Assembly: GCA_947260025.1 (NCBI GenBank)
Contig: CAMYON010000029.1
Coordinates: 10,243-74,242 of the forward strand
Direction: 5' to 3'
Source: an uncultured Gammaproteobacteria bacterium
GTDB lineage: Bacteria > Pseudomonadota > Gammaproteobacteria > GCA-001735895
DNA: 64,000 nucleotides
How positions within the stretch are numbered: the stretch's first letter is position 1; the number at the start of each line of letters is the position of its first letter. The position numbers and the translations under genes were made by a program. Under the pieces are notes generated by a model. That model saw nothing but the letters and a program-made list of their open reading frames with translations. It did no database searches and was not told where the DNA came from. Below, piece by piece: positions 1 through 64,000 of this stretch.

Positions 1-3000
1 CGGGAATCTTTCGCCGAGACGAGTGTTAACCTGCTCGAAGGTTTCCTTGAAACGATCCCTGGTTTCGCGATCGATCTTGCGGATCGCGTCCTCGAGCGTT
101 TCGAGGGCAGAGATCAGGTCCGCGTGCTGGGCGTCCAGATACTGCTTGCGTTCCGCCTGTTCCTGGTATTCCTCGATCGCCGCCAGGTTGATCGGACCCA
201 GCCGCTCGATGCGATTGTTCAGCTTATCCAGGCGCCGGCTCCATTCCTGCAAATCGGCTTCCGGGTCGAGGTTTTGCTGCAACTCGTCCATATCCTGGCC
301 GGACTTCTGCAGCTGCTCTTCGATCGTGGTGCCACGGATTCTGGCTTCCTGCAGCTGCAGTCGTTCCTGCTCGAGCTCGTTACGCATTTCATCGACGCGA
401 TGCTGCTGCTTGTGGCGCTCACCTTCCAGCTCACGCTGGCGATGATCGAGCTCGCTGACCTTCTGCTGCGACTGCTGGAGTTCCTGCTCGTTCTGATTGC
501 GCTGCTGCAACAACTCCTGCAGCGCAGATTCGAGCTCGACGATCGGGTCATCGGCACCATTGATCGCGCTGTCGAGTTCTTCGATTCGCCGAGTAAACTG
601 TTCGTTTTGCTGTCTGATCCGATCGATATTTGACGACGTTGCGCGCTGTTCCGATTCCAGCGCCTGATGTTTAATCTGCTGCTCGTGCGCGCTTTCCTGC
701 GCCTGCTGCAGGTTTTCACGACTGTCGGCAAGTTTCTGTTGTAACTGGGTTTTTTGCTCTAGCAGGCCGCTTTCCAGTTCCGACATTTGTGTAATCTGCG
801 CCAGAAAGTCGTTGCGCTTGGCGCTGTTAGACTGCAGTTCGGTGGTGTGCCCGGCTTTTAAATCGTCGAGCTCTGTCAATTCGCCATTTATTTGTTGGCG
901 CCGATTCTGCACCTGCTCCGCGTGGCTCAACTGCTCCCCCAGTTGCTGACGCAGCTCGGATAGCTGATGCTGTAAACCGGCAAGCAACTGCTGATCCCGA
1001 TCCCATTCCTGCTCCAGCAGCTGCAGGCGCTGGCGGTCCCCGTCATAACGCGATTTCAGGGCCATCGCGGATTGAGTGATGTTGCCCAGGCGCTGCTGGA
1101 TATCCTCGATTTCCTGGGACCGCGCGAGCATGCCGGCGTGTTCGTCTTCGTCTCCCAGCTGCAGCAACCAGTTACCGCCAGCCCACAGGCCCTGCGGCGT
1201 CACCAGGCTTTCGCCCGATTTCAACTGCGGTCGCTTGGCGCGCAAATCTTCCAGGTCGGGGCATAGATAAATGCCTTCGAGAATAGCCGACAGGTCGACT
1301 TCACAATCGACCAGATCGGCCAGCCTGCCCCAGTTGCGCTCGGCCGCGCGTGCCGCTACCGGTTCGCAATCGAACACCGTCAGATTATGATTCGGCACAA
1401 ACGCGTCCGGTATCACTTCCCCCGGCTGCACGCAATAGGCGCCGAGATACGGTGCCAGCACGACTTCGAGCGCCTTTTCGATATTGCCCTTGGCCTTGAT
1501 CAGACCGGCCAGGCGCCGGGTCGAATCGATATTGTTGCGTTGCAACCAGTCCTTGATTTCATCGCTGGTTTCGGCAAGCACGTGTTGCTGCAGGGCTTCC
1601 AGTGAACTCAGACGACCGCGCAGGGTCTGCACCTGGTTACGACGCTCATCGAGCTCGTTGGACGAATGCTCGCAGCTGCCGCGCAGTTTTTGAATTTCGT
1701 CGGCGCGGGCCTGCAATTGCGCCATGGTCGCGGCATATTCCTCCGACCTGGCATCGACATTAGCCTGGAGCTCATCGATTTCCTGGGCCGCGGCGGTCGC
1801 GTCGAGCGTGTCGAGTTCCTGTTGCAGCCTCGTGCGCTGCTGGTCGGTGCGCTGCACCTGGCGCTCGATGTGCTCGATACCCCGGTTTTCGATCTGGGCG
1901 GCCTCGTGCACCTGGTGAAACTCTCGCCGAAACTGATCCCACAGCTCCTGCCATTCCTGCATTTTCTGTTCTGCCTGCTCCAGCGCCTGTTGCTGCTGCT
2001 GCAAATTATCGCCGCTGGTTTCGAGCCCCGGTGCAATTTCTTCGAGCTGCTGCTTCAGCTGCTGCAATCGAGCCTCGTCGCTGGTCAGGATTTTCTGCGC
2101 ATCCTGCAGCGATTGCTCGATGCCCGCCAGTTCCTGGCGATTAAGCTGGCGCAGGTTCTTCTGGTGCTCTATCGCCTGTTCCTTGCCGGAAATCTCCGAA
2201 CCAAGCTTGTAATAGCGCCCCTGCACCTCGTTATGCTGCTCGCTGGCCTCGGTCAGTTGCTGCCGTGATTGCTCGATTTCTCGTTCGGTTTCGCGCAATG
2301 CCGCGGTGCGTTCTTCCATGGCGTTCTCGGAACTGGCGAGCTTGCGCCGCTGCACCTCGAATTCGTCGTCGAAGACCTGTTTCTGTAACAGCAGGCTTTC
2401 GGCTTCGAGCCGGCGCTGATCCTGTTTCAGTGTCTTGTACTTCTCCGCGGTTTTCGATTGCCGATCGAGCCGGGTCAATTGCTTGTCGATCTCTTCGATC
2501 AAATCGATCAGGCGATCGAGATTTTCGCGCGAATGCCTGATACGCGTCTCGGTTTCGCGACGCCGCTCCTTGTACTTGGATATCCCGGCCGCTTCCTCCA
2601 GGTAAACCCTGAGCTCATCCGGTTTGGCGTCGATTACACGGCTCACCATGCCCTGCTCGATAATGGAATAGCTGCGCGGGCCGAGGCCGGTACCGAGAAA
2701 TATGTCGGCGATATCGCGCCGGCGACAGCGGGTATTGTTTAAGAAATACTTGGATTTACCCGCGCGGGTGGCAATGCGCTTCACCGATATTTCGTTGTAC
2801 TTCGCATATTCTCCCTTGACCCGGCCATCCGAATTATCGAATACCAGTTCCACCGAAGCCTGTCCTACCGGCTGGCGACTGGAGGAACCGCTGAAAATGA
2901 CGTCTTCCATCGATTCGCCCCGCAGGTTGCGAGCCGAGGATTCACCCATAACCCAGCGCACCGCATCGATGACGTTGGATTTACCGCAGCCGTTGGGACC

Positions 3001-3090
3001 GACGATGGCGGTGATGTTTGCTGGAAAGCCGATCGTGCTAGGGTCCACGAACGACTTGAAGCCGGAAATCTTGATTTGACTGAGACGCAT
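1..3090 (-). CDS. smc: Chromosome segregation protein SMC (3' end beyond left window edge)
   Basis: Missing from the ORF track because no stop lies in the window. Manual translation from ATG at 3090: MRLSQIKISGFKSFVD...AIVGPNGCGKSNVIDAVRWVMGESSARNLRGESMEDVIF (Walker A), GTGLGPRSYSIIEQG, long coiled coils, LGPINLAAIEEY. Confidence 0.96.
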   Translation of the reverse strand, partial: MRLSQIKISGFKSFVDPSTIGFPANITAIVGPNGCGKSNVIDAVRWVMGESSARNLRGESMEDVIFSGSSSRQPVGQASVELVFDNSDGRVKGEYAKYNEISVKRIATRAGKSKYFLNNTRCRRRDIADIFLGTGLGPRSYSIIEQGMVSRVIDAKPDELRVYLEEAAGISKYKERRRETETRIRHSRENLDRLIDLIEEIDKQLTRLDRQSKTAEKYKTLKQDQRRLEAESLLLQKQVFDDEFEVQRRKLASSENAMEERTAALRETEREIEQSRQQLTEASEQHNEVQGRYYKLGSEISGKEQAIEHQKNLRQLNRQELAGIEQSLQDAQKILTSDEARLQQLKQQLEEIAPGLETSGDNLQQQQQALEQAEQKMQEWQELWDQFRREFHQVHEAAQIENRGIEHIERQVQRTDQQRTRLQQELDTLDATAAAQEIDELQANVDARSEEYAATMAQLQARADEIQKLRGSCEHSSNELDERRNQVQTLRGRLSSLEALQQHVLAETSDEIKDWLQRNNIDSTRRLAGLIKAKGNIEKALEVVLAPYLGAYCVQPGEVIPDAFVPNHNLTVFDCEPVAARAAERNWGRLADLVDCEVDLSAILEGIYLCPDLEDLRAKRPQLKSGESLVTPQGLWAGGNWLLQLGDEDEHAGMLARSQEIEDIQQRLGNITQSAMALKSRYDGDRQRLQLLEQEWDRDQQLLAGLQHQLSELRQQLGEQLSHAEQVQNRRQQINGELTELDDLKAGHTTELQSNSAKRNDFLAQITQMSELESGLLEQKTQLQQKLADSRENLQQAQESAHEQQIKHQALESEQRATSSNIDRIRQQNEQFTRRIEELDSAINGADDPIVELESALQELLQQRNQNEQELQQSQQKVSELDHRQRELEGERHKQQHRVDEMRNELEQERLQLQEARIRGTTIEEQLQKSGQDMDELQQNLDPEADLQEWSRRLDKLNNRIERLGPINLAAIEEYQEQAERKQYLDAQHADLISALETLEDAIRKIDRETRDRFKETFEQVNTRLGERFP

Positions 3091-3257
3091 TGCAGCGAGC
3101 AATTCCAGGTAATATTTTTGCGGGGCGAGTATACCATCTGCATTACTCGCCAGCAGTAATTCCCCGCAAATAATTGCCTATTCCGCAGGCCGATATATAA
3201 TGGCGCGCCGCGGGCCGCGATGCGTCGTCCGCCCGATATCAATCTTGAGCAAACAAT

Positions 3258-3647
3258 ATGAGCACCGAGCCTTCCACCGCGCTGGACACCTTTGAAAATC
3301 CGAACCCGGAACGTGATTACACGATCCACATCGATACCCCCGAGTTTACCTGCCTGTGCCCGCTTACCGGACAGCCGGATTTCGCCACGATCGAGATCGA
3401 GTACGTGCCGGACCAGCGATGCCTGGAACTCAAGGCATTGAAGCTGTACTTCTGGACTTATCGCGACCGCGGTGCGTTTCACGAGGCGGTTACCAACCAG
3501 ATCCTGTCTGACCTGGTCGCAGCGACGGCGCCACGCTTCATGCGTATCAACGCCGAGTTTAACGTGCGAGGCGGGGTTTATACCCGCATCGCGGTCGAAC
3601 ATCGCGCCGATGGCTGGACCGCCCCGGAACCGGTGCAATTACCCTAG
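3258..3647 (+). CDS. queF: NADPH-dependent 7-cyano-7-deazaguanine (preQ0) reductase, short type
   Basis: [27 protein letters not shown] and RGG motifs. Confidence 0.95.
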
Positions 3648-3658
3648 GCCGACTGGCG

Positions 3659-4411
3659 ATGCTGGCCGACATCACGACGGGCACCCGGGCACTGGCACGC
3701 GCGTTCAGCCTGCTCAACCTGCCCGGGGTGCGTATTTACGTGGTCATCCCGTTGCTGATCAATTTTCTGCTGTTCGGCTTCCTGATCTGGTATGGGCACA
3801 GCCTGTTTACGCCGTTCGTCGACTGGCTGATGTCCTTCGTGCCAGGCTTCCTGGATTTTCTCGAAACCCTGATCTGGCTGTTTTTCGGCGTGCTGGCCGC
3901 AATGACGGTGTTTTTTGCCTTCACCCCGGTGGCCAATATCGTCGCCGCACCTTTCAACGCCTTGATGTCGGAAAAAATCGAGACGCAGCTTACCGGGCGC
4001 GCGGTCTCGTCCGACATCAGCTTCATGAAGATGGCGATCGACGCGATCGGTTCGCAGTTACGCAAGCTGGGGTATATTGCGCTGTGGGCACTGGGACTGT
4101 TCCTGGTCACGCTGATTCCCGGCATCAACCTGATTGCGCCGGTGCTGTGGGTGGTTTTTGGCTCCTGGCTGCTGTCGCTCGAGTACTTCGACTACCCGAT
4201 GGGAAATCACGACATCGTCTTCTCCGAGCAAAAACGGCGCCTGTCGCAGCGACGCGGCATCTCCCTCGGCTTCGGCGGCGGCGTCATGATCATGACCAGC
4301 ATCCCGATCGTGAATTTCTTCGCCATGCCGGTCGCCGTTGCCGGCGCCACCCTGCTCTGGGTCGAACAGTTCCAGCCTAACCAAGCCTCAAACACCGCAT
4401 CACACCAGTAG
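3659..4411 (+). CDS. cysZ: Sulfate transporter CysZ / EI24-domain membrane protein
   Basis: Hydrophobic; ANIVAAPFNALMSEK and LEYFDYPMGNH motifs; next to queF and smc. Confidence 0.85.
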   Translation: MLADITTGTRALARAFSLLNLPGVRIYVVIPLLINFLLFGFLIWYGHSLFTPFVDWLMSFVPGFLDFLETLIWLFFGVLAAMTVFFAFTPVANIVAAPFNALMSEKIETQLTGRAVSSDISFMKMAIDAIGSQLRKLGYIALWALGLFLVTLIPGINLIAPVLWVVFGSWLLSLEYFDYPMGNHDIVFSEQKRRLSQRRGISLGFGGGVMIMTSIPIVNFFAMPVAVAGATLLWVEQFQPNQASNTASHQ

Positions 4412-4448
4412 TGGTTCTACTCTAATACTTTCTGCTATCCCTTCGATC

Positions 4449-4643
4449 GGCAACCGCCGGAACCCCGCGCGACTGACAGGGTGGCCTGCGGCTTCCCGAA
4501 AAAGGGTGAATTTTTTAGGGCAAGGCGATACGCGACGTCCCTGTCGCGAATCGCCACAGGCCACGTCCATGTGGCCTGACCCTAAAAAATTCACCCTTTT
4601 TCGGCACCCTGTCTTTAGGTCGCGCGGGGTTGCGGCGGTTGCC
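4449..4643 (-). repeat. Structured palindromic element copy A (195 bp; long form with two AYGGAY-like hairpins on the - strand)
   Basis: Nested inverted repeats: 25-bp outer arms 4449-4473/4619-4643 (1 mismatch), 9-bp stem, perfect 25-bp inner arms 4496-4520/4580-4604, two terminal hairpins. Homologous to the reverse complement of 4866-5060. Confidence 0.9.
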
Positions 4644-4686
4644 TTTCAGAATCCAAAGTTTGTAAAGTCGTAGCTCCAGTATCTAA

Positions 4687-4773
4687 ACCCCAGGACGCCT
4701 GGGGTCAGACCCCGGTTTTCGCCAACGCTTTCGTACCCGGCCACCCATAGTTCCAAAACCGGGCTCTGACCCC
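4687..4773. repeat. REP-like palindrome of GGGGTCAGACCCC type
   Basis: GGGGTCAGACCCCGGTTTT (4701-4719) and AAAACCGGGCTCTGACCCC (4755-4773) form a 19-bp inverted repeat with 1 mismatch; it overlaps the hairpin ACCCCAGG-ACG-CCTGGGGT (4687-4705). Confidence 0.7.
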
Positions 4774-4865
4774 TTCGAAGCGACCTGGCACATTAATCAA
4801 TCGAAGCACATTGTTTCAGTCTGAATACAGCGACAGATTGACCTTCTGATAATTGGGCAACCAGA

Positions 4866-5060
4866 GGCAGCTGGCACGGTTCACCGCAACCTAAAGACCG
4901 GGTGCCGAAAAGGCTCGTTTTTTAAAGGGTCAGGTGGCATGGACGCCACCTGTGGCGATCCGCGACATGGATGTCGCGTATCGCCTTGCCCTTTAAAAAA
5001 CGAGCCTTTTCGGGAAGCCGCAGGCCACCCGGTCAGTCGCGGTGAACTGTGCCAGCTGTC
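4866..5060 (+). repeat. Structured palindromic element copy B (195 bp; TwoAYGGAY-like hairpins on the + strand)
   Basis: Outer arms 4866-4890/5036-5060, perfect inner 25-bp arms 4905-4929/4989-5013, loops ATGGAC (4939-4944) and ATGGAT (4967-4972). Inverted partner of copy A. Confidence 0.9.
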
Positions 5061-5084
5061 GGATTGATTGAAGACCGACTCAGG

Positions 5085-5912
5085 CTAGATGTTTATTGGA
5101 GGGAGATTTAACGGTTGGCCGCGCTGCTGGCGTTCGGCTTCTGGCAGGATATCCGTGCCGGGCCAGAGGCCGTCGCCCAGCGCCTGGCCGTACTCGGACA
5201 TGCCGACGGCGATGGTCGATTGTCGGCTGGCCTGGTAATCGTAGTCGAGGCGGTGCCAGCTGACCTGCAGGGCCGAGTCGACCGCTTCGATCAGCATGCA
5301 CCAGCCATGGCTGCCGCCGTCGTTCGCAGGCATGCCGATCACACCGGCGTTGAGCCAGTGGTAATCCTCGATTTGCTGCCCGAACGGGATGCCGCAATGG
5401 CCGCCGATCACGACATCGACCCCGGACTGGCGAATCTGCGCCAGCTTGGGCGCCGCATCCTGCGAAGCGAAGACGAATTCATTGATGCTCGTCGGGCTGC
5501 CATGAACCGCCTCGAAACGTTTGCCATGCATCTCGAACTCGATACTGCGCGGCAGGGACTGCATCCAGCGTCGCTGCGCCGGCGTCACTAAGCGGCTGGC
5601 ATATTGGTACCAGGTAATTGCCAGGGCGGAACAGCTGCTGCCCTCTTCGAAGCCGCAACCGCAATCCGGTTCGCTGAAGGCCAGCGACTCTTCGCAGTTG
5701 CCCATGACCACCTGAATGCCCCAGTCACGGATCAGATCGAGTGTTTGCACCGGTTCGGCGCAGTAGGCTACCAGGTCCCCGGTGCAGATAACCCGTTCTG
5801 CCGGAATGTCGAGTTCCAGCGCACGCCGCTGCATCGCTTCGGTCGCCGCCAGATTACTGTAGGGCCCACCGAATACGAGCAGCCTGTCAAAGATGGTGCC
5901 TGTATCAGTCAT
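5085..5912 (-). CDS. Calcineurin-like metallophosphoesterase family protein
   Basis: GGPYSNL, CTGDLVAY, MGNCE, VHGSP, GGHCG and NAGVIG motifs; likely ATG at 5912. Confidence 0.8.
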   Translation of the reverse strand: MTDTGTIFDRLLVFGGPYSNLAATEAMQRRALELDIPAERVICTGDLVAYCAEPVQTLDLIRDWGIQVVMGNCEESLAFSEPDCGCGFEEGSSCSALAITWYQYASRLVTPAQRRWMQSLPRSIEFEMHGKRFEAVHGSPTSINEFVFASQDAAPKLAQIRQSGVDVVIGGHCGIPFGQQIEDYHWLNAGVIGMPANDGGSHGWCMLIEAVDSALQVSWHRLDYDYQASRQSTIAVGMSEYGQALGDGLWPGTDILPEAERQQRGQPLNLPPINI

Positions 5913-6049
5913 CGTTGTCCTGAAGTATGAATAGAATTGCCGCAATCCTCGCGGGCGCGGTCAAAATACGGTCACAAACCACACTAGGACCTTGACCGGA
6001 ATTTAAAAGTTCGCATACTGCAGGCGTATTCCCTGATACGGATCCGAAT

Positions 6050-6847
6050 GTGCGCCCTGCCCTGTTAATACTGATGTTGCTCTACCTGTTACCCGCCGGA
6101 GCGCAACCCCGACAGTTGCTGGTACCCGGCGGCATCGCGGTGATCGAACTCGGCAGCGATGACCCGGCAGAGTACCGGTTTCGCGGCAAGCCGGTGCTGG
6201 TCACGAAGATCGCCGGGGTACCGAGCGCGCTGGTCGGACTGCCGTTAAGCCTGAAACCGGGCGAGCACTACATCGAGGCGCGCGCCAGCGACAAGATTCA
6301 CAAGAAGTTTTTCGAGGTCGGGGGAAAAAAATACACCACCCAGCATATTACCATCACCGACGACCGCAAGGTAAATCCCTACGCCAGCGATATGGAGCGC
6401 ATTCTCGCTGAAAAAGCGCGCAAACAAAAGGCACGTAACCATTATTCGAAGGGCGCGGTCGACGTCGATTTCCTGTCACCGGTATCCGGGGTGCGCAGCG
6501 GTAGCTTCGGGCGGCGCCGGGTATTCAACGGGCAACCGCGCAGGCCTCACAGCGGTATGGATATCGCGGCCGCTACCGGCACCCCGATCGTGAACCCCAG
6601 CGCGGGTACGGTGATCGAACTGGGTGACTTCTTTTTCAGTGGCAACCTGGTTTACATCGATCACGGGCAGGGCCTGATTTCGATGTTCGCCCATCTCAGC
6701 GAGATCGACGTCAAGCTGGGAGAACGCGTGGTCAAGGGACAGGTCGTCGGCAAGGTCGGTGCCACCGGTCGCGTTACCGGGCCCCACCTGCACTGGAGCC
6801 TGGGGCTAAACGGAACCTGGATCGATCCAGCCCTGTTCATCGAATAG
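6050..6847 (+). CDS. M23 family peptidoglycan DD-metalloendopeptidase
   Basis: Signal peptide; HSGMD (HxxxD) and TGPHLH (HxH) motifs. Confidence 0.9.
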   Translation: MRPALLILMLLYLLPAGAQPRQLLVPGGIAVIELGSDDPAEYRFRGKPVLVTKIAGVPSALVGLPLSLKPGEHYIEARASDKIHKKFFEVGGKKYTTQHITITDDRKVNPYASDMERILAEKARKQKARNHYSKGAVDVDFLSPVSGVRSGSFGRRRVFNGQPRRPHSGMDIAAATGTPIVNPSAGTVIELGDFFFSGNLVYIDHGQGLISMFAHLSEIDVKLGERVVKGQVVGKVGATGRVTGPHLHWSLGLNGTWIDPALFIE

Positions 6848-6936
6848 CATTACACGATACCCGGCGCGATGATGCACCGTCCATGCACGCTGCTGGATAG
6901 CCTCGGCGCAGCAGAGACCCGGTGAGATATTACCGG

Positions 6937-7509
6937 CTAGAACGTGAGGCGCACGCCAAAATGGATGTTGTCGTCGTCGGCCTCGTAATCACCGTCATCC
7001 CCTTCGATCTCGAGATGCCGTACCCCGACGAACGCTATCGTCTGCGGCAGCGCTTCGATCTGGAATCCGACGGTATAATCGGTCACTTCCTCGGTATCGC
7101 CGAAGCTCGTGATTTCCGGGGCGTAGTAACCTTCCACGTAAACGGCCATCGGCATGGTGCCGGCTATGGTATACCTGACCTGGCCACCGATTGCGAAGGC
7201 GAACACGTCTTCATCGGGATCGTCGAGCGTACCAAGATAACCCTTTACCCCGACGCCGAAAGTCAGCGGATTTTCCTCCGAGGCCTGGCGCATCTGCAGC
7301 AGACTCGCCTGCAGGATGAAATCGTCGTCTTCATTGTAAAACAGGCCGAGTGCCAGGTCGGATCCACCCCAACCGATCAGGCTTGAATCAGAGCGAAACG
7401 TAAACTGGGCAGTTTCCTGGCTTAGCGCGGCTTCGAAATCGTTGGCATTGGCATTTGACAGGCTTGTAACCAGGAGCAGGCCGAGAGCGATCGGGCGAAA
7501 CAGATTCAT
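6937..7509 (-). CDS. YfaZ family outer-membrane beta-barrel protein
   Basis: Signal peptide, YYAPEITSFGD motif, C-terminal Phe (GVRLTF). Confidence 0.75.
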   Translation of the reverse strand: MNLFRPIALGLLLVTSLSNANANDFEAALSQETAQFTFRSDSSLIGWGGSDLALGLFYNEDDDFILQASLLQMRQASEENPLTFGVGVKGYLGTLDDPDEDVFAFAIGGQVRYTIAGTMPMAVYVEGYYAPEITSFGDTEEVTDYTVGFQIEALPQTIAFVGVRHLEIEGDDGDYEADDDNIHFGVRLTF

Positions 7510-7623
7510 GACGGTACCGAGGTAAAAAATTCCGCGCAATCATAGCATAGGCTTTGGCGTCGTTGCCGCTCGAAACAGCAATATTCCAAATAATTTACTT
7601 TGTCGCCGCGGGCGCGGCGAAAC

Positions 7624-8331
7624 CTATTGTTCGTGACTATTGAACAGTGGCGTGACGGGTGCGGATTCACTCACGACCGGGGAATCGAGCCAGCGAATAA
7701 TCGGCGCCCATTGCTCCTTGTCGATCTTGTTGCGGGAGGTTGGAATTTCCTGTACGCCGATTCCCATTTCGATCGCGCGGGCATACAGTTGTGTATCGCG
7801 CAGGCTCGAAATAAACGGGATATTCAGACTGAACAGGAAGCGCTCCAGCGAATGATACATCAGGGTGTTTTTACGCACCCGGTTGGCCACCACCGCCAGT
7901 CGGATCATCTTCTTGCGTGCCCGCCCGGTGGTCAGCAGAGCCTTGATGAAATGGGCGGTGGCGTGGATGTCGATCGGCGACGGCAATACCGGGATTAGTA
8001 CCGAATCGTTTTGCTGAAACAGAATGGCGAGTTCGGCGATATCGGCCCCGGCCGGCGAATCGATAATGGCTACATCGGTTTCGGGCGGAATCCGTAACTG
8101 CCAGGAACGCGTCAGGCGGTGATCGGCATTCCTGGAGGCATCGACACCGAAAATTGTTACCGCGTCTTCGGGTCGACGGTTGATCCAGGCCAGCGAAGAA
8201 CCCTGGGAGTCATGGTCGAACAGGCGAACATTTTTGCCCAGTCGCGCATAATGCGAGGCAATGTTCGTGGTAATAGTCGTCTTACCACAACCGCCCTTGG
8301 CGTTGGTAACCATGATTCGCTGTAAACCCAT
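7624..8331 (-). CDS. ParA/MinD-like ATPase (stand-alone)
   Basis: Deviant Walker A NAKGGCGKTT, DHDSQGS, IIDSPAG, PVLPSPID. Confidence 0.85.
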   Translation of the reverse strand: MGLQRIMVTNAKGGCGKTTITTNIASHYARLGKNVRLFDHDSQGSSLAWINRRPEDAVTIFGVDASRNADHRLTRSWQLRIPPETDVAIIDSPAGADIAELAILFQQNDSVLIPVLPSPIDIHATAHFIKALLTTGRARKKMIRLAVVANRVRKNTLMYHSLERFLFSLNIPFISSLRDTQLYARAIEMGIGVQEIPTSRNKIDKEQWAPIIRWLDSPVVSESAPVTPLFNSHEQ

Positions 8332-8409
8332 ATCCTAAAGTCTATGCTGAAATGGGCCATTTTTTCAGGATTTTTGCGAAATTCGGGCTGATTTTTTAAC
8401 TCAGTCTCG

Positions 8410-9750
8410 TTATTTACGCTTTTTTGCACTTTTTTTGCCCGCAAAGGGGTTTTTTCCAGCTTTCAGCTCGATTCGAAGCGGCGTTCCCTTGAGTTTGAGC
8501 TTGGTGATGAAGAAGTTCGTCAGGTAACGCAGGTAGGCATCGGGTAAATGCTGCGTCTGGTTGCCATGAATCACGATGACCGGGGGATTGCGTCCCCCCT
8601 GGTGCGCGTAACGTAACTTGACGCGCCGGCCATGGTGCAGCGGTGGATTGTGCTTGAATACCGCCTCTTCCAGCAAATCGGTCAGGTAGCGAGTGTTGAG
8701 ATCACGATAGGCCGACGCGTATGCCTGATCGACCGAGCTCATCAATTCCCCTACCCCGGTACCGTGCATGGCCGAAATGAAGTGCCGGGCGGCAAATGGC
8801 GCGAACGATAATCTGCGCTCCAGCGTGCTACGATTTTGTTCGCGTTGCTCGACATCGAGCCCATCCCATTTGTTGACTGCTATCACCAACGCACGCCCAC
8901 TATTCAGCACATAGCCCAGCAGGGTCAGGTCCTGGTCGGTAAGCCCTTCGCGCGCATCGATGACCAGAATTACGACCTGCGATTTTTCGATGGCCTCGAG
9001 AGCCTTGATGACGCTGAATTTCTCGATAGCGGCACGCACCTTACCGCGGCGACGCACGCCGGCGGTATCGATCAGGGTATAAGGTTTGCCATGACGCTCG
9101 AACGGCACCTCGATCGTATCCCGCGTAGTACCCGGTTGATCGAAGGCGACCACGCGTTCTTCGCCGACCAGCCGATTAATGAGCGTCGACTTGCCGACAT
9201 TGGGCCGGCCAATGACCGCAATCAGGGGTCCTGCACGAGGTCCCTGCTGCTCCTCTGCCTCGGGATAAGGCGCGAGCAGGTCGTCGAGCAATGCGCTGGT
9301 GCTTTTGCGGTGCGCGGCGGAAATCGATTGCACATGGTTAAAACCCAGGGCATAAAAGTCGGACTGCGCCTGGTCGGGATTGATACCGTCGACTTTATTG
9401 ACGACCAGGTGGCAGGACTTACCGGATTTGCGCACCAGGTCGGCGATCAACCGGTCCCCGTTGGTGAGGCCGTCCTGCGCGTCGACCAGGAAGACGATTT
9501 CATCTGCCTCTTCCATGGCGAGCCGGGTCTGTCGCGCCATCAAATCATCCAGATCCTGTTTCTCACCGCTAAGGCCTCCGGTATCGACGACGATAAAGGT
9601 CTTGCCAGCACGCTCCCCCACCCCGTACTGGCGATCGCGGGTCAGTCCAGGCTCATTGGCGACAATGGCATCTCTGCTGCGGGTAAAAACATTGAAGAGC
9701 GTAGATTTGCCGACATTAGGACGGCCAATCAACGCGATAACGGGGATCAT
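8410..9750 (-). CDS. der: Ribosome biogenesis GTPase Der
   Basis: Two GRPNVGKS G-domains plus KH-like C-terminus; start at MIPVIALIG. Confidence 0.97.
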   Translation of the reverse strand: MIPVIALIGRPNVGKSTLFNVFTRSRDAIVANEPGLTRDRQYGVGERAGKTFIVVDTGGLSGEKQDLDDLMARQTRLAMEEADEIVFLVDAQDGLTNGDRLIADLVRKSGKSCHLVVNKVDGINPDQAQSDFYALGFNHVQSISAAHRKSTSALLDDLLAPYPEAEEQQGPRAGPLIAVIGRPNVGKSTLINRLVGEERVVAFDQPGTTRDTIEVPFERHGKPYTLIDTAGVRRRGKVRAAIEKFSVIKALEAIEKSQVVILVIDAREGLTDQDLTLLGYVLNSGRALVIAVNKWDGLDVEQREQNRSTLERRLSFAPFAARHFISAMHGTGVGELMSSVDQAYASAYRDLNTRYLTDLLEEAVFKHNPPLHHGRRVKLRYAHQGGRNPPVIVIHGNQTQHLPDAYLRYLTNFFITKLKLKGTPLRIELKAGKNPFAGKKSAKKRK

Positions 9751-10849
9751 TGCTCTAGCGAAGACGAGGCAAGCACGCCATACTTGTCCAGCGTCAGGAC
9801 CGTTTGTCGCCAGATAATCGGCTGCACGTAACTCCTCGCTGCACCGATGCGAATCCTGCCAACAAGCCTGCCGTCCTTGCTGTCGAACCAATGCAGTAAA
9901 CCATCGAGGTCCGCGACCACAACATGGTCACCGCTGATCGAGGGTGCCGTTAGCCTGCGTGCATGCAGTACATCCTGCTTCCAGAACGCCGAGCCCGTGC
10001 GGCGATCGATCGACCACAGGTCGCTGTTATCCGCGCTCAGGAAAATCGCATCCTCACCGACTGCGATTGACTGGTAACTTGAAAACTCGCGTGACCATAA
10101 AAGGTCTCCGCTGACCGCCTGCACCGCCGCCAGTCGACCCTGAAAGGACGATATGTAAATGATGCCGTCGCGCAGAACAAACCGTCCATCCAGGTCGACC
10201 AGTCGCTCAACCTCGGTACGGCCGCCTGGAACGCTGATCGTCGATTCCCATCGAACTTCGCCATCGGCGCGATCGAAGGCGACCAGCTTACCATCGTCGA
10301 ACCCGGCAAATACCAGTTGGCCATCGACCAGCGGCTCGCTATTGCCGGTCAGGGACAACACCGGAACCCGGCGTGAGACCAGCCACTGCTGGCTACCATC
10401 GGCCGTCGACAGGCTGCGCAGCTTGCCATCGACACTGCGTAAAAACAGCTGCTCGCCGTCGACTACCGGCGTCGCGCGAATCTCGCTATCGATGCGAATC
10501 TGCCACAGTAGTTCCGGCTCCGGGTAGGAATTCGAGTAGGCCGCGATATCGCCATCGCGGGAAGTCACGACAAGCATCTCCTGATCGCCGCCGATTCCGG
10601 TAATTGCGTTTAACCCGGTTTCGACGCGCCACAGGAAGGAACCGTTGGCGGCATCGACAGCAGCGGTCGAAGTCGGTAGGAAGCCGCATTGGCCGCAGCT
10701 TGCGTATCGAGCCGCCAGTTGAGTATTAGCGGCCTGGGGTCGACAATTTCAGTCAACTCCGCCGGCGGTTCAGTATTGTCGGTGTCGGACGAACAGGCAA
10801 CCAGTAATCCCGCCAGGATCAGAATGAGGATTCTTATCGCCGGGTTCAA
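9747..10849 (-). pseudogene. bamB: Outer-membrane assembly lipoprotein BamB, frameshifted near 10655
   Basis: Lipobox LVAC in ORF 10610-10849; the propeller continues in another frame (VDAANGSFLWRVETG... GRTEVERLVDLD); lies between yfgM and der. Confidence 0.85.
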
Positions 10850-11469
10850 TCGCGCGCTCCCAGATCGTCGAGCTTCTGCTGCAGAAACGTCTCGCTGGCA
10901 GGTCCTGCAGCGGCGGTTTTCGCCGTACGGTAGGCCTCGATTGCCTCCGCGACCTTGCCCTGCAGTGCATAGGCATCGCCCCGCAGTTCGGCGACCCGAG
11001 CCGAAAACTCATCGGGAAAATCTGCTTCGAGCGTTGCCAGGGCCTGGTCGAACTGGCCATTCTGTATTTGCACCGCCGCCAGCCTGGTGCGTGCAACATA
11101 GGCCAGCGGCTCCTGGCCAGCGCTACCGACAACCTGCTGCAGGGCAAGCCCGGCCTGATCGAATTCACCGTTAGTCACGTGATTCCTGGCCAGTGCCAGT
11201 TGCGCCATTAACGCATAATCGGTGGCGGCGTATTCGTTGATCAGGATATCGGCCTGTTCATTCAGCGCCTGGCTATTGCCGCCGTCGAGTGCAGCAATCA
11301 TTTTAACGTAATGGCCGGAGGCTTCGGCGGCGATCGTTTCCTGCCTTTCGGTCCAGTATTTGTAACCACCGATACCGCCGATACCGATAATTATTCCAAA
11401 AACGATCGACATCCCGTTTTCTTTTAGCCAGGCTTTCAGTCTTTCGACCTGTTCTTCTTCGGTTTCCAT
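10846..11469 (-). CDS. yfgM: YfgM family ancillary SecYEG subunit (TPR)
   Basis: METEEEQVERLKAWLKENG plus TM helix plus TPR; between hisS and bamB. Confidence 0.92.
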   Translation of the reverse strand: METEEEQVERLKAWLKENGMSIVFGIIIGIGGIGGYKYWTERQETIAAEASGHYVKMIAALDGGNSQALNEQADILINEYAATDYALMAQLALARNHVTNGEFDQAGLALQQVVGSAGQEPLAYVARTRLAAVQIQNGQFDQALATLEADFPDEFSARVAELRGDAYALQGKVAEAIEAYRTAKTAAAGPASETFLQQKLDDLGARD

Positions 11470-11478
11470 TTGGTTTCT

Positions 11479-12756
11479 CTAGTTATTACCCAGTAACGAG
11501 TTAATTCGATTGACTATATCCGCTTGCGGGATCTCGTCCTGCTGCCTGTCTTCGCGTAAATACTTGACGGACACCGTGTTCGCCGCGATTTCTGCCTCGC
11601 CAAGTATCAGTGCGATGCGGGCACCCGATTTGTCTGCCTTGCGCATCTGGCTCTTGAAACTGCCGCCACCCGCGTGCACCACCAGCCCCAGGCGCGGCAA
11701 CTGGTCGCGCAGGGTTTCGGCCAGCTGCTGCGCGCGGGGGACACTGTTGTCACCGCGCATCAGCAGGTAGACGTCGCAACCGGACTCGCCCTGCGCTCGA
11801 CCCTGATCGACCAACATCGACACCAGTCGTTCGCATCCCATCGAGAATCCGGCAGCGTAGTTGGGCTTGCCGCCGAGCTGTTCGACCAGGCCATCGTAGC
11901 GCCCGCCACCGCAAACCGTACCCTGGGCACCCAGTGTGTCGGTCACCCATTCAAAAACCGTATGGCAATAGTAATCGAGACCACGCACCAGTCGCTGGTT
12001 AACCTGGTAAGCGACCCCGGTCTTGTCGAGGATATCCGTCAGTTCGTTAAAATGCTCACGAGACTCCTGGTCGAGGCTATCCACGAGCGCCGGTGCGCTC
12101 TCGATCAGGGCCTGCATGTCGGGATTCTTACTGTCCAGGATCCGCAGCGGATTGGTCTCGAGTCGCCGCTGACTGTCTGCATCCAGCGAATCGTAGTGGT
12201 CACGAAAGTACTCGACCAGAATACTGCGGAAGCGTTGCCGACAGCCGCTGCTGCCAAGACTATTGATCTGCAACTCGATATCCTCGAGGCCAAGCCGCTT
12301 CCAGAATCGCGCCGCCAGCAGTATCAGCTCTGCCTCGATATCGGCACCGGGAATACCGAAGGTTTCGGCACCCAGCTGGTGAAACTGCCGGTAGCGGCCC
12401 TTTTGCGGGCGCTCATGGCGGAACATCGGCCCGGAATACCAAAGCCTGTGTTGCTGATCCTGCAGCATTCCAGCCTGCAAACCCGCGCGCACCACGCTCG
12501 CGGTATTCTCCGGGCGCAGGCTCAGGCTATCGCCGTTGCGATCCTCGAAACTGTACATTTCCTTTTCGACGATATCGGTGACGGCACCGATCGAGCGCGC
12601 AAACAGCGCCGTCTTTTCGACCACAGGGGTTCTGATTTCGCGATAGCCGTAGGATTCGGCAAGGGCTCGATACTCATCCTCGAGCTGATTCCAGACGGGC
12701 ATGTCGGCTGGCAGAATATCGTGCATTCCGCGAATGACCTGAAGTAACTCTGCCAC
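11479..12756 (-). CDS. hisS: Histidine--tRNA ligase
   Basis: RPENTA, FRHERPQKGRYRQFHQ, RGLDYY, GGRYDGL. Confidence 0.98.
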   Translation of the reverse strand: MAELLQVIRGMHDILPADMPVWNQLEDEYRALAESYGYREIRTPVVEKTALFARSIGAVTDIVEKEMYSFEDRNGDSLSLRPENTASVVRAGLQAGMLQDQQHRLWYSGPMFRHERPQKGRYRQFHQLGAETFGIPGADIEAELILLAARFWKRLGLEDIELQINSLGSSGCRQRFRSILVEYFRDHYDSLDADSQRRLETNPLRILDSKNPDMQALIESAPALVDSLDQESREHFNELTDILDKTGVAYQVNQRLVRGLDYYCHTVFEWVTDTLGAQGTVCGGGRYDGLVEQLGGKPNYAAGFSMGCERLVSMLVDQGRAQGESGCDVYLLMRGDNSVPRAQQLAETLRDQLPRLGLVVHAGGGSFKSQMRKADKSGARIALILGEAEIAANTVSVKYLREDRQQDEIPQADIVNRINSLLGNN

Positions 12757-12769
12757 ACTCGACCCCGTT

Positions 12770-13819
12770 CTAGCCGCCTATTTTGAGACGAGCGGTATTG
12801 TCGTCACGTATCCTGGACGAGAAATTAATCTCTTCGTCATTGAACAGGATTTCGACGCCAAAACCATTACCGAGGAAAACCGAGAACGGCGCCGCACCGG
12901 TTAACTCAACCGTCTGGTCCGCGCGCAGCAGGTCATAGACCAGCTGGTAGCCGGAACTGTCCTTGATGTCGGCCCAGGTATCGGCGTTGACGACAATGCT
13001 CAGTTTATCCGAACCGACGGGCGCATTCAGATTCGGCAGATCGCGGCTGCCCAGCACCGGCTCCAACGCCTCGGTGGTGGCCGCAGCGCTAGCGGCGGGC
13101 TCAGGCTGCTGCATCGCGACTGCTTCGTCGGGCTCGGATTCGAGCGGCTCGGGATCGACCGGTTCGCTCGCGGCCGGTTCGCTGGCAACAGCCTCGGCTT
13201 CGACTGATTCTGCAGCGACCGTTTCACCCTGTGCCGGCGCCTCCGCTTCCGCCAGCTCCTGCTCCGCCTGGATCGCTTCATCGGCGGCTGCCTGCATCTC
13301 CGAAGCAGCCTCGATTTCGGTATTGACCACCTCCGATTCGACCGGCTCGGTTGCTTCCTGGCTCGAAGTTTGGGTATCCAGCGAAATGGGCGATTCTTCG
13401 TCCTGGCTTTTATTCCACCACCAGGCTGCCAGTAACGCCGCGAGCCCCAGGACGACGAGATAGGTGGTCCATTTTATGCGCACATCGGCGACCGACAATT
13501 CGGGTATCGTGTTACTGGTCGAGGATATCGGCGGATCCTCTTCAGAGTAATAATCGATGTATTGCTCGATCATGTCGTCTTCATCGAGCGCGACGATTCG
13601 CGCATAGGCACGCAAATAGCCTTTGACAAAGATCGGGGCAGTAATTTCTTCGAAGTTATTTTCCTCGATAGCCTCGAGGATACCGGGGCTCAGGTGCATA
13701 CGTCCTGCAACATCTTCGAGCGACAATCCCTGCTGAATCCGAGCTGCCTGCAGACGCTCCCCTGGGCCGATACCACTCGGCCGGGTTTCCGTCTTCGTCT
13801 GTTGCTCTGCCGTTGACAT
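12770..13819 (-). CDS. rodZ: Cytoskeleton protein RodZ
   Basis: N-terminal HTH (FVKGYLRAYAR), TM segment, acidic linker, C-terminal DUF4115-like domain; operon position. Confidence 0.9.
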   Translation of the reverse strand: MSTAEQQTKTETRPSGIGPGERLQAARIQQGLSLEDVAGRMHLSPGILEAIEENNFEEITAPIFVKGYLRAYARIVALDEDDMIEQYIDYYSEEDPPISSTSNTIPELSVADVRIKWTTYLVVLGLAALLAAWWWNKSQDEESPISLDTQTSSQEATEPVESEVVNTEIEAASEMQAAADEAIQAEQELAEAEAPAQGETVAAESVEAEAVASEPAASEPVDPEPLESEPDEAVAMQQPEPAASAAATTEALEPVLGSRDLPNLNAPVGSDKLSIVVNADTWADIKDSSGYQLVYDLLRADQTVELTGAAPFSVFLGNGFGVEILFNDEEINFSSRIRDDNTARLKIGG

Positions 13820-13820
13820 A

Positions 13821-14570
13821 CTACTGAATCTTTAGCCAGTCCTGGTATTCGCGCGAGTCGGGAAACTCCGACTCCAAACGTTGCGCCAGCTCGGCAACGT
13901 CGCCTGCGCTATCCAGCTCGAGCGTGTTCCGGATTGCCAGCCACAGGCTTTTGGCACTGGCGCGCGCGGTCAGGTGATAACGATCGATATAAAGCTTCGT
14001 CTGGGCGTAATCGCCCTCGCTGAACAGCAATTCACTCATGGTCAGCAATGCCGGCGCAAAATCGCTCTTTGCGGCCAGCGCCTTGCGCAGGTATTCCCTG
14101 GCGTCGTCTCGCTCGTTAACCTTGAGCAAACATATCGCCGCATTGGTATAAGCAAACTCGGGGGTCTTGTAGAGCGGATCATCGAGTGCGCGCAGGAAGT
14201 ACTTTTCCGACTCCCGTTCCCTGTTGTTACGGCACAGGAACGCGCCATAATTATTCGCTGCCTCGGGATTCTTCGGATCAAGCCTGGTCGCGATCCCGTA
14301 GTGACGTTCCGCAAGTTCTTTCTGCCCCAGGCGATCCTGCAGAATGGCGTAGGTATAGTTGGCTTTGACATTGTCGGGATTGTATTGCAGCGCCCTTAAC
14401 AGTTTTTCACTCGCCAGCTCGAGATTGCCTTGCCGCAGATACCCGATTCCCAGCTCCACATTAACGTTACTGGCCGCGTCATTGTCAGTTGGCTTCTTCG
14501 AACCCGAGGTTACGCAGCCCTGCAGCAGCCCGAGCAGCAGCAGAAGAACAACAATTTTCTCAATGCGCAA
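13821..14570 (-). CDS. pilW: Type IV pilus biogenesis/stability TPR lipoprotein PilW/PilF
   Basis: Lipobox LQGC, ELGIGYL, NNYGAFLC; between rlmN and rodZ. Confidence 0.9.
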   Translation of the reverse strand: MRIEKIVVLLLLLGLLQGCVTSGSKKPTDNDAASNVNVELGIGYLRQGNLELASEKLLRALQYNPDNVKANYTYAILQDRLGQKELAERHYGIATRLDPKNPEAANNYGAFLCRNNRERESEKYFLRALDDPLYKTPEFAYTNAAICLLKVNERDDAREYLRKALAAKSDFAPALLTMSELLFSEGDYAQTKLYIDRYHLTARASAKSLWLAIRNTLELDSAGDVAELAQRLESEFPDSREYQDWLKIQ

Positions 14571-15681
14571 GATTCACCCCCTCGATCTGGCTGAGGCTCA
14601 ACTGGTATTTGCTGCTGCGCCGGCTGCGGTCCTGGAAAGCACCGACCAGCTGGCCACAGGCGGCATCGATATCGTCGCCACGCGCGCGACGGGTCACCGT
14701 AACGATCCCCTTGCCCGCGGTGTAATCCCGAAAGCGATCGATCGTGGACTGTTCCGAACAGCGGTAAATGGCGTGCGGGTAGGGATTGAACGGAATCAGA
14801 TTCAGCTTGCAGGGCATGTCGCCTATCAGCTTCACCAGCTGGCGTGCATGTTCGAGGCTGTCGTTAACGCCTTCCAGCATGACGTATTCGAAAGTGATTT
14901 TACGACTCCGGTAGCCATCGATATAGCTGTGACAGGCCTGCATCAATTCCTTGATCGGGTACTTGCGATTGATCGGCACCAGTTGATTGCGCAACCGATC
15001 GTTGGGCGCGTGCAGCGATACCGCGAGCGCCACGTCGGTAACCTGTTCCAGCTTATGCATGGCCGGCACGACACCGGCGGTGCTGATGGTGACGCGGCGT
15101 TTACTCAGCGCGTAACCGAAATCATCGCACATCATATCGACCGCGGCGATCACCGCATCAAAGTTGAGCAGGGGCTCACCCATGCCCATCATCACGACAT
15201 TGGTTACACCCTGCTCATAGCCTTCCGCGAGCAGGCTATGGTGCGCAAAGTGCAATTGGGCGATTATTTCAGCGGTGGTCAGATTGCGATTAAACCCCTG
15301 CTTCGCGGTCGAGCAAAAACTGCAGTTCAGCGTACAGCCCAATTGCGAGGAAACGCACAGGGTCATGCGCGATTTTTCAGGAATCAACACGCACTCGATG
15401 GCGTTATCGCTGTCGTCGACGCCAAGCAACCATTTACGCGTACCGTCGGCCGATTTCTGTTGTTCCAGCATACGTGGATGCTCGATACAACAATGCCGCT
15501 GCAGGAACTCCCGCAGTTTCTTGGACATATCGGTCATCAACGCAAAATCCGTCACCCCGCGCTGGTGCACCCACTGCATCAACTGCCTGGCGCGAAACGG
15601 CTTTTCTCCATTGGAGACAAAAAACGTTTCTAGCGCCGCTCGATTGTAATCGAGTAAATTAATCTTTTCGGTCACGGGCAT
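14560..15681 (-). CDS. rlmN: 23S rRNA/tRNA m2A methyltransferase RlmN
   Basis: CVSSQLGCTLNCSFC, MGMGEP, DIDAACGQL; likely ATG at 15681. Confidence 0.97.
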   Translation of the reverse strand: MPVTEKINLLDYNRAALETFFVSNGEKPFRARQLMQWVHQRGVTDFALMTDMSKKLREFLQRHCCIEHPRMLEQQKSADGTRKWLLGVDDSDNAIECVLIPEKSRMTLCVSSQLGCTLNCSFCSTAKQGFNRNLTTAEIIAQLHFAHHSLLAEGYEQGVTNVVMMGMGEPLLNFDAVIAAVDMMCDDFGYALSKRRVTISTAGVVPAMHKLEQVTDVALAVSLHAPNDRLRNQLVPINRKYPIKELMQACHSYIDGYRSRKITFEYVMLEGVNDSLEHARQLVKLIGDMPCKLNLIPFNPYPHAIYRCSEQSTIDRFRDYTAGKGIVTVTRRARGDDIDAACGQLVGAFQDRSRRSSKYQLSLSQIEGVNLAH

Positions 15682-15914
15682 CGGATTGGTTGCAGATACT
15701 CTGGCTAAGCCAAACATGATTACCCGGCAAGGATAAGGCCGCCGGGTCAATCGCCGAATTTTACGCATAAATCAGTTGTAGTAGAAGTGAAAAGCTTCCA
15801 CTGGAGAAGTATTTACCCGCTTTTGCCTCGATTTTTCGGTAAAACCGCTTGTTAGGTCCGAGTAGCCCGATATAATTCGGGTTTTTACAGGTTTGACACG
15901 GCCGCCCACCCCCG

Positions 15915-17390
15915 ATGATCTTCACCGAAACCCGCGGTAACGACGGCACTCGCGACGCCCAAATCAGCTTTTCAGGGGCGCTTTTATCACCCATTGCCTC
16001 GTTCGGAGGCATCTATAGCCCGAAGTCTCTGACGCCGCTGCCACCCGATTTTCTGGGCCAGCATATCGAGAGTTCTTACCAGGCCCTGTCGCTGGCGTTA
16101 CTCGAATACCTGGACATCGACATCGAATCCTCGGTCCTGCGCTCGGCACTTGCCCTGTACGATCGTTTCGACGATCCCGCCGACCCGGTGCCGCTGGCAA
16201 AGATCGAAGACAAACTGTTCGTCAGCGAGCTTTACCACGGCCCGACCAGGGCATTCAAGGACATGGCGCTGCAGCCCTTTGGCCTGATATTGTCGAACCT
16301 GGCGCAGCAACGGGAGCGGCAGTACCTGATCCTGACGGCAACCAGCGGCGATACCGGTCCGGCAGCGCTGGAAACCTTTCGCGACCGTCCCAATATTCGC
16401 GTCGCCTGCCTTTATCCGGCCGGCGGAACCTCCGACGTGCAGCGTCTGCAAATGGTTACCGAGGCGGCGGCCAACCTCAAGGTGATCGGCATCCATGGAA
16501 ACTTTGACGACGCGCAATCGGCGCTTAAATCGTTGCTGGCTTCGCCCTCATTCAATCAGCGTCTGGACGAACTCGATATCTCGCTATCGGCCGCCAACTC
16601 GGTTAATTTCGGACGCATCATCTTCCAGATGCTGTACCAGTTTCATTCCTATCTTGCGCTAGTACGCCAGCAGGAAATCGAACTCGGCGACGAAGTCGTT
16701 TTACATATCCCCAGCGGTAATTTCGGCAACGCGCTCGGCGCCTACTACGCGCGACGGCTCGGATTGCCGATCGCAAAGATCGTGATCGCATCGAACGCCA
16801 ATAACGTGCTCACGGAGTGGATCGACAGCGGGCGCTACGATCTCAGCAAACGTCAATTGATTGCGACCACGTCACCGGCGATGGATATTCTCAAGTCATC
16901 CAACGTCGAGCGGGTGCTGTTTGACCTGTTCGGTGCCGCCCGCACGCGCGATTTGATGCGGCAGCTCGACGACAACGGCTGGTATCAACTCGAAGCCGAC
17001 GAACATGACCAGATCAGCGAGATCTTTGCCGCGGACTTTTGTTCCGACGAAGAAAGCATGCATTACATCAAACAGGCGTTCGACGCTGGATACCTGATGG
17101 ACCCGCACACCGCCACCTGTTTCAAATCCTGTCGTGCGCCCGCGTTTGCGGACCGGGTAAATATCATCTATTCAACCGCGGAATGGACCAAGTTCGCACC
17201 GATTATCGATCAGGCGATCAATGGTAACCGCGGGCAGGCTGATCGCAGCGCGCTGGAAGCGATCGCCGCGTCCGCCAATGTCGAGGTTCCACCGATGATC
17301 GCCAGCCTGTTCGAGAAACCGGTCGCGCACCCCGACGTGGTTGCGAGACAGGATATCGAGGCCGAGATACTGAAATTCCTCGAAACCTGA
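15915..17390 (+). CDS. thrC: Threonine synthase (Campylobacterota-like sequence type)
   Basis: PLP-lysine motif ELYHGPTRAFKD, ATSGDTG, NSVNFGRI, PSGNFGN, STAEWTKF. Confidence 0.93.
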   Translation: MIFTETRGNDGTRDAQISFSGALLSPIASFGGIYSPKSLTPLPPDFLGQHIESSYQALSLALLEYLDIDIESSVLRSALALYDRFDDPADPVPLAKIEDKLFVSELYHGPTRAFKDMALQPFGLILSNLAQQRERQYLILTATSGDTGPAALETFRDRPNIRVACLYPAGGTSDVQRLQMVTEAAANLKVIGIHGNFDDAQSALKSLLASPSFNQRLDELDISLSAANSVNFGRIIFQMLYQFHSYLALVRQQEIELGDEVVLHIPSGNFGNALGAYYARRLGLPIAKIVIASNANNVLTEWIDSGRYDLSKRQLIATTSPAMDILKSSNVERVLFDLFGAARTRDLMRQLDDNGWYQLEADEHDQISEIFAADFCSDEESMHYIKQAFDAGYLMDPHTATCFKSCRAPAFADRVNIIYSTAEWTKFAPIIDQAINGNRGQADRSALEAIAASANVEVPPMIASLFEKPVAHPDVVARQDIEAEILKFLET

Positions 17391-17392
17391 AC

Positions 17393-18613
17393 TTACTGTT
17401 CGGGTGGGAGTTCCGCCTCGGTCCAGCGCATCACCAGCAGCCCGGCGACCCCCAGTACCGCGAAACCGAGGACCAGTGGCAACACCGTTGAGTTGTAGGC
17501 ATCGGCCACGATCACGCCAAAAATCACCGAAATCAGCGTCGATATGGATCCCACAACCGCCGATCCGAGGCCGGCGATGTGCCCCAACGGCTCCATCGCC
17601 AGTGCATTCAGGTTGCCGAACAGAATACCGAAACAGAAGAACAGCGGCAGCAGGTAAAGCATCAGCAGGTTCAAATGTGGATGGCCATCGAAATACCATG
17701 CGCACAACAGGAAGCAAAAAGACAACAGGCATATCGACCGCAGGGCGATACGCGACAACCGGCGCATGCCGAAACGCATGACCAGACGCGCATTGACCAG
17801 CGAGGCGCAGCCAATCGAGACCGCAAGGATGCCGAAATACAGCGGGAATAGCAGCTGTAACTGATACTGAACCTGGAATATCTGCTGCGAACTGCTGAGG
17901 TAGCCGAGGAAGGCGCCGAAGATGAAGCCCATCGTCAGCGTGTAACCCAGTGCGGCCCGGATACGTAGAATGGCTCTTACGTCGAAAATCAGCTGCGCGA
18001 ACGAGAACGCGATGCGATTGCCCCTGGTCAGGGTCTCCGGCTGACGTCGCCAGAACCAAAAGCCGACCGCCAGCGCGAGGCACAGGAACATCACGTAGAT
18101 GTAATGCCAGTCAGCCAGCAACAGGATGCCCTGGCCCACGGCCGGCGCGAACACCGGCACCAGGATGAACACGGTCATGACGAAAGACATCACGCGCGCC
18201 ATCTCGCGCCCCTTGTACTTGTCGCGCACCAGGGCGATCGAGACGATGCGCGGGCCCGAGGCGCCCAATCCCTGCAGGAATCGACCCATCAGCATTTGCG
18301 TAAAATCGACCGCGACAATCGATAACAAACAGCCCAGGGTAAATAGCAACAAGCCTGACAGGATCGCGGGGCGGCGGCCGATGGAATCCGACAACGGTCC
18401 GAAAAAGAGCTGCCCCAGGCCCATACCGGCAAAAAATACCGAGATGACGTATTGACTGTCGTTGATACGAGTGACGCCGAGATCGGCCGCTATTTCCGGC
18501 AGCGCAGGCAACATCGCGTCGATGGACAACGCCACCAGCGAAATGATCAACGCGATCAGGATCACGAATTCGGCGAAACCCGGCCCGGGGCTGGCAGTTG
18601 CGCGCGTAGTCAC
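17393..18613 (-). CDS. Bcr/CflA family multidrug efflux MFS transporter
   Basis: SIDAMLPALP, MFS motif A GPLSDSIGRRP, about 12 TM segments. Confidence 0.9.
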   Translation of the reverse strand: MTTRATASPGPGFAEFVILIALIISLVALSIDAMLPALPEIAADLGVTRINDSQYVISVFFAGMGLGQLFFGPLSDSIGRRPAILSGLLLFTLGCLLSIVAVDFTQMLMGRFLQGLGASGPRIVSIALVRDKYKGREMARVMSFVMTVFILVPVFAPAVGQGILLLADWHYIYVMFLCLALAVGFWFWRRQPETLTRGNRIAFSFAQLIFDVRAILRIRAALGYTLTMGFIFGAFLGYLSSSQQIFQVQYQLQLLFPLYFGILAVSIGCASLVNARLVMRFGMRRLSRIALRSICLLSFCFLLCAWYFDGHPHLNLLMLYLLPLFFCFGILFGNLNALAMEPLGHIAGLGSAVVGSISTLISVIFGVIVADAYNSTVLPLVLGFAVLGVAGLLVMRWTEAELPPEQ

Positions 18614-18634
18614 TGTCGTATTGGCCCGGTCCTT

Positions 18635-19081
18635 TCAGCCGGATGTCAGAGCGGTCATCAGGCAACTGGCGCTGTCCGGGCAGAGTGCAGCAAACTGCCT
18701 GGTTTGCGCGATGGCGGCAGGCACTTGCGCGCGCTCCACCCGGCTGAATCCCAGGTTTTCGAAGTACCCCGCGGCGGTTTCGGTCAACAGGTAAACCGCT
18801 TCCCTGCCCTGCAGTTGCGCCTGCCCGAGCAGAAATTCGACGATTGCTCGCGCCAGGCCACGCTCCCGGTACTCTGGCTGCACCACGACCGAACGCAGCA
18901 GGCCGAAATTACCCGCTGGTTCCAGCCCGCCAGCGGCAACCAGCCTGTCGCCATCAAACATTCCGCAAAAAATCTCGGCACACTCACCGATATCCTCGAT
19001 CGGCAAATCGTTGTTTTTCAACAGGTTTTCAAGTTGACCCAGGCAATCGGCTGACAGCCAGGCTATCGAACCGAGCGACAT
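18635..19081 (-). CDS. GNAT N-acetyltransferase, ArsN2-like
   Basis: LLRSVVV..EYRERGLA, LLTETA, QFAALCPDSA. Confidence 0.75.
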   Translation of the reverse strand: MSLGSIAWLSADCLGQLENLLKNNDLPIEDIGECAEIFCGMFDGDRLVAAGGLEPAGNFGLLRSVVVQPEYRERGLARAIVEFLLGQAQLQGREAVYLLTETAAGYFENLGFSRVERAQVPAAIAQTRQFAALCPDSASCLMTALTSG

Positions 19082-19099
19082 TAAGCGCGTGCTCTCGAA

Positions 19100-20416
19100 T
19101 CAATCGCCATCCAGCGTCTCGACCCGGATACGGTGGACATCCCCATGCACGACGTCGAGTCCGGTTATCGCCGCGATCGCATCGTCCATCTGCTGCTCCC
19201 GGATCTTTTGCGTCAGCATGATGATCGTCGCACGGGTAACGCCTGACTCGGGTTCCTTCTGCAGGATTGCCTCGATCGAGATATCGTTATCGCCCATGAT
19301 GCGGGTAATCTCCGCCATCACGCCGGGACGGTCATCGACCCGCATGCGCAGGTAATAGGCGGTCTGGATTTCGCTGATAGGCAAAATGGGAATATCGACG
19401 ATCTGATCGGGTTGAAACGCCAGGTGCGGCACCCGGTTCTGCGCATCGGTGGTAATCGTGCGCGCGACATCGATGATATCGGCAATCACCGCCGAGGCGG
19501 TCGGGTCGGCGCCTGCACCGGCGCCATAGTAGAGCGACGGGCCCAGCTTATCGGCCATCACCAGCACCGCGTTCATGACGCCGTCGACACTTGCTATCAG
19601 GCGTTTTTCCGGAATCAGCGTGGGATGCACTCGCATTTCAATGCCCTGTGCGCTGCGCCGGGCAACGCCGAGATGCTTGATGCGATAACCCAGCTGGCCG
19701 GCATAGACGACATCTTCGGCGGAAACGCCGCCGATGCCTTCGGTATAAACCGCGTCGAACTGCAGCGGAATGCCAAATGCGATCGACGACAAAATACAAA
19801 GCTTGTGCGCCGCGTCGATTCCCTCGATATCGAAGGTAGGATCCGCCTCCGCGTATCCCAGCGCTTGCGCCTCGGCCAGCACGTCATCGAAATCGCGCCC
19901 TTTGTCCCGCATCTCGGTAAGGATGAAATTACCGGTGCCGTTAATGATACCTGCCACCGATTCGATATGATTCGCGCTCAAGCCTTCGCGAATCGACTTG
20001 ATGATCGGAATACCACCGGCAACGGCGGCTTCGAATACGACATTGATCCCCTGATGCTGGGCCGCGGCAAAAATTTCGTTACCATGCAGGGCGATCATCG
20101 CCTTGTTGGCGGTGACCACGTGCTTGCCGTTTTCGATCGCCTGCATCACCAGTTGCAGTGCCGGCTCGTAGCCGCCGATCAGTTCGATGACGATATCGAT
20201 CTCGGGGTTGTTAACGACCTCGAACGGATCGGCTACCAGCTCGATATCACCGCTACCCGTTGGCATGCCAGCGCCAACATCACGCCGCGACGCCTGCACG
20301 ATCTCGATCTTGCGGCCCGCACGGCGGGCTATTTCGGCGGCATTGTTTTGCAGCACCAGCGCGGTGCTCGCGCCCACGGTACCAACGCCAAGTAAACCAA
20401 GTTTTACCGGTTTCAA
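19100..20416 (-). CDS. hom: Homoserine dehydrogenase with C-terminal ACT domain
   Basis: GLLGVGTVG, VVTANKA, GIINGTGNFIL, GYAEADP; TTG start at 20416 after GGAG. Confidence 0.96.
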   Translation of the reverse strand: MKPVKLGLLGVGTVGASTALVLQNNAAEIARRAGRKIEIVQASRRDVGAGMPTGSGDIELVADPFEVVNNPEIDIVIELIGGYEPALQLVMQAIENGKHVVTANKAMIALHGNEIFAAAQHQGINVVFEAAVAGGIPIIKSIREGLSANHIESVAGIINGTGNFILTEMRDKGRDFDDVLAEAQALGYAEADPTFDIEGIDAAHKLCILSSIAFGIPLQFDAVYTEGIGGVSAEDVVYAGQLGYRIKHLGVARRSAQGIEMRVHPTLIPEKRLIASVDGVMNAVLVMADKLGPSLYYGAGAGADPTASAVIADIIDVARTITTDAQNRVPHLAFQPDQIVDIPILPISEIQTAYYLRMRVDDRPGVMAEITRIMGDNDISIEAILQKEPESGVTRATIIMLTQKIREQQMDDAIAAITGLDVVHGDVHRIRVETLDGD

Positions 20417-20548
20417 TACAAGTCTCCAGAAAGCTTTGCAGGGGGATTTTAGACCGCGCAACCTTAAGAAATGTATACCCGGGTGTCAACCACGAGTAAC
20501 GCTGCGGCGACGTTGATCACGCAATCGAATTACTTTATTCTGCCGCCC

Positions 20549-20923
20549 ATGCCGCTCTCTGAAGATATCGTCACCAGTCGCCATCGATTCACTTCCTATG
20601 GCCCCGCTTCTGTCACCATCAACGAAGTGGTCTACCGGCAAAGCCTGGTGCTAACTGCCAACGACATCTACAGCCCATGGGCGGTCTCCTCAATCGAGGA
20701 CCTGAACCCCGAAAACCTGGCGCTCGTGCTCGAATCGAAACCCGCGGTTGTCCTGCTCGGTACCGGTGAACAGCAACGCTTTCCCGATGCCAGGACTTTC
20801 GCCCTGTTCGGCGAACAGGGCATCGGCCTCGAAGTCATGGACAATGGCGCGCTGTGCCGCACCTTCAACATCCTCGTCGCCGAAGACCGCGCCGTCACCG
20901 CCGCTGTCATACTTGGCAGCTAG
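20549..20923 (+). CDS. Mth938-like domain protein (DUF498/NDUFAF3)
   Basis: LLGTGEQQRFP, GLEVMDNGALCRTFNILVAEDR. Confidence 0.88.
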   Translation: MPLSEDIVTSRHRFTSYGPASVTINEVVYRQSLVLTANDIYSPWAVSSIEDLNPENLALVLESKPAVVLLGTGEQQRFPDARTFALFGEQGIGLEVMDNGALCRTFNILVAEDRAVTAAVILGS

Positions 20924-20952
20924 GAACTTCTAGCCGTTAAAACGTCCCAGGC

Positions 20953-21060
20953 GGCAACCGCAGGCCACCCTCTCGACTGACCAGTTTGTCTGCGGCTTCC
21001 CAAGAAAGGGTGTTTTCAGGACAACCGGTCTTTATGTCGAGAGGGGGGCCTGCGGTTGCC
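20953..21060 (-). repeat. Structured palindromic element copy C (108 bp, short form)
   Basis: 25-bp arms 20953-20977/21036-21060 (GGCAACCG...CGGTTGCC); on the + strand it shares CGACTGAC, CTGCGGCTTCCC and GTCTTTA.GTCG with copy A. Confidence 0.9.
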
Positions 21061-21321
21061 TCTGAAATAGCATGGAAGACTCATATCCTTTTCTCGGAGA
21101 CCGCAATCAACAATTGACTGCCGTCAGGTTCTAAATAGCTGAGATAATCTTTTCCTGAATTGTCGGAAATAACTCGTTACGCGAGATGAATCGTCGAATC
21201 GCAAGTTGCAATCCCTGAACATGGTTCGACACGTTGGACCGGCAGTACCCAGTATTTTTGGCTGGGCATTCGAATGTTTTCTCGGAAATTAGATTCAGAA
21301 TCGTTGAACATAAAGTCGGAA

Positions 21322-21429
21322 GGCAACCGGAGGCGTCACTTTCGACATAAAGGCCGGTTGTCCTGAACACATACACTCGTGGGAAGCCACAGGCAAACCG
21401 GCCAGTCGAAAGTGACGTCTTCGGTTGCC
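21322..21429 (+). repeat. Structured palindromic element copy D (108 bp), inverted partner of C
   Basis: 25-bp arms 21322-21346/21405-21429; the reverse complement aligns without gaps to copy C. Confidence 0.9.
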
Positions 21430-21446
21430 GTTTGGGAAGATAATGG

Positions 21447-21471
21447 TCCCGCGACCTGGCCGCGGGATGAC
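21447..21471 (-). terminator. GC-rich hairpin just downstream of rpoS (terminator or small REP-like palindrome)
   Basis: TCCCGCG-N7-CGCGGGA followed by TGAC; no clear U-tract. Confidence 0.35.
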
Positions 21472-21480
21472 AGGGAAAGG

Positions 21481-22553
21481 TTATTCTTCGATGATGTTTT
21501 CGCGGGAGTAGCCGCTGTGCTCGAGGATGCGGCGCAGCTTGCGCAGCGCGTCCATCTGGATCTGGCGCACGCGCTCCCGGGTCACGCCGAGCTCGAGCCC
21601 GACTTCTTCCAGCGTGCCGCGCGGATGATTGCGCAAACCGAAACGGCGCACCACGACATCGCGCTGTTTTTCGTCGAGCTCGTCGAGCCAGCTGTCGAGA
21701 TGCTTGATGACGCTTTCGTCCTGCAGGATGCTGGACGGATCGGGATTGCTGTCATCCGGAATCACGTCGAGTAGCGGGCGCTCGCCTTCGCCACCCATCG
21801 GAATATCGAAGGATGACACCCGGTCGGCCAGTTTGAACATTTTCTCGACGTCCTTGACCGGCTTCTTCAACAGCTGGGCGACATCCTCGGGAGTCGCCTC
21901 GCGATTCAATTCCTGGGTCAGCTTGCGCGCCGCCCTGAGGTAAGTGTTCAGTTCCTTGATAACGTGAATCGGCAGGCGAATGGTGCGGGTCTGGTTCATC
22001 AACCCGCGCTCGATAGTCTGCCGTATCCACCAGGTCGCGTAGGTCGAAAAGCGAAAACCGCGTTCCGGATCGAATTTCTCGACCGCGCGGATCAGGCCGA
22101 GATTGCCCTCTTCGATCAAATCCAGCAACGCCAGACCACGATTCATGTAACGCCGTGCGATTTTGACCACCAGGCGCAGGTTGCATTCGATCATCTTGTC
22201 GCGCGCGGCGGTGTCGCCTTTCAACGCGAGGCGTGAGTAGTACACTTCTTCTTCGGCGGTTAACAGCGGGGAGACTTCGATTTCCTTGAGATAAAGCCGC
22301 GTCGGGTCGGCATCGGATCTTCCGGCTTGCGACGCTCGGTGAACTTTTCAGCTTCGATTACCTCTGCGTCATTATCGTCGTCATCGTCGTCGTCATCATC
22401 ATCATCATCATTGATAATGGTCGCTTGCTCGGAATCTTCTTCTTCGTCATCCGCCAGCTTCGCAGCCTCCTGGTCTTCGACAAGGTCTTCCACCAGGTCT
22501 TCGGCTGGTATTTCGGTATCTTCGATAAGCGACTTATCGGTAGATTTGGTCAT
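21481..22553 (-). pseudogene. rpoS: RNA polymerase sigma factor RpoS, frameshifted near 22318
   Basis: Acidic N-terminus in ORF 22260-22553; region 1.2 ([10 protein letters not shown]...LLTAEEE) and regions 2-4 are in a different frame with an upstream TGA and no start of their own; follows nlpD. Confidence 0.88.
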
Positions 22554-22565
22554 CCAGAGGTTCCT

Positions 22566-23285
22566 TTAACGATTGGGTAGATATTTCATGGGATCTACGG
22601 GTTTGCCATTGCGCCGAATTTCAAAATGCAGTTGCGGCGTGTTATCCCTGCTGCCCATTTTTGCGACTACTTTGCCGGCTTTCACCGTAACCCCTTCCTG
22701 CACCAGACGTTCCTGACAATATGCATAGGCACTTAAATAAGTATCACTGTGACGTATAATAATCAGATTACCATAACCCGCCAAACCATTACCACTATAT
22801 ACCACCTTACCATCGGCAACGGCGCGCACCGGCTGCCCAATTTTGCCGGCGATATCAATGCCCCGACGATCGAGCTTCGAGGCCAGAAAAGTATTCAGCG
22901 GTTTGCCTTCGGTGGGCCAGAGCCATTTGTTCGGATCACGACCGCGGGGCTCGCTACTGCTCGGCCTGGTTTTCGCTTTGGTGCTAGTGGTCGGCGTTTT
23001 CCTGGTCGCATCCGACTTGCCGGGAGTCGTCGCGGCAACTACCCCACCCTGGGGTTTCAACAATCGCAGGCGCTGGCCAGGATAGATCGGCTCATTGACG
23101 TCGATCTGGTTCCAGCGCGCCAGTTGCTTGTAGTCGAGGCCGTAGCGCCACGCGATCGAGTAAAGCGTGTCGGATCTTTTTACCGTGTACCAGCCCGGCC
23201 CCCGCGATACCTGGCTCGGCGGACTGACCGTAGCGCAGGAAACCAACATGATCACGGCAAACGCGCTGACGATAGCTGATTTCAT
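22566..23285 (-). CDS. nlpD: LysM/M23 lipoprotein NlpD
   Basis: Lipobox LVSC, LysM (DTLYSIAWRYG), degenerate M23 domain; upstream of rpoS. Confidence 0.92.
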   Translation of the reverse strand: MKSAIVSAFAVIMLVSCATVSPPSQVSRGPGWYTVKRSDTLYSIAWRYGLDYKQLARWNQIDVNEPIYPGQRLRLLKPQGGVVAATTPGKSDATRKTPTTSTKAKTRPSSSEPRGRDPNKWLWPTEGKPLNTFLASKLDRRGIDIAGKIGQPVRAVADGKVVYSGNGLAGYGNLIIIRHSDTYLSAYAYCQERLVQEGVTVKAGKVVAKMGSRDNTPQLHFEIRRNGKPVDPMKYLPNR

Positions 23286-23302
23286 GACCCGAATTCTAAG
23301 GT

Positions 23303-23884
23303 TTACACATTATAAACAGCAATCGCCAGCAGCAGGGCAACGACGATAGCCCAGCCGATAATTTCGATATATTTCAAAAGCCTGGGCTCGATTGCCGGGC
23401 CGAACCTTGCCAGGCACCAGGCCAGCAGGTAGAAACGCGAGCCGCGCCCGATGATCGAGGCCAGTAAAAACGGCAGGATGGCCAGGTTCAGCACCCCGGC
23501 CGCGATGGTGAATATTTTGTAAGGCACCGGGGAAAAGCCGGCCACCAGCACGGCCCAGAAGCCCCATTGGGCAAACCAGTTCATCACCGTCTGGAACCTG
23601 TCCTGGTAGCCCCACTCGACAATCAACGGTTGCGCCAGATCGAACAGAAATGCGCCTATCAGGTAACCAATCAAACCGCCGAGCACGGAAAAAATCAGGG
23701 TCAGTCCCGCCAGCCGCATAGCGCGTTCCGGTTGCGCGAGCGACATCGGTGCCAGCATCACGTCGGGAGGCGGAAACGGCAGAATAAATGATTCGACAAA
23801 ACTCAGCAGCGAGAGGTAATACGGCGCATCTTTTCGCCGCGAAAATCGAATGACCCGGTGGTAAATGGGTTCGAACAGTTGCAC
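23303..23884 (-). CDS. YqaA/DedA family membrane protein
   Basis: SFVESFILPFPPPDVML, GFSPVPYKIFTI; between pcm and nlpD. Confidence 0.88.
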   Translation of the reverse strand: MQLFEPIYHRVIRFSRRKDAPYYLSLLSFVESFILPFPPPDVMLAPMSLAQPERAMRLAGLTLIFSVLGGLIGYLIGAFLFDLAQPLIVEWGYQDRFQTVMNWFAQWGFWAVLVAGFSPVPYKIFTIAAGVLNLAILPFLLASIIGRGSRFYLLAWCLARFGPAIEPRLLKYIEIIGWAIVVALLLAIAVYNV

Positions 23885-24555
23885 TAACCGAGCCCCGGCA
23901 AAAGCGGCACGAATATGACTTTTTCCAGCTCGTCGCAGATCAGGCCATCCGGGCTGCGAGTCACTTTGGTCATCGTCTGATCGGCGCCGTTATCGATTGG
24001 CAGCACCATGATGCCCCCCTCGCTCAACTGCGCCACCAGCGCTTCCGGTATTTCGCTGCAGGCGGCGGTCATGATGATGCGGTCGAAGCGATAGCTGGGA
24101 TTGGGCCAGCCCTCGATGCCGTCCGTGTGGCGCAACTGCACGTTGTATAATTCCAGCTCCGCGAGACGTTTCTTCGCCTGCTGATGCAGCGCCTCGATAC
24201 GCTCGACGCTGTATACCTGCGGAAAAATACTCGCCAGTACCGCGGTCTGGTAGCCGCAACCGGTGCCGATTTCGAGCACCGAGTTACCGACTCCGTCCTC
24301 CAGCAGCAACTGCGTCATGTAGGCCACGATGAAAGGTTGCGAAATCGTCTGCCCGTAACCAATCGGCAACGCGGTATCCTCGTAAGCACGATGCGCCAGC
24401 GCTTCGTCGACGAACAAATGCCTTGGTACGCGGCGCATCACGTCGAGCACCTGCTCGTTGTGGATGCCCTGCTCCTGCAATCGGTTGATCAGGCGATCTC
24501 GCGTGCGCTGCGAGGTCATACCGATACCCTGGTGGTTGCGGCCCGCTGGATTCAC
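23884..24555 (-). CDS. pcm: Protein-L-isoaspartate O-methyltransferase
   Basis: VPRHLFV, GQTISQP, VLEIGTGCGYQ. Confidence 0.96.
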   Translation of the reverse strand: MNPAGRNHQGIGMTSQRTRDRLINRLQEQGIHNEQVLDVMRRVPRHLFVDEALAHRAYEDTALPIGYGQTISQPFIVAYMTQLLLEDGVGNSVLEIGTGCGYQTAVLASIFPQVYSVERIEALHQQAKKRLAELELYNVQLRHTDGIEGWPNPSYRFDRIIMTAACSEIPEALVAQLSEGGIMVLPIDNGADQTMTKVTRSPDGLICDELEKVIFVPLLPGLG

Positions 24556-25298
24556 AGTTGAACCAGCCAGTCGCGCAGCGGCTCGATACCCAGGTGACGG
24601 GTCAGATCGATCTGCATCGGGGTAACCGAAGCGATACCGTGTTCAACCGCGTGAAAATCGGTTCCCGGTCCGGCATCCTGGGCTTCCCCCGGCGGACCGA
24701 CCCAGTAGACTGGCCGACCATGGGGATCGCTTTGTTTGACCATGGATTCGGCCTTGTGACGAAAGCCCAGGCGGGTGGCCTGGACCTTCGGCATTTCGTC
24801 TGGCGGCAGATCCGGCACGTTGATATTCAGCAGGGTATCGTCGGGCAGCGGCTCTGCGCTTAGTCGTTCGATGATACGCCGGGTAATTTGCGCCGCGGTC
24901 AGGTAGTGCGTGGCCGGTTTCCCCGCGAGTGATACCGCGATCGCCGGCAATCCCAGGTAACGACCCTCCATCGCCCCCGCAACCGTGCCCGAGTAAAGCA
25001 CGTCGTCACCGAGATTGGGACCGGCGTTGATCCCGGATACCACCATGTCGGGCGCCGGGTCGAGCAATCCGGAAAGCGCCAGGTGAACGCAATCGGTTGG
25101 CGTGCCGTCGACATAGTAAAATCCATCGCTCGACCGTTCCACGCGCAGCGGACGCATCAACGTCAGCGAGTTGCTGGCGCCGCTCTTGTTGCGATCCGGT
25201 GCCACCACGGAAATCCGGGCGACCTGGGCGAGTTCTTGAGCGAGTAATTTGATTCCGGGCGCGAGATAGCCGTCGTCGTTAGTAATGAGAATATGCAT
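24552..25298 (-). CDS. surE: 5'/3'-nucleotidase SurE
   Basis: ILITNDDG, SGASNSLT, GTPTDCV, YSGTVAGAMEG. Confidence 0.97.
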   Translation of the reverse strand: MHILITNDDGYLAPGIKLLAQELAQVARISVVAPDRNKSGASNSLTLMRPLRVERSSDGFYYVDGTPTDCVHLALSGLLDPAPDMVVSGINAGPNLGDDVLYSGTVAGAMEGRYLGLPAIAVSLAGKPATHYLTAAQITRRIIERLSAEPLPDDTLLNINVPDLPPDEMPKVQATRLGFRHKAESMVKQSDPHGRPVYWVGPPGEAQDAGPGTDFHAVEHGIASVTPMQIDLTRHLGIEPLRDWLVQL

Positions 25299-25388
25299 CG
25301 ATCTGGAATTCTATCTGATTTGAATGCAGGTCAAAGAGTATTTTCGGATAATATTGGCGAAAACCGGGTTTTACTACGCGATAAATTC

Positions 25389-25892
25389 ATGAACGACGAC
25401 GATGATTCCGAATTTGCCAGCCTGATGGCGGGCGTCAAGCGACTGCATAGTGATCGCATCAATGTCTATCGGCATCGCGGGCATAAAAAGTTCACGCCCC
25501 GTAGCCAGGATCATAAAGCCGCGGCGCCGGTAAATTTTCCATCCATATCAACACCGGCACGCGACTCGCATTTCAACAGCGGCATGCAAACCAAACTGCA
25601 GCGCCGGATTCGGCAAGGGCAAATCCGGCCCGAGGCCAGTCTCGATCTGCACGGCTACCGGCAACATGAGGCCGAGCAAGCGCTAGCAGAATTTTTTGGG
25701 CACGCACTGCAACGGGGCATGCGCATGGTAATCGTCATACATGGGCAGGGTTATCGTTCGCAAAGCGACGCCGTGCTCAAGCCGCTGGTACAGCGCTGGC
25801 TAGCGTGCCAACCAGGAGTGCTGGCCTGGTGCCCGGCGCAACCCCGTGACGGCGCCGCCGGCGCCAGCTACGTATACCTGCGTTCAAGCTAA
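25389..25892 (+). CDS. Smr/MutS2 family endonuclease
   Basis: LDLHG, VIHGQG, GAAGASYVYL; divergent from surE. Confidence 0.88.
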   Translation: MNDDDDSEFASLMAGVKRLHSDRINVYRHRGHKKFTPRSQDHKAAAPVNFPSISTPARDSHFNSGMQTKLQRRIRQGQIRPEASLDLHGYRQHEAEQALAEFFGHALQRGMRMVIVIHGQGYRSQSDAVLKPLVQRWLACQPGVLAWCPAQPRDGAAGASYVYLRSS

Positions 25893-25906
25893 TAGAAATT
25901 CCTGGT

Positions 25907-26680
25907 TTACTGGAAGTCGACGGGCCAGTTGATTTCGGCAGCGGTGTAGATACCGACGATGACTTCACCCAGGCTCTCGGGCATTCGCGCCTGCCGCGGG
26001 GACAGTGGAATCCGCCCTCCCATGATTTCCGCCCTGGTTTGCGGGTACAGCGGCCGGTTAAACGGCTCGGCATAGCCCTGCGGATGCAAGGGCATACTGC
26101 CGGCATCGTACTTGTCCTTCGCTCCCAGCGTGTGCATCAGCTCGTGGGCAATCACCACCTGGTTGGAACCGCTGTAAGCCTTGTCCGCAAACCCGTTGAT
26201 CAGCGCAATCAACCCGCCCTGCAAGCCGGTGGAATGACGCAGGCTTTGCGTGGTGGCGGTATCGTAATAGCTGACAAACAGCTCGATATCACCGACATCG
26301 CTATCGCTGCTCCAGGCACGTCGCATTGCCCAGGCTCGAAACTTGAGACTCCACCAGATGTTCTCAGCAATGTTCCGTCCCGAGGGTGGCTGCGGCGGGT
26401 GCGACTGCAAACGTCCATCATACTCGATCTGGATCGCCTCGATCGAGACACCGTGGCGTCGTGCTTCGCGATTGATAAATTTTTCGATTGGCTTGAAATC
26501 CTGCGATTCGAGACCGTCGATATATTTATCGGTGGTGCCGCGGCCGTCGCCGCTGACCGCGTAAACCCGCACCCAGAGCGGCCGGTCCCAGCTGGTGGTA
26601 CGAAATTCGTTGACTGCTTCATTCACCGCCACGAACAACAGGATCAGCAGCAGGATCAGGTAGCGCAGATGCTTTCGCAT
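25907..26680 (-). CDS. Membrane-anchored hypothetical protein with zinc-metallopeptidase motif
   Basis: N-terminal TM segment; IAHELMHTLGA (HExxH) and a Met-turn-like EIMGG. Confidence 0.6.
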   Translation of the reverse strand: MRKHLRYLILLLILLFVAVNEAVNEFRTTSWDRPLWVRVYAVSGDGRGTTDKYIDGLESQDFKPIEKFINREARRHGVSIEAIQIEYDGRLQSHPPQPPSGRNIAENIWWSLKFRAWAMRRAWSSDSDVGDIELFVSYYDTATTQSLRHSTGLQGGLIALINGFADKAYSGSNQVVIAHELMHTLGAKDKYDAGSMPLHPQGYAEPFNRPLYPQTRAEIMGGRIPLSPRQARMPESLGEVIVGIYTAAEINWPVDFQ

Positions 26681-26686
26681 GGCGCG

Positions 26687-27700
26687 CTAACCTGCCAGCA
26701 GTTGCTCGGCACGATAGAGCACATCCATGCCAGCGTCTTTTCGGCAGGCGTTTTCGCTCAGATATCGGCGCCAGCGCCGCGCATGCGGTTGCCCGTTGAA
26801 CAGGCCCAACAGGTGTCGCACCACACGCATCAACGGAATCCCCGATTCGAGTTGCTGTTCGATATAGGGATAAAAGCGGTGCAGCATTTCGCTGCGACCA
26901 GGTGTTGCGCACTGCTGACGACCAAAAACGACCTGGTCGACATCGTGCAACAGGTAGGGATTGCTGTAAGGCTCGCGACCGAGCATGACACCGTCGACCT
27001 GCTGCAAATGATCGAGGCAGGCGTCGAGGTTTCTGATACCGCCATTGACGATGATCTGCTGCTCGGGAAAATCCTGCTTCAAACGATATACCCAGTCATA
27101 CTTCAACGGCGGGATCTCGCGATTCTGCTTCGGACTAAGGCCCTGCAGCCAGGCGTTGCGCGCGTGCACGATCAGGGCCGCGGCACCGGCCTCGACCTGC
27201 GCCGCGGCGAAGCCGGCGAAAACATCGTAGTCTTCCTGCTGATCGACGCCGGTACGGTGCTTGACCGTGACCGGTAACGACGATGCCGATTTCAGCGCCG
27301 ATACGCACTCGGCTACCAGCGGCGGCTGCTTCATCAGACAGGCACCGAAGCTGCCGGATTGCACCCGGTCGCTGGGGCAACCGCAGTTCAGGTTGATCTC
27401 GTCGTAGCCGTAATCATGGCAAATCTGCGCCGCGCGATACAGCAACTCCGGGTCCGAACCACCCAGCTGAACCGCCAGCGGATGCTCTTGCTCGCTGAAT
27501 CCCAGCAGCCGATCCCGATCGCCGTGCACGATGGCCGCCGCGGTAACCATTTCGGTATACAGCAGGATATTGTCCGAAAACAGGCGCAGGAAGAAGCGGC
27601 TATGGCGGTCCGAACAGTCCATCATCGGCGCGATACAGAATCGCCGGTTAAGCGTCGAACGCGTTGCCGGGACCAGCGGGATTTCGTTAGCCAGCTGCAT
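26687..27700 (-). CDS. dusA: tRNA dihydrouridine(20/20a) synthase
   Basis: IAPMMD, EINLNCGCPSDRVQ, VHARNAWLQGLSPKQNR. Confidence 0.96.
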   Translation of the reverse strand: MQLANEIPLVPATRSTLNRRFCIAPMMDCSDRHSRFFLRLFSDNILLYTEMVTAAAIVHGDRDRLLGFSEQEHPLAVQLGGSDPELLYRAAQICHDYGYDEINLNCGCPSDRVQSGSFGACLMKQPPLVAECVSALKSASSLPVTVKHRTGVDQQEDYDVFAGFAAAQVEAGAAALIVHARNAWLQGLSPKQNREIPPLKYDWVYRLKQDFPEQQIIVNGGIRNLDACLDHLQQVDGVMLGREPYSNPYLLHDVDQVVFGRQQCATPGRSEMLHRFYPYIEQQLESGIPLMRVVRHLLGLFNGQPHARRWRRYLSENACRKDAGMDVLYRAEQLLAG

Positions 27701-29821
27701 TCAGGCGATTCTCCTGACGTCCTGGACGTTGGGCAACTGCGATAGCTTGTCGATGATGGTTACCAGTTCGTCGACGCTGCGGATTTCCATGGTCAAGCGG
27801 GTATAAACCAGCTGCTCATCCTGTTTGGTATTGGAGTTGACGTTCAACAGGTTGATCTTGAGGTTTGCCAGAATAGTGCTGATATCCTGCATCAAGCCGG
27901 TGCGCTGGTAAGCGGTCACGCTGACCTCGACCGGGTACACCGAACCGCTTTGATGTCCCCACTCGACCTCGATCAGGCGTTGCCGTTTCTCCTCCGGCAA
28001 AGACAGGATATTGGGGCAACTGCGCTTGTGCACCGTGATTCCGCTGTTGACCGTGATGAATCCGATAATCGAATCGCCAGGTACCGGCTTGCAGCAGCGC
28101 CCGAACTGGGTCATCAGGTTTCCGACCCCGTGGATGCTGACCTCGTCCTTCGAGGACGGGGCCTGGGTTTCTTTCTTGAGTTTCCTGAAAGGATCCTGTT
28201 CGGGCTCGGTCTGCAGGTAACCCAGAATCTGGGCGGCGGTGATCAACCCGCGCCCGATATCGGCAAAAAACTGATCCGCATCCTTGCGCTTGAAATGCGC
28301 AACGACCTGCTTGAGATCCGCATTGTGAATCGAAAACTTGCTTAAGCTGCGATCGTAAATCCCCTTGCCGTCGAGCAGGTTCTGCTCGAAATCCTGGTGG
28401 TTAAACCAGTTACGCACCTTGGATCGAGTCCCGGCGGACTTGATAAACCCGAGGTTCTTGTTCATCCAGTCGCGGCTGGGGCGGCCCTCCTTGGTGGTCA
28501 GGATTTCGACCTCGTCGCCGGTTTGCAGCACCGTTGTCAGGTTGACGATGCGCCCGTTGACCTTGGCCCCGCGGCAGCGATGACCGACCTCGGAATGAAT
28601 ACTGTAGGCAAAATCCAGCGGCGTACCGCCCTTCGGAATATCGATGATTTGCCCGGTCGGGGTAAAAACGTAGACCCTGTCATTAGACAGCTCGTTCGAG
28701 ATTTCGGACATTGCATCCGACACCTCCTCCACCGAACCCTGCAGCAAATCGCGCATTTGCGAGATGCTTGCCTCCATACGCTGATCGAGCCTGGCACCCT
28801 CCTTGTAACGCCAGTGCGAGGCAACGCCGAGTTCCGCATTCTCATGCATTTCGTAGGTTCGTATCTGGACTTCGACGATCTTGCCGTCCTCGGCCACCAC
28901 CGCGGTGTGCAGCGAACGGTAACCATTTTCCTTGGGGTTGGCGATGTAGTCGTCGAACTCCTTGGGGATATGCTGCCAGCTGGTATGCACGACTCCGAGC
29001 ACCGCGTAACAATTAGCCACCGAGTCGACCAGTATCCGCACCGCGCGTACGTCGAAGAGTTCATGGAATTCGAGATTCTTGCGCTGCATCTTGCGCCAGA
29101 TACTGACGATGTGTTTCACCCGACCCTGCACGCTGGCTTCGATTTCCTGCTCCTGCAGTAACGACTGCAGCTGCGTCTTGAAGCCGTCGATGAAGGCCTC
29201 GCGTTCGCTGCGCTTCTCTTCCAGCAGTTTCGCAATGCGTTTGTAAACCAGCGGTTCCAGTGCGCGGAAGGCGAGATCCTCGAGTTCCCACTTGAGCAAT
29301 CCCATGCCGAGGCGATTGGCCAGCGGCGCATAGATATCGAGGGTTTCGCGCGCGATCTGGCGGCGCAGCTCGTAATCGCCGTGTTTCAACAGCCCCAGGC
29401 GTTCGACGCGGTAGCACAGCTTGATCAACATAACCCGCACGTCGGTGATGACAGCCATCAGCAGGCGCCGCAATTTCTCCGCCTGTTCCGGGCTGTCGAT
29501 ACGCGTCGGGACGCCGTCCTTGAGGGCATTGAGCTGGTTCACTCCCTGCGTCAATTGCGCGACTTTCTGGCCGAATTCTTCCTCGATAGACTTGCCATCG
29601 AGCACCTCGCGCAGTCCCGGATCGCTGAGCAACGTCGCAATTACCGCCTCGCGGTCGTTACCCAGCTCCAGCACCCTGCGAGCGACGTCGACGCTGCGCG
29701 GTCTGCTCTTGTCGGAATGCACCGAAACCGAGGCATAATCCAGCGCGCTGGCGAACTGTTCATCCCAGCCCAGGCTTTGGGTTACCTCGGTTACGAAAGA
29801 ATCTTGAGCAACGCTATTCAC
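27701..29821 (-). CDS. relA: (p)ppGpp synthetase RelA
   Basis: Degenerate HD domain (LLSD), EFDD synthetase motif, TGS and ACT domains. Confidence 0.93.
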   Translation of the reverse strand: MNSVAQDSFVTEVTQSLGWDEQFASALDYASVSVHSDKSRPRSVDVARRVLELGNDREAVIATLLSDPGLREVLDGKSIEEEFGQKVAQLTQGVNQLNALKDGVPTRIDSPEQAEKLRRLLMAVITDVRVMLIKLCYRVERLGLLKHGDYELRRQIARETLDIYAPLANRLGMGLLKWELEDLAFRALEPLVYKRIAKLLEEKRSEREAFIDGFKTQLQSLLQEQEIEASVQGRVKHIVSIWRKMQRKNLEFHELFDVRAVRILVDSVANCYAVLGVVHTSWQHIPKEFDDYIANPKENGYRSLHTAVVAEDGKIVEVQIRTYEMHENAELGVASHWRYKEGARLDQRMEASISQMRDLLQGSVEEVSDAMSEISNELSNDRVYVFTPTGQIIDIPKGGTPLDFAYSIHSEVGHRCRGAKVNGRIVNLTTVLQTGDEVEILTTKEGRPSRDWMNKNLGFIKSAGTRSKVRNWFNHQDFEQNLLDGKGIYDRSLSKFSIHNADLKQVVAHFKRKDADQFFADIGRGLITAAQILGYLQTEPEQDPFRKLKKETQAPSSKDEVSIHGVGNLMTQFGRCCKPVPGDSIIGFITVNSGITVHKRSCPNILSLPEEKRQRLIEVEWGHQSGSVYPVEVSVTAYQRTGLMQDISTILANLKINLLNVNSNTKQDEQLVYTRLTMEIRSVDELVTIIDKLSQLPNVQDVRRIA

Positions 29822-29832
29822 GGCCGCCTTGA

Positions 29833-32283
29833 TCAGGAGCGTAGTATCTTCATCGGTGAAACATTATAGACCCTGCGGCTGACCATGATACCGGCAATCG
29901 TCAATACAAGGCAGGAAGACAGCAGGCTGTAAGCCCAAACGCTGGCCGAGAAATGAAACTCGATATTGAAGAACTGGACGCTGATCAACCATGCGGCAAC
30001 GGTCGCGAAACAGGCCGAGAAAAAGCCGATCAAGGCCCCCATCAGCGTGAATTCGAGCACGTGTACGCGGTATAGCTGGTTGGTATGCGCGCTCAGCGCA
30101 CGCAGCAGCGCAGACTCGATCTCGCGCTCGTGCCGGCCCGTCTGGATCGCGGCCAGCAGCACGATTAGCGCCGAGGCCAGCGCGAACAGGAAGAAGAACT
30201 GCAGCGCGACGCTGGCCTTGTCGACGATGTTACGCACCCGCGCCATCAGCTCGGTAATATCGAGTAGCGTAATCGACGGAAAACGCTGCAGCAGCCGCCT
30301 CAGATCCGCCTTGTTCTGCTCCTCGATAAGAGCGCTCAACAATCCTGTCTGCGGCAAGTCTGCCAGTAATCCCGGATTCGCTATCAGGTAAAAATTGGGT
30401 TTGAAATTCTCCCACACCACGGTGCGGATGCTGGTTACCGCAGCGCGCAGCGTCTTGCTGCCGACGGTCAGCGTCAACTCATCGCCAATTTCCAGTTCGA
30501 GCCTGTCCGCCATGCCCTGTTCCACCGAGAGCTGTCCGCGCGGATCGTCGGGATCGAGCCATTCTCCGGCAACGATTTCATTCTGGTCAGGGATTTCGCT
30601 TGCATGGGTGATATTAAACGTATGCCTGACCATGTTGTCCGCGCGCGGGTGCAGAAAATCTATCTCGTCGACATCGATCGAGTTGATCTGAGTAAGGCGC
30701 GCCCGCGCCAGCGCATAGGGTGTGGATGCCTCGATCCCGTGCTGTTGCATGTAGGCGCCGACCGCCGCGATATCGTCACTGCGGATATTGATCAGGAAAT
30801 AGTTGGGAATATCCTCGGGCAACTGCTCCTGCCAGGAACCCAGCAACTCGTCCTTGACCACCGCGATCAACAGGATCGCTATCAGCACCAGGCTAAAGCC
30901 TGACATGACGTAAATCGCACCGCGCGAACTTGCCTGCAGGCGACTGAGCAGGTACTGGCGCAGCCAGAAACGGCGCTGCGAGGAAAACAGCAGCAGCTTG
31001 ACCATCCAGCCCAGAATCAAGGGCAGTGCAAAGGCGCAGACTAACACCATGGCGAGCGTCGCCACCGCCAACATCGAGCTTTGCATTAACAATACCAGCA
31101 CCCCGAAAATCGCAACGACGGCGCTGCCGGTGATCAGCAGCCCGCGCAACCACGAGCGCCGGTTGACCGCGGTGCGCAGTACCTGCATCGGCGGCGTTGC
31201 GGTCGCATTGATCAGGTAGGGCAGCGAAAATCCTGCCAGCGCCAGCAATCCGACCAGCCCCGCGAAAAAATAAGGTTTCAGGCTATACACCTGCGGCAGG
31301 GTCCTGCCGAACCATCCATCGAGTGCCCACTGCAGCGGAAACTGGGTAACCCAGCCGACCGCGATTCCGGCGATCGTCGCCGCAATCCATAGACCGCCGA
31401 GTTGCTTCAGGTAATAGCGGAACAGGTTTTTCTGAGAAATACCGAAGGCACGCAGCATCGCCACCTTGGGCGCCTCGCGGCTGGCGGTATAGCGCGCGGT
31501 GATAGCAATCGCCGCCATGGCGATCACCAGTGTCAATACAATCGCGAGTGCGAAAAACTTGCGCGTACGTTCCAGCGCCTGGCGCATCTCGGGACGCGCG
31601 TTTTCGAGGTCCTGAACCTCTTCACCGGGTTTAAGGTTCTCCGTGAGCCAGATTTTGAAGCGATTGATATCGCCCTGCTCCCCGGCAAACATCATGCGGT
31701 AACGTACCCGGCTTCCCGGAACCACGAGGCCGGTCGCGGGCATGTCTGCGATATTCATCAGCACGCGCGGCGCCAGGTTGAAAATCGCGCCGCCGCGGTC
31801 GGGTTCGAAAGTCAACAACCAGCGAGTGTCGAAGCTGGTCTCACCGAGCGACAGGGATTGATCGACCAGTTGCGCCAGCTTGGTATCCACCCACACCTCG
31901 CCCCGGGCGGGAATCTCGCTGCTGACCGATCGCTCGCCGGCGACCTCTCGCGCTCGTTCGAGGCGACCGCGCAGCGGGTAGGCGTCGTCGACCGCCTTGA
32001 GTTCGACCAGCCGCGGATCGTCATCGACGAAAATCGCGGTGCGCAGGCTGACGCTGCTACTGACCTGCAGGCCTCGCTGCCGCGCCGCCTGGCGGTAGGC
32101 GGGATCGAATTCGGCGCTCGAAACGATCACCATATCTGCCGCCAGCAACTCGCTGGCCTGGCGATCCAGCAACAGCCCGATACGCTCGGTAACCAGCTGG
32201 CTCGAGGTCACGATGCCCACGGTGATGACCGTGGCGACGAACATCAACCAGTAAGCGTGTATGGTTGCGCGCCTGACCTTCAC
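29833..32283 (-). CDS. YbbP-like ABC transporter permease (FtsX family)
   Basis: Duplicated FtsX architecture; ELKAVDDAYPLRG, PNYFLINI; adjacent to the ATPase and tesA. Confidence 0.85.
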   Translation of the reverse strand: MKVRRATIHAYWLMFVATVITVGIVTSSQLVTERIGLLLDRQASELLAADMVIVSSAEFDPAYRQAARQRGLQVSSSVSLRTAIFVDDDPRLVELKAVDDAYPLRGRLERAREVAGERSVSSEIPARGEVWVDTKLAQLVDQSLSLGETSFDTRWLLTFEPDRGGAIFNLAPRVLMNIADMPATGLVVPGSRVRYRMMFAGEQGDINRFKIWLTENLKPGEEVQDLENARPEMRQALERTRKFFALAIVLTLVIAMAAIAITARYTASREAPKVAMLRAFGISQKNLFRYYLKQLGGLWIAATIAGIAVGWVTQFPLQWALDGWFGRTLPQVYSLKPYFFAGLVGLLALAGFSLPYLINATATPPMQVLRTAVNRRSWLRGLLITGSAVVAIFGVLVLLMQSSMLAVATLAMVLVCAFALPLILGWMVKLLLFSSQRRFWLRQYLLSRLQASSRGAIYVMSGFSLVLIAILLIAVVKDELLGSWQEQLPEDIPNYFLINIRSDDIAAVGAYMQQHGIEASTPYALARARLTQINSIDVDEIDFLHPRADNMVRHTFNITHASEIPDQNEIVAGEWLDPDDPRGQLSVEQGMADRLELEIGDELTLTVGSKTLRAAVTSIRTVVWENFKPNFYLIANPGLLADLPQTGLLSALIEEQNKADLRRLLQRFPSITLLDITELMARVRNIVDKASVALQFFFLFALASALIVLLAAIQTGRHEREIESALLRALSAHTNQLYRVHVLEFTLMGALIGFFSACFATVAAWLISVQFFNIEFHFSASVWAYSLLSSCLVLTIAGIMVSRRVYNVSPMKILRS

Positions 32284-32969
32284 GCCGCGGCACCGTTCAG
32301 CAAGCGACCGGATTCGATCAGGATCTGGCGATCGCCGCGCTCCAGCAACTCGCCTTCGTGCGTCACCAGCACCAGGGTGGTACCCGACTGGTCACGCAGG
32401 TGGAACATCAGGTCCGCGATCTGACGCCCGGTGGTGGCATCGAGATTACCGGTGGGTTCATCGGCGAACAGGACGCGCGGCTTGACCGCAAAGGCGCGGG
32501 CTATGGCCACTCGCTGCTGCTCGCCTCCCGACAGGTGCTCCACCAGGGTATCGGTCTTGGACTCGAGTCCAACCTGGTGCAGGCTTTGTTGCGCCTGATC
32601 GTGCGCACCGTCGACCCCCGACAGTTCCAGCGGCAGCATGACGTTTTGAATCGCGGTTGCGCCCTGTACCAGGTGGAACGACTGGAAAACGAAACCGACC
32701 CTGCCCGAGCGTATCGCCGAACGCTGCTCCTCGCTTTTGCCGGCAAGGTTTTCACCGAACAGGAATACTTCGCCCGCGCTGGCCTGATCCAGACCCGCCA
32801 TCAATCCGAGCAACGTGGTCTTGCCGGATCCCGATGCACCCTTGATGACGACCGCCTCCTGGTACTTAACATCCAGCGATATATTATTTACGATGTCGAG
32901 CTTGCCATCCGGCGTATCAACAAACTTACCGACCTGGTTTAAAGCGATGCAAAGATTATCTTCAGCCAT
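32280..32969 (-). CDS. YbbA-like ABC transporter ATP-binding protein
   Basis: [25 protein letters not shown]. Confidence 0.92.
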
Positions 32970-33576
32970 ATTCCTGATTTTTTTGCTGGGATGTCCCACC
33001 TGGGGTTACGCGAAGCACGCCGCGATCAACATCCTGATTCTAGGTGACAGTCTGAGCGCCGCCTACAATATTCCGATAGAAAAGGGCTGGACGCGCATAT
33101 TCACCGACAATATAAGGTCAAGTTTTCCGCAAACAAGCGTCACCAACGCCAGTATTAGCGGTGAAACTACCTTCGGCGGACTGCAGCGCCTGCCGCAATT
33201 GCTGCAGGAACATCAACCGACCCACCTGATTATCGAGTTGGGCGGCAACGACGGATTGCGCGGGCTGGGATTCGATCAGAGCAGCGATAACCTGCGGCAA
33301 ATGGTGCAGTTGGCCCAGGCACAGCAGGTTACCGTCCTGCTGATCGGGGTGCGCATGCCGCCGAATTTCGGCGCCGCGTACAACACTCGTTTTCAGCAGG
33401 TGTTCGAGAACATTGCCGCCGAGACGCAGGTCCACTACCTGCCCAAATTCCTGGATGGCGTCGCCGCCAGCGATCCCGCGTTAATGCAGCAGGACGGGAT
33501 CCATCCGACTGCCCTCGCCCAGCCGCTGCTGGCGCAGAAGGTCGAGACCCGCATGCGCACAATCCTTAACCACTAA
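32947..33576 (+). CDS. tesA: Arylesterase / acyl-CoA thioesterase I (GDSL)
   Basis: GDSLS, ELGGNDGLRG, DGIHP; overlaps ybbA head to head. Confidence 0.92.
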   Translation: MQRLSSAIFLIFLLGCPTWGYAKHAAINILILGDSLSAAYNIPIEKGWTRIFTDNIRSSFPQTSVTNASISGETTFGGLQRLPQLLQEHQPTHLIIELGGNDGLRGLGFDQSSDNLRQMVQLAQAQQVTVLLIGVRMPPNFGAAYNTRFQQVFENIAAETQVHYLPKFLDGVAASDPALMQQDGIHPTALAQPLLAQKVETRMRTILNH

Positions 33577-34273
33577 GCAGGACTTCCAGCTCGTGCAAAT
33601 CCACCACCTGGTGCTGGGGATCGGGTAGTTCCTCGGGCCAGGGCGTTTGCTCGCGATTAATCCAGACCGCGTGATAACCCGCGTCGATCGAACCAACCAC
33701 ATCGTAATGTGGATGATCACCAACGTAGACGATCTGCTGCGGTGCGGCGTCGAAACGCTGCGCGAAATGCCGGTAAATCTGCGGATCTGGCTTGGCAGCC
33801 TGCACCTCCGATGCGCTCACCGTGTGTTCGAACAGGTGCCCGAGGCCGACATGCTCGACGCTCGCGTTGCCATTGCTGATCGCGCCGAGGCGAAAGCGCT
33901 GCTTCAGCCGCTGCAGGCAAGGCAGCACATCGTCGTAAAACTCCACCTGTTGTCGGGCTTCGAAAAACACGTCGAATCCCTGTTGCGACACCTGGTTTCC
34001 GTCGTAATCGTGCAACTCACCGATATGATGCAGAAAATCGTAGCGCATCGCGGTCATATCCACCGTGTAACGCCGATCGCGCGTGCTGAACTCACGCCGC
34101 AGAGCGATCATCTGGGTCGGGTCATAGCTCTCGGTGATGCGCGGGTAGTACTGCTGTAGCCACTGGTAGAGGGTTTCCTCGGCACGGTGGATGGTCGGCA
34201 TGCAGGGCCAAAGCGTATCATCCAGGTCGAAGGCAACTACGGTAACTTGATCGAGCACGGCTGTCGGTTCCAA
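33566..34273 (-). CDS. HAD-superfamily hydrolase (YigB-like)
   Basis: FDLDDTLW, SNGN, KPDP, VGD...D. Confidence 0.88.
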   Translation of the reverse strand: MEPTAVLDQVTVVAFDLDDTLWPCMPTIHRAEETLYQWLQQYYPRITESYDPTQMIALRREFSTRDRRYTVDMTAMRYDFLHHIGELHDYDGNQVSQQGFDVFFEARQQVEFYDDVLPCLQRLKQRFRLGAISNGNASVEHVGLGHLFEHTVSASEVQAAKPDPQIYRHFAQRFDAAPQQIVYVGDHPHYDVVGSIDAGYHAVWINREQTPWPEELPDPQHQVVDLHELEVLLSG

Positions 34274-34423
34274 ATTCTACAGGGTAGAATTCTAAAGCTT
34301 TTATCGAGGCCGGGAAACACAGTGCATGCTTTTATCGATAACAGCTGTCAATCGGCGCGCATAATTCTTTAACTGGTATCGATTGTTCTTTAATATTGCC
34401 GCCGAGCACTTCGCAGACAGCAT

Positions 34424-35650
34424 TTGATGAATTCATTCCAGCACAGGCATGCCGTTGACGTTTCCGGGATCGTAATCGGGGGCGCCGCCCCGGTCGTGGT
34501 GCAGTCGATGACCAATACCGATACCGCGGATATCGCCGCAACCGTGGCGCAGGTTAAGAAACTGCATGAATCCGGCTCCGAACTGATACGCATAACGGTA
34601 AATAACGATGCCGCCGCCAGCGCCGTCCCGCATATCGTCGAGCAGTTGGCACAGCAGGATTGCCAGGTGCCATTAATCGGCGATTTCCATTTCAACGGCC
34701 ACAAGCTGCTCAGGCAGCACGAAGCCTGCGCGCGCGCGCTTGCCAAGTACCGCATCAATCCCGGTAACGTCGGTCGCGGCAAGAAACGCGATTTGCAGTT
34801 CAGTGAAATGATTGAAATCGCCTGTCGACATGACAAGCCGGTGCGGATCGGCGTTAACTGGGGTAGCCTGGATCAACAACTGCTGGCCAACCTGCTGACC
34901 CGCAATGCCAATCTCGCCGACCCGCTATCGCTGGAAAACATCAACCGCCAGGCGGTGATCGAATCGGCACTGGAGAGTGCTCGCTTTGCCGAAGACATCG
35001 GCCTGCAGTCGGATCGTATTGTCCTCAGCTGTAAAATGAGCCGCGTGCCGGACCTGGTAGACGTCTACCAGACGCTAGCCCAGCGCTGTCGCTACGCCCT
35101 GCACCTCGGCCTGACGGAAGCCGGCATGGGCGACCAGGGTATTATTGCCTCCAGTTCGGCGCTGGCAATACTGCTCAACCAGGGCATTGGCGACACGATT
35201 CGCGTCTCGCTGACGCCCGAGCCTGGCGCGGCGCGCGAACGCGAAGTCAAGGTGGCCCAGCAGGTTTTACAGGCGCTCGATATACGCTCGTTTACGCCCA
35301 GCGTTACCGCCTGCCCCGGCTGTGGGCGCACCACCAGCGAATACTTCCAGGTGCTCGCGAAGCAGATTCAGCAAGAGCTGGACACTTCCATGCCCGAATG
35401 GAAACATCGCTATCCGGGAGTCGAATCGATGAAGGTTGCGGTCATGGGTTGCGTGGTCAACGGTCCCGGGGAAAGTAAACACGCCAACATCGGAATTAGC
35501 CTGCCCGGAACCGGGGAGCAACCGGTGGCACCGGTTTACGAGGATGGGGAGAAGACGGTTACCCTGAAGGGCGATGATATTGCCAGTGAGTTTATCGGAC
35601 TGGTTAAAAACTACGTTAAAAACCACTACGGCCCGGACCAGCCGGGTTAG
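34424..35650 (+). CDS. ispG: HMBPP synthase IspG/GcpE
   Basis: [38 protein letters not shown]. Confidence 0.96.
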
Positions 35651-35940
35651 TTCTTGATATCCTCGATTTCGCAAGCTATTTCGAACAGAACATCGTTATT
35701 GACAACTCGCATTACCACAACCGTTGCTTCCATCGGCGGGGTCATCGAGTTGCTTGGCGTCAGGGTGATGTCCAGCTTGCTTCCGGATGCAAATTCGGAA
35801 CTTGAGGTAAACAGGATTCCCTTGCTGCTAAGGTTAATCACGTTTCCCGTGTATTGTTTCGAGCTACCTGTTTCCGAAAAATTCAATTCACAATCGATAG
35901 GCATGCGCAGAAAGTCACGTTTCTCGGCGTAATCGACCAT
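35647..35940 (-). CDS. Single-domain PilZ c-di-GMP receptor
   Basis: RDFLR (RxxxR) and NLSSKG (D/NxSxxG). Confidence 0.88.
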
Positions 35941-35952
35941 TTACCAACCTCG

Positions 35953-36255
35953 TTACAGTTTGAAGAGTTTCCCGAAATTAGCCACGTCGAGTATTTTGCG
36001 GACTTCGGGCGAGGCCTGTGCAATTTCGATATTCGACGCCTCACCGCCCGCATGTTCTCGCAACAGCAATAACATGCCCAGCGCCGAACTATCCAGGTAA
36101 TCGGTATCCGATAAATCAACCACGTAATCGACACCATTCCCTGCGGTATCCGCATATGAGGCACGAAACTCGTCGTAGAGCTGAAAATCGAACTTGCCGG
36201 CTACCGAGATGGTTACCTTGCTGCCATCATCTGAAACCGTCATATTTATACCCAT
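35953..36255 (-). CDS. STAS-domain anti-sigma-factor antagonist (HsbA-like)
   Basis: GKFDF, YLDSSALGMLLLLREHAGG with the phosphorylatable Ser. Confidence 0.88.
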   Translation of the reverse strand: MGINMTVSDDGSKVTISVAGKFDFQLYDEFRASYADTAGNGVDYVVDLSDTDYLDSSALGMLLLLREHAGGEASNIEIAQASPEVRKILDVANFGKLFKL

Positions 36256-36343
36256 CACTGTTACCTCTCTAACTAATTCAGGCCGGTGCCGATTTAAACA
36301 CCTCATTATCGCAGTGGTCCAGCGAGTTATGCCGGGTTGCGAT

Positions 36344-36562
36344 TTACTTGGCCAGCGAGCGCAGCGGTTTAGCTTGCTCGTTACTGTACACTACTACCTG
36401 CGATACTACATCCTCAAACTGCGAGGCGTCGGTTTCGAGCCTTGCGGCTGAGCTGCTGTCAGCAAAAAGCACGGCATTCAACGCCAGAAGGTCGTATCGC
36501 AATGCGATATCGCCAAATTCTTGCTGCGGATTGGTAGCCCTTTCGATAGCGCCTTTTATCAA
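36344..36562 (-). CDS. Small hypothetical ORF resembling a degenerate chemoreceptor signalling tip
   Basis: DIALRYDLLALNAVLFA resembles the MCP motif DIAEQTNLLALNAAIEA. Confidence 0.35.
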   Translation of the reverse strand: MIKGAIERATNPQQEFGDIALRYDLLALNAVLFADSSSAARLETDASQFEDVVSQVVVYSNEQAKPLRSLAK

Positions 36563-36636
36563 CTTCTTTATAGACTATTTTCAGGCCTTTTTCATCGAAG
36601 CCGTAACTGCGCTCCGCTAGCGGGTAAAGCCCGTGG

Positions 36637-37566
36637 CTAGCAAATAATAATCTGGTTCTTGCCGTTTAGCTTGGCCTGATACATGGCCTTGTCGGCGCGC
36701 TTGAATGTGCTCAGAAAGTTATCGCCATGGCGCACCAGGGTAATACCGATACTGACCCGAACCCGGCCATTTACGCCGAAGGCGGACAGGTCGAGGTTTT
36801 CGATACTACTGCGAATGCGCTCGCTGACATCGATAGCGCCATGTATATCGGTTTGGGACAGACCACCGACGAACTCGTCGCCGCCGTAGCGAAAAACCAG
36901 GTCGGTGTTACGCACTACCTGGCGGATGGCCTCGGCCACTCCCCGCAATACCTGGTCACCCACATCGTGCCCAAACTCGTCATTGATTTCCTTGAAACCA
37001 TCGAGATCCATCATCAGCAACGCCATCGAATGACCGTAGCGTTTCGCCAGGTCGATTTCGCGCGGCAGGTTCTTTTCCATCGAGGTGCGATTATTGAGGC
37101 CGGTTAACGGATCACGATAGGCCGATTTAAGCGCAATCTGGTACATCAGCGAATTCTTCAGGGGATAAATCAGTGAACACAGTAAATCCTCGAGTTCGCA
37201 AAGTTCCCGGCTGTTGAAGCTGGCCAGCTTGTAAAGGGTCAATTCGCCCAGCAACCGGTTTTGAATGTTGAGTCGGTAGCTGGCATTGAATCCCTCGATC
37301 ACACCATTTTCTATCGTGGTATCAATTTCGTCACATTTGAAACGATATCCGCAAAAGTTCATGTCTTCGGATATCTCTGCCATGAAGGTTTCGATAATCT
37401 GCTCGATCTCGAGATTGCGCGACAGCATGTCTGACAGCTGCAAAACACGGATGTGCCTTTTATCTCCGCCTGCCGGCTCACCTGGGCGCGGATCCAGCGC
37501 AATCACTTGCGCCGGCACCTGCGGTATGGATTTATGACTGTCAACCAGTTGTGTTGTTTGCGACAT
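36637..37566 (-). CDS. Diguanylate cyclase (GGDEF)
   Basis: DPLTGLNNR, GHDVGD, I-site RNTD, RYGGDEF. Confidence 0.93.
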   Translation of the reverse strand: MSQTTQLVDSHKSIPQVPAQVIALDPRPGEPAGGDKRHIRVLQLSDMLSRNLEIEQIIETFMAEISEDMNFCGYRFKCDEIDTTIENGVIEGFNASYRLNIQNRLLGELTLYKLASFNSRELCELEDLLCSLIYPLKNSLMYQIALKSAYRDPLTGLNNRTSMEKNLPREIDLAKRYGHSMALLMMDLDGFKEINDEFGHDVGDQVLRGVAEAIRQVVRNTDLVFRYGGDEFVGGLSQTDIHGAIDVSERIRSSIENLDLSAFGVNGRVRVSIGITLVRHGDNFLSTFKRADKAMYQAKLNGKNQIIIC

Positions 37567-37610
37567 TTCTCAATCACCTGTTTCTAGACTGCATCTATGT
37601 CTGAAATACA

Positions 37611-37702
37611 TGCCAAATACGTGCCAAGTTGTAAAATTCATAATTATCAATAACTTATAATATAAATTTTGTACTAAATACGAGGATCGGCAGTTTTTTG
37701 TC
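37611..37702 (-). promoter_or_regulatory. Sigma54 promoter of the DGC with IHF site and FleQ-like box
   Basis: TGGCAC-GTATT-TGGCA (37611-37626, - strand); TATCAA-TAAC-TTA IHF consensus at 37645-37657; GGCAGTTTTTTGTC at 37689-37702. Confidence 0.7.
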
Positions 37703-37745
37703 GTTTTATCGCGCTTACGGCAAGCATTTCGGCCGTCGATCGACC

Positions 37746-37772
37746 TCAAGAAGACGCCGCCGCGGCCGATAA
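37746..37772 (+). promoter_or_regulatory. Sigma28 (FliA) promoter
   Basis: TCAAG-N14-GCCGATAA upstream of the fliK-like gene. Confidence 0.75.
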
Positions 37773-37896
37773 CCCCTGCAGGTGACGGAATTTTAACGCT
37801 CGCACCTGCCAGTCTGACCCGGAATTACCAATCCGGCGCAGAAATCCGCCGCAACAACGGCAGCTCCTTACCCGGGGCGGACAATTATTGCCAATT

Positions 37897-39879
37897 ATGG
37901 AAATCAGAAACTCCAGCGATTTGCCAGGTGCACAGCCCGGGACTACCCGGGTTAGCGATCTGCTGACACAACTCAGGGCGGCAGGTTCGATCGAGGCCGA
38001 AGTCGTCAAGTTGTTGCAGGATAGCAAGCTGTTGTTGAACACCCGGCTAGGGCAAATCCTGACCAGCAACAAGCTGCAATATCGGCCCGGCGATCGCGTC
38101 ATCCTGCGACTCGACGACAGCGGGCAACAGCCGGTGCTCAAGGTCAGCGCGCCTGCCGTCAAAACGGTCAGCCTCGACGGCCGCCAGCATCCCGAGCTCG
38201 CCCGGCAGTTGCCGCCCGACCAACCGGTGCTCGCCAGGGTCGTTAAAGTCGTCGCCCAGCGTGCCGAGGTGCAACTCGCGGACCAGCTGCTGAGGCTGCC
38301 TGGACAGATTACCGCGGTTCGAAACCAGATACTGAGCCTGCGACGTAACGACGCGAACCGCAGCATCGAAGTTACTCCGATCGATCGTAAGGCAATATAC
38401 AAGGCCATCCTGCAGCAGCTCGTTCCCCGCCAACAAGACAACAGGGCCTCGAGCCTGGTAAGGCTGCTGGGCCTGGTTAATCGCGGTGCGGCCATGCCCG
38501 AACGCCTGCCAACGCCGCTGGTGGAATTCAACCGGCAGCCTCGGCCCGCGACCGCGGCATCGCAAGTCGGCAATTCCCGGGGCTCGACACCGGCGGCCGA
38601 TACCCTGCGCGGCAACGCAGGCGAGAACCGTGTCAGTGACCGGCCGCAAAGCGTTACAGGCACCAAACCTGGAACGAGCGTTGGGCGTGCAGGCCCGGCA
38701 CCGCTATCTTCTGTCATTAACCCGGGCAAGCCGTCGACATCCTTACCTCCTGCCGTGGTTTCAGGCGGTAACATCGATCAGTCCAGAGCAGCCCAGCCGG
38801 TTCCGCGCAGCGACTACAAACCGAATACTTCCGCGCTGACGAGCAGTCCTGTCAAACCCGGCCCGGCGCCAGCCGCGCGCCCAGCCGCAATAACGGGTGC
38901 ACCTGGCGTCGTCCCGGCAACGACTGGCCAGGCAAAGGTTAATCCGACAACGGGAGGGGCACCCGGGCAACCGGCAACGAACACCCGGGCACCAGCCACA
39001 CCGGCGGGCGCCAGCGCCACGATGCGCACAGTGCGCGATACGAGCGCGGTAGACGCCGTGGCCGTCACTACCGGCAAGCCTGCGGTCACGCCCGCGGCGG
39101 ATCAGACCATTGCCGCGTCCCGGGGCACGCCAGCGGTGCTGCAACCGCTGCTGCAGCTGGTCGCGCGTCTGCCCGAGATCGACTCCGCGCAGGTAAAACG
39201 CTGGTTCGAGCTTAGTCGCCTGATAAAACAGTCGAAATCAGAAAATGCAGCATCGGCCGCGCCCGATGTGTTTCGAATCCTGAAGCAGTTTGCCGAGCGC
39301 GAAAGCCTGAATCGCGAGCTCTCGCAGGTTTTACAGCAAACCATAAGAAACAAGGCTGACGGCGATACATCCGCGACCCGTGCTCCGGTGCAGGATGCAC
39401 AACTGTGGCAAATGCGCGAAGTTATGAAACTGGCAGACCAGAGCCTGTCGCATAATCTGCTGCAGCGCGCGACGCTCGGCCTGCAGCAGGAAACGCAGCA
39501 GCCTTTCTCGGTCAGTCTCGCCCTGCCATTCCTCGACAACCAGGCGGTCAAGCCAATCCATATCGACCTCGCCGAACGCAAGCAGACACAATCCGAAGAT
39601 GATAAAAGCTGGGATATCCGTCTCAGTTTCGAGCTGGCCGGCCTCGGTCCGATCGCTTGCCATCTGGTACTCGAAGGCCGCGCGATTGGCGCCAGCTTTT
39701 ATTCCGAGCACGAGCTGACCCGCGACCGCATCGAAGCGGAGTTGCCGTCGTTAAGAAAGCAGTTATCCAGCGCTGGATTTACGCCCGGAGAATTTCACAG
39801 CTTCCCGGGAGCGCCGGCGTCGTTACAGCCCTCGAGCACACCCGAATTTTCCGAATCGCTGGTCGATATCGAGGCCTGA
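37897..39879 (+). CDS. Second FliK-like hook-length control protein
   Basis: Pro/Ala/Thr-rich middle region; C-terminal WDIRLSFELAGLGPI FliK_C-like domain; ends LVDIEA. Confidence 0.75.
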   Translation: MEIRNSSDLPGAQPGTTRVSDLLTQLRAAGSIEAEVVKLLQDSKLLLNTRLGQILTSNKLQYRPGDRVILRLDDSGQQPVLKVSAPAVKTVSLDGRQHPELARQLPPDQPVLARVVKVVAQRAEVQLADQLLRLPGQITAVRNQILSLRRNDANRSIEVTPIDRKAIYKAILQQLVPRQQDNRASSLVRLLGLVNRGAAMPERLPTPLVEFNRQPRPATAASQVGNSRGSTPAADTLRGNAGENRVSDRPQSVTGTKPGTSVGRAGPAPLSSVINPGKPSTSLPPAVVSGGNIDQSRAAQPVPRSDYKPNTSALTSSPVKPGPAPAARPAAITGAPGVVPATTGQAKVNPTTGGAPGQPATNTRAPATPAGASATMRTVRDTSAVDAVAVTTGKPAVTPAADQTIAASRGTPAVLQPLLQLVARLPEIDSAQVKRWFELSRLIKQSKSENAASAAPDVFRILKQFAERESLNRELSQVLQQTIRNKADGDTSATRAPVQDAQLWQMREVMKLADQSLSHNLLQRATLGLQQETQQPFSVSLALPFLDNQAVKPIHIDLAERKQTQSEDDKSWDIRLSFELAGLGPIACHLVLEGRAIGASFYSEHELTRDRIEAELPSLRKQLSSAGFTPGEFHSFPGAPASLQPSSTPEFSESLVDIEA

Positions 39880-39881
39880 CT

Positions 39882-40211
39882 ATGAACCGGATTCCCAAAC
39901 TGGCTATTGCGCTGGAGTACGACGGCAAGCAGGCACCGCAGGTGACCGCGAGGGGCCACGATGAAATCGCCAATCAGATACTCAAGCTGGCACAGGATAA
40001 TGACGTGCCGATACAAATGGACAAGGATCTTGCGCTGGTGCTAGACCAGGTCGACCTGGGCGAGCATATTCCCGAAGCACTTTATGTCGTCATTGCCGAA
40101 ATCCTGACCTTCGCCTACCGCCTTTCGGGCAAGCACAAGGATTTCATGGACGATATTGAAAAACACTCCCAACCCCGTCTCGAGCGACAAACGTCAGACG
40201 ATAGTGTCTAG
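39882..40211 (+). CDS. FlhB C-terminal-like export switch protein (EscU/YscU/HrcU family)
   Basis: AIALEYD..APQVTARG, IPEALYVVIAEIL. Confidence 0.88.
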   Translation: MNRIPKLAIALEYDGKQAPQVTARGHDEIANQILKLAQDNDVPIQMDKDLALVLDQVDLGEHIPEALYVVIAEILTFAYRLSGKHKDFMDDIEKHSQPRLERQTSDDSV

Positions 40212-40332
40212 GCCGTTACCCGGGTTCGAGCCGGGAATAGCTATACAGAGATTCGAATTCAGATACAATCAACGCCCAAAGGCAGTGATCTCGATCGAGC
40301 CTCAAACGGAAGTCGCTACCGAGGGCTGACTA

Positions 40333-41031
40333 TTGAATCAACAACATACGCTCGTATTGATGCCCGGGCTCGATGGCACGGGTAAACTATTCGCACCGCT
40401 GATCCCGCTGCTGCAAACACATTTCAGGCTGGTCATCGTGACCTATCCCGATCTCGATTCGTTCTCGGAGTACGTCGATTGCGCACGCAATCAACTGCCG
40501 GAGACAGGCGATTTTTCGCTGGTTGCCGAATCTTTTTCCGGGCCGGTAGCGATGGCAATAATGGCGCAACGGCCGGAGCGGATAGGCCCATCGGTATTGT
40601 CATCGACTTTCGCGCGCTCGCCGTTGGCAGCGCTAACGCGCATGTCGAGCTATGTGCCGGAGCAAATGTTTTCGATCGGTGCGCTGAGCGACTTCTGCCT
40701 CGATGTTTACGAGGTCAACGACGAAGATTTCTCCGAAACCCAGCCGTTACCGCTGAACGTGATGGAGCAGCTGGACGGTGTCTTGTTGAAACGCCGGATT
40801 TCGGTTTTGAGCCGGATCGACGTATCTGCGCTGTTGCCAGACATCGAGATACCAATCCTCCACCTGCACGGAACGCAGGATCGCATCGTTTCCGAAACCG
40901 ACGCTTTAATGTTGCAATCCAACCTGCCTGACGTTAACCGGATCGATATCGATGCGCCGCACCTGTTGCTGCAAACCCATCCGCAGCAGTGCGCCGAACT
41001 GATCTTCAACCACGTTCGGACGGCGGTTTAA
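40333..41031 (+). CDS. Alpha/beta-fold hydrolase
   Basis: LMPGLDGTG, AESFSG nucleophile elbow, APHLLLQ. Confidence 0.8.
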   Translation: MNQQHTLVLMPGLDGTGKLFAPLIPLLQTHFRLVIVTYPDLDSFSEYVDCARNQLPETGDFSLVAESFSGPVAMAIMAQRPERIGPSVLSSTFARSPLAALTRMSSYVPEQMFSIGALSDFCLDVYEVNDEDFSETQPLPLNVMEQLDGVLLKRRISVLSRIDVSALLPDIEIPILHLHGTQDRIVSETDALMLQSNLPDVNRIDIDAPHLLLQTHPQQCAELIFNHVRTAV

Positions 41032-41056
41032 CCGGTACGGCCTGTTGGAGAAACAC

Positions 41057-41218
41057 GTGAAGAAAATTCTGTTGCTTTGGGTTTTGTTGATCCAGTTGGT
41101 CGCCTGCTCGGCCGAGGTAGGCAGCACCGAGTGGTGCCAAGATATGAAACAGAAACCGAAGGGTGAATGGACGGCGAACGAAGCCGGGGATTTCGCCAAA
41201 CACTGCCTGTTCAACTAG
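41057..41218 (+). CDS. DUF3012 family small lipoprotein (53 aa; absent from the ORF track)
   Basis: GGAG RBS, GTG start; MKKILLLWVLLIQLVACSAEVGSTEWCQDMKQKPKGEWTANEAGDFAKHCLFN, with lipobox LVAC. Confidence 0.85.
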   Translation: MKKILLLWVLLIQLVACSAEVGSTEWCQDMKQKPKGEWTANEAGDFAKHCLFN

Positions 41219-42168
41219 GCCCTCGCAGATCGATACGCCTCCGAACGCAGGCCGGGCGAACTGATAACCGCCAGGTCATTGCCAAACAGGTGGAAGCTGT
41301 TGCGCATGATAACCCGCCTGGCGGACCGCGTTTTTAGCTCGATCAGGTCGAGATAAGGCGCCATGTAATGATTTTTCAGATTCTCCTCGGTTAGCGGTTG
41401 CAGGATAAACTGTGCCGCGCGCAGCATGCTGTCGGCCGCTTCCAGGACCGCGTACCGGTCGTCTTTCAGCAGAATCACTTCCTTGCCCGCATGCCAGTAA
41501 ATATCCAGGTTGCCGAGGTCCAGCGGATCGAAAGGCGGCAGCAGCGGAACCAGGTCGGTCGGGGTAACCACTCTAACGATATTGAGGTGCGCAATGCTGT
41601 TCGCTCCGGCCAGGTTGGTGACCTTGGGCTGCCCAAAGGTTATCACCTGTTCGATATCCAGGCGGTCGGCATCCAGGTACATCGCCAGTATCAGGGCGAC
41701 CGCGCCGCCCAGGCTGTGACCGGTGAACTGTACCTTGTAATCCTGCTTAAGCAGGGGTTTGACTTGCGCGTAAACCTGTTTAGCCGCGTAAGAAAAGCCC
41801 TGGTGCAAACGCGCGCCCGTTTTCTCGTCGGGCAACAGTTTCAGCGCAATATCGACCATCGCGTTTTCGACGTTCGAGGTACCGCGCACCGAGATCAAGT
41901 GGGTTCGGATCGAATCGTTGGTCGCGAGGAAAAACGTAATCCGGCTATCCGGGATGGTTTGATAAAGATCGAGTCGATACTCATAGGATTCGGCCAGCTC
42001 GCGTATGTCCTCTTCAGACCGATATACCGCGCTGGCAAACAGGGCCTGCTTTTTAATTTCGGCAAAATTTATCGCCTCCGCCGCGGCTGCCGGCAGCAGG
42101 ATGCCGCAAGATAACAGCAGCAACAATACAGGGAAGCAAACAGGTTGCGCTAACCAGGTTTTTAACAT
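41215..42168 (-). CDS. Secreted class 3 lipase
   Basis: Signal peptide, VRGT, GHSLGG, TFGQP. Confidence 0.85.
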   Translation of the reverse strand: MLKTWLAQPVCFPVLLLLLSCGILLPAAAAEAINFAEIKKQALFASAVYRSEEDIRELAESYEYRLDLYQTIPDSRITFFLATNDSIRTHLISVRGTSNVENAMVDIALKLLPDEKTGARLHQGFSYAAKQVYAQVKPLLKQDYKVQFTGHSLGGAVALILAMYLDADRLDIEQVITFGQPKVTNLAGANSIAHLNIVRVVTPTDLVPLLPPFDPLDLGNLDIYWHAGKEVILLKDDRYAVLEAADSMLRAAQFILQPLTEENLKNHYMAPYLDLIELKTRSARRVIMRNSFHLFGNDLAVISSPGLRSEAYRSARA

Positions 42169-42289
42169 GGACAGGAAATTCTCGAAATAAAACGGATTGT
42201 ACGCGCCGTGCGCAGAGCTTAAAACTTTAATCTGAACCTGCAAGCCCAGTAATTCACAAAGTGCAGGCGGTTCGATTCGCCGGGCTGAA

Positions 42290-42445
42290 CTAGGCGTAGG
42301 TGTCGATGATTCGCCTGGAATCCTTTTTACGGCGGTCCTTCTTTTGATGCTGTGCTTTTTGTTGTTTCTCGCGGTCAGGTTTTTTCAGCGCGTCGCGCAC
42401 TCGCGGGGACTGGTTAACCGATTTGATGAGTGGATCGTCAGCCAT
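42290..42445 (-). CDS. Small basic hypothetical protein ending IDTYA
   Basis: GGAG RBS; MADDPLIKSVNQSPRVR...RRIIDTYA, downstream of cheY. Confidence 0.55.
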   Translation of the reverse strand: MADDPLIKSVNQSPRVRDALKKPDREKQQKAQHQKKDRRKKDSRRIIDTYA

Positions 42446-42628
42446 GTTTATACTCCCGCGAATCTCCCGGGATCGGCTTCGGTCAACCGTCCGTCCTGCG
42501 GGTCTTTCGTCAGTTGTGGTGTCATGGTGGCTCCGAGTAATCTCGTATGTTCGTTGTATCGACCGCTTGCTGAAATAATTAACTCCATGTTGCGCCAATA
42601 TCGAGTGGGCCTGGCGCTTCCCCGGGCG

Positions 42629-43015
42629 TCAGCTTTCGAGACGCTCGAAGATCTTTTCGATCTTTTGTTGCAGCGTCGACGCGGTAAAGGGTTTTACGAC
42701 ATAACCATCGACACCGGCGTCGGCGGCGATCGCGATCTTCTCGCGTTTGGCCTCCGCGGTTACCATTAACACCGGAATATCGCACAGTTGCTCGTCCGAG
42801 CGCAGTGTCTTGAGCAGGGTGAGCCCGTCCATGCCCGGCATATACCAGTCGGTCACGAGGAAATCGAACTTGCCTGATTTAAGCATCGGCAAGGCGCTCT
42901 GCCCGTCGTCCGCCTCGGCCGTATTGTTAAAGCCCAGATCGTGCAGCAGGTTCTTGATAATACCCCGCATGGTCGAAAAATCGTCAACCACGAGAATTTT
43001 CATGTTTTTATCCAT
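42629..43015 (-). CDS. cheY: Chemotaxis response regulator CheY
   Basis: [35 protein letters not shown]; follows fliA. Confidence 0.93.
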
Positions 43016-43154
43016 GCAACCGATCCACGGTCAGGCTGCATAGTGCCGATATCGAAAAAATCGGTTGCTGCAATTGCAGCGGCGAGGGAAATAAACTGAA
43101 TTCGATTTTCATCTGTCGGGCGCGGGTTTTCTGTCCGAGACGACGTTAGCACGC

Positions 43155-43883
43155 TTAGCCAGATTTGCTCCACTCCGCCATGCGCGACTTGATGCGCAGC
43201 AGAGCCTGCCCGTGCAGTTGGCAAATCCGGGATTCGGTAACGTCCAGGATTTCGCCGATCTCGCGGAAATTGAGTTCGTCGTCGTAATACAGGGACATTA
43301 CCAGTTGCTCCTTTTCCGGCAGCAAGCGAATACTACCGGCCAGCTGTCGCTGGTACTCGTCACTGCTCAGGGCTTCTTCCGGGGTTTGCTCCGACGAGCT
43401 CGGAATGGCGGCATCCTGCGTGTTGTCCTCCATCGTGTCGATGCTGTAAATGCGAGACGACGACGAATCGATCAGGATTTGATGATACTCGCTGAGACCG
43501 ATGCCGAGCGCCTGCGCGACGTCGATATCCCTGGCGTCCTCGCCGGTTTCGTTTTCAATCTTGCGAATCGCGTCGGTCACCGAGCGAAACTTGCGATGTA
43601 CCGACCTCGGCGTCCAGTCGGAGCGGCGAATCTCGTCGATCATGGACCCGCGAATCCGAATTCCGGCGAAGGTTTCGAAACTGGCCCCCATTTCAGGGTT
43701 GAAATTGCTGGCAGCCTCCAGCAAGCCGACCATGCCGGCCTGGATCAGGTCGTCGACCTGCACCGTCGGCGGCAGGCGATTGAGCAAATGGTAAGCAATG
43801 CGCTTTACCAGCGAGGCATGACGAATAATCTGGTCTTCTGCGCCCAGATTTTCGACTTCGGCATACATCGCATGACCGTTCAC
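43155..43883 (-). CDS. fliA: Flagellar sigma factor sigma28
   Basis: DDLIQAG, RIRGSMIDEIR..DWTPRS, ESRICQLH. Confidence 0.96.
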   Translation of the reverse strand: MNGHAMYAEVENLGAEDQIIRHASLVKRIAYHLLNRLPPTVQVDDLIQAGMVGLLEAASNFNPEMGASFETFAGIRIRGSMIDEIRRSDWTPRSVHRKFRSVTDAIRKIENETGEDARDIDVAQALGIGLSEYHQILIDSSSSRIYSIDTMEDNTQDAAIPSSSEQTPEEALSSDEYQRQLAGSIRLLPEKEQLVMSLYYDDELNFREIGEILDVTESRICQLHGQALLRIKSRMAEWSKSG

Positions 43884-44740
43884 AGTCGCTCTTCCTGCGC
43901 ACTGTAATTCACCAGGCGCTCGATGAAAAATTCCAGATGTCCTTCCATGGAGCTAGGGATCGGCCACTGCTGGGTCTTCTTGGCAATCTGCTTGAAAGCG
44001 GTTGCCGACTGGCTGCGCGGAAACGCCTCGACCACGGCTTTCTGCTTCTGCACTGCCTTCTTAAGGTTCTCGTCATAGGGAATACAGCCGAGATAGTCGA
44101 GGGTGACATCCAGAAAACGCTCCGACACTCGCGCCAGCTTGTTATAAAGCTCACGCCCCTGGCTGGCGCCATGCGCCTGGTTGGCCAGCACATGGAAACG
44201 CTCCACGCCGTAATCGCGATTCATGACCTTGATCATGGCGTAGGCGTCGGTAATCGATGCCGGCTCGTCGCAGACCACGACGATGACCTCGCGCGCGGCG
44301 CGCGTGTAGCTGACGACGCTGTCGGACAAACCCGCGGCGGTATCGATCAGCAGGGTGTCCACCGGCTCGGTCAGCTCGGAGAAAGAGCGAATCACGCCGG
44401 CGTTTTGCGCCGGGGTCAGATCCGACATCGTCGCAACGCCAGAGGATGCGGGAACAATCTTGATCCCCGCCGGGCCGTCGATAAGAGTTTCCTCCAGCGA
44501 ACATTCGCCGTTGATGACGTGCGACAGGTTGAGACCGGGGCTCAATCCAAGCAGCACGTCGATATTGGCAAGTCCCATGTCCGCATCCATTACCATGACG
44601 CGCTCGCCGTTTTTCGCCAGCGTTACCGCGAGGTTGATGGTAACGTTACTTTTACCGACGCCGCCCTTGCCGCTGGTAACCGCAATCACCCGCACCGGGT
44701 GCTGCGATTTCATCTGTCTTATACCTTGCGCCTGATCCAT
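43880..44740 (-). CDS. fleN: Flagellar number regulator FleN/FlhG
   Basis: MDQAQGIR, SGKGGVGKS, DEPASITDAY. Confidence 0.94.
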   Translation of the reverse strand: MDQAQGIRQMKSQHPVRVIAVTSGKGGVGKSNVTINLAVTLAKNGERVMVMDADMGLANIDVLLGLSPGLNLSHVINGECSLEETLIDGPAGIKIVPASSGVATMSDLTPAQNAGVIRSFSELTEPVDTLLIDTAAGLSDSVVSYTRAAREVIVVVCDEPASITDAYAMIKVMNRDYGVERFHVLANQAHGASQGRELYNKLARVSERFLDVTLDYLGCIPYDENLKKAVQKQKAVVEAFPRSQSATAFKQIAKKTQQWPIPSSMEGHLEFFIERLVNYSAQEERL

Positions 44741-44748
44741 GTGATTAC

Positions 44749-46230
44749 CTATGCCTGATTCTTGTTGATGATGTGGTTATAACGCAGCGCCAGCGCTTCC
44801 TGGTCGAAATGCTCACCAAACTGCTGCATCAGCGACACCGCCCGGCTGATCAGGCGATGACTCTTGGCAGGTTCCAGGTCTTCCGGCACCTGCTGCCCGG
44901 TACCGCAGTAAGCCAGCACCAGTTGATGGCGAATCGATGCGGTAATTATTCCGCCCAGGCTGGCGGCCTCGTCCAGCTTGGTGACGATAGCGCCCGCCAG
45001 TTTCACCTTTTTAAAATTGAGAATGGTCTGGTTCAGCGCCGCCAGCTGCGTGTTTGCAGACAGCACCAGGTAGGGCTTGATCTGCGGCGCGCCCGCCTGC
45101 AGACGATGGAACTGCTCACTTAAACGCAGATCGCGCTGGCTCATGCCCGCGGTATCGATCAGCACCAGCTTCTTGTCGGACAGCATGTCCAGCCGATCGC
45201 AAAGTTCTTCGCTGTTGCCCGCGGTCAGCAGCGGTACCTCCAGCAGACGAGCGTAATGCTGCAATTGCTCCTGGGCGCCAATGCGAAACTGGTCGGTGCT
45301 AATCATTGCCACCGAGCGCTTGCCGTGCAGGTGCGCAAACCGCGCCGCGAGCTTGGCAATCGTCGTCGTTTTACCGACCCCGGTTGATCCCACCAGCGCG
45401 ATACGGCCGCCCTCGGCCAGCAGATCGCGGCGGTTGATCGGTAGGCAGCGCGCAATAATGCCGAGCGCCTGCTGCCAGACCTTGTGCGGCTCGTCGTCCA
45501 GCTTGTCCAGGTGCGACAGCACCGTTTCGCAAACATCGGAGCCCAGTCCCATCTCTGACATCAGGTTGAGCAACACGGTGCGCACCGGGTGCTTCTGGCT
45601 GAAACGATCCCACTGCAGTACCGAAAGCTGGCTTTCCATCAAATCACGCAGATTTTGCAGTTCGCTCTTGACCTCATCGATGACCGGCTTTTTTGCGACC
45701 GCCGGAGGCTGTCGTTTTCTAGTCGCGGTTTTCTTGACCTGCGGCTTTGCAGCAGCCGGCCGGCTAGACGCAGCCGGCTTGCGATGCGCTGGCGCTGGGC
45801 GCGCGGCCGGTTTGTCAGCCTGTTTGCGAATCGGCTGTTGCTGGATCTGGCTGACGGGCGCGGCGCTCGGCGCCTGGGCGATCTGCGCCACCTGGGTCGG
45901 TGAAGACTGCGCCTGGCGGCGCCCGGCGGGCACCGGTCCCAACGTCGGCTCTTTGCGACCGTCATTCAGGATGGAGCCTACCCAGGCATCGCTGGCAACG
46001 TCGCTGGCCGCGCTGGCGACCGGGGCTACCGGCGGCCTCGACGGCTGCGGGGCTGGTGCACTATCGGCCATATTCGACAGCGCCAGCTCGTCGTAATCCA
46101 TCGCGGAGAGGATTTCGACTCCTCCCGGCACTTTCTTGTTGCCGAGAATGACGGCGTCGGGGCCCTGCTCCTGCTTTACCAGCTGCAGCGCCTCGCGCAT
46201 GGTCGGTGCAAATGTTCGTTTAATTCTCAT
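44749..46230 (-). CDS. flhF: Flagellar SRP-type GTPase FlhF
   Basis: GSTGVGKTTTIAKLA, DTAG, TKLDE. Confidence 0.95.
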   Translation of the reverse strand: MRIKRTFAPTMREALQLVKQEQGPDAVILGNKKVPGGVEILSAMDYDELALSNMADSAPAPQPSRPPVAPVASAASDVASDAWVGSILNDGRKEPTLGPVPAGRRQAQSSPTQVAQIAQAPSAAPVSQIQQQPIRKQADKPAARPAPAHRKPAASSRPAAAKPQVKKTATRKRQPPAVAKKPVIDEVKSELQNLRDLMESQLSVLQWDRFSQKHPVRTVLLNLMSEMGLGSDVCETVLSHLDKLDDEPHKVWQQALGIIARCLPINRRDLLAEGGRIALVGSTGVGKTTTIAKLAARFAHLHGKRSVAMISTDQFRIGAQEQLQHYARLLEVPLLTAGNSEELCDRLDMLSDKKLVLIDTAGMSQRDLRLSEQFHRLQAGAPQIKPYLVLSANTQLAALNQTILNFKKVKLAGAIVTKLDEAASLGGIITASIRHQLVLAYCGTGQQVPEDLEPAKSHRLISRAVSLMQQFGEHFDQEALALRYNHIINKNQA

Positions 46231-48323
46231 TACCAGTCCTCACTTCACTCTGGGACTCCGGCGCGCCGATGTTGGCGACGACCCGCAGTTGCTTGTCATC
46301 CGGTACTTCGTCATAGCTCAGCACGTGCAGCCCCGGAATCGCGTGGCGCACCATCCGCGCCAACATGGTCCTGAGACTTTGCGACACCAGCAATACCGCG
46401 ACTTCACCGCGCGCCTGCTGGTTTTCCGATGCCTGTTTCAACGAGCTATGTATCATTTGTGCCATCCCCGGCTCCAACGCCATGACGCTACCGTCCTGAC
46501 TCTGTACAGACTGAAGCAAAATCTGTTCCAACGAGGGGTGTAAAGTCATGACAGTAAGCTCTGAAGCCATTCCGTAGATGTTTTGCACAATCTGACGGCC
46601 CAGGCTGATGCGTACCTGGGCGCTGAGGACGCCGGCATCTTGACTCTTGCTGCCGTGTTCTGCCAATGTTTCGGCGATCGTGCGTAAATCGCGTATTGCA
46701 ATCTGCTCCTGCAGCAGGTTTTGCAGGACCTTGACGATGACGCTGAGTTCGAGCGGTTTCGGCGTCAGGCCATCGACCAGCTTGGGCGAACTGCGCTTTA
46801 GCACGTCGAGTAACTCCTGCACTTCCTCGTGACCGATCAATTCATGCGCGTTATCCTGCAATAGCTGGCTCAAATGGGTCGCGATTACGGTCGACGCGTC
46901 GACTACGGTGTAACCCAGCGTTTGCGCATGATCGCGCTGCGACGGCTCGATCCAGTAGGCATCCAGCCCGAAAGCCGGATCCTTGGTCGGGGTACCGCTG
47001 AGTTCGCCGTAGACCGTTCCCGGGTTGATCGCCAGATCACGGTTGGGCAGTACCTCGGCTTCCCCCATCGGAACTCCGAGCAGACTGAGGCGATAGCTGT
47101 TCGGCGACAGGTCGAGATTGTCACGGATATGCACCGGCTGGATCAGAAACCCCAGTTCCTGCGACAGTTTCTTGCGTACACCCTTGATACGCGTCATCAA
47201 TTCGCCGCCCTGGCGCACATCCACCAGCGGAATCAGGCCGTAACCGACCTCGAGACCGATGATGTCGACGGTCTGCACGTCATCCCAGCTTAATTCGCGC
47301 TGCTCGGGCCGCGGTTCCACTTCTTCCGGCTCGACCTCCACCAGTTCGCCGCGCCGTTGCCGGCGGTGCAGCGTGTAGGCCAGCCCGCCGCCGATCGCGG
47401 CAATCGTCAAAAACGCGACGTTAGGCATGCCGGGAATCAGCCCAAGCAGCGCGATAATGCTGGCTGCCACCACCAGTGCGCGCGGATTATCGAACATCTG
47501 GCTGAAAACCTGGCTCGACATCGCTTCCGAATTGGATACCCGGGTGACGATGATTGCGGTCGCGGTTGACAACACCAGCGACGGGATCTGTGCCACCAGG
47601 CCGTCGCCGATCGTCAACAGGGTGTAATTGCGCATCGCCACTCCAGGTTCGAGATCATGCTGAAACACGCCGATCGAAAGTCCGCCGATAATATTGATGA
47701 ACAGGATCAGGATGCCGGCGATGGCGTCACCGCGCACGAACTTGCTGGCACCATCCATGGAACCGTAGAAATCCGCCTCCTGGGCAATCTCGGTACGGCG
47801 CTGGCGCGCCTCGTCCTGGCTGCATAGTCCGGCGTTCAGATCGGCGTCGATCGCCATTTGCTTGCCGGGCATGGCGTCGAGGGTAAAGCGCGCACTGACT
47901 TCCGACACGCGTCCGGCACCCTTGGTGACAACCACGAAGTTGATGATTACCAGGATGGCGAACACCACCAGGCCAACCGCATAGTTGCCACCGATAGGCC
48001 TCTATCACCTTGCCCGCGGCCGCTGTACCGGTATGCCCTTCCAGCAGCACCACGCGCGTCGAAGCGATGTTCAAGGCCAGCCGCAGCAGGGTCGCCACCA
48101 GCAGGATGGTTGGGAACACGGTGAAGTCGAGCGGCCGCAGCGCGTATACCGACACCAGCAGCACCACCAGCCCGAAGGCGATGTTGAACGTGAACAGCAT
48201 GTCCAGCGCCATCGGCGGCAGCGGTATCACCACCATTGCCAGCATCATGATGACGATCAGTGGCGCACCCAGGCCCTGGGGATTGAGCCCCCTGAGTTGT
48301 GCGGTTAACGTATCTCCGGCCAT
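46220..48323 (-). pseudogene. flhA: Flagellar export gate FlhA, frameshifted at about 47997
   Basis: Reads ...AAGKVIEA, one extra T, then IGGNYAVGLVVF...; the conserved FGxFV is missing (about 14 nt); split into ORFs 47727-48323 and 46220-47968. Confidence 0.9.
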
Positions 48324-48339
48324 TTATCGTGCTCCTGTA

Positions 48340-49470
48340 TCAGGCTTGTTCGTCGGTTGGCATATAGGGATCGGGGCGCTCGGGCATCTCGGATCCATGC
48401 TCACGCGCGAGGCGTAACTGGAAAACAAAAGCCAGCACCTGGGCCACGGCAAAATAGAGATGCGACGGAATTTCCTGGTCGATCTTGCAGTTGGCGTAGA
48501 GCGCGCGCGCCAGCGGCGGCGCTTCGAAAATCTCGATGTCGTGGAAGGCGGCAATTTCCCGGATCTTGAGCGCGATCAAATCCCTGCCCATCGCCAGCAC
48601 CAGCGGCGCCGCCATATTGTCGTTATCGTATTTCAGCGCCACCGCGTAATGCGTCGGGTTGGTGATGATGACGTCGGCATCGGGCACCGCTTCCATCATG
48701 CGGCGTTGCGCCATTTCCTGCTGCACCTGGCGAACGCGGGACTTGACCTCGGGTTTACCTTCGGTGTCTTTCATTTCGTCGCGCACTTCCTGCAGCGTCA
48801 TTTTCAGCTTTTGCGAGTGATCCCACAGCTGGAACGGCACATCGATAGCGGCGATCAATATCAACGTCGAAGACACCACCAGGAAGCTCAACCCGATCAA
48901 CCAGGCACCGTTCTGCAGCGCCAGCGACAGCGACTGAGCACCCAGCCCGAGAAAATCATCGGACTTGCTCCACAGGAACGTTATCGCTACCACCGAAACC
49001 ACGAGGAACTTGGCCATCGCCTTGATCAATTCCATCAAACCCTTTGACGAAAACATGCGTTTGAAACCGTTGATCGGATTGATGCGATCGGTTTTGAACG
49101 CCATGGCCTCGACGCTGAAGGCCCAGCCGCCGATCGCCAGCGGCGTGAATATCGCAACCACCGTCATCAGCAATATGAACGGCCCGATCCCGGCCAGGGC
49201 ATCGGAAACCGCAAGGGAAAAGCGCTCCAGCAGGGTTTGCTGGGAAAAAACTTCCGCGCGCGTCAGGGTAAACCCGCGCGCCATGAAACCCGAGATACTG
49301 GCAATCATGTGCGAACCCATGAACAGCAGCCCGAGCGCACCGAACACCATTACCGTCATGCTGTTGAGTTCCTTGGAGCGCGGTACCTGACCCTTTTTCT
49401 TCGCGTCGCGAAGTTTTTTCGGGGTTGGTTGTTCGGTCTTTTCCTGACCGGAGTCGCTTTCGCTCGCCAT
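48340..49470 (-). CDS. flhB: Flagellar biosynthesis protein FlhB
   Basis: QEKTEQPT and the NPTH autocleavage motif. Confidence 0.96.
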   Translation of the reverse strand: MASESDSGQEKTEQPTPKKLRDAKKKGQVPRSKELNSMTVMVFGALGLLFMGSHMIASISGFMARGFTLTRAEVFSQQTLLERFSLAVSDALAGIGPFILLMTVVAIFTPLAIGGWAFSVEAMAFKTDRINPINGFKRMFSSKGLMELIKAMAKFLVVSVVAITFLWSKSDDFLGLGAQSLSLALQNGAWLIGLSFLVVSSTLILIAAIDVPFQLWDHSQKLKMTLQEVRDEMKDTEGKPEVKSRVRQVQQEMAQRRMMEAVPDADVIITNPTHYAVALKYDNDNMAAPLVLAMGRDLIALKIREIAAFHDIEIFEAPPLARALYANCKIDQEIPSHLYFAVAQVLAFVFQLRLAREHGSEMPERPDPYMPTDEQA

Positions 49471-49480
49471 CGCCGTGTCC

Positions 49481-50260
49481 TCAGGGAGTTACTATCGATT
49501 GCGACAGCTGCATCGCCTGCAGCATCATCTGGTTGATGCGCGGCAGGAATCCCGGCAGCACCAGTAACAATATGATGAAGCCCATGAACATGGTCACCGG
49601 GAAACCGACCGAAAAAATATTGAGCTGCGGCGCGGCCCGCGTCATGACGCCCATCGAAAGCGTAATCACCAGCATCGAAATCAGTGCTGGAATCGCCACC
49701 CACAGGGCGCCGATAAACATTTGGCTGCCCCAGGCAAACAGCGCCCAGAAACTGTCGCGCCCGACACCGGTGGGCGATATCGGCAGGGACTCGAAGCTGC
49801 TGACGACCAGCTGGATCAAGGTCAGGTGTCCGCCCAACGCCAGAAACAGTAGCGTGCCGATGATTATCAGAAACTGCGATATCACCGGCACGTTAACGCC
49901 GTTGGTCGGATCGACCATGGAAGCGAAACCGAGCCCCATACTCATTGCAATCGCTTCACCGGCGATCATCAACGCACCAAACACCAGCTGCAGCGTGAAG
50001 CCCATCGACAGGCCGATCAGGATCTGTTGTACAGAAACCAGTAGCCCCTCGAGCGACAGCGCTTCGACCTGCGGCATGTCGGGTAGCAGCGGTATCACCA
50101 GCACCGACAGCACGAAGGTGATAATGATTTTGACGCGAGTCGGCACCAGGCGGGTGCCAATTACCGGCATGGCTATCAGCATGGAACCGATGCGCATCAT
50201 CGGCCAGATCAGTGAGCCGACGAAAGCGGTAGCCTGGGCGAAGTCGAAATCCATTCGCAC
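49481..50260 (-). CDS. fliR: Flagellar export protein FliR
   Basis: MGLGFASMVDP, RAAPQLNIF. Confidence 0.95.
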   Translation of the reverse strand: MRMDFDFAQATAFVGSLIWPMMRIGSMLIAMPVIGTRLVPTRVKIIITFVLSVLVIPLLPDMPQVEALSLEGLLVSVQQILIGLSMGFTLQLVFGALMIAGEAIAMSMGLGFASMVDPTNGVNVPVISQFLIIIGTLLFLALGGHLTLIQLVVSSFESLPISPTGVGRDSFWALFAWGSQMFIGALWVAIPALISMLVITLSMGVMTRAAPQLNIFSVGFPVTMFMGFIILLLVLPGFLPRINQMMLQAMQLSQSIVTP

Positions 50261-50261
50261 A

Positions 50262-50531
50262 TCAACCGATCAGTCCGGGAATACTGAGGTAAAGACGCCG
50301 GGTGTAACTCAGTAACAGCTCCAGCATCCACGGCCCCGCAATCAGAACCGACAGTAACAGAACCATCAGCTTGGGGATAAAACTCAGCGTCTGCTCGTTG
50401 ATCGAAGTCGCGGCCTGGAACATACCGATCAACAGTCCGATACCCAGTGCGGACAGCAACATCGGCGCAGAAATCATTGCGATCAGATAGAGCGCCTGTT
50501 GCGACAGGTCGATTACCTTGTCGGGAGTCAT
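50262..50531 (-). CDS. fliQ: Flagellar export protein FliQ
   Basis: FQAATSINEQTLSFIPK. Confidence 0.96.
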   Translation of the reverse strand: MTPDKVIDLSQQALYLIAMISAPMLLSALGIGLLIGMFQAATSINEQTLSFIPKLMVLLLSVLIAGPWMLELLLSYTRRLYLSIPGLIG

Positions 50532-50532
50532 C

Positions 50533-51276
50533 TCAGGCGCCCAACAGGAAGCTGGATGCCAGCGTTCCCATGATCAGGGCCCAGCCATCGACCATGACAA
50601 ACAGCATCAGTTTGAACGGCAGCGACACGATCATCGGCGACAGCATCATCATACCCATCGACATCAATACGCTGGCAACTACCAGGTCGATGATGACAAA
50701 AGGAATGAAAATCAGAAATCCGATCTGGAACGCGGTTTTAAGCTCGCTGGTGACAAAGGCCGGCATCAGCAGGGTGAGCGGCGTTTTTTCCGGGGACTCG
50801 ATGTCGGTGACGCCAGCGATATCGGCGAACATGCGAATATCGGTTTCGCGCGTCTGCGCCAGCATGAAGGTCTTGAAAGGTTCGGTCGCCGCGCGCAGCG
50901 CATCCAGCGACGACAGGCTGCCGTCCATGTAAGGCTGAACCGCAAGCTGGTACACCTGGTCGAAAACCGGTGACATGATAAACAGTGTCAGAAACAGGGC
51001 CAGCCCGAGAATAATCTGGTTAGACGGGGTTTGCGCGGTACCCAGCGCCTGGCGCAGTATCGACAGCACGATGATGATTCGAGTGAAGGATGTCATCATC
51101 AGCAGAATCGCCGGCAACAGTGTCAGCAGGGTCATCAACGCCAGGATTTCGAGGGTGACGGTATAGGTTTGCCCGTCGCCACTGCCACCGTTGACCGAGA
51201 TCGCGGGGATACCGATCGATTGTGCCTGCACCTCAGGCATCAGCAATAGCAGGATCAGGCCGGCCAGGTATTTCAT
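50533..51276 (-). CDS. fliP: Flagellar export protein FliP
   Basis: [29 protein letters not shown]. Confidence 0.97.
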
Positions 51277-51695
51277 GACTTGTCCCGTTCACCCATCAGG
51301 CGATTAAGCTTGCTGGCGAAGGAAGCGCCAACCGCCGGCTGCTCCCCGGCCACTTCCAGCGGCTGCGACAGGGTATGCAGTTTCTCGATTTTGCCCGGCG
51401 TCAAGCCGACCAGGATCTGTTCTTCGCCGACCTGCAGCAGCACGATGCGATCGCGGGTGCCAATCGGAAGCCCGGCGATAATTTTAATCAGGCCGCTGTG
51501 CGAGCCCTGATTCAGGTTGAATTTCCTGACCAGCCAGGCCAGCAGGAAAATCAGTACCACGATCAGAACCAGGCCGGCGCTGAGCTTCAGCAGGTAAGGC
51601 GACGACATCGGTTCCAGCGCACTGCCCGCCTGGTTCTCGGACTGCGCCAGCAGCGTGGCGGGTAGCCACCCAATTGCCAGTATCAACCAGCGCAT
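51273..51695 (-). CDS. fliO: Flagellar protein FliO
   Basis: TM segment plus [12 protein letters not shown]; between fliN and fliP. Confidence 0.9.
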
Positions 51696-52120
51696 CAGCG
51701 TAGATTCTTGATCCGGTCGGCCGGACTGATCACGTCGGTCAGGCGAATACCGAACTTGTCGTTGACCACGACCACCTCGCCATGCGCCACCAGGGTGCCG
51801 TTTACCAGCACGTCCATCGGTTCGCCGGCAAGCCGGTCGAGCTCGACGATCGAGCCCTGGTTGAGCTGCAGCAGGTTACGAATGCTGAGCTGGGTGCGGC
51901 CGATCTCCATCGCGATGGTGACCGGTATGTCGAGAATGACGTCCAGCTTGACGTCGCCCGAATTGGGGGTCGAGGAATCGTTCAGCTGCTTGGCGGTTAC
52001 CTGCTGGAAACCGTCGTCACCGGCCTCGCCGCCATCGGTGCCTCCCTGACCTTCCGTTGCCGCTGACAAGTCGGCGGCCATTGCATCCTGATCCACAGCT
52101 TGTTCTGTTTCAGTACTCAT
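51695..52120 (-). CDS. fliN: Flagellar motor switch FliN
   Basis: LDVILDIPV...GEVVVVNDKFGIRL; ATG at 52120 after GGAG. Confidence 0.96.
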   Translation of the reverse strand: MSTETEQAVDQDAMAADLSAATEGQGGTDGGEAGDDGFQQVTAKQLNDSSTPNSGDVKLDVILDIPVTIAMEIGRTQLSIRNLLQLNQGSIVELDRLAGEPMDVLVNGTLVAHGEVVVVNDKFGIRLTDVISPADRIKNLR

Positions 52121-52136
52121 ATCAGTCTCCTGCAGA

Positions 52137-53156
52137 CTATTCGGGTTGCGCAATTGCGCTCTTGATTTCTTCGTTGTCGGTATCGTGTATTTCCAGGATA
52201 TCTTCGACCTTGACCGCGGTGTTGCCCTGGTGCTCGCCATACTGACCGCGGATAATCGGCATTTCCTCGGCCAGTAACACGACCTGCTCCGGCATATCGA
52301 TAGGGATAATGTCACCAGCCCTGAAATTGATAAGCTCGGATACCGGTAACTGCTTTTCGATGAACAGCGCCTGCATATCTATCCTGGCGTGCATCAATTG
52401 TTCCTTGAGTAGAATCGCCCAGCGTTCGTCGACGTCGCCGCGGTCGCTCTGAACGCCGGCATCGAGCACCGTGCGAATCGGTTCGATCATCGAATACGGA
52501 TAAATCACGTGCAGATCGCCGCCTCCGCCGTCGAGTTCGATATGAAAATTCGAAACCACGATGACTTCGCTAGGGCTGACAACATTCGCCATATGCGGAT
52601 TAACTTCGTGATCGTGGTAGCTGTAATCTACCGTCATTACCGGCGCCCAGGCTTTTACCAGGTCGATGAAGCACATATGCACCACCTTCTCGATGACCCT
52701 GAGCTCGGTACTGGTAAATTCGCGGCCCTCGATGTTGGCGTTTATCTTGCCGTCGCCACCGAAGAAGTTGTCTACCAGTATGAATACCAGTTTGGGATCG
52801 AGCATGATCAGCCCGGTGCCGCGCAATGGCGCCATCTTTATCATGCTCATGCTGGTAGGTGCGGGAAGCGTGTCGATGTATTCGGAGAACTTGATCATCT
52901 CGATGCCGTTACCCGAGATTTCCGGAGACTTGCGTAACATGTTGAAAAAGCTGACACGAAAATAACGCGCAAACCGGTCGTTAATCATTTCCAGGGTCGG
53001 CAGTCGCCCGCGAATAATTCGTTCCTGGTTATTGAAGTCGTACGCCCTGGCTTCGCCATCGAACTCGTTGTCATCCGCAGAGGTATCGATCGCGCCCTCA
53101 TCGACGCCTCCGAGCAAGGCATCAACTTCGTCCTGACTGAGAATATCAGTGCTCAA
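52137..53156 (-). CDS. fliM: Flagellar motor switch FliM
   Basis: CheY-binding motif ILSQDEVDALL; FFGGDG. Confidence 0.96.
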   Translation of the reverse strand: MSTDILSQDEVDALLGGVDEGAIDTSADDNEFDGEARAYDFNNQERIIRGRLPTLEMINDRFARYFRVSFFNMLRKSPEISGNGIEMIKFSEYIDTLPAPTSMSMIKMAPLRGTGLIMLDPKLVFILVDNFFGGDGKINANIEGREFTSTELRVIEKVVHMCFIDLVKAWAPVMTVDYSYHDHEVNPHMANVVSPSEVIVVSNFHIELDGGGGDLHVIYPYSMIEPIRTVLDAGVQSDRGDVDERWAILLKEQLMHARIDMQALFIEKQLPVSELINFRAGDIIPIDMPEQVVLLAEEMPIIRGQYGEHQGNTAVKVEDILEIHDTDNEEIKSAIAQPE

Positions 53157-53166
53157 GCTGACCCCC

Positions 53167-53676
53167 TTATTGCATCACGAAACTGGTGAAAAAAACGTTG
53201 TCGACTTCGCCACCCGAACCATGTTCATTGATGACTGTCTGCACCGTTTCAAGCGCCGATTGCTGCAGGCGTTCCTTGCCGTCGGGCGCGCGCAGCTCGG
53301 CTGACTTCTGTTGACCGAACAGCACCAACAGGTTGTTGCGAATCAGCGGCTTGTGTTTCTCCAGTTCCTCGGCGACGTCGTCGTTGAAGGTCAGCACCTG
53401 CATCGATATTTGCAGGAAGCCGACCGGATCTTCCGGTGCCAGGTTGACGGTAAAGGCCGGTTTCAGCTCGACGTAGCTGGGATCACCGCGAGAAATTTCG
53501 ACTTCCTCCTCGACTTCGGCCTCGGCGCTGTCGCCACCGCCGCCGACAATCAGCAGCGTGCCTCCAATCGAACCGACAACCAGTACCAGCGCACCAACGA
53601 TAATCAAGATCAGCTTCAACTTGCCGCTTTTCGCCGGTTCTGCTTCCGCGTCCGCCTGCTTCTCTTCTTCCGCCAT
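53167..53676 (-). CDS. fliL: Flagellar basal-body protein FliL
   Basis: TM segment, FTVNL, VFFTSFVMQ. Confidence 0.94.
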   Translation of the reverse strand: MAEEEKQADAEAEPAKSGKLKLILIIVGALVLVVGSIGGTLLIVGGGGDSAEAEVEEEVEISRGDPSYVELKPAFTVNLAPEDPVGFLQISMQVLTFNDDVAEELEKHKPLIRNNLLVLFGQQKSAELRAPDGKERLQQSALETVQTVINEHGSGGEVDNVFFTSFVMQ

Positions 53677-53711
53677 GATGGATCCTCGATATTTAGCGAT
53701 ACCAAAGGCAG

Positions 53712-53825
53712 AGCAATTCCTGTGCCAATAAATTAATCCTTTTAATATCAGTGACTTAGATATTGTATTTTGTCGATAGGCATTTTTTTGACGGATGTTT
53801 CCCGGGATAGAGACAATAACTTGTC
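53712..53825 (-). promoter_or_regulatory. Sigma54 promoter of the fliL operon with IHF-like and FleQ-like sites
   Basis: TGGCAC-AGGAA-TTGCT (53712-53727); TATCAG-TGAC-TTA (53746-53758); 14-bp boxes at 53779-53792 and 53812-53825. Confidence 0.8.
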
Positions 53826-53837
53826 GGAGTTTCCAGG

Positions 53838-53869
53838 AAAAAAAGTTTGCGGCCCGCAGGCCGCAAAAA
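53838..53869 (-). terminator. Rho-independent terminator after fliK
   Basis: TTTGCGGCC-TGCG-GGCCGCAAA hairpin followed by C and T7 on the - strand. Confidence 0.75.
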
Positions 53870-53878
53870 GGGGGGTAA

Positions 53879-55567
53879 TTAGGCGAAGGTGTCTAACAGG
53901 CCTTCGCCGGTGAAAAACCGGGTATCTGACTCATGCTGCATCGCGGACTCTGACTCCCGCTCGAGTTCGTCATGCAGGGCAGACTGCTCATCGCCCGCGG
54001 TTTGCGAACGCGATTGCTGCTGATCCTGACGCTGCGAAACGTCGACGTTCACGTTTTGGAAACCGTTCTCCTGCAGCGAGTCACGCAGGCGAAGCGACGC
54101 TGTTTCGATCAGGTCGCGGGTTTGTGCATGCTGGGTCTGGATCGTGATCGTGGTGGCGTCATCGGCGATTCTGACTTGCACATCGAGCTTGCCAAGCATC
54201 GGTGGATCGAGCCGAATCGTCGCGCTATTCTGCTTTTGATTGATCATCCAGTTGACGCGCTCACTCAGCCCATTGCCCCATTCTGCGGCGTCGGCACCAC
54301 GCGCCAGGTTCATGGTTTCGAGCCCTGACGGCAACGGCGTTTGCGTTATCGCCGGAGCGCTGGCGGGATTGCCCTGGGTCACGCTATAACCGTTTGACGG
54401 CGTCGATATCACGGGCTGCGACGACTGGTTTCCTGCCTGTTGCAGCGGCAGCTCGGGTGCACGGCTGGCGCCAGGTTCTGCTACAGCAACCTCGACCGGG
54501 GTCCGGGCCGTCGGTGCCAGGTTTCTGAGCGCATCACGCGGATCAGCGGGGCCGGTCGGATCGGCCGCAGTCGGAACTTCCCGCGTCGGCGCAAACCCCT
54601 TGATCACCGGCGCTTCCCGCAGTGACTGGGCAACCGATTGCATCGATTCGCGGGCTGTCGGCGCCTCCCTGGAGATCGCTTCCTGTGACAATTTCGCGCT
54701 GATCTCGGCATCGCCTAAAGACTCTTTCCCCGGCACGAGTAGCGGTGGCACGGGCTCAGCGACGTTATCTGGGCGCAGCGGCGAAGCCTGGTGAGCAACT
54801 CCTGCCGGTATACTGCCATTGCTGCTACCGCCTTGTTGAATCCGTCCCACATCGGGAGTCTCGATTTTACGAGTCGAGGCGCGAATTTCGGGGATCGATT
54901 CTGCTCCGGCCGGTAGCGGCCGGGTTGCCGCCAGTTGCGCCTCGGCCGCAGCGGGATTACTCGGGATCGCAGCGGCAACGATGCCGCTGTCGGAGGCTTC
55001 GGCGGACTTCGCCACCAGCTCAGGTTGCACCGGAATATTAGTGGATTCGGGCGCGACCGGTTCACGGCCAGCGCCCGGTTGCGCCGGCGCCTTCAACGAC
55101 CCTGGAAGGTCGGCATCGACTTCTAATAGGTCCAGGTCAGCGGCCGCTTCCGGCAATATATTTCCGCTGGCAGGCAAGGTTTGACCCGGCAATTCCAGCA
55201 TATCGCCATCGCTCTCGATAAGCGGCAACGAATCCCGCGCATGAGTCATACCGAGCACCGCCGGGGTCGCCATGATCGGGTCGGCATCAACGGTTACCTG
55301 CATCTGCTGCTGCGACAGGTAGTCGCGCCAGCTCGACTCAGCTGCGCTGGCCGCCGTTATCCCGGGGCCCGGCGTTGCAACCAATGAGTTTGAAAAAAAT
55401 TGTTCTAAATCAATAGCTTGATCTACCTCGGTAGATTCCGAAGCGAGCTGTTGCCGCAGCATCCGGGGGAAGCTATCGCCGACTCCCTGCTCGACCACGG
55501 GAATGTCCGCCATGTCGACGGTTAACGAGCGAATATCGGTTAGCATTATGTTCATGTTGTCATCCAT
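53879..55567 (-). CDS. fliK: Flagellar hook-length control protein FliK
   Basis: Low-complexity N-terminus; IRLDPPMLGKL, LLDTFA. Confidence 0.92.
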   Translation of the reverse strand: MDDNMNIMLTDIRSLTVDMADIPVVEQGVGDSFPRMLRQQLASESTEVDQAIDLEQFFSNSLVATPGPGITAASAAESSWRDYLSQQQMQVTVDADPIMATPAVLGMTHARDSLPLIESDGDMLELPGQTLPASGNILPEAAADLDLLEVDADLPGSLKAPAQPGAGREPVAPESTNIPVQPELVAKSAEASDSGIVAAAIPSNPAAAEAQLAATRPLPAGAESIPEIRASTRKIETPDVGRIQQGGSSNGSIPAGVAHQASPLRPDNVAEPVPPLLVPGKESLGDAEISAKLSQEAISREAPTARESMQSVAQSLREAPVIKGFAPTREVPTAADPTGPADPRDALRNLAPTARTPVEVAVAEPGASRAPELPLQQAGNQSSQPVISTPSNGYSVTQGNPASAPAITQTPLPSGLETMNLARGADAAEWGNGLSERVNWMINQKQNSATIRLDPPMLGKLDVQVRIADDATTITIQTQHAQTRDLIETASLRLRDSLQENGFQNVNVDVSQRQDQQQSRSQTAGDEQSALHDELERESESAMQHESDTRFFTGEGLLDTFA

Positions 55568-55613
55568 TCAGTACCAGTGCGGCAATCTCTCCGCAGCTAA
55601 TGCCTGAATTGAA

Positions 55614-55629
55614 TGCATCATACGTGCCA
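55614..55629 (-). promoter_or_regulatory. Sigma54 promoter of fliK
   Basis: TGGCAC-GTATG-ATGCA. Confidence 0.65.
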
Positions 55630-55646
55630 GGTTCTGCCGGCGGAGA

Positions 55647-56081
55647 TCAGCGACGATGACTTTTACGCTGGGCGAACTCGTCCAGCGCCTTTTGCTCCTT
55701 GCGCTCCTGTTCGACAAACTCCTGCTGTTCCAGCCGCTCCACGACCTTGTGCATCTTTTTCGAATCGATACGCGTTGCGGTCCACTGATCGCGTTTTTGC
55801 TCGAGTTCCCGCTGGCGCAGTGCGACCAGTTCCGTCTGCTGCTGGATGGTCTGATCGAGCTGTTGCATGAAGCGGTTAAATTCCTGCAGTTCGATCGGGG
55901 TGAAGACGCCGATATCGTATTTTTTCTTTTGCAGGTATTCGAGCTTGTAATCCTGCAACTGGGTCAGCCGCTGCTGCTCGCCGTCGAATACCGCCTGGCT
56001 CTGCGCTACTTCCTGCAAGGCGCGCCGTTCCTTTTTATCGGTATGCTGGACGACAGGTGCTAATCGCTGGGTACGGGTCAT
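55647..56081 (-). CDS. fliJ: Flagellar export chaperone FliJ
   Basis: Coiled coil, EQKALDE; follows fliI. Confidence 0.92.
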   Translation of the reverse strand: MTRTQRLAPVVQHTDKKERRALQEVAQSQAVFDGEQQRLTQLQDYKLEYLQKKKYDIGVFTPIELQEFNRFMQQLDQTIQQQTELVALRQRELEQKRDQWTATRIDSKKMHKVVERLEQQEFVEQERKEQKALDEFAQRKSHRR

Positions 56082-56084
56082 CGC

Positions 56085-57512
56085 TTACGCCCCTGATACG
56101 AGGCTGGAATCCGGCTCGCCCGGCAATCCTGCAACCGCGGACCTGTCATCATCTGCGCCTTGCTCGAGAACCGCGTCGAGTTGCTCGCGGCTGGTGTTAA
56201 AATCCACCGACTGATTCATATCCTGGCCGATAAAATCGATCATTTGCGGCTGCATGCGCACCGCCAGGTCGATACCTGGATCCGATCCCGGCTGATAAGC
56301 GCCAACGCTTATCAGGTCGCGATTTTGCTGATACAGGCTGTAAATTCGGCGGAAATCCTGGGTCATCCTCATGTGCTCGAGGGTGGTAATCTGCGGTGTC
56401 AGTCGACTGATCGAGGCTTCGATGTCGATTGCCGGATAAACACCGGTTTCCGCCAGCTGCCGTGACAGCACGATATGGCCATCCAGAATCGCGCGCGCGG
56501 CGTCGGCAATGGGGTCGGCGTGATCGTCGCCTTCGACCAGCACGGTGTAAAACGCGGTGATCGATCCCGAGTTCTGCGCACCGTTACCGGCACGCTCGAC
56601 CAGTTGCGGCAGGCGCGCAAACACCGAGGGCGGGTAGCCCTTGGTCGCCGGCGGCTCACCGATAGCGAGCGCAATTTCGCGCTGCGCCTGCGCAAAGCGG
56701 GTTAGCGAATCCATCAGCAGCAACACGTTCTTGCCCTGGTCACGGAAATACTCGGCGATGCTGGTGGCCTGCATCGCGCCATGAATGCGCATCAGCGGCG
56801 ACGAATCCGCAGGCGCGGCGACTACAACCGCCTTGCGCAAACCCTGTTCACCCAGGATTTCCTGTACGAATTCCTTGACCTCGCGTCCGCGTTCGCCAAT
56901 CAAACCGACGACGACGATATCGGCCTCGGTGTAGCGCGTCATCATGCCCAACAGCACCGATTTGCCGACACCGCTACCGGCGAATAATCCCATCCGCTGA
57001 CCCCGCCCGATCGGGCATAAGGCGTTGATCGTCCGCACCCCCACATCGAGGACTTCACGAATCGGGGTACGCGCCAGGGGATTGATTTCCCTGCCCTGCA
57101 GCGCAATCTTGTTACGCGCGCGCAGCGGACCGCGGTCGTCCAGAGGCCGGCCACGCCCATCGATAACCCGGCCCAGCAGTTCGGGGCCGACCAGCACGTC
57201 CGATCCGTGGCGGGTCGGAATTACCCGCGCATTCGGCACCAGTCCGCGGACTTCTGAAGTTGGCATCAGGTAAAGACTTTCTCCGGAAAACCCGACGACT
57301 TCGGTTTCGACACGCTCTCCACCCGAATTGACGACGTCGCAGCGGGCGCCAATCGGCGCCTGGCAACCGGCCGCTTCCAGGGTCAGTCCCACCATGCGGG
57401 TCAGTACGCCCTCGACCACCGGCTTGCTTAAACGCCTGGACTCGCTACCGATTCGCGCCAGAGCGGTCATCCAGTCCTGGCCTGCCTTTTCGATCAACGG
57501 TTCATCCTGCAT
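56085..57512 (-). CDS. fliI: Flagellar export ATPase FliI
   Basis: GSGVGKS, LLMDSLTRFAQAQRE. Confidence 0.97.
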   Translation of the reverse strand: MQDEPLIEKAGQDWMTALARIGSESRRLSKPVVEGVLTRMVGLTLEAAGCQAPIGARCDVVNSGGERVETEVVGFSGESLYLMPTSEVRGLVPNARVIPTRHGSDVLVGPELLGRVIDGRGRPLDDRGPLRARNKIALQGREINPLARTPIREVLDVGVRTINALCPIGRGQRMGLFAGSGVGKSVLLGMMTRYTEADIVVVGLIGERGREVKEFVQEILGEQGLRKAVVVAAPADSSPLMRIHGAMQATSIAEYFRDQGKNVLLLMDSLTRFAQAQREIALAIGEPPATKGYPPSVFARLPQLVERAGNGAQNSGSITAFYTVLVEGDDHADPIADAARAILDGHIVLSRQLAETGVYPAIDIEASISRLTPQITTLEHMRMTQDFRRIYSLYQQNRDLISVGAYQPGSDPGIDLAVRMQPQMIDFIGQDMNQSVDFNTSREQLDAVLEQGADDDRSAVAGLPGEPDSSLVSGA

Positions 57513-57592
57513 GATTCAACATCCTCCCCGTCGATTTCGTGAGTAATCTCCAGTGCGCCAGGACCCGCATCCTGCCAGGATTTGCAAATTGA

Positions 57593-58210
57593 TCATTCAT
57601 CCTGCTCCCGGTCGCCACCGAGCACCGCGGCCGCGAGTTCGGACAGCCGGTTTTCCAGGGTAGCGTTAATGCTCGAAGGCGGCGCGCTGATTTCACAGCC
57701 ACCGCGGGTAATCATCGGGTCTTCCACCAGTTTCCAGGTATGCTCTTCATCATTGGATTCCAGCGACAGCGCGTTGCGCACCAGGCGCGCGTCCTCGGGA
57801 TGCAGCAGGATCGAGATGTTGCGCGTATTGCCTGGCAGCAGCTTGACCGAATCGCGAATCAGGCCGATTATTTCCCCGGGATCGATTTTCATTTCGCGCC
57901 GCACCAGCTGCTGCGCCAGCGTCACCGCCAGCTGGCTGAGCTGATGCTCGATATCCTCGTTCAGCGCCTGCAGCGGATGCTCGAAAAATTCGATCAACTG
58001 CAGCAGGCGCCGCTGCAGATCCTCGGCCTCCTGCCGGGCTCGAACCAGGCCCTGCTGGTATCCTTCTTCCTCGGCCTGTTTGCGCCATTGCTCTACATCC
58101 TGCGCGGTCGGCATCGAGGCCTCTTCCTGCTCGCGGTGCCGCAGCACGCGGCTCGGATCGGCTTCCATCACCGGCGCTCGCCATTTCTCGACTAGTTCAT
58201 CAGCCATCAT
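57593..58210 (-). CDS. fliH: Flagellar assembly protein FliH
   Basis: EEGYQQG, LHPED, ITRGGC. Confidence 0.93.
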   Translation of the reverse strand: MMADELVEKWRAPVMEADPSRVLRHREQEEASMPTAQDVEQWRKQAEEEGYQQGLVRARQEAEDLQRRLLQLIEFFEHPLQALNEDIEHQLSQLAVTLAQQLVRREMKIDPGEIIGLIRDSVKLLPGNTRNISILLHPEDARLVRNALSLESNDEEHTWKLVEDPMITRGGCEISAPPSSINATLENRLSELAAAVLGGDREQDE

Positions 58211-58262
58211 CCGGATTCACTCTGCATAGTTTTTGCCCAGGCGATTTTCCGCGGCGACGCGA

Positions 58263-59279
58263 TTAAACCATTTCCTCGCCGCCACCCGAGAGCACGATCT
58301 CGCCGGATTCTTCCAGCTTGCGTGCGACCGCCAGGATTTCCTTCTGCGCGGCCTCGACCTCGCTGAGTTTGACCGGACCCTTGGCTTCCATATCCTCGAC
58401 CAGCATCTCGGCAGCTCGCGAAGACATGTTCTTGAGGAATTTCTTTTGCATTTCGTCGTCGACACCCTTAAGCGCGAGCGCCAGCAAATCGGTCGAAACT
58501 TCCCGCATCATGGTCTGGACACCTCGATCATCGACCTCGCGCAGATTCTCGAACACGAACATCTGATCTTCGATGCGCATCGACAGTTCCTCGTTCTCGG
58601 TGCGGACCTGCTCCATCAGCTTGTTTTCGATCGAAGTGTCGAGCGCGTTCAGAATATTGGCCGCGGTCTTTTCTCCGCCGACCATCGATGATTTGACGTT
58701 TTTGCTATCGCTGAAATACTTCTCCATGATCAGGTCGAGCTCCTCTATCGCCGCCGGCTGAACGCCTTCGAGCGTAGCGATGCGCATCAGGATTCCGGCA
58801 CGCGTATCTTCCGGCAGGTGGCTTAACACCTGCGCCGCGCTGTCGGCATCGAGATAAGACAGGACGATGGCGATAATCTGGGGATGCTCGAGGCGGATAA
58901 TTTCGGCAATCGATTTGGGGTCCATCCATTTAAGCGAATCCAGCCCGTTGCTGGCGCTGCCCGTCAGGATACGATCGATGACGCCGCCGGCCTTGTCGCC
59001 GAGCGCCTTTTGCAGCATCTTGCGGATATAGGCATCGTTGCCGATACCGAGCGCGGTCTGCGACTCGAGCACGTCGAAAAAATCGTCGATCACGTTCTCA
59101 ACCGCGGGACGGGAAACATCATTCATCGTCGCCATGGTCGATCCCACCCGCTGCACTTCCTTGGGATTCATGTGCTGCAGAATCTCGGCGGCAACCTCTT
59201 CACCCAGGGTGAGCAACAGGACCCCGGCTTTTTCAGGTCCCTTTACCACGGTGCTTTTTTCCGTTTGATCTTCCGCCAC
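58263..59279 (-). CDS. fliG: Flagellar motor switch FliG
   Basis: EHPQ, MFVFE; GTG start at 59279. Confidence 0.97.
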   Translation of the reverse strand: MAEDQTEKSTVVKGPEKAGVLLLTLGEEVAAEILQHMNPKEVQRVGSTMATMNDVSRPAVENVIDDFFDVLESQTALGIGNDAYIRKMLQKALGDKAGGVIDRILTGSASNGLDSLKWMDPKSIAEIIRLEHPQIIAIVLSYLDADSAAQVLSHLPEDTRAGILMRIATLEGVQPAAIEELDLIMEKYFSDSKNVKSSMVGGEKTAANILNALDTSIENKLMEQVRTENEELSMRIEDQMFVFENLREVDDRGVQTMMREVSTDLLALALKGVDDEMQKKFLKNMSSRAAEMLVEDMEAKGPVKLSEVEAAQKEILAVARKLEESGEIVLSGGGEEMV

Positions 59280-61033
59280 TATTCGTCGCCTACCCACTGT
59301 TTCATCACGTTAGCCACCCGCGCCGGATCGTCCATTACCATCGAACGGGCCATATCTATTTTCTGTTCGTAAGTTGCATCCTTACGGCGGACCATCGCCG
59401 CAGGACTATTGGGATCTTCGGAGAGATTGGGAATTCCGATTCCACCCGCGCCCGGGTACTGTCCCGCCATGGCCGGCTGCATCGGAACCGGGGTACCCAG
59501 GTTCTGCGCCGCTTCACCTTCCGCAGCCGCCGGCGATTCGGCGTTTTTGAGCGACAGCGAACGCATCAACGGACGCACAAAGATAAAGTAAACCAGGATC
59601 ACGCCAATCGCGCCGAGCACCTGCTTGATCAGGTTGACGATCCAGGCTTCGCTTAACAGGCTTTGCCAGGCCGGAACTTCCTCGACCACCGGGGCCTCGA
59701 CTTCCAGAAACGAGGCGTTGATCACGCTGACGGTATCGCCTCGATTTTCGTCGAAGCCTATGGTTTCCTTGACCAGGTTGACGAAACGCTCGATTTCCTC
59801 GTCACTGTAAGGCGTCTTGCTGACGCTGCCGTCGTCCGCGGTTACGCGTTTATCGTCGATCACAACCGCAACCGACAGGCGCTGTATGGTACCGACCGGG
59901 TTACTGGTATGGCTGATAATGCGGTCGACCTCGTAGTTGCGGGTCGCCGAACGATTCTGGTTCGTGGGAATATCTGCACCGGGTGCCGCACCGGCATCGT
60001 CCACGGTAGCCGGCTCGATGGTTCCGGCCGCGGGCGGCTGATTGCTGAGCGCGCCCGGAATCCCGAGTGCCTGTGACAGGCTGCGGTTTTCCTCTTCACT
60101 AATCTGTTCGCTGCGAATAACGCTGCGTTCCGGATCGAACGCCTCGCGCGTCGATTCGACCGCGGAGAAATCGAGCTGTGCCGCGACCTGGGCGTTGACA
60201 TTACCCTGGCCAACAATCGGCTGCAGCAGGTTGATAATCCGATCGACGAAGTTGTCCTCGAGCTTGCGCGTGTAGTCGTAATGGCGCGTGGTCTGGGACA
60301 TGCCTTCGTCTGCGTCATCGGTTAACAGGCGTCCGAACTGATCGACAACCTTAACCTGCGAACTTTCCAGCATCGGGATACTGGAGGCGATCATTTGCAC
60401 GATGGCTTCAACCTGTCCCGCGTTCAGCACCCGTCCCGGATACAGCTTGACCACCACCGAAGCGCTTGGCCTGGTGCGGTTACGGATAAAAATCGACTGT
60501 TCCGGTATCGCCAGATGAATGCGCGCCTTTTCCACCGACCGTATCGACTCCACCGAGCGCACCAGCTCGGCTTCCAGGGCGTGTTTGTAACGCGCATTTT
60601 CCATAAACTGGCTGGTACCGATTCCCTGCTCCTCTTGCAACATCTCCATACCGGCGTTGTTACCGCCGTTTAATCCCTGTGAAGCGAGCAGCAAACGAGC
60701 TTCCGATATCCTGGTCTGGTCGACCAGCAGGTTGCCGCTGGTGGCGTCCAGTTTGAAGTCGATGTTGCGCGACATTAGCGCGTCGGCGGCCTGGGACGCA
60801 TCCTTACCTGACATATTGCTGTATAGCGGCGCGTAGTTCGGTTCCGCCGACCACAACACCACTACCATGCCGATCGCGATGGCGCCCGCCAGTCCGATCA
60901 GCTTGGTGAAATGGCGCACCGCGCGCGACTGCGCCACGGCATCGATTGGATTGATCTGGCGCGGCGCGACCGCAACCATGCCCTGTCCGTCCGCACCCGC
61001 CAGTGCCTGCTGATTCATACCCGCTTCAGCCAT
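59279..61033 (-). CDS. fliF: Flagellar MS-ring protein FliF
   Basis: ALEAELVRS, ARIHLAIP, GIPGALSN, RLSVAVV. Confidence 0.97.
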   Translation of the reverse strand: MAEAGMNQQALAGADGQGMVAVAPRQINPIDAVAQSRAVRHFTKLIGLAGAIAIGMVVVLWSAEPNYAPLYSNMSGKDASQAADALMSRNIDFKLDATSGNLLVDQTRISEARLLLASQGLNGGNNAGMEMLQEEQGIGTSQFMENARYKHALEAELVRSVESIRSVEKARIHLAIPEQSIFIRNRTRPSASVVVKLYPGRVLNAGQVEAIVQMIASSIPMLESSQVKVVDQFGRLLTDDADEGMSQTTRHYDYTRKLEDNFVDRIINLLQPIVGQGNVNAQVAAQLDFSAVESTREAFDPERSVIRSEQISEEENRSLSQALGIPGALSNQPPAAGTIEPATVDDAGAAPGADIPTNQNRSATRNYEVDRIISHTSNPVGTIQRLSVAVVIDDKRVTADDGSVSKTPYSDEEIERFVNLVKETIGFDENRGDTVSVINASFLEVEAPVVEEVPAWQSLLSEAWIVNLIKQVLGAIGVILVYFIFVRPLMRSLSLKNAESPAAAEGEAAQNLGTPVPMQPAMAGQYPGAGGIGIPNLSEDPNSPAAMVRRKDATYEQKIDMARSMVMDDPARVANVMKQWVGDE

Positions 61034-61036
61034 GGT

Positions 61037-61357
61037 TTATACCGCCATGTTCATGACGTCCTGATAAGCGCTCAGGAGTTTGTTACGGACCTGGCTCAGG
61101 GCTTCGAAAGATACACGCGATTTCTGCACCGCGATCATGACCTGCGACAGATCCACATTCTCCCCCAGTTCAAAAGCCTGTCTCAGCGAGGAAGCCTGCA
61201 TCTGGGTCTCGTTGACCTGGTCGATTGCCTGCTGCATCAACTCGCCGAAATTCGTACCCTGCTCGGTCCTGATTTCGGGCTGCACCTGCTGGCTCCTGGC
61301 CATCGCTTCGAGCGCCTGCATCTGGTTCAGTAAATGATTCTGTGTCTTGCTAATCAT
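61037..61357 (-). CDS. fliE: Flagellar hook-basal body protein FliE
   Basis: QVRNKLLSAYQDVMNM. Confidence 0.96.
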   Translation of the reverse strand: MISKTQNHLLNQMQALEAMARSQQVQPEIRTEQGTNFGELMQQAIDQVNETQMQASSLRQAFELGENVDLSQVMIAVQKSRVSFEALSQVRNKLLSAYQDVMNMAV

Positions 61358-61372
61358 GAAATACCCCTATCG

Positions 61373-61499
61373 GACAATTTCTTGACGAATTTGGCCCCGT
61401 TACTCGTTTGGGACCTAAAACCGTTAACTTTTTGACATTCTGTCGTTGAATCCAGCCATCCCCTGGCCCTTTTATTACTAGTCAGCAACAATCGCGCCA
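61373..61499 (-). promoter_or_regulatory. Sigma54 promoter of fliE with downstream FleQ-like boxes
   Basis: TGGCGC-GATTG-TTGCT (61484-61499); GACAATTTCTTGAC (61373-61386) and GTTAACTTTTTGAC (61423-61436) in the leader. Confidence 0.75.
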
Positions 61500-61547
61500 A
61501 CTTGGCGTAAATCTTCTATGTAAACCGGGTTTTACGTCGGTACACCG

Positions 61548-62876
61548 TTATTCAGGTACCGGGGCGCCGGTCTCACGCAGTTTGGCAAGCTTGTAACGCA
61601 GCGTGCGCGGGCTGATGCCCAGTTTCTCCGCGGTCTTCTTGCGGCTGCCCTTGAACTGGCGCAGGGTCTCGAGAATGACTTCGGTTTCCCGACCACGCAG
61701 GTCCGAATGCAGCAGGCCGTTATCTTCCAGCTGCGGCTCGAGCGCAGCCTCCTCGATAACATTGCTTTCCAGCATGATGTCCTGCGGCTGAATTTCATTG
61801 CCCTGTTTCATGATCAGGGCACGCTGGATCACGTTGTCCAGCTCGCGCACGTTGCCAGGCCAGTTGTGCTGGCGCAGCACGTCGCAGGCTGCATCCGACA
61901 GCTGAATCGATTCGCCCGCAGCCCGGCCGTACTGTGCCAGTATCTTGTGCGCGATCGGCACGATATCGTCGGGGCGCTGGCGCAACGATGAAATCGTGAT
62001 CGGGAACACGTTGAGTCGATAAAACAGGTCTTCACGAAAATTCTTGTCACGCACTTCCTGGCGCAAATCGCAGTTAGTGGTGGCGATGATGCGCACGTCG
62101 AGTTCGATGATCTTGCTGCTGCCGAGACGTTCGACTTCCTTCTCCTGCAACACGCGCAGAATTTTTGCCTGCAGGCCGAGATCCATTTCGGTAATCTCAT
62201 CGAGCAGTAGCGTGCCGCCCTGGGCCTGCTCGAACTTGCCCATGGTGGCCTTGTGTGCACCGGTAAAGGCGCCCTTCTCGTAACCGAACAACACCGCCTC
62301 CAGCATGTTTTCCGGAATCGCGGCGCAATTGATGGCAACAAAGGGTTGCTCACTGCGCGCCGACTGCTGGTGGATGAACCTGGAGTAGACTTCCTTGCCC
62401 ACGCCGCTTTCGCCATTGAGCAAAACCGAGGCATCGGTCTGGGCGACGCGCTTCGCCATTACCAGCGTCTCCTGGCTCAGGCTGTCGACCGCTACCAGGC
62501 CATCGCCCGCAGGCAGTGGATGACGGATTTGTTTGCGTACGGTAGTGACCAGGCTGTTGACCTCGAACGGCTTCACCAGGTAATCGGCGGCGCCGGCCTG
62601 GATAGCGTCTACCGCCTGGGGAATCGAACCATAGGCGGTCATCAGGATCACCGGCACATCGATTTGATTCCTGCGAATGCTCGATAGCAGCTCGTAGCCA
62701 TTGCCCGGGCTCATCTGTACATCGCTGAGCACCAGTGAAGCCGAGTTACTCTCCAGGAAGCGTTCCGCGGCGCGACCGTTTTCGGCTTCATGGAAGCTGA
62801 TCTCGTTGAGCTGCAGCGTATCGCAGATCGCTTCGCGCAAATCGGCATCGTCTTCTACTACCAGTACATCTACCAT
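61548..62876 (-). CDS. fleR: Sigma54-dependent response regulator FleR/FlrC
   Basis: REC domain, AAA+ domain (GESGVGKE, GAFTGA), Fis HTH (ISPRTLRYKLAK). Confidence 0.93.
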   Translation of the reverse strand: MVDVLVVEDDADLREAICDTLQLNEISFHEAENGRAAERFLESNSASLVLSDVQMSPGNGYELLSSIRRNQIDVPVILMTAYGSIPQAVDAIQAGAADYLVKPFEVNSLVTTVRKQIRHPLPAGDGLVAVDSLSQETLVMAKRVAQTDASVLLNGESGVGKEVYSRFIHQQSARSEQPFVAINCAAIPENMLEAVLFGYEKGAFTGAHKATMGKFEQAQGGTLLLDEITEMDLGLQAKILRVLQEKEVERLGSSKIIELDVRIIATTNCDLRQEVRDKNFREDLFYRLNVFPITISSLRQRPDDIVPIAHKILAQYGRAAGESIQLSDAACDVLRQHNWPGNVRELDNVIQRALIMKQGNEIQPQDIMLESNVIEEAALEPQLEDNGLLHSDLRGRETEVILETLRQFKGSRKKTAEKLGISPRTLRYKLAKLRETGAPVPE

Positions 62877-62906
62877 GGTTTAACTCCGTTCGTGTCTACT
62901 TGTTGC

Positions 62907-63998
62907 TTAAGAATTGCTGACCTGGGTTTTCATCGCCTGCCGGCAAGGCAGGAAAATGCGGAAACGGCAACCCCGGCCGGGGCGCGAATAGACCGCGATG
63001 CGGCCCTGGTGCGATTCGATCACTGCCTTGACGACCGCGAGGCCAAGCCCGGTGCCGTCGGTCTTGGTACTGAAAAAGGGGTCAAAGATATGCGCTCGGG
63101 TTTCAGGGTCCATGCCACAGCCGTTATCCCTGATCGAAATCGACAACAGGCCGTGCAGCGTGGTGGCGACGCCGATCTCGATACGGGGATTACGCGCGCA
63201 GGCCTGCAGCGCATTCATACACAGATTGGCGAGCGCACCGAGCAACGCATCCTTGTTGCCCTGCAGCTCGAGATCGCAATCCTCGCCATCGAGCTTCAAC
63301 ACCGCGCCACGTTGCTGCAGCTGCGGCATAAGCTGTTCGTAGAGCTCGTTAAATAACTCGTTAACGGCAAAACGGGTGGTTACGAACTGGCCGCCATGCG
63401 CAAATACCAGCATGTCGTTGATCAGCTTTTCGATGTGTCGATTACGCGCCAGCGCTTTTTCGCAAAACGCCTGGCCGGTTGCCTGGTCGAGCTTGCCGTC
63501 GACGCATTGCGACAGGTAAAGCATCGACGAGGCCAGCGGGGTTCGTATCTGGTGCGCGAGACTGGCCATCATCTTGCCCATGGTCACCAGGTGCAGGTTT
63601 TGCTGCGCGGTCCGCTGCAGCTCGCGTGTTTGCGTGACATCGCTGAGCAACAATACCTGTCCCGGGGCATAACCCAACGGGCGAGTCGATATACTGAACT
63701 GCCGTCCGTCGGCGGTCTGTAGCTCACCCTGGTCGAGCTCTGGCAGGAACACCCGTTGCACGATGTCGCGCCAGGCCTGTCGCTCCAACGACGAGCCCAG
63801 CAACTCGCGCGCGCTCTCATTTGCCTCGGCAACCTGGCCGTGGCGATCGAGCACGACAACACCACCCGGAATTGCATCCAGCAACCGCGGATTGACGTCC
63901 TCGCGCGACCTTGCAGCGGGCTCTATGCGATCGACGTTCTGGTTGATCTGATCGACGCTGGCATTGAGTTGCGCGGACAGGCGGTTGAACTGATCGAA
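62907..63998 (-). CDS. fleS: PAS sensor histidine kinase FleS/FlrB (start beyond right window edge)
   Basis: H-box LAHQIRTPL, G-box GTGLGL; frame stays open to the edge. Confidence 0.92.
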   Translation of the reverse strand, partial: FDQFNRLSAQLNASVDQINQNVDRIEPAARSREDVNPRLLDAIPGGVVVLDRHGQVAEANESARELLGSSLERQAWRDIVQRVFLPELDQGELQTADGRQFSISTRPLGYAPGQVLLLSDVTQTRELQRTAQQNLHLVTMGKMMASLAHQIRTPLASSMLYLSQCVDGKLDQATGQAFCEKALARNRHIEKLINDMLVFAHGGQFVTTRFAVNELFNELYEQLMPQLQQRGAVLKLDGEDCDLELQGNKDALLGALANLCMNALQACARNPRIEIGVATTLHGLLSISIRDNGCGMDPETRAHIFDPFFSTKTDGTGLGLAVVKAVIESHQGRIAVYSRPGRGCRFRIFLPCRQAMKTQVSNS

Positions 63999-64000
63999 GG

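Follow-up and report, generated by a model that had tools for sequence, protein, structure and literature searches.

The window analysed here is a stretch of 64,000 nucleotides from the genome of an uncultured Gammaproteobacteria bacterium (GCA_947260025.1, contig CAMYON010000029.1, 10243-74242). Between two convergent genes, cysZ and a metallophosphoesterase gene, the window carries a pair of long palindromic elements, hereafter designated A and B, whose positions are collected in Table 1 together with those of two shorter relatives located further downstream. An earlier note, made from the sequence alone, had described an inverted pair of 195-bp elements lying 222 bp apart between convergent flanks and aligning without gaps, and the coordinates, the alignment and the Pfam matches all agree with this description. 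A long inverted repeat joins 4468-4624 with 4885-5041 (157 nt, 82% complementary). The spacer between the 5' ends of the two elements, whose sequence is not conserved between species, includes a small hairpin of its own, formed by 4701-4719 and 4755-4773, after which comes CCCCTTCGAAG.

Table 1. Features of the cysZ locus and of the second doublet of the window (positions counted from the first nucleotide of the window)
Feature	Coordinates	Strand	Description
cysZ, left flank	3659..4411	+	CysZ/EI24, PF07264, 1.4e-45; stop 37 nt before A
3' single-stranded tail of A	4433..4448	-	GGGA motif
Element pair A + B	4449-5060		inverted, 222 bp apart; between convergent cysZ and metallophosphoesterase gene
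Element A, extended TwoAYGGAY, 195 nt	4449..4643	-	fold -150.8 kcal/mol, z -18.0; R1 score in text
RF01731 match within A	4489..4611	-	55.3 bits vs gathering 43; loops AUGGAC 4565-4570, AGGGAC 4537-4542 (plus-strand coordinates)
Spacer between 5' ends of A and B	4644..4865	.	222 bp
Element B, extended TwoAYGGAY, 195 nt	4866..5060	+	fold -141.9 kcal/mol, z -17.4; R1 score in text
RF01731 match within B	4898..5020	+	61.6 bits vs gathering 43; loops AUGGAC 4939-4944, AUGGAU 4967-4972
3' tail of B	5061..5076	+	GGA at its start
Metallophosphoesterase gene, right flank	5085..5945	-	calcineurin-like phosphoesterase PF12850, 5e-10; convergent with cysZ
108-nt core-less relative, left of second doublet	20953..21060	-	R1 73.3 bits
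108-nt core-less relative, right of second doublet	21322..21429	+	R1 76.8 bits

Element A has an outer stem of 25 bp, an asymmetric CUAAA bulge, a short stem of 8-9 bp and an inner stem of 25-26 bp, to which are added two hairpins with GGA loops and a GCC-GCA-GGC mini-hairpin; B can be aligned with it across the element length without a gap. As inverted repeats, the outer stems extend over 25 nt at 96% in A and 23 nt at 91% in B, and the inner stems over 31 nt at 94% and 30 nt at 93%, respectively. Folding reproduced the multi-stem architecture proposed in the earlier note, with a correction for the outer stem, which is flawed by one G.G mismatch in A and by one G.U and one A.C in B. None of 200 shuffled sequences folded as stably as A or B.

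In the 64-kb window, the only matches above the gathering threshold of Rfam 15 are those of A and B, both to TwoAYGGAY (RF01731), with a third match to this model found elsewhere in the genome. The matches in A and B span model positions 1-168 and cover 123 nt of each 195-nt copy, leaving the 25-bp outer stem, the bulge, the 8-9-bp stem and the mini-hairpin outside the model. Shared with TwoAYGGAY are the two neighbouring hairpins with AYGGAY-type loops that rise from a common basal stem, as well as a taxon range that takes in gamma-proteobacteria. The loops of B fit the motif, and copy A departs from it in one loop, AGGGAC, which has R in place of Y. TwoAYGGAY is listed in the 2010 survey as a probable RNA, with Clostridiales, gamma-proteobacteria and the human gut given as its sources (PMC2864571, Weinberg et al. 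2010). A later article (PMC4333381) notes that one stem of the motif contains tandem G.A pairs; by eye, hairpin 2 of most relatives reads CGAGAC/GUCGAG, where tandem G.A pairs are possible, and the four copies of the present genome read CGCGAC/GUCGCG, which pairs by Watson-Crick rules. A and B are almost certainly members of TwoAYGGAY. The strands of the Rfam matches place the RNA strand of A on minus, so that A and B face apart and form a divergent doublet. The earlier note had read A on the opposite strand; the Rfam strand, the GGA loops, the excess of G.U over A.C and the 3' tail all designate minus as the functional one.

For the portion of A and B that exceeds the Rfam model, a counterpart has also been described. 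According to the available part of a recent preprint (Li et al., 10.64898/2026.09.22.753630), TwoAYGGAY RNAs of Pseudomonadota are extended by a longer basal stem, additional hairpins and a 3' pseudoknot, their copy number is highly variable, variants with fewer hairpins are mentioned, and the doublets in Pseudomonas, 68.4% of them divergent, are separated by a median of 249 bp (IQR 163-312). The elements studied here share with the form seen in that part of the text the elongated basal stem with an internal hairpin, the covariation at variable positions, the variable copy number and the divergent doublets, their gaps of 222 and 261 bp falling among published gaps of ca. 160-310 bp. In the helices beyond the Rfam range, 23/25 pairs of the 25-bp helix and 5/8 pairs of the 8-bp one are compensated. 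Differences were also noted with what is accessible of the preprint: in place of the three added hairpins, only the 3-bp GCC-GCA-GGC mini-hairpin is found here, and the large 3' repeats are absent. Pairing of the NUAAA bulge with the tail, as a counterpart of the 3' pseudoknot, showed no consistent covariation, and arrays of the 5-6-mer GMTBT(T) were not enriched within 200 nt upstream (1.02 per copy over 46 copies vs 1.57 +/- 1.27 in 5000 random genome windows). The architecture of A and B is thus the Rfam core plus the published extension, in the commonest arrangement of pairs. The suggestion that it belongs to no described family has to be abandoned, with RF01731 covering 123 of the 195 nt and both the extension and the divergent pairing found in the accessible part of the preprint; the pair is a fresh instance of an already catalogued element, and no new type of system is revealed by it. 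Through this locus, TwoAYGGAY, an orphan among RNA motifs since 2010, gains a lineage of low copy number and slow evolution in which individual doublets can be tracked from one species to the next, giving clean covariation and a strand call.

Additional copies were gathered with nhmmer and a covariance model, designated R1, built from 24 full copies of the genus; strict regular expressions for the junctions missed most of them. R1 recognised A with 214 bits on the minus strand vs 92.9 on the plus strand, and B with 208.6 bits on the plus strand vs 84.1 on the minus strand. In the genome of the window, the search returned eleven elements on five contigs. Four are 195 nt long, namely A, B and a divergent pair on contig C16 (261-bp gap), four are 108-109 nt long and keep the outer frame without the two GGA hairpins, and three are 136 nt long with another interior; ten of the eleven sit in five divergent doublets. 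The earlier note had spoken of copies A to D: A and B are full-length, and the other two proved to be the 108-nt core-less relatives of Table 1.

Across the genus, 31 of 61 genomes have an R1 match at E <= 1e-6, with 0-27 matches per genome. Among the matches listed, 94 long copies occur in 23 genomes, 66 of them exactly 195 nt long and 13 others 210 nt long owing to one 15-nt insertion. All seven long-long doublets among these listed matches run minus-then-plus, with gaps of 159-437 bp. Of the long copies that have no long partner, 16 were examined, and 11 of them have, at 12-110 nt upstream, another hairpin element on the other strand; by eye, these partners belong to other TwoAYGGAY-like subfamilies, and the gap is just 12-13 nt in four of the 11 loci (L126, L127, L130 and L131). 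When R1 was applied outside the genus to 150 other gammaproteobacterial families, each represented by one genome, 12 of them gave matches, either full-length or to the core. The exact junction motif was recovered in 39 stretches of a species-representative collection, 37 of them records of uncultured Gammaproteobacteria MAGs. These data bear directly on the view that A and B are a local inverted duplication that folds by chance and represents no family. The adjacency of the two copies is all that speaks for it, and the eleven elements on five contigs, the 94 long copies listed for 23 genomes of the genus, the hits in 12/150 other families and the closer relationship of A to the copies of contig C16 (86%) than to B (82%) speak against it. 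With family-wide copies in the genome, the genus and other families, this reading is refuted and retains practically no probability.

The 24 full copies served to test the predicted fold. Eight helices comprise 81 predicted pairs, of which 57 are changed on both sides, confirming the remark that stem centres vary and yet stay paired; throughout the genus, compensatory change thus maintains the structure. Paired cells amount to 98.3% of 1941, vs 84.3 +/- 0.4 in shuffled alignments (0/500 as high), and drop to 35-48% after a shift of the partners by 1-3 columns. Together with the 66 listed long copies of 94 that keep a length of 195 nt, this covariation substantiates the earlier proposal that conservation concerns shape and helix length and not sequence.

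Several features distinguish the two strands. On the outward strand, which is that of the Rfam matches, 55 G.U vs 9 A.C were counted among 1941 cells; when one conserved U.G pair is left out, the figures are 32 G.U vs 9 A.C (wobble in 32/1917 cells), with the caveat for the reading as RNA that a G.T wobble would likewise favour one strand in single-stranded DNA and that scarce wobble pairs could also reflect an arm-to-arm correction at the DNA level. Both hairpin loops have invariant C-A, G-G-A and G positions (CA-N-GGA-N-G) in 24/24 copies, and the elements share a conserved GGGAAG junction. Beyond the 3' end, GGA occurs within at most 16 nt in 33 of 45 copies and its complement TCC in 1/45; in 2000 shuffles, tail GGA was found in 16.3 copies on average (sd 3.1, maximum 27). 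Partner elements from other subfamilies also present their GGA loops on the outward strand, as judged by eye. A third and a fourth GGA site are thereby shown outside the Rfam model. The features that mark the strand lie partly outside the palindrome and are therefore no by-product of double-stranded symmetry, and the maintenance of pairing, two GGA loops, the GGGAAG junction, the GGA tail and exact helix lengths indicates a structure shaped by purifying selection. A and B very likely act through a single-stranded structure of the outward strand that is under selection, and this molecule is probably RNA rather than single-stranded DNA. Between the two options left by the earlier note, a structured RNA family and a folded DNA recognition site, covariation, loops and strand signals support the first.

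The fate of orthologous sites was followed in relatives. Synteny at the cysZ-phosphoesterase junction is kept in 27 of 30 loci, with an intergenic region of 0-1233 nt, and the comparison for empty sites suggested in the earlier note identified 7/27 loci that are essentially empty. Full long-long doublets occupy the site in two species whose CysZ is 85% and 78% identical, with spacers and variable stem segments unlike those of the window. The closest relative (CysZ 94%) has a 189-nt remnant in which the left part of A is joined to the right part of B, indicating that the centre of the large palindrome was lost by deletion. The second doublet site, whose flanking protein has 96-100% identity in five relatives, occurs in several forms: the pair is short/short in the present genome, short/long in its closest relative and long/long in another, a centre-deleted fusion is found in a fourth genome, tandem 136-nt units in a fifth, and only a small palindromic hairpin in a sixth. 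From the five forms seen at this site, core-less elements can be regarded as having derived from full copies or replaced them. Individual sites are remodelled by deletion and replacement, and the family itself persists.

This turnover raises the question of mobility. The elements might be non-autonomous mobile or recombinogenic DNA, MITE- or REPIN-like, whose folded strand is the substrate of an enzyme encoded elsewhere, with the doublet as the moving unit and GGA loops that are incidental or secondary. The presence of 0-27 matches per genome in 31/61 genomes of the genus, a cysZ site that is occupied, empty or collapsed depending on species, a second doublet site whose form varies among close relatives and the preference for convergent genes (5/6 units here, 21/33 by a crude caller) are all compatible with such a scenario, and a mobile-element-like expansion of TwoAYGGAY is suggested in the available part of the preprint (10.64898/2026.09.22.753630). 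However, doublets are retained at given sites even between species with flanking proteins of just 78-85% identity, the sites read showed no target-site duplication, and the invariant loops and the GGA tail beyond the palindrome are unaccounted for by a DNA substrate. To our knowledge, the hairpin substrates of HUH/Y1 enzymes are far smaller than a 195-nt multi-helix fold, which also counts against mobile DNA. The more specific proposal of the earlier note, the ends of an element moved in trans by an HUH/Y1 (RAYT-like) transposase, finds no support: its statement that the window encodes no Y1 transposase is correct, the three Y1_Tnp genes of the genome are on other contigs without an element within ca. 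1.5 kb (no R1 match better than E 0.2), and Y1_Tnp genes occur in 28/31 element-bearing vs 29/30 element-free genomes. Mobile DNA is therefore regarded as an unlikely primary explanation.

The elements can also be compared with known repeats and recombination sites. REP/BIME/REPIN, ERIC and Correia repeats are likewise extragenic palindromes, often in inverted pairs at convergent-gene sites, with size classes arising from internal insertions or deletions. In contrast to them, the present elements are far longer and multi-branched (195 nt vs ca. 20-40 nt for a REP unit), and have variable stems that covary and conserved loops that are strand-specific; no RAYT gene was found flanking the elements, nor any association with Y1_Tnp. 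As for MITEs, the ends GGCAACCG and CGGTTGCC are conserved, with no duplication seen at the sites read and no transposase identified. Integron attC sites are imperfect palindromes recognised by structure and not by sequence, in which asymmetric bulged bases mark the strand, as in the elements studied here. Unlike attC, the latter lie between housekeeping genes, out of any cassette array or integrase context, and they differ in length and branching. A role of the variable stems as guides was also considered and ruled against, as the 12-mers of the variable stems of all 11 elements had external matches in the genome at chance level (0.43 expected per 12-mer).

The location of the elements was also examined. 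Five of the six units of the genome lie 27-90 nt past the stops of convergent genes. A longest-ORF caller applied to 33 callable units classified 21 as convergent, 11 as tandem and one as divergent, a rough figure given that the caller made at least one known error (L006) and that one locus was counted twice (L020 and L135). The same tail-to-tail bias is documented for hairpin repeats of P. fluorescens and explained as the 'least worst' place, in the accessible part of that study (PMC2718517). A position just behind convergent stops would also suit a cis-acting hairpin, REP/BIME- and ERIC-like, that blocks read-through or exonucleases at 3' ends. Either strand does fold stably, the reverse strand reaching 84-93 bits with R1, and an empty orthologous site of one relative holds a small palindromic hairpin. 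Yet the conserved GGA loops, G.U pairs and 3' tail belong to a strand that is antisense to the adjacent gene, and an exact length of 195 nt, invariant loops and a second inverted copy would be superfluous for a simple barrier. Nor was the U-tract of a terminator present: between 4380 and 5120, the lone hit of a terminator scan falls within the stem of A and no U-tract follows either element on either strand. A simple 3'-end barrier is thus judged quite improbable.

Turning to a possible function of the RNA, CsrA and RsmE recognise the consensus CANGGANG within a hairpin loop, a site that we take to be equalled by the TwoAYGGAY loop consensus found here. A match of TwoAYGGAY loops with the CsrA-binding motif was made in 2015, according to the consulted part of that article (PMC4333381). 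The genome has one csrA gene (86 bits), on contig C87. On the basis of their sequence, the GGA motifs of the elements may tentatively be considered as CsrA-binding sites.

Csr/Rsm sponges such as CsrB, RsmY and RsmZ, which are transcribed from their own promoter and end with a terminator, share with the elements several GGA motifs in hairpin loops and single-stranded stretches. In contrast to these sponges, the elements have about four GGA per copy, are repeated and palindromic, and no promoter or intrinsic terminator was found for them. The scan for sigma-70-like promoters gave 0 sites in 4380-5120, spacer included, and the flanks of 45 copies showed neither a position-specific promoter signal upstream nor a U-tract downstream. 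The only signals in these 45 flanks were a GA preceding GGCAACCG and, two bases past the 3' end, a weak T. A T-rich block near -37 in the upstream flanks was traced to the partner repeat family. Gaps of 12-13 nt between partners leave no room for a promoter. A search for sequencing runs that contain the locus listed none of RNA, and the best DNA run shared 0.14 of the sampled words. The Rfam models of CsrB, RsmY and RsmZ had no match at the locus, and those of CsrB and RsmZ none in the genome. An RsmY-like candidate with a proper terminator was detected elsewhere in the genome at a sub-threshold score (27.6 bits vs gathering 57), so a sponge role of the elements is not required to fill a gap.

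Taken together, a reasonably likely explanation, and the best one combining these data, is that A and B are a TwoAYGGAY divergent doublet, that is, a structured RNA with predicted CsrA-type sites which is also a palindromic intergenic repeat. Each element would act as an RNA of the outward strand; its ca. 60 bp of fixed-length, sequence-free helix carry the two GGA-loop hairpins. The GGA motifs may bind the CsrA (RsmA-type) of the genome, making the element a small multivalent decoy or a CsrA-recruiting module, and the long perfect helices could serve as a rigid scaffold, either nuclease-resistant or processable by RNase III. As DNA, the elements behave as palindromic intergenic repeats. Most of them lie between convergent genes, they are retained at orthologous sites in different species, and deletions inside or between the inverted arms remove or shorten them. 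The natural core-less and collapsed derivatives, together with the negative result for Y1/RAYT genes, sharpen the ideas of a CsrA decoy and of a palindromic mobile DNA.

The existence of core-less copies also invites another arrangement of the same facts. In the 108- and 136-nt copies, the frame is retained and the GGA hairpins are missing, suggesting that the frame has a life of its own, a point that speaks against the explanation above. It is conceivable, if improbable, that the helical frame (GGCAACCG ... CGGTTGCC), and not the GGA core, is the evolving unit, that its pairing is kept by correction at the DNA level, and that RNA from the doublets serves as a CsrA decoy. Payloads would then vary or vanish, as in the 195-, 210-, 225-, 136- and 108-nt forms, near-perfect pairing would be maintained by arm-to-arm correction or hairpin-templated copying, and divergent doublets at the junctions of convergent genes would be formed, collapsed and exchanged by the same DNA process. 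Such a correction between arms would account for the scarcity of wobble pairs despite the 57 of 81 pairs that differ between copies.

The window also contains a second divergent doublet, flanked by convergent genes and composed of two 108-nt elements. These share with the 195-nt elements the frame GGCAACCG...CGGTTGCC, including the bulge and the mini-hairpin, and are devoid of the two GGA hairpins. Orthologues of this second site in related species are occupied by 195-nt copies. At both sites, doublets reduced to a single long hairpin were identified in relatives, namely at the cysZ site of G063 (locus L039) and at the second site of G077 (locus L139). The sequence lost comprises everything between equivalent points of both inverted copies, which shows directly that the palindromes at these loci are unstable.

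Forms of 210 and 225 nt result from two exact 15-nt insertions (L023, L024, L025 and L007; columns 111-125 and 181-195 of the element alignment A2), one within hairpin 2 and the other adjoining the mini-hairpin, which occur singly as well as jointly and have a 7-nt complementary stretch in common. The insertion in hairpin 2 could pair with the second GGA loop and mask it. Frame variants of 136 nt lie in a repeated block in the genome of the window (G000:C42:6200-6800), as a doublet with a gap of only 48 bp and a third, partial unit, and are arranged as tandem direct repeats in the relative G064 (site in L141). These arrangements are reminiscent of the large repeats that have been reported to flank the elements in Pseudomonas.

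A small palindromic repeat distinct from the TwoAYGGAY elements, of the type GGGGTCAGA...TCTGACCCC with CCCCTTCGAAG after it, was repeatedly found in spacers, beside elements and at an empty orthologous site (L142). The motif CCTTCGA likewise precedes element A and is present in empty cysZ sites of relatives. The repeat may represent the REP-like element of the lineage, or a preferred landing sequence.

Features identified in the window and elsewhere in its genome (G000)
Feature	Position	Strand	Remark
108-nt element	window 20953-21060	-	left member, second divergent doublet
108-nt element	window 21322-21429	+	right member, second divergent doublet
Small palindromic repeat	window 4689-4781		in A-B spacer
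Small palindromic repeat	G000:C104:2770-2850		
Sub-threshold RsmY match	G000:C43:9304-9409 (L136)	-	27.6 bits vs gathering score 57

At the RsmY-like locus, a CACAUGGACGUG hairpin is accompanied by additional GGA motifs, and an intrinsic terminator is clearly recognisable; the locus is a candidate for a conventional Rsm-type sponge RNA.

In P. fluorescens SBW25, the R200 repeat family is listed with 320 bp and 47 copies (PMC2718517, Table 3), a number close to the 48 TwoAYGGAY matches given for this strain in a 2026 preprint (10.64898/2026.09.22.753630). Compared by copy number, R200 and the SBW25 TwoAYGGAY may be the same element.

Follow-up and report, generated by a model that had tools for sequence, protein, structure and literature searches.

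Short paired hairpins between a DUF498 gene and rpoS as probable scaffold-only relatives of extended TwoAYGGAY RNAs in an uncultured gammaproteobacterium

TwoAYGGAY (RF01731) is an RNA family found by Weinberg et al. in 2010 (PMC2864571) that has been an orphan ever since, and its behaviour as an expanding repeat has just been shown in a 2026 preprint (Li et al. 2026, bioRxiv 10.64898/2026.09.22.753630). Members have a shared stem topped by two neighbouring hairpins, each ending in an AYGGAY loop, and score at least 43 bits. The loops have been proposed as CsrA sites (PMC4333381), as they are again in the preprint (10.64898/2026.09.22.753630). According to the main text of the latter, Pseudomonas TwoAYGGAY elements carry large structural extensions, vary in copy number and frequently occur as doublets (68.4% divergent, median distance 249 bp), for which the authors suggest a mobile-element-like expansion; variants without one stem hairpin or with extra AYGGAY hairpins are also mentioned there. 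The extended elements are described there as having an elongated basal stem, a 3' pseudoknot and three extra hairpins. Both the family and its doublets are already known.

The window analysed here, a stretch of 64 kb taken as a whole, contains one such doublet, A and B, located between convergent CysZ/EI24 and metallophosphoesterase genes:

4449..4643, minus strand: element A, long form, 195 nt (RF01731, 55.3 bits at 4489-4611)
4866..5060, plus strand: element B, long form, 195 nt (RF01731, 61.6 bits at 4898-5020)

Both matches lie on the strand pointing away from the spacer, and within this genome RF01731 matches A, B and one further element, F. Given these matches, and the extensions and divergent doublets described in the preprint's main text, the A/B pair is an ordinary member of the described kind. 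Its spacer also contains a 19-nt inverted repeat (4701-4719/4755-4773, 18 of 19 positions complementary).

A second locus in the window contains two 108-nt hairpins with 25-bp stems, C and D, mutually inverted across a 261-nt gap between a DUF498 gene and rpoS:

20471..20923, plus strand: DUF498 (Mth938-like) gene, convergent with rpoS (PF04430, 100 bits)
20943..20952, minus strand: 3' tail of C, UGGGA (plus-strand TCCCA at 20945-20949)
20953..21060, minus strand (the TAAAG-bulge strand, taken as sense): element C, short form, 108 nt
21061..21321, no strand: C/D spacer, 261 nt
21322..21429, plus strand (sense): element D, short form, 108 nt
21430..21440, plus strand: 3' tail of D, GUUUGGGAAGA
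21447..21467, minus strand: terminator-like hairpin directly past the rpoS stop codon, between rpoS and D
21481..22245, minus strand: rpoS (NF004207, 410.5 bits against a cut-off of 394)

These lengths, the inversion, the gap and the stems had been described in a sequence-only reading of the window, and all were confirmed by repeat search and in the sequence itself. The search placed the stem arms of C at 20953-20977/21036-21060 (96% complementary) and those of D at 21322-21346/21405-21429 (92%), and it recovered C against D as inverted 117-nt arms (20945-21061/21321-21437) that are 79% complementary with 259 nt between them. The finer features reported by that reading are each present as well, namely the TAAAG bulge, a loop of about 22 nt, a relic of A's inner arm and the junction GGGAAGCCrCAGrC, whose exact form occurs in the window at A, B, C and D only; profile matches (PF04430 and NF004207) bear out its naming of the two convergent flanking genes. 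From its basal end, C consists of a 25-bp stem, an AUAAA bulge, an 8-bp second stem with one G.U pair, and a loop carrying GGGAAGCCGCAGAC, and D has the same interior type (second stem GGTTG/CAAAC). The reported G-T mismatches were correctly placed for D, which has two G.U pairs in its basal stem, but not for C, in which the single G.T lies in the second stem and the basal stem has a C.T mismatch instead. Both elements fold far better than shuffled sequences (z -7.9 to -11.3; 0 of 200 shuffles equally good), and the outward strand gives the better predicted fold in each case (D, -67.8 vs -58.9 kcal/mol; C, -72 vs -69 kcal/mol). The spacer is AT-richer than the genome (43% vs 58% GC). The terminator-like hairpin next to rpoS has nine pairs, seven of them G-C, and a weak T-run.

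The rpoS gene lies downstream of an nlpD-like LysM/M23 gene. Only positions 78-328 of the 329 in the profile are matched by its open frame; the sequence for the N-terminus is out of frame, with an in-frame stop at about 22248, and the frame upstream (22260-22553) has no Pfam match. This region (21481-22560) may hold an assembly frameshift or encode a short RpoS.

C and D differ from TwoAYGGAY RNAs in having neither AYGGAY hairpin, and RF01731 finds no match in 20800-21600 even at E up to 10. When C is aligned to A, a single internal gap of 84+3 nt removes the 5' arm of the inner stem together with both AYGGAY hairpins; the 3' arm stays, and is the relic seen in the sequence-only reading. The second stem of C and D has been re-paired as GGTTG/CAAAC, and these two elements, as well as G and H from elsewhere in the genome, can be aligned with the long forms apart from a single internal gap. 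The alignments indicate that the short form is a long form minus about 85 nt, lost in one deletion. Short forms with other end points were found in other genomes, including a 105-nt form that keeps the 5' arm, a 115-nt form that keeps a short inner stem, a 97-nt form, 83-nt minimal forms and, at the rpoS locus of one relative (G023), a 57-nt bare hairpin. Because the end points differ among genomes, the apical module was apparently lost repeatedly while the scaffold persisted, which marks out the basal hairpin as the repeat's conserved core. C and D are therefore, with high probability, scaffold-only members of a lineage-specific long-hairpin family whose full-length members are 195-nt "extended" TwoAYGGAY RNAs. 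The features shared with the Pseudomonas elements, as the preprint's main text describes them, are a long basal stem reaching past the Rfam core, a copy number that varies, and frequent divergent doublets at a comparable distance (261 bp for C/D, 249 bp for the Pseudomonas median); this likeness is one of description.

A covariance model (R1) was built from the short form. C and D score 121.9 bits on the minus strand (53.2 on the plus) and 121.3 bits on the plus strand (52.5 on the minus), respectively, scores that are circular in that both sequences are in the R1 seed. The genome surveyed (3.59 Mb, 170 contigs) contains 11 elements at six loci, arranged as five pairs and one solitary copy, and all 11 have differing stems:

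A/B and E/F: long pairs, 195 nt
C/D and G/H: short pairs, 108-109 nt
I/J: pair, 136 nt by R1, 144 nt with extended stem
K: solitary, 136-nt class, 138 nt with extended stem

R1 members occur in 16 of 61 genomes of the genus, independent ones being those of G043, G065, G009, G044 and others, while RF01731 matches occur in 21 of the 61, 18 of them above cut-off. A strictly filtered R1 search of 150 other genera of the class, in which 25 candidates were scored for each genome, gave no member, and on the rpoS loci of 22 relatives R1 gave weak generic-hairpin matches only. Among the matches listed by a search of a sequence collection with the 5' scaffold pattern, 30 of 80 loci contained a hairpin, and the true elements among these all come from uncultured gammaproteobacterial MAGs. 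The remaining listed matches look like chance, with the one in Pseudomonas indica located in coding-like sequence.

A hairpin scan of the genome, of 20 regions drawn from 94 match clusters (a choice that favours R1) and of further listed loci yielded 100 distinct candidates. We kept the 64 with the 3' CAG motif; the 36 dropped were inner-stem matches of long forms and chance hairpins. All 64 follow one order, which on the 5' side reads GGCAACCG, about 12 variable bases, G/C-GAC, an [A/C/G]TAAAG bulge, a second stem and the cargo, and on the 3' side CAG[T/C]CG, the complementary variable bases and CGGTTGCC. The basal stem thus spans 25 bp, with GGCAACCG/CGGTTGCC at its ends and GAC/GTC at its top, and is followed by a second stem of 8-9 bp. 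Four size classes (83, 97-120, 132-144 and 181-216 nt) share this scaffold throughout, and C and D show each of its defining features, with the stem ends, bulge, second stem, CAGTCG, a GGA tail and a convergent gene at the 3' side. The proposal that the unit consists of conserved ends around a variable interior is borne out across all cargo classes. Stem positions 9-20 are 97.4% paired, compared with 57% (maximum 62%) with shuffled partners, over 57 distinct stems; at these positions the copies are just 39% identical and each position uses three to four Watson-Crick pair types.

Within this scaffold, the constraint is strand-specific. On the bulge-bearing strand, the basal stems of 60 distinct elements contain 47 G.T and 10 A.C mismatches (binomial p 7.5e-7, although binomial tests overstate significance because the copies are related). 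Counted by element, G.T exceeds A.C in 28 vs 4 (sign test), and by class the ratio is 20:1 in 16 short forms, 18:5 in long forms and 9:4 in the middle class. Replication direction is ruled out as the cause, since within a doublet the excess lies on each partner's own outward strand. In 43 of 63 elements (shuffle mean 20.6, maximum 32) the bulge-bearing strand also has a GGA no more than 18 nt from the 3' end, typically 5-9 nt past that end, compared with 20 of 63 on the 5' side. The suspicion that one strand is the functional one was thus upheld, in that the constraint falls on the outward strand in both mismatches and tail. Orientation relative to genes is equally regular: with gene calls made by a GC3 heuristic, 52 of 58 cases show a convergent gene on the 3' side, its stop codon usually 25-80 nt away, and the gene on the 5' side is codirectional with the element in 41 of 53. 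C/D, A/B and G/H all lie between convergent genes. As a rule, elements lie with their 3' end toward a convergent gene's stop codon.

We consider it somewhat better than even, at a rough probability of 55%, that C and D are scaffold-only TwoAYGGAY relatives acting as RNA on the outward strand. The main rival, which we regard as unlikely, is a selfish palindromic DNA repeat of REP- or MITE-like type, whose movement or upkeep would take place on DNA, for instance through the action of a Y1/HUH transposase on single-stranded hairpins. Under such a model the short forms would be products of hairpin-stimulated deletion decay, and pairing in the stems would be preserved by intra-palindrome repair instead of selection on RNA. 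The strand bias weighs against it, as a G.T excess on the outward strand of both partners is left unexplained by replication direction and both the GGA tail and the TAAAG bulge are restricted to one strand, although G.T pairs are tolerated in single-stranded DNA hairpins as well.

Orthologous loci reveal rapid rearrangement of the elements between close relatives. The C/D locus can be aligned along its full length with that of the closest relative, G043, whose rpoS is 94% identical. There, C corresponds to another 108-nt short form, with 100 of the 108 positions unchanged, and D to a 195-nt RF01731-positive long form, so that the pair is a mixed one of 108+195 nt; the orthologous spacer is also 261 nt long. 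Conservation of the spacer is best beside C (one difference in 33 nt) and beside D (five in 62 nt) and falls to about 75-80% identity in the middle, as judged by eye; two 1-nt indels argue against a coding role. On the alignment, D and its counterpart differ by three fully compensated stem changes and two via G.T (by eye). The second stem and loop start of D are C-like and not like those of the G043 long form, whereas among 16 informative sites in its basal arms, counted by hand since an automatic MAFFT alignment had mis-aligned the 5' half, five are C-like, seven long-like and four neither. Given a C-type interior in D and a long counterpart, the matched lengths (108+108) are best attributed to copying between inverted partners and not to a designed pair of ends; D may also have been replaced by another copy, since its basal stem resembles the G043 long form and C about equally little. 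The A/B pair of G043 (L171, on contig C110) has collapsed through a 483-nt deletion from mid-A to mid-B into a head-to-head fusion of two 3' halves, and at the E/F locus the G043 contigs end inside the elements.

The rpoS/DUF498 intergenic site is a hot spot for hairpin repeats. In 14 relatives the two flanking genes share a contig; the gap between them is 9-45 bp in four of these and 93-155 bp in four, another three carry a different hairpin repeat family, and the last three a long form with a second AYGGAY-bearing element type. A DNA contig of a public run (X2) bridges the site, linking 20917 to 21481 through 60 nt of intervening sequence. At the rpoS loci of G020, G024 and G019 (L006, L007 and L008), we observed unrelated hairpins of about 72 nt with GGGGACAG ends, arranged as inverted pairs around another palindrome at the same intergenic site as C/D.

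The turnover among relatives at this site with its bridging contig, the collapse of A/B in G043 and the differing deletion end points of short forms are what a DNA repeat would lead one to expect, as are local tandem amplifications and the presence of three Y1_Tnp genes in the genome (contigs C50, C58 and C28). Against this, no element was found on any of those three contigs, the genome's copies have 11 different stems with no near-identical copies at unlinked loci (local tandem copies do exist), and no direct repeats flank C, D or the pair, as judged by eye. REPs are elements of about 20-35 nt that occur in hundreds of near-identical copies and flank their RAYT gene. Like REPs and REPINs, the present elements are extragenic palindromes, common between convergent genes and frequently arranged in inverted pairs that could fold into a larger hairpin, in a genome with Y1_Tnp genes; unlike them, they number 11, measure 108-195 nt and have unique stems. 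Membership of the REP/REPIN-RAYT class was rejected on the basis of the differing stems and the element-free Y1_Tnp contigs, and membership of the MITE class on the lack of border direct repeats (by eye) and of near-identical unlinked copies.

The sequence-only reading had proposed that each doublet is a single unit, a paired-end or dispersed cassette whose two ends are C and D, with partners matched in length. In its favour, five of this genome's six loci hold divergent doublets, and in all five the partners match in length; the C/D and E/F spacers both measure 261 nt; and a folding prediction for a transcript or single strand covering both C and D gives one giant hairpin (-242.9 kcal/mol). 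The length match fails in relatives, however, with mixed pairs of 195+108 nt in G043 and 201+195 nt at locus L161. Across the 64 elements, 18 form nine divergent scaffold-scaffold doublets, 14 have a partner of another kind (type 2) immediately upstream and divergent, four are tandem, four lie at contig ends and 24 have no visible partner, a laxer scan having found one for a single member of this last group. The spacers are unrelated, with no similarity among this genome's four loci of this subtype, the orientation of the C/D spacer is the same here and in G043, and public-run contigs, which can hardly show one, contain no inversion or circle joint. That reading had itself named mostly solitary, randomly oriented or mixed-length copies as the observation that would count against it, and, with 24 of 64 elements unpartnered, the tabulation largely refutes the paired-end model; a mobile or invertible cassette now seems very improbable. 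The excess of divergent pairs is real, though the doublet is not the unit.

The type-2 element, 138-152 nt long, is built on a 26-bp stem of its own and contains AYGGAY-like loops as well as a GC hairpin; it matches RF01731 weakly (32-47 bits). Its copies lie upstream of long forms, divergently oriented and about 12-15 nt away, at L012 (around 1140-1270), L013 and L017, which are the rpoS loci of G009, G015 and G002. Elsewhere in this genome, outside the window (contig C42, 6240-6810), a doublet of the 136-nt class has partners 40-48 nt apart by stem extent and lies inside a duplicated flank of about 90 nt followed by a third, truncated interior copy, a nested or rearranged arrangement.

The same reading had offered a divergent pair of non-coding RNAs as its other option. 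Formulated more fully, C and D would be two small-RNA genes with their own promoters in the spacer, acting as weak CsrA/Rsm sponges in which two GGAs serve one dimer. This fits the doublets described for Pseudomonas in the main text of the preprint (68.4% divergent, median 249 bp; 10.64898/2026.09.22.753630), the best conservation of the spacer at its ends beside C and D, and the single csrA gene in the genome. It would also supply the promoter needed by nine of the 21 solitary elements with a 5'-side gene call, in which that gene is divergent (hand tally). No sigma-70-like promoter was found in the C/D spacer, however, and upstream of the elements there is no fixed -10 box or TAnnnT peak, position -1 being A in 47 of 63. 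Neither A/B nor C/D has a GacA-box-like palindrome (the window contains 9 matches to the GacA-box consensus vs 9.2 expected), and the spacers of some doublets elsewhere, about 12-48 nt between partners, leave no room for promoters outside the hypervariable stems. GMTBT(T) pentamers, repeated upstream of the extended TwoAYGGAY elements in the preprint's account, are at background level here, with a mean of 1.25 in the 200 nt upstream (n = 61) and 1.25 in random genome windows. Compared with the CsrB/RsmY/RsmZ sponges (PMC4333381), the elements likewise present GGA motifs on a structured putative RNA, and the two loops of the long forms fit the CsrA motif as described there; in contrast, the short forms' two GGAs lie outside canonical loops, and a GacA-type box and a terminator are absent. 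The AYGGAY loops, the sole published argument for CsrA binding, are missing from C and D, and we regard independent sRNA genes as improbable.

The preferred reading, of scaffold-only TwoAYGGAY relatives acting as RNA on the outward strand, can be given a tentative mechanism. The element would act as RNA on the strand running toward the stop codon of the convergent gene, and its sense RNA would come from transcripts that enter the intergenic region at its far side and run across it, the most likely source given that no own promoter was seen and that some partners are only about 12-48 nt apart. Such read-through cannot supply the sense RNA of the nine solitary elements with a divergent 5' gene. 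The 25-bp hairpin would provide a stable 3' structure, possibly processed by RNase III; with no U-run after either C or D, they are not classical terminators. This 3' structure could shield the facing gene from antisense read-through and display the apical module, which in the long forms holds two CsrA-type AYGGAY loops. The short forms keep two GGA motifs each, in the junction and in the tail; only these being left, C and D would be attenuated or scaffold-only versions, and the junction GGA lies outside a canonical hexaloop in the predicted folds. This RNA-level mechanism, with read-through-made sense RNA and a stable 3' structure, is somewhat less probable than not. Alternatively, a transcript spanning the pair could fold as the one giant hairpin predicted above. 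Public sequencing runs, none with more than 45% of the words and with RNA runs available as contigs, include an RNA-library contig from a relative (X15) that covers 20934-21243 at a depth of 3.8 with 26 differences, a weak signal for which DNA carry-over is possible and which does not count as evidence of transcription.

A bolder version, which we consider improbable, is that the basal hairpin is an autonomous, strand-specific RNA carrier that swaps apical modules and settles against convergent 3' ends. The modules gained, lost and swapped would be CsrA-type AYGGAY hairpins, GNRA hairpins and other cargo; the variable paired middle would confer a per-copy identity, keeping copies from recombining or giving locus-unique RNase III products; and C and D would be the minimal working form and not a wreck.

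A conserved structure over a variable paired middle also recalls integron attC sites, in which an extrahelical bulge lies on one strand and lengths vary. The present elements share the conserved structure, the variable paired middle, the one-strand bulge and the variable length, but their ends depart from the attC core consensus (by eye) and they occur as dispersed inverted pairs without cassette ORFs. Readings of the bulge as that of an attC site or a K-turn were dropped for misfit to the consensus (by eye).

The AYGGAY-less form, the scaffold shared across size classes, the GGA tail and the orientation rule go unmentioned in the main text of the preprint and in the literature found, although supplements may cover some of these. 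Relevance is limited by the uncultured lineage and the low copy number. Within these bounds, the short forms constitute a natural deletion experiment, and long and short forms offer a simple comparison for CsrA binding, RNase III cleavage and read-through. Where the AYGGAY hairpins are lost, the basal hairpin nevertheless keeps its strand-specific pairing (20:1), its GGA tail and its fixed orientation, which points to the basal hairpin, and not the CsrA-like loops, as what decides where and how the element lives.
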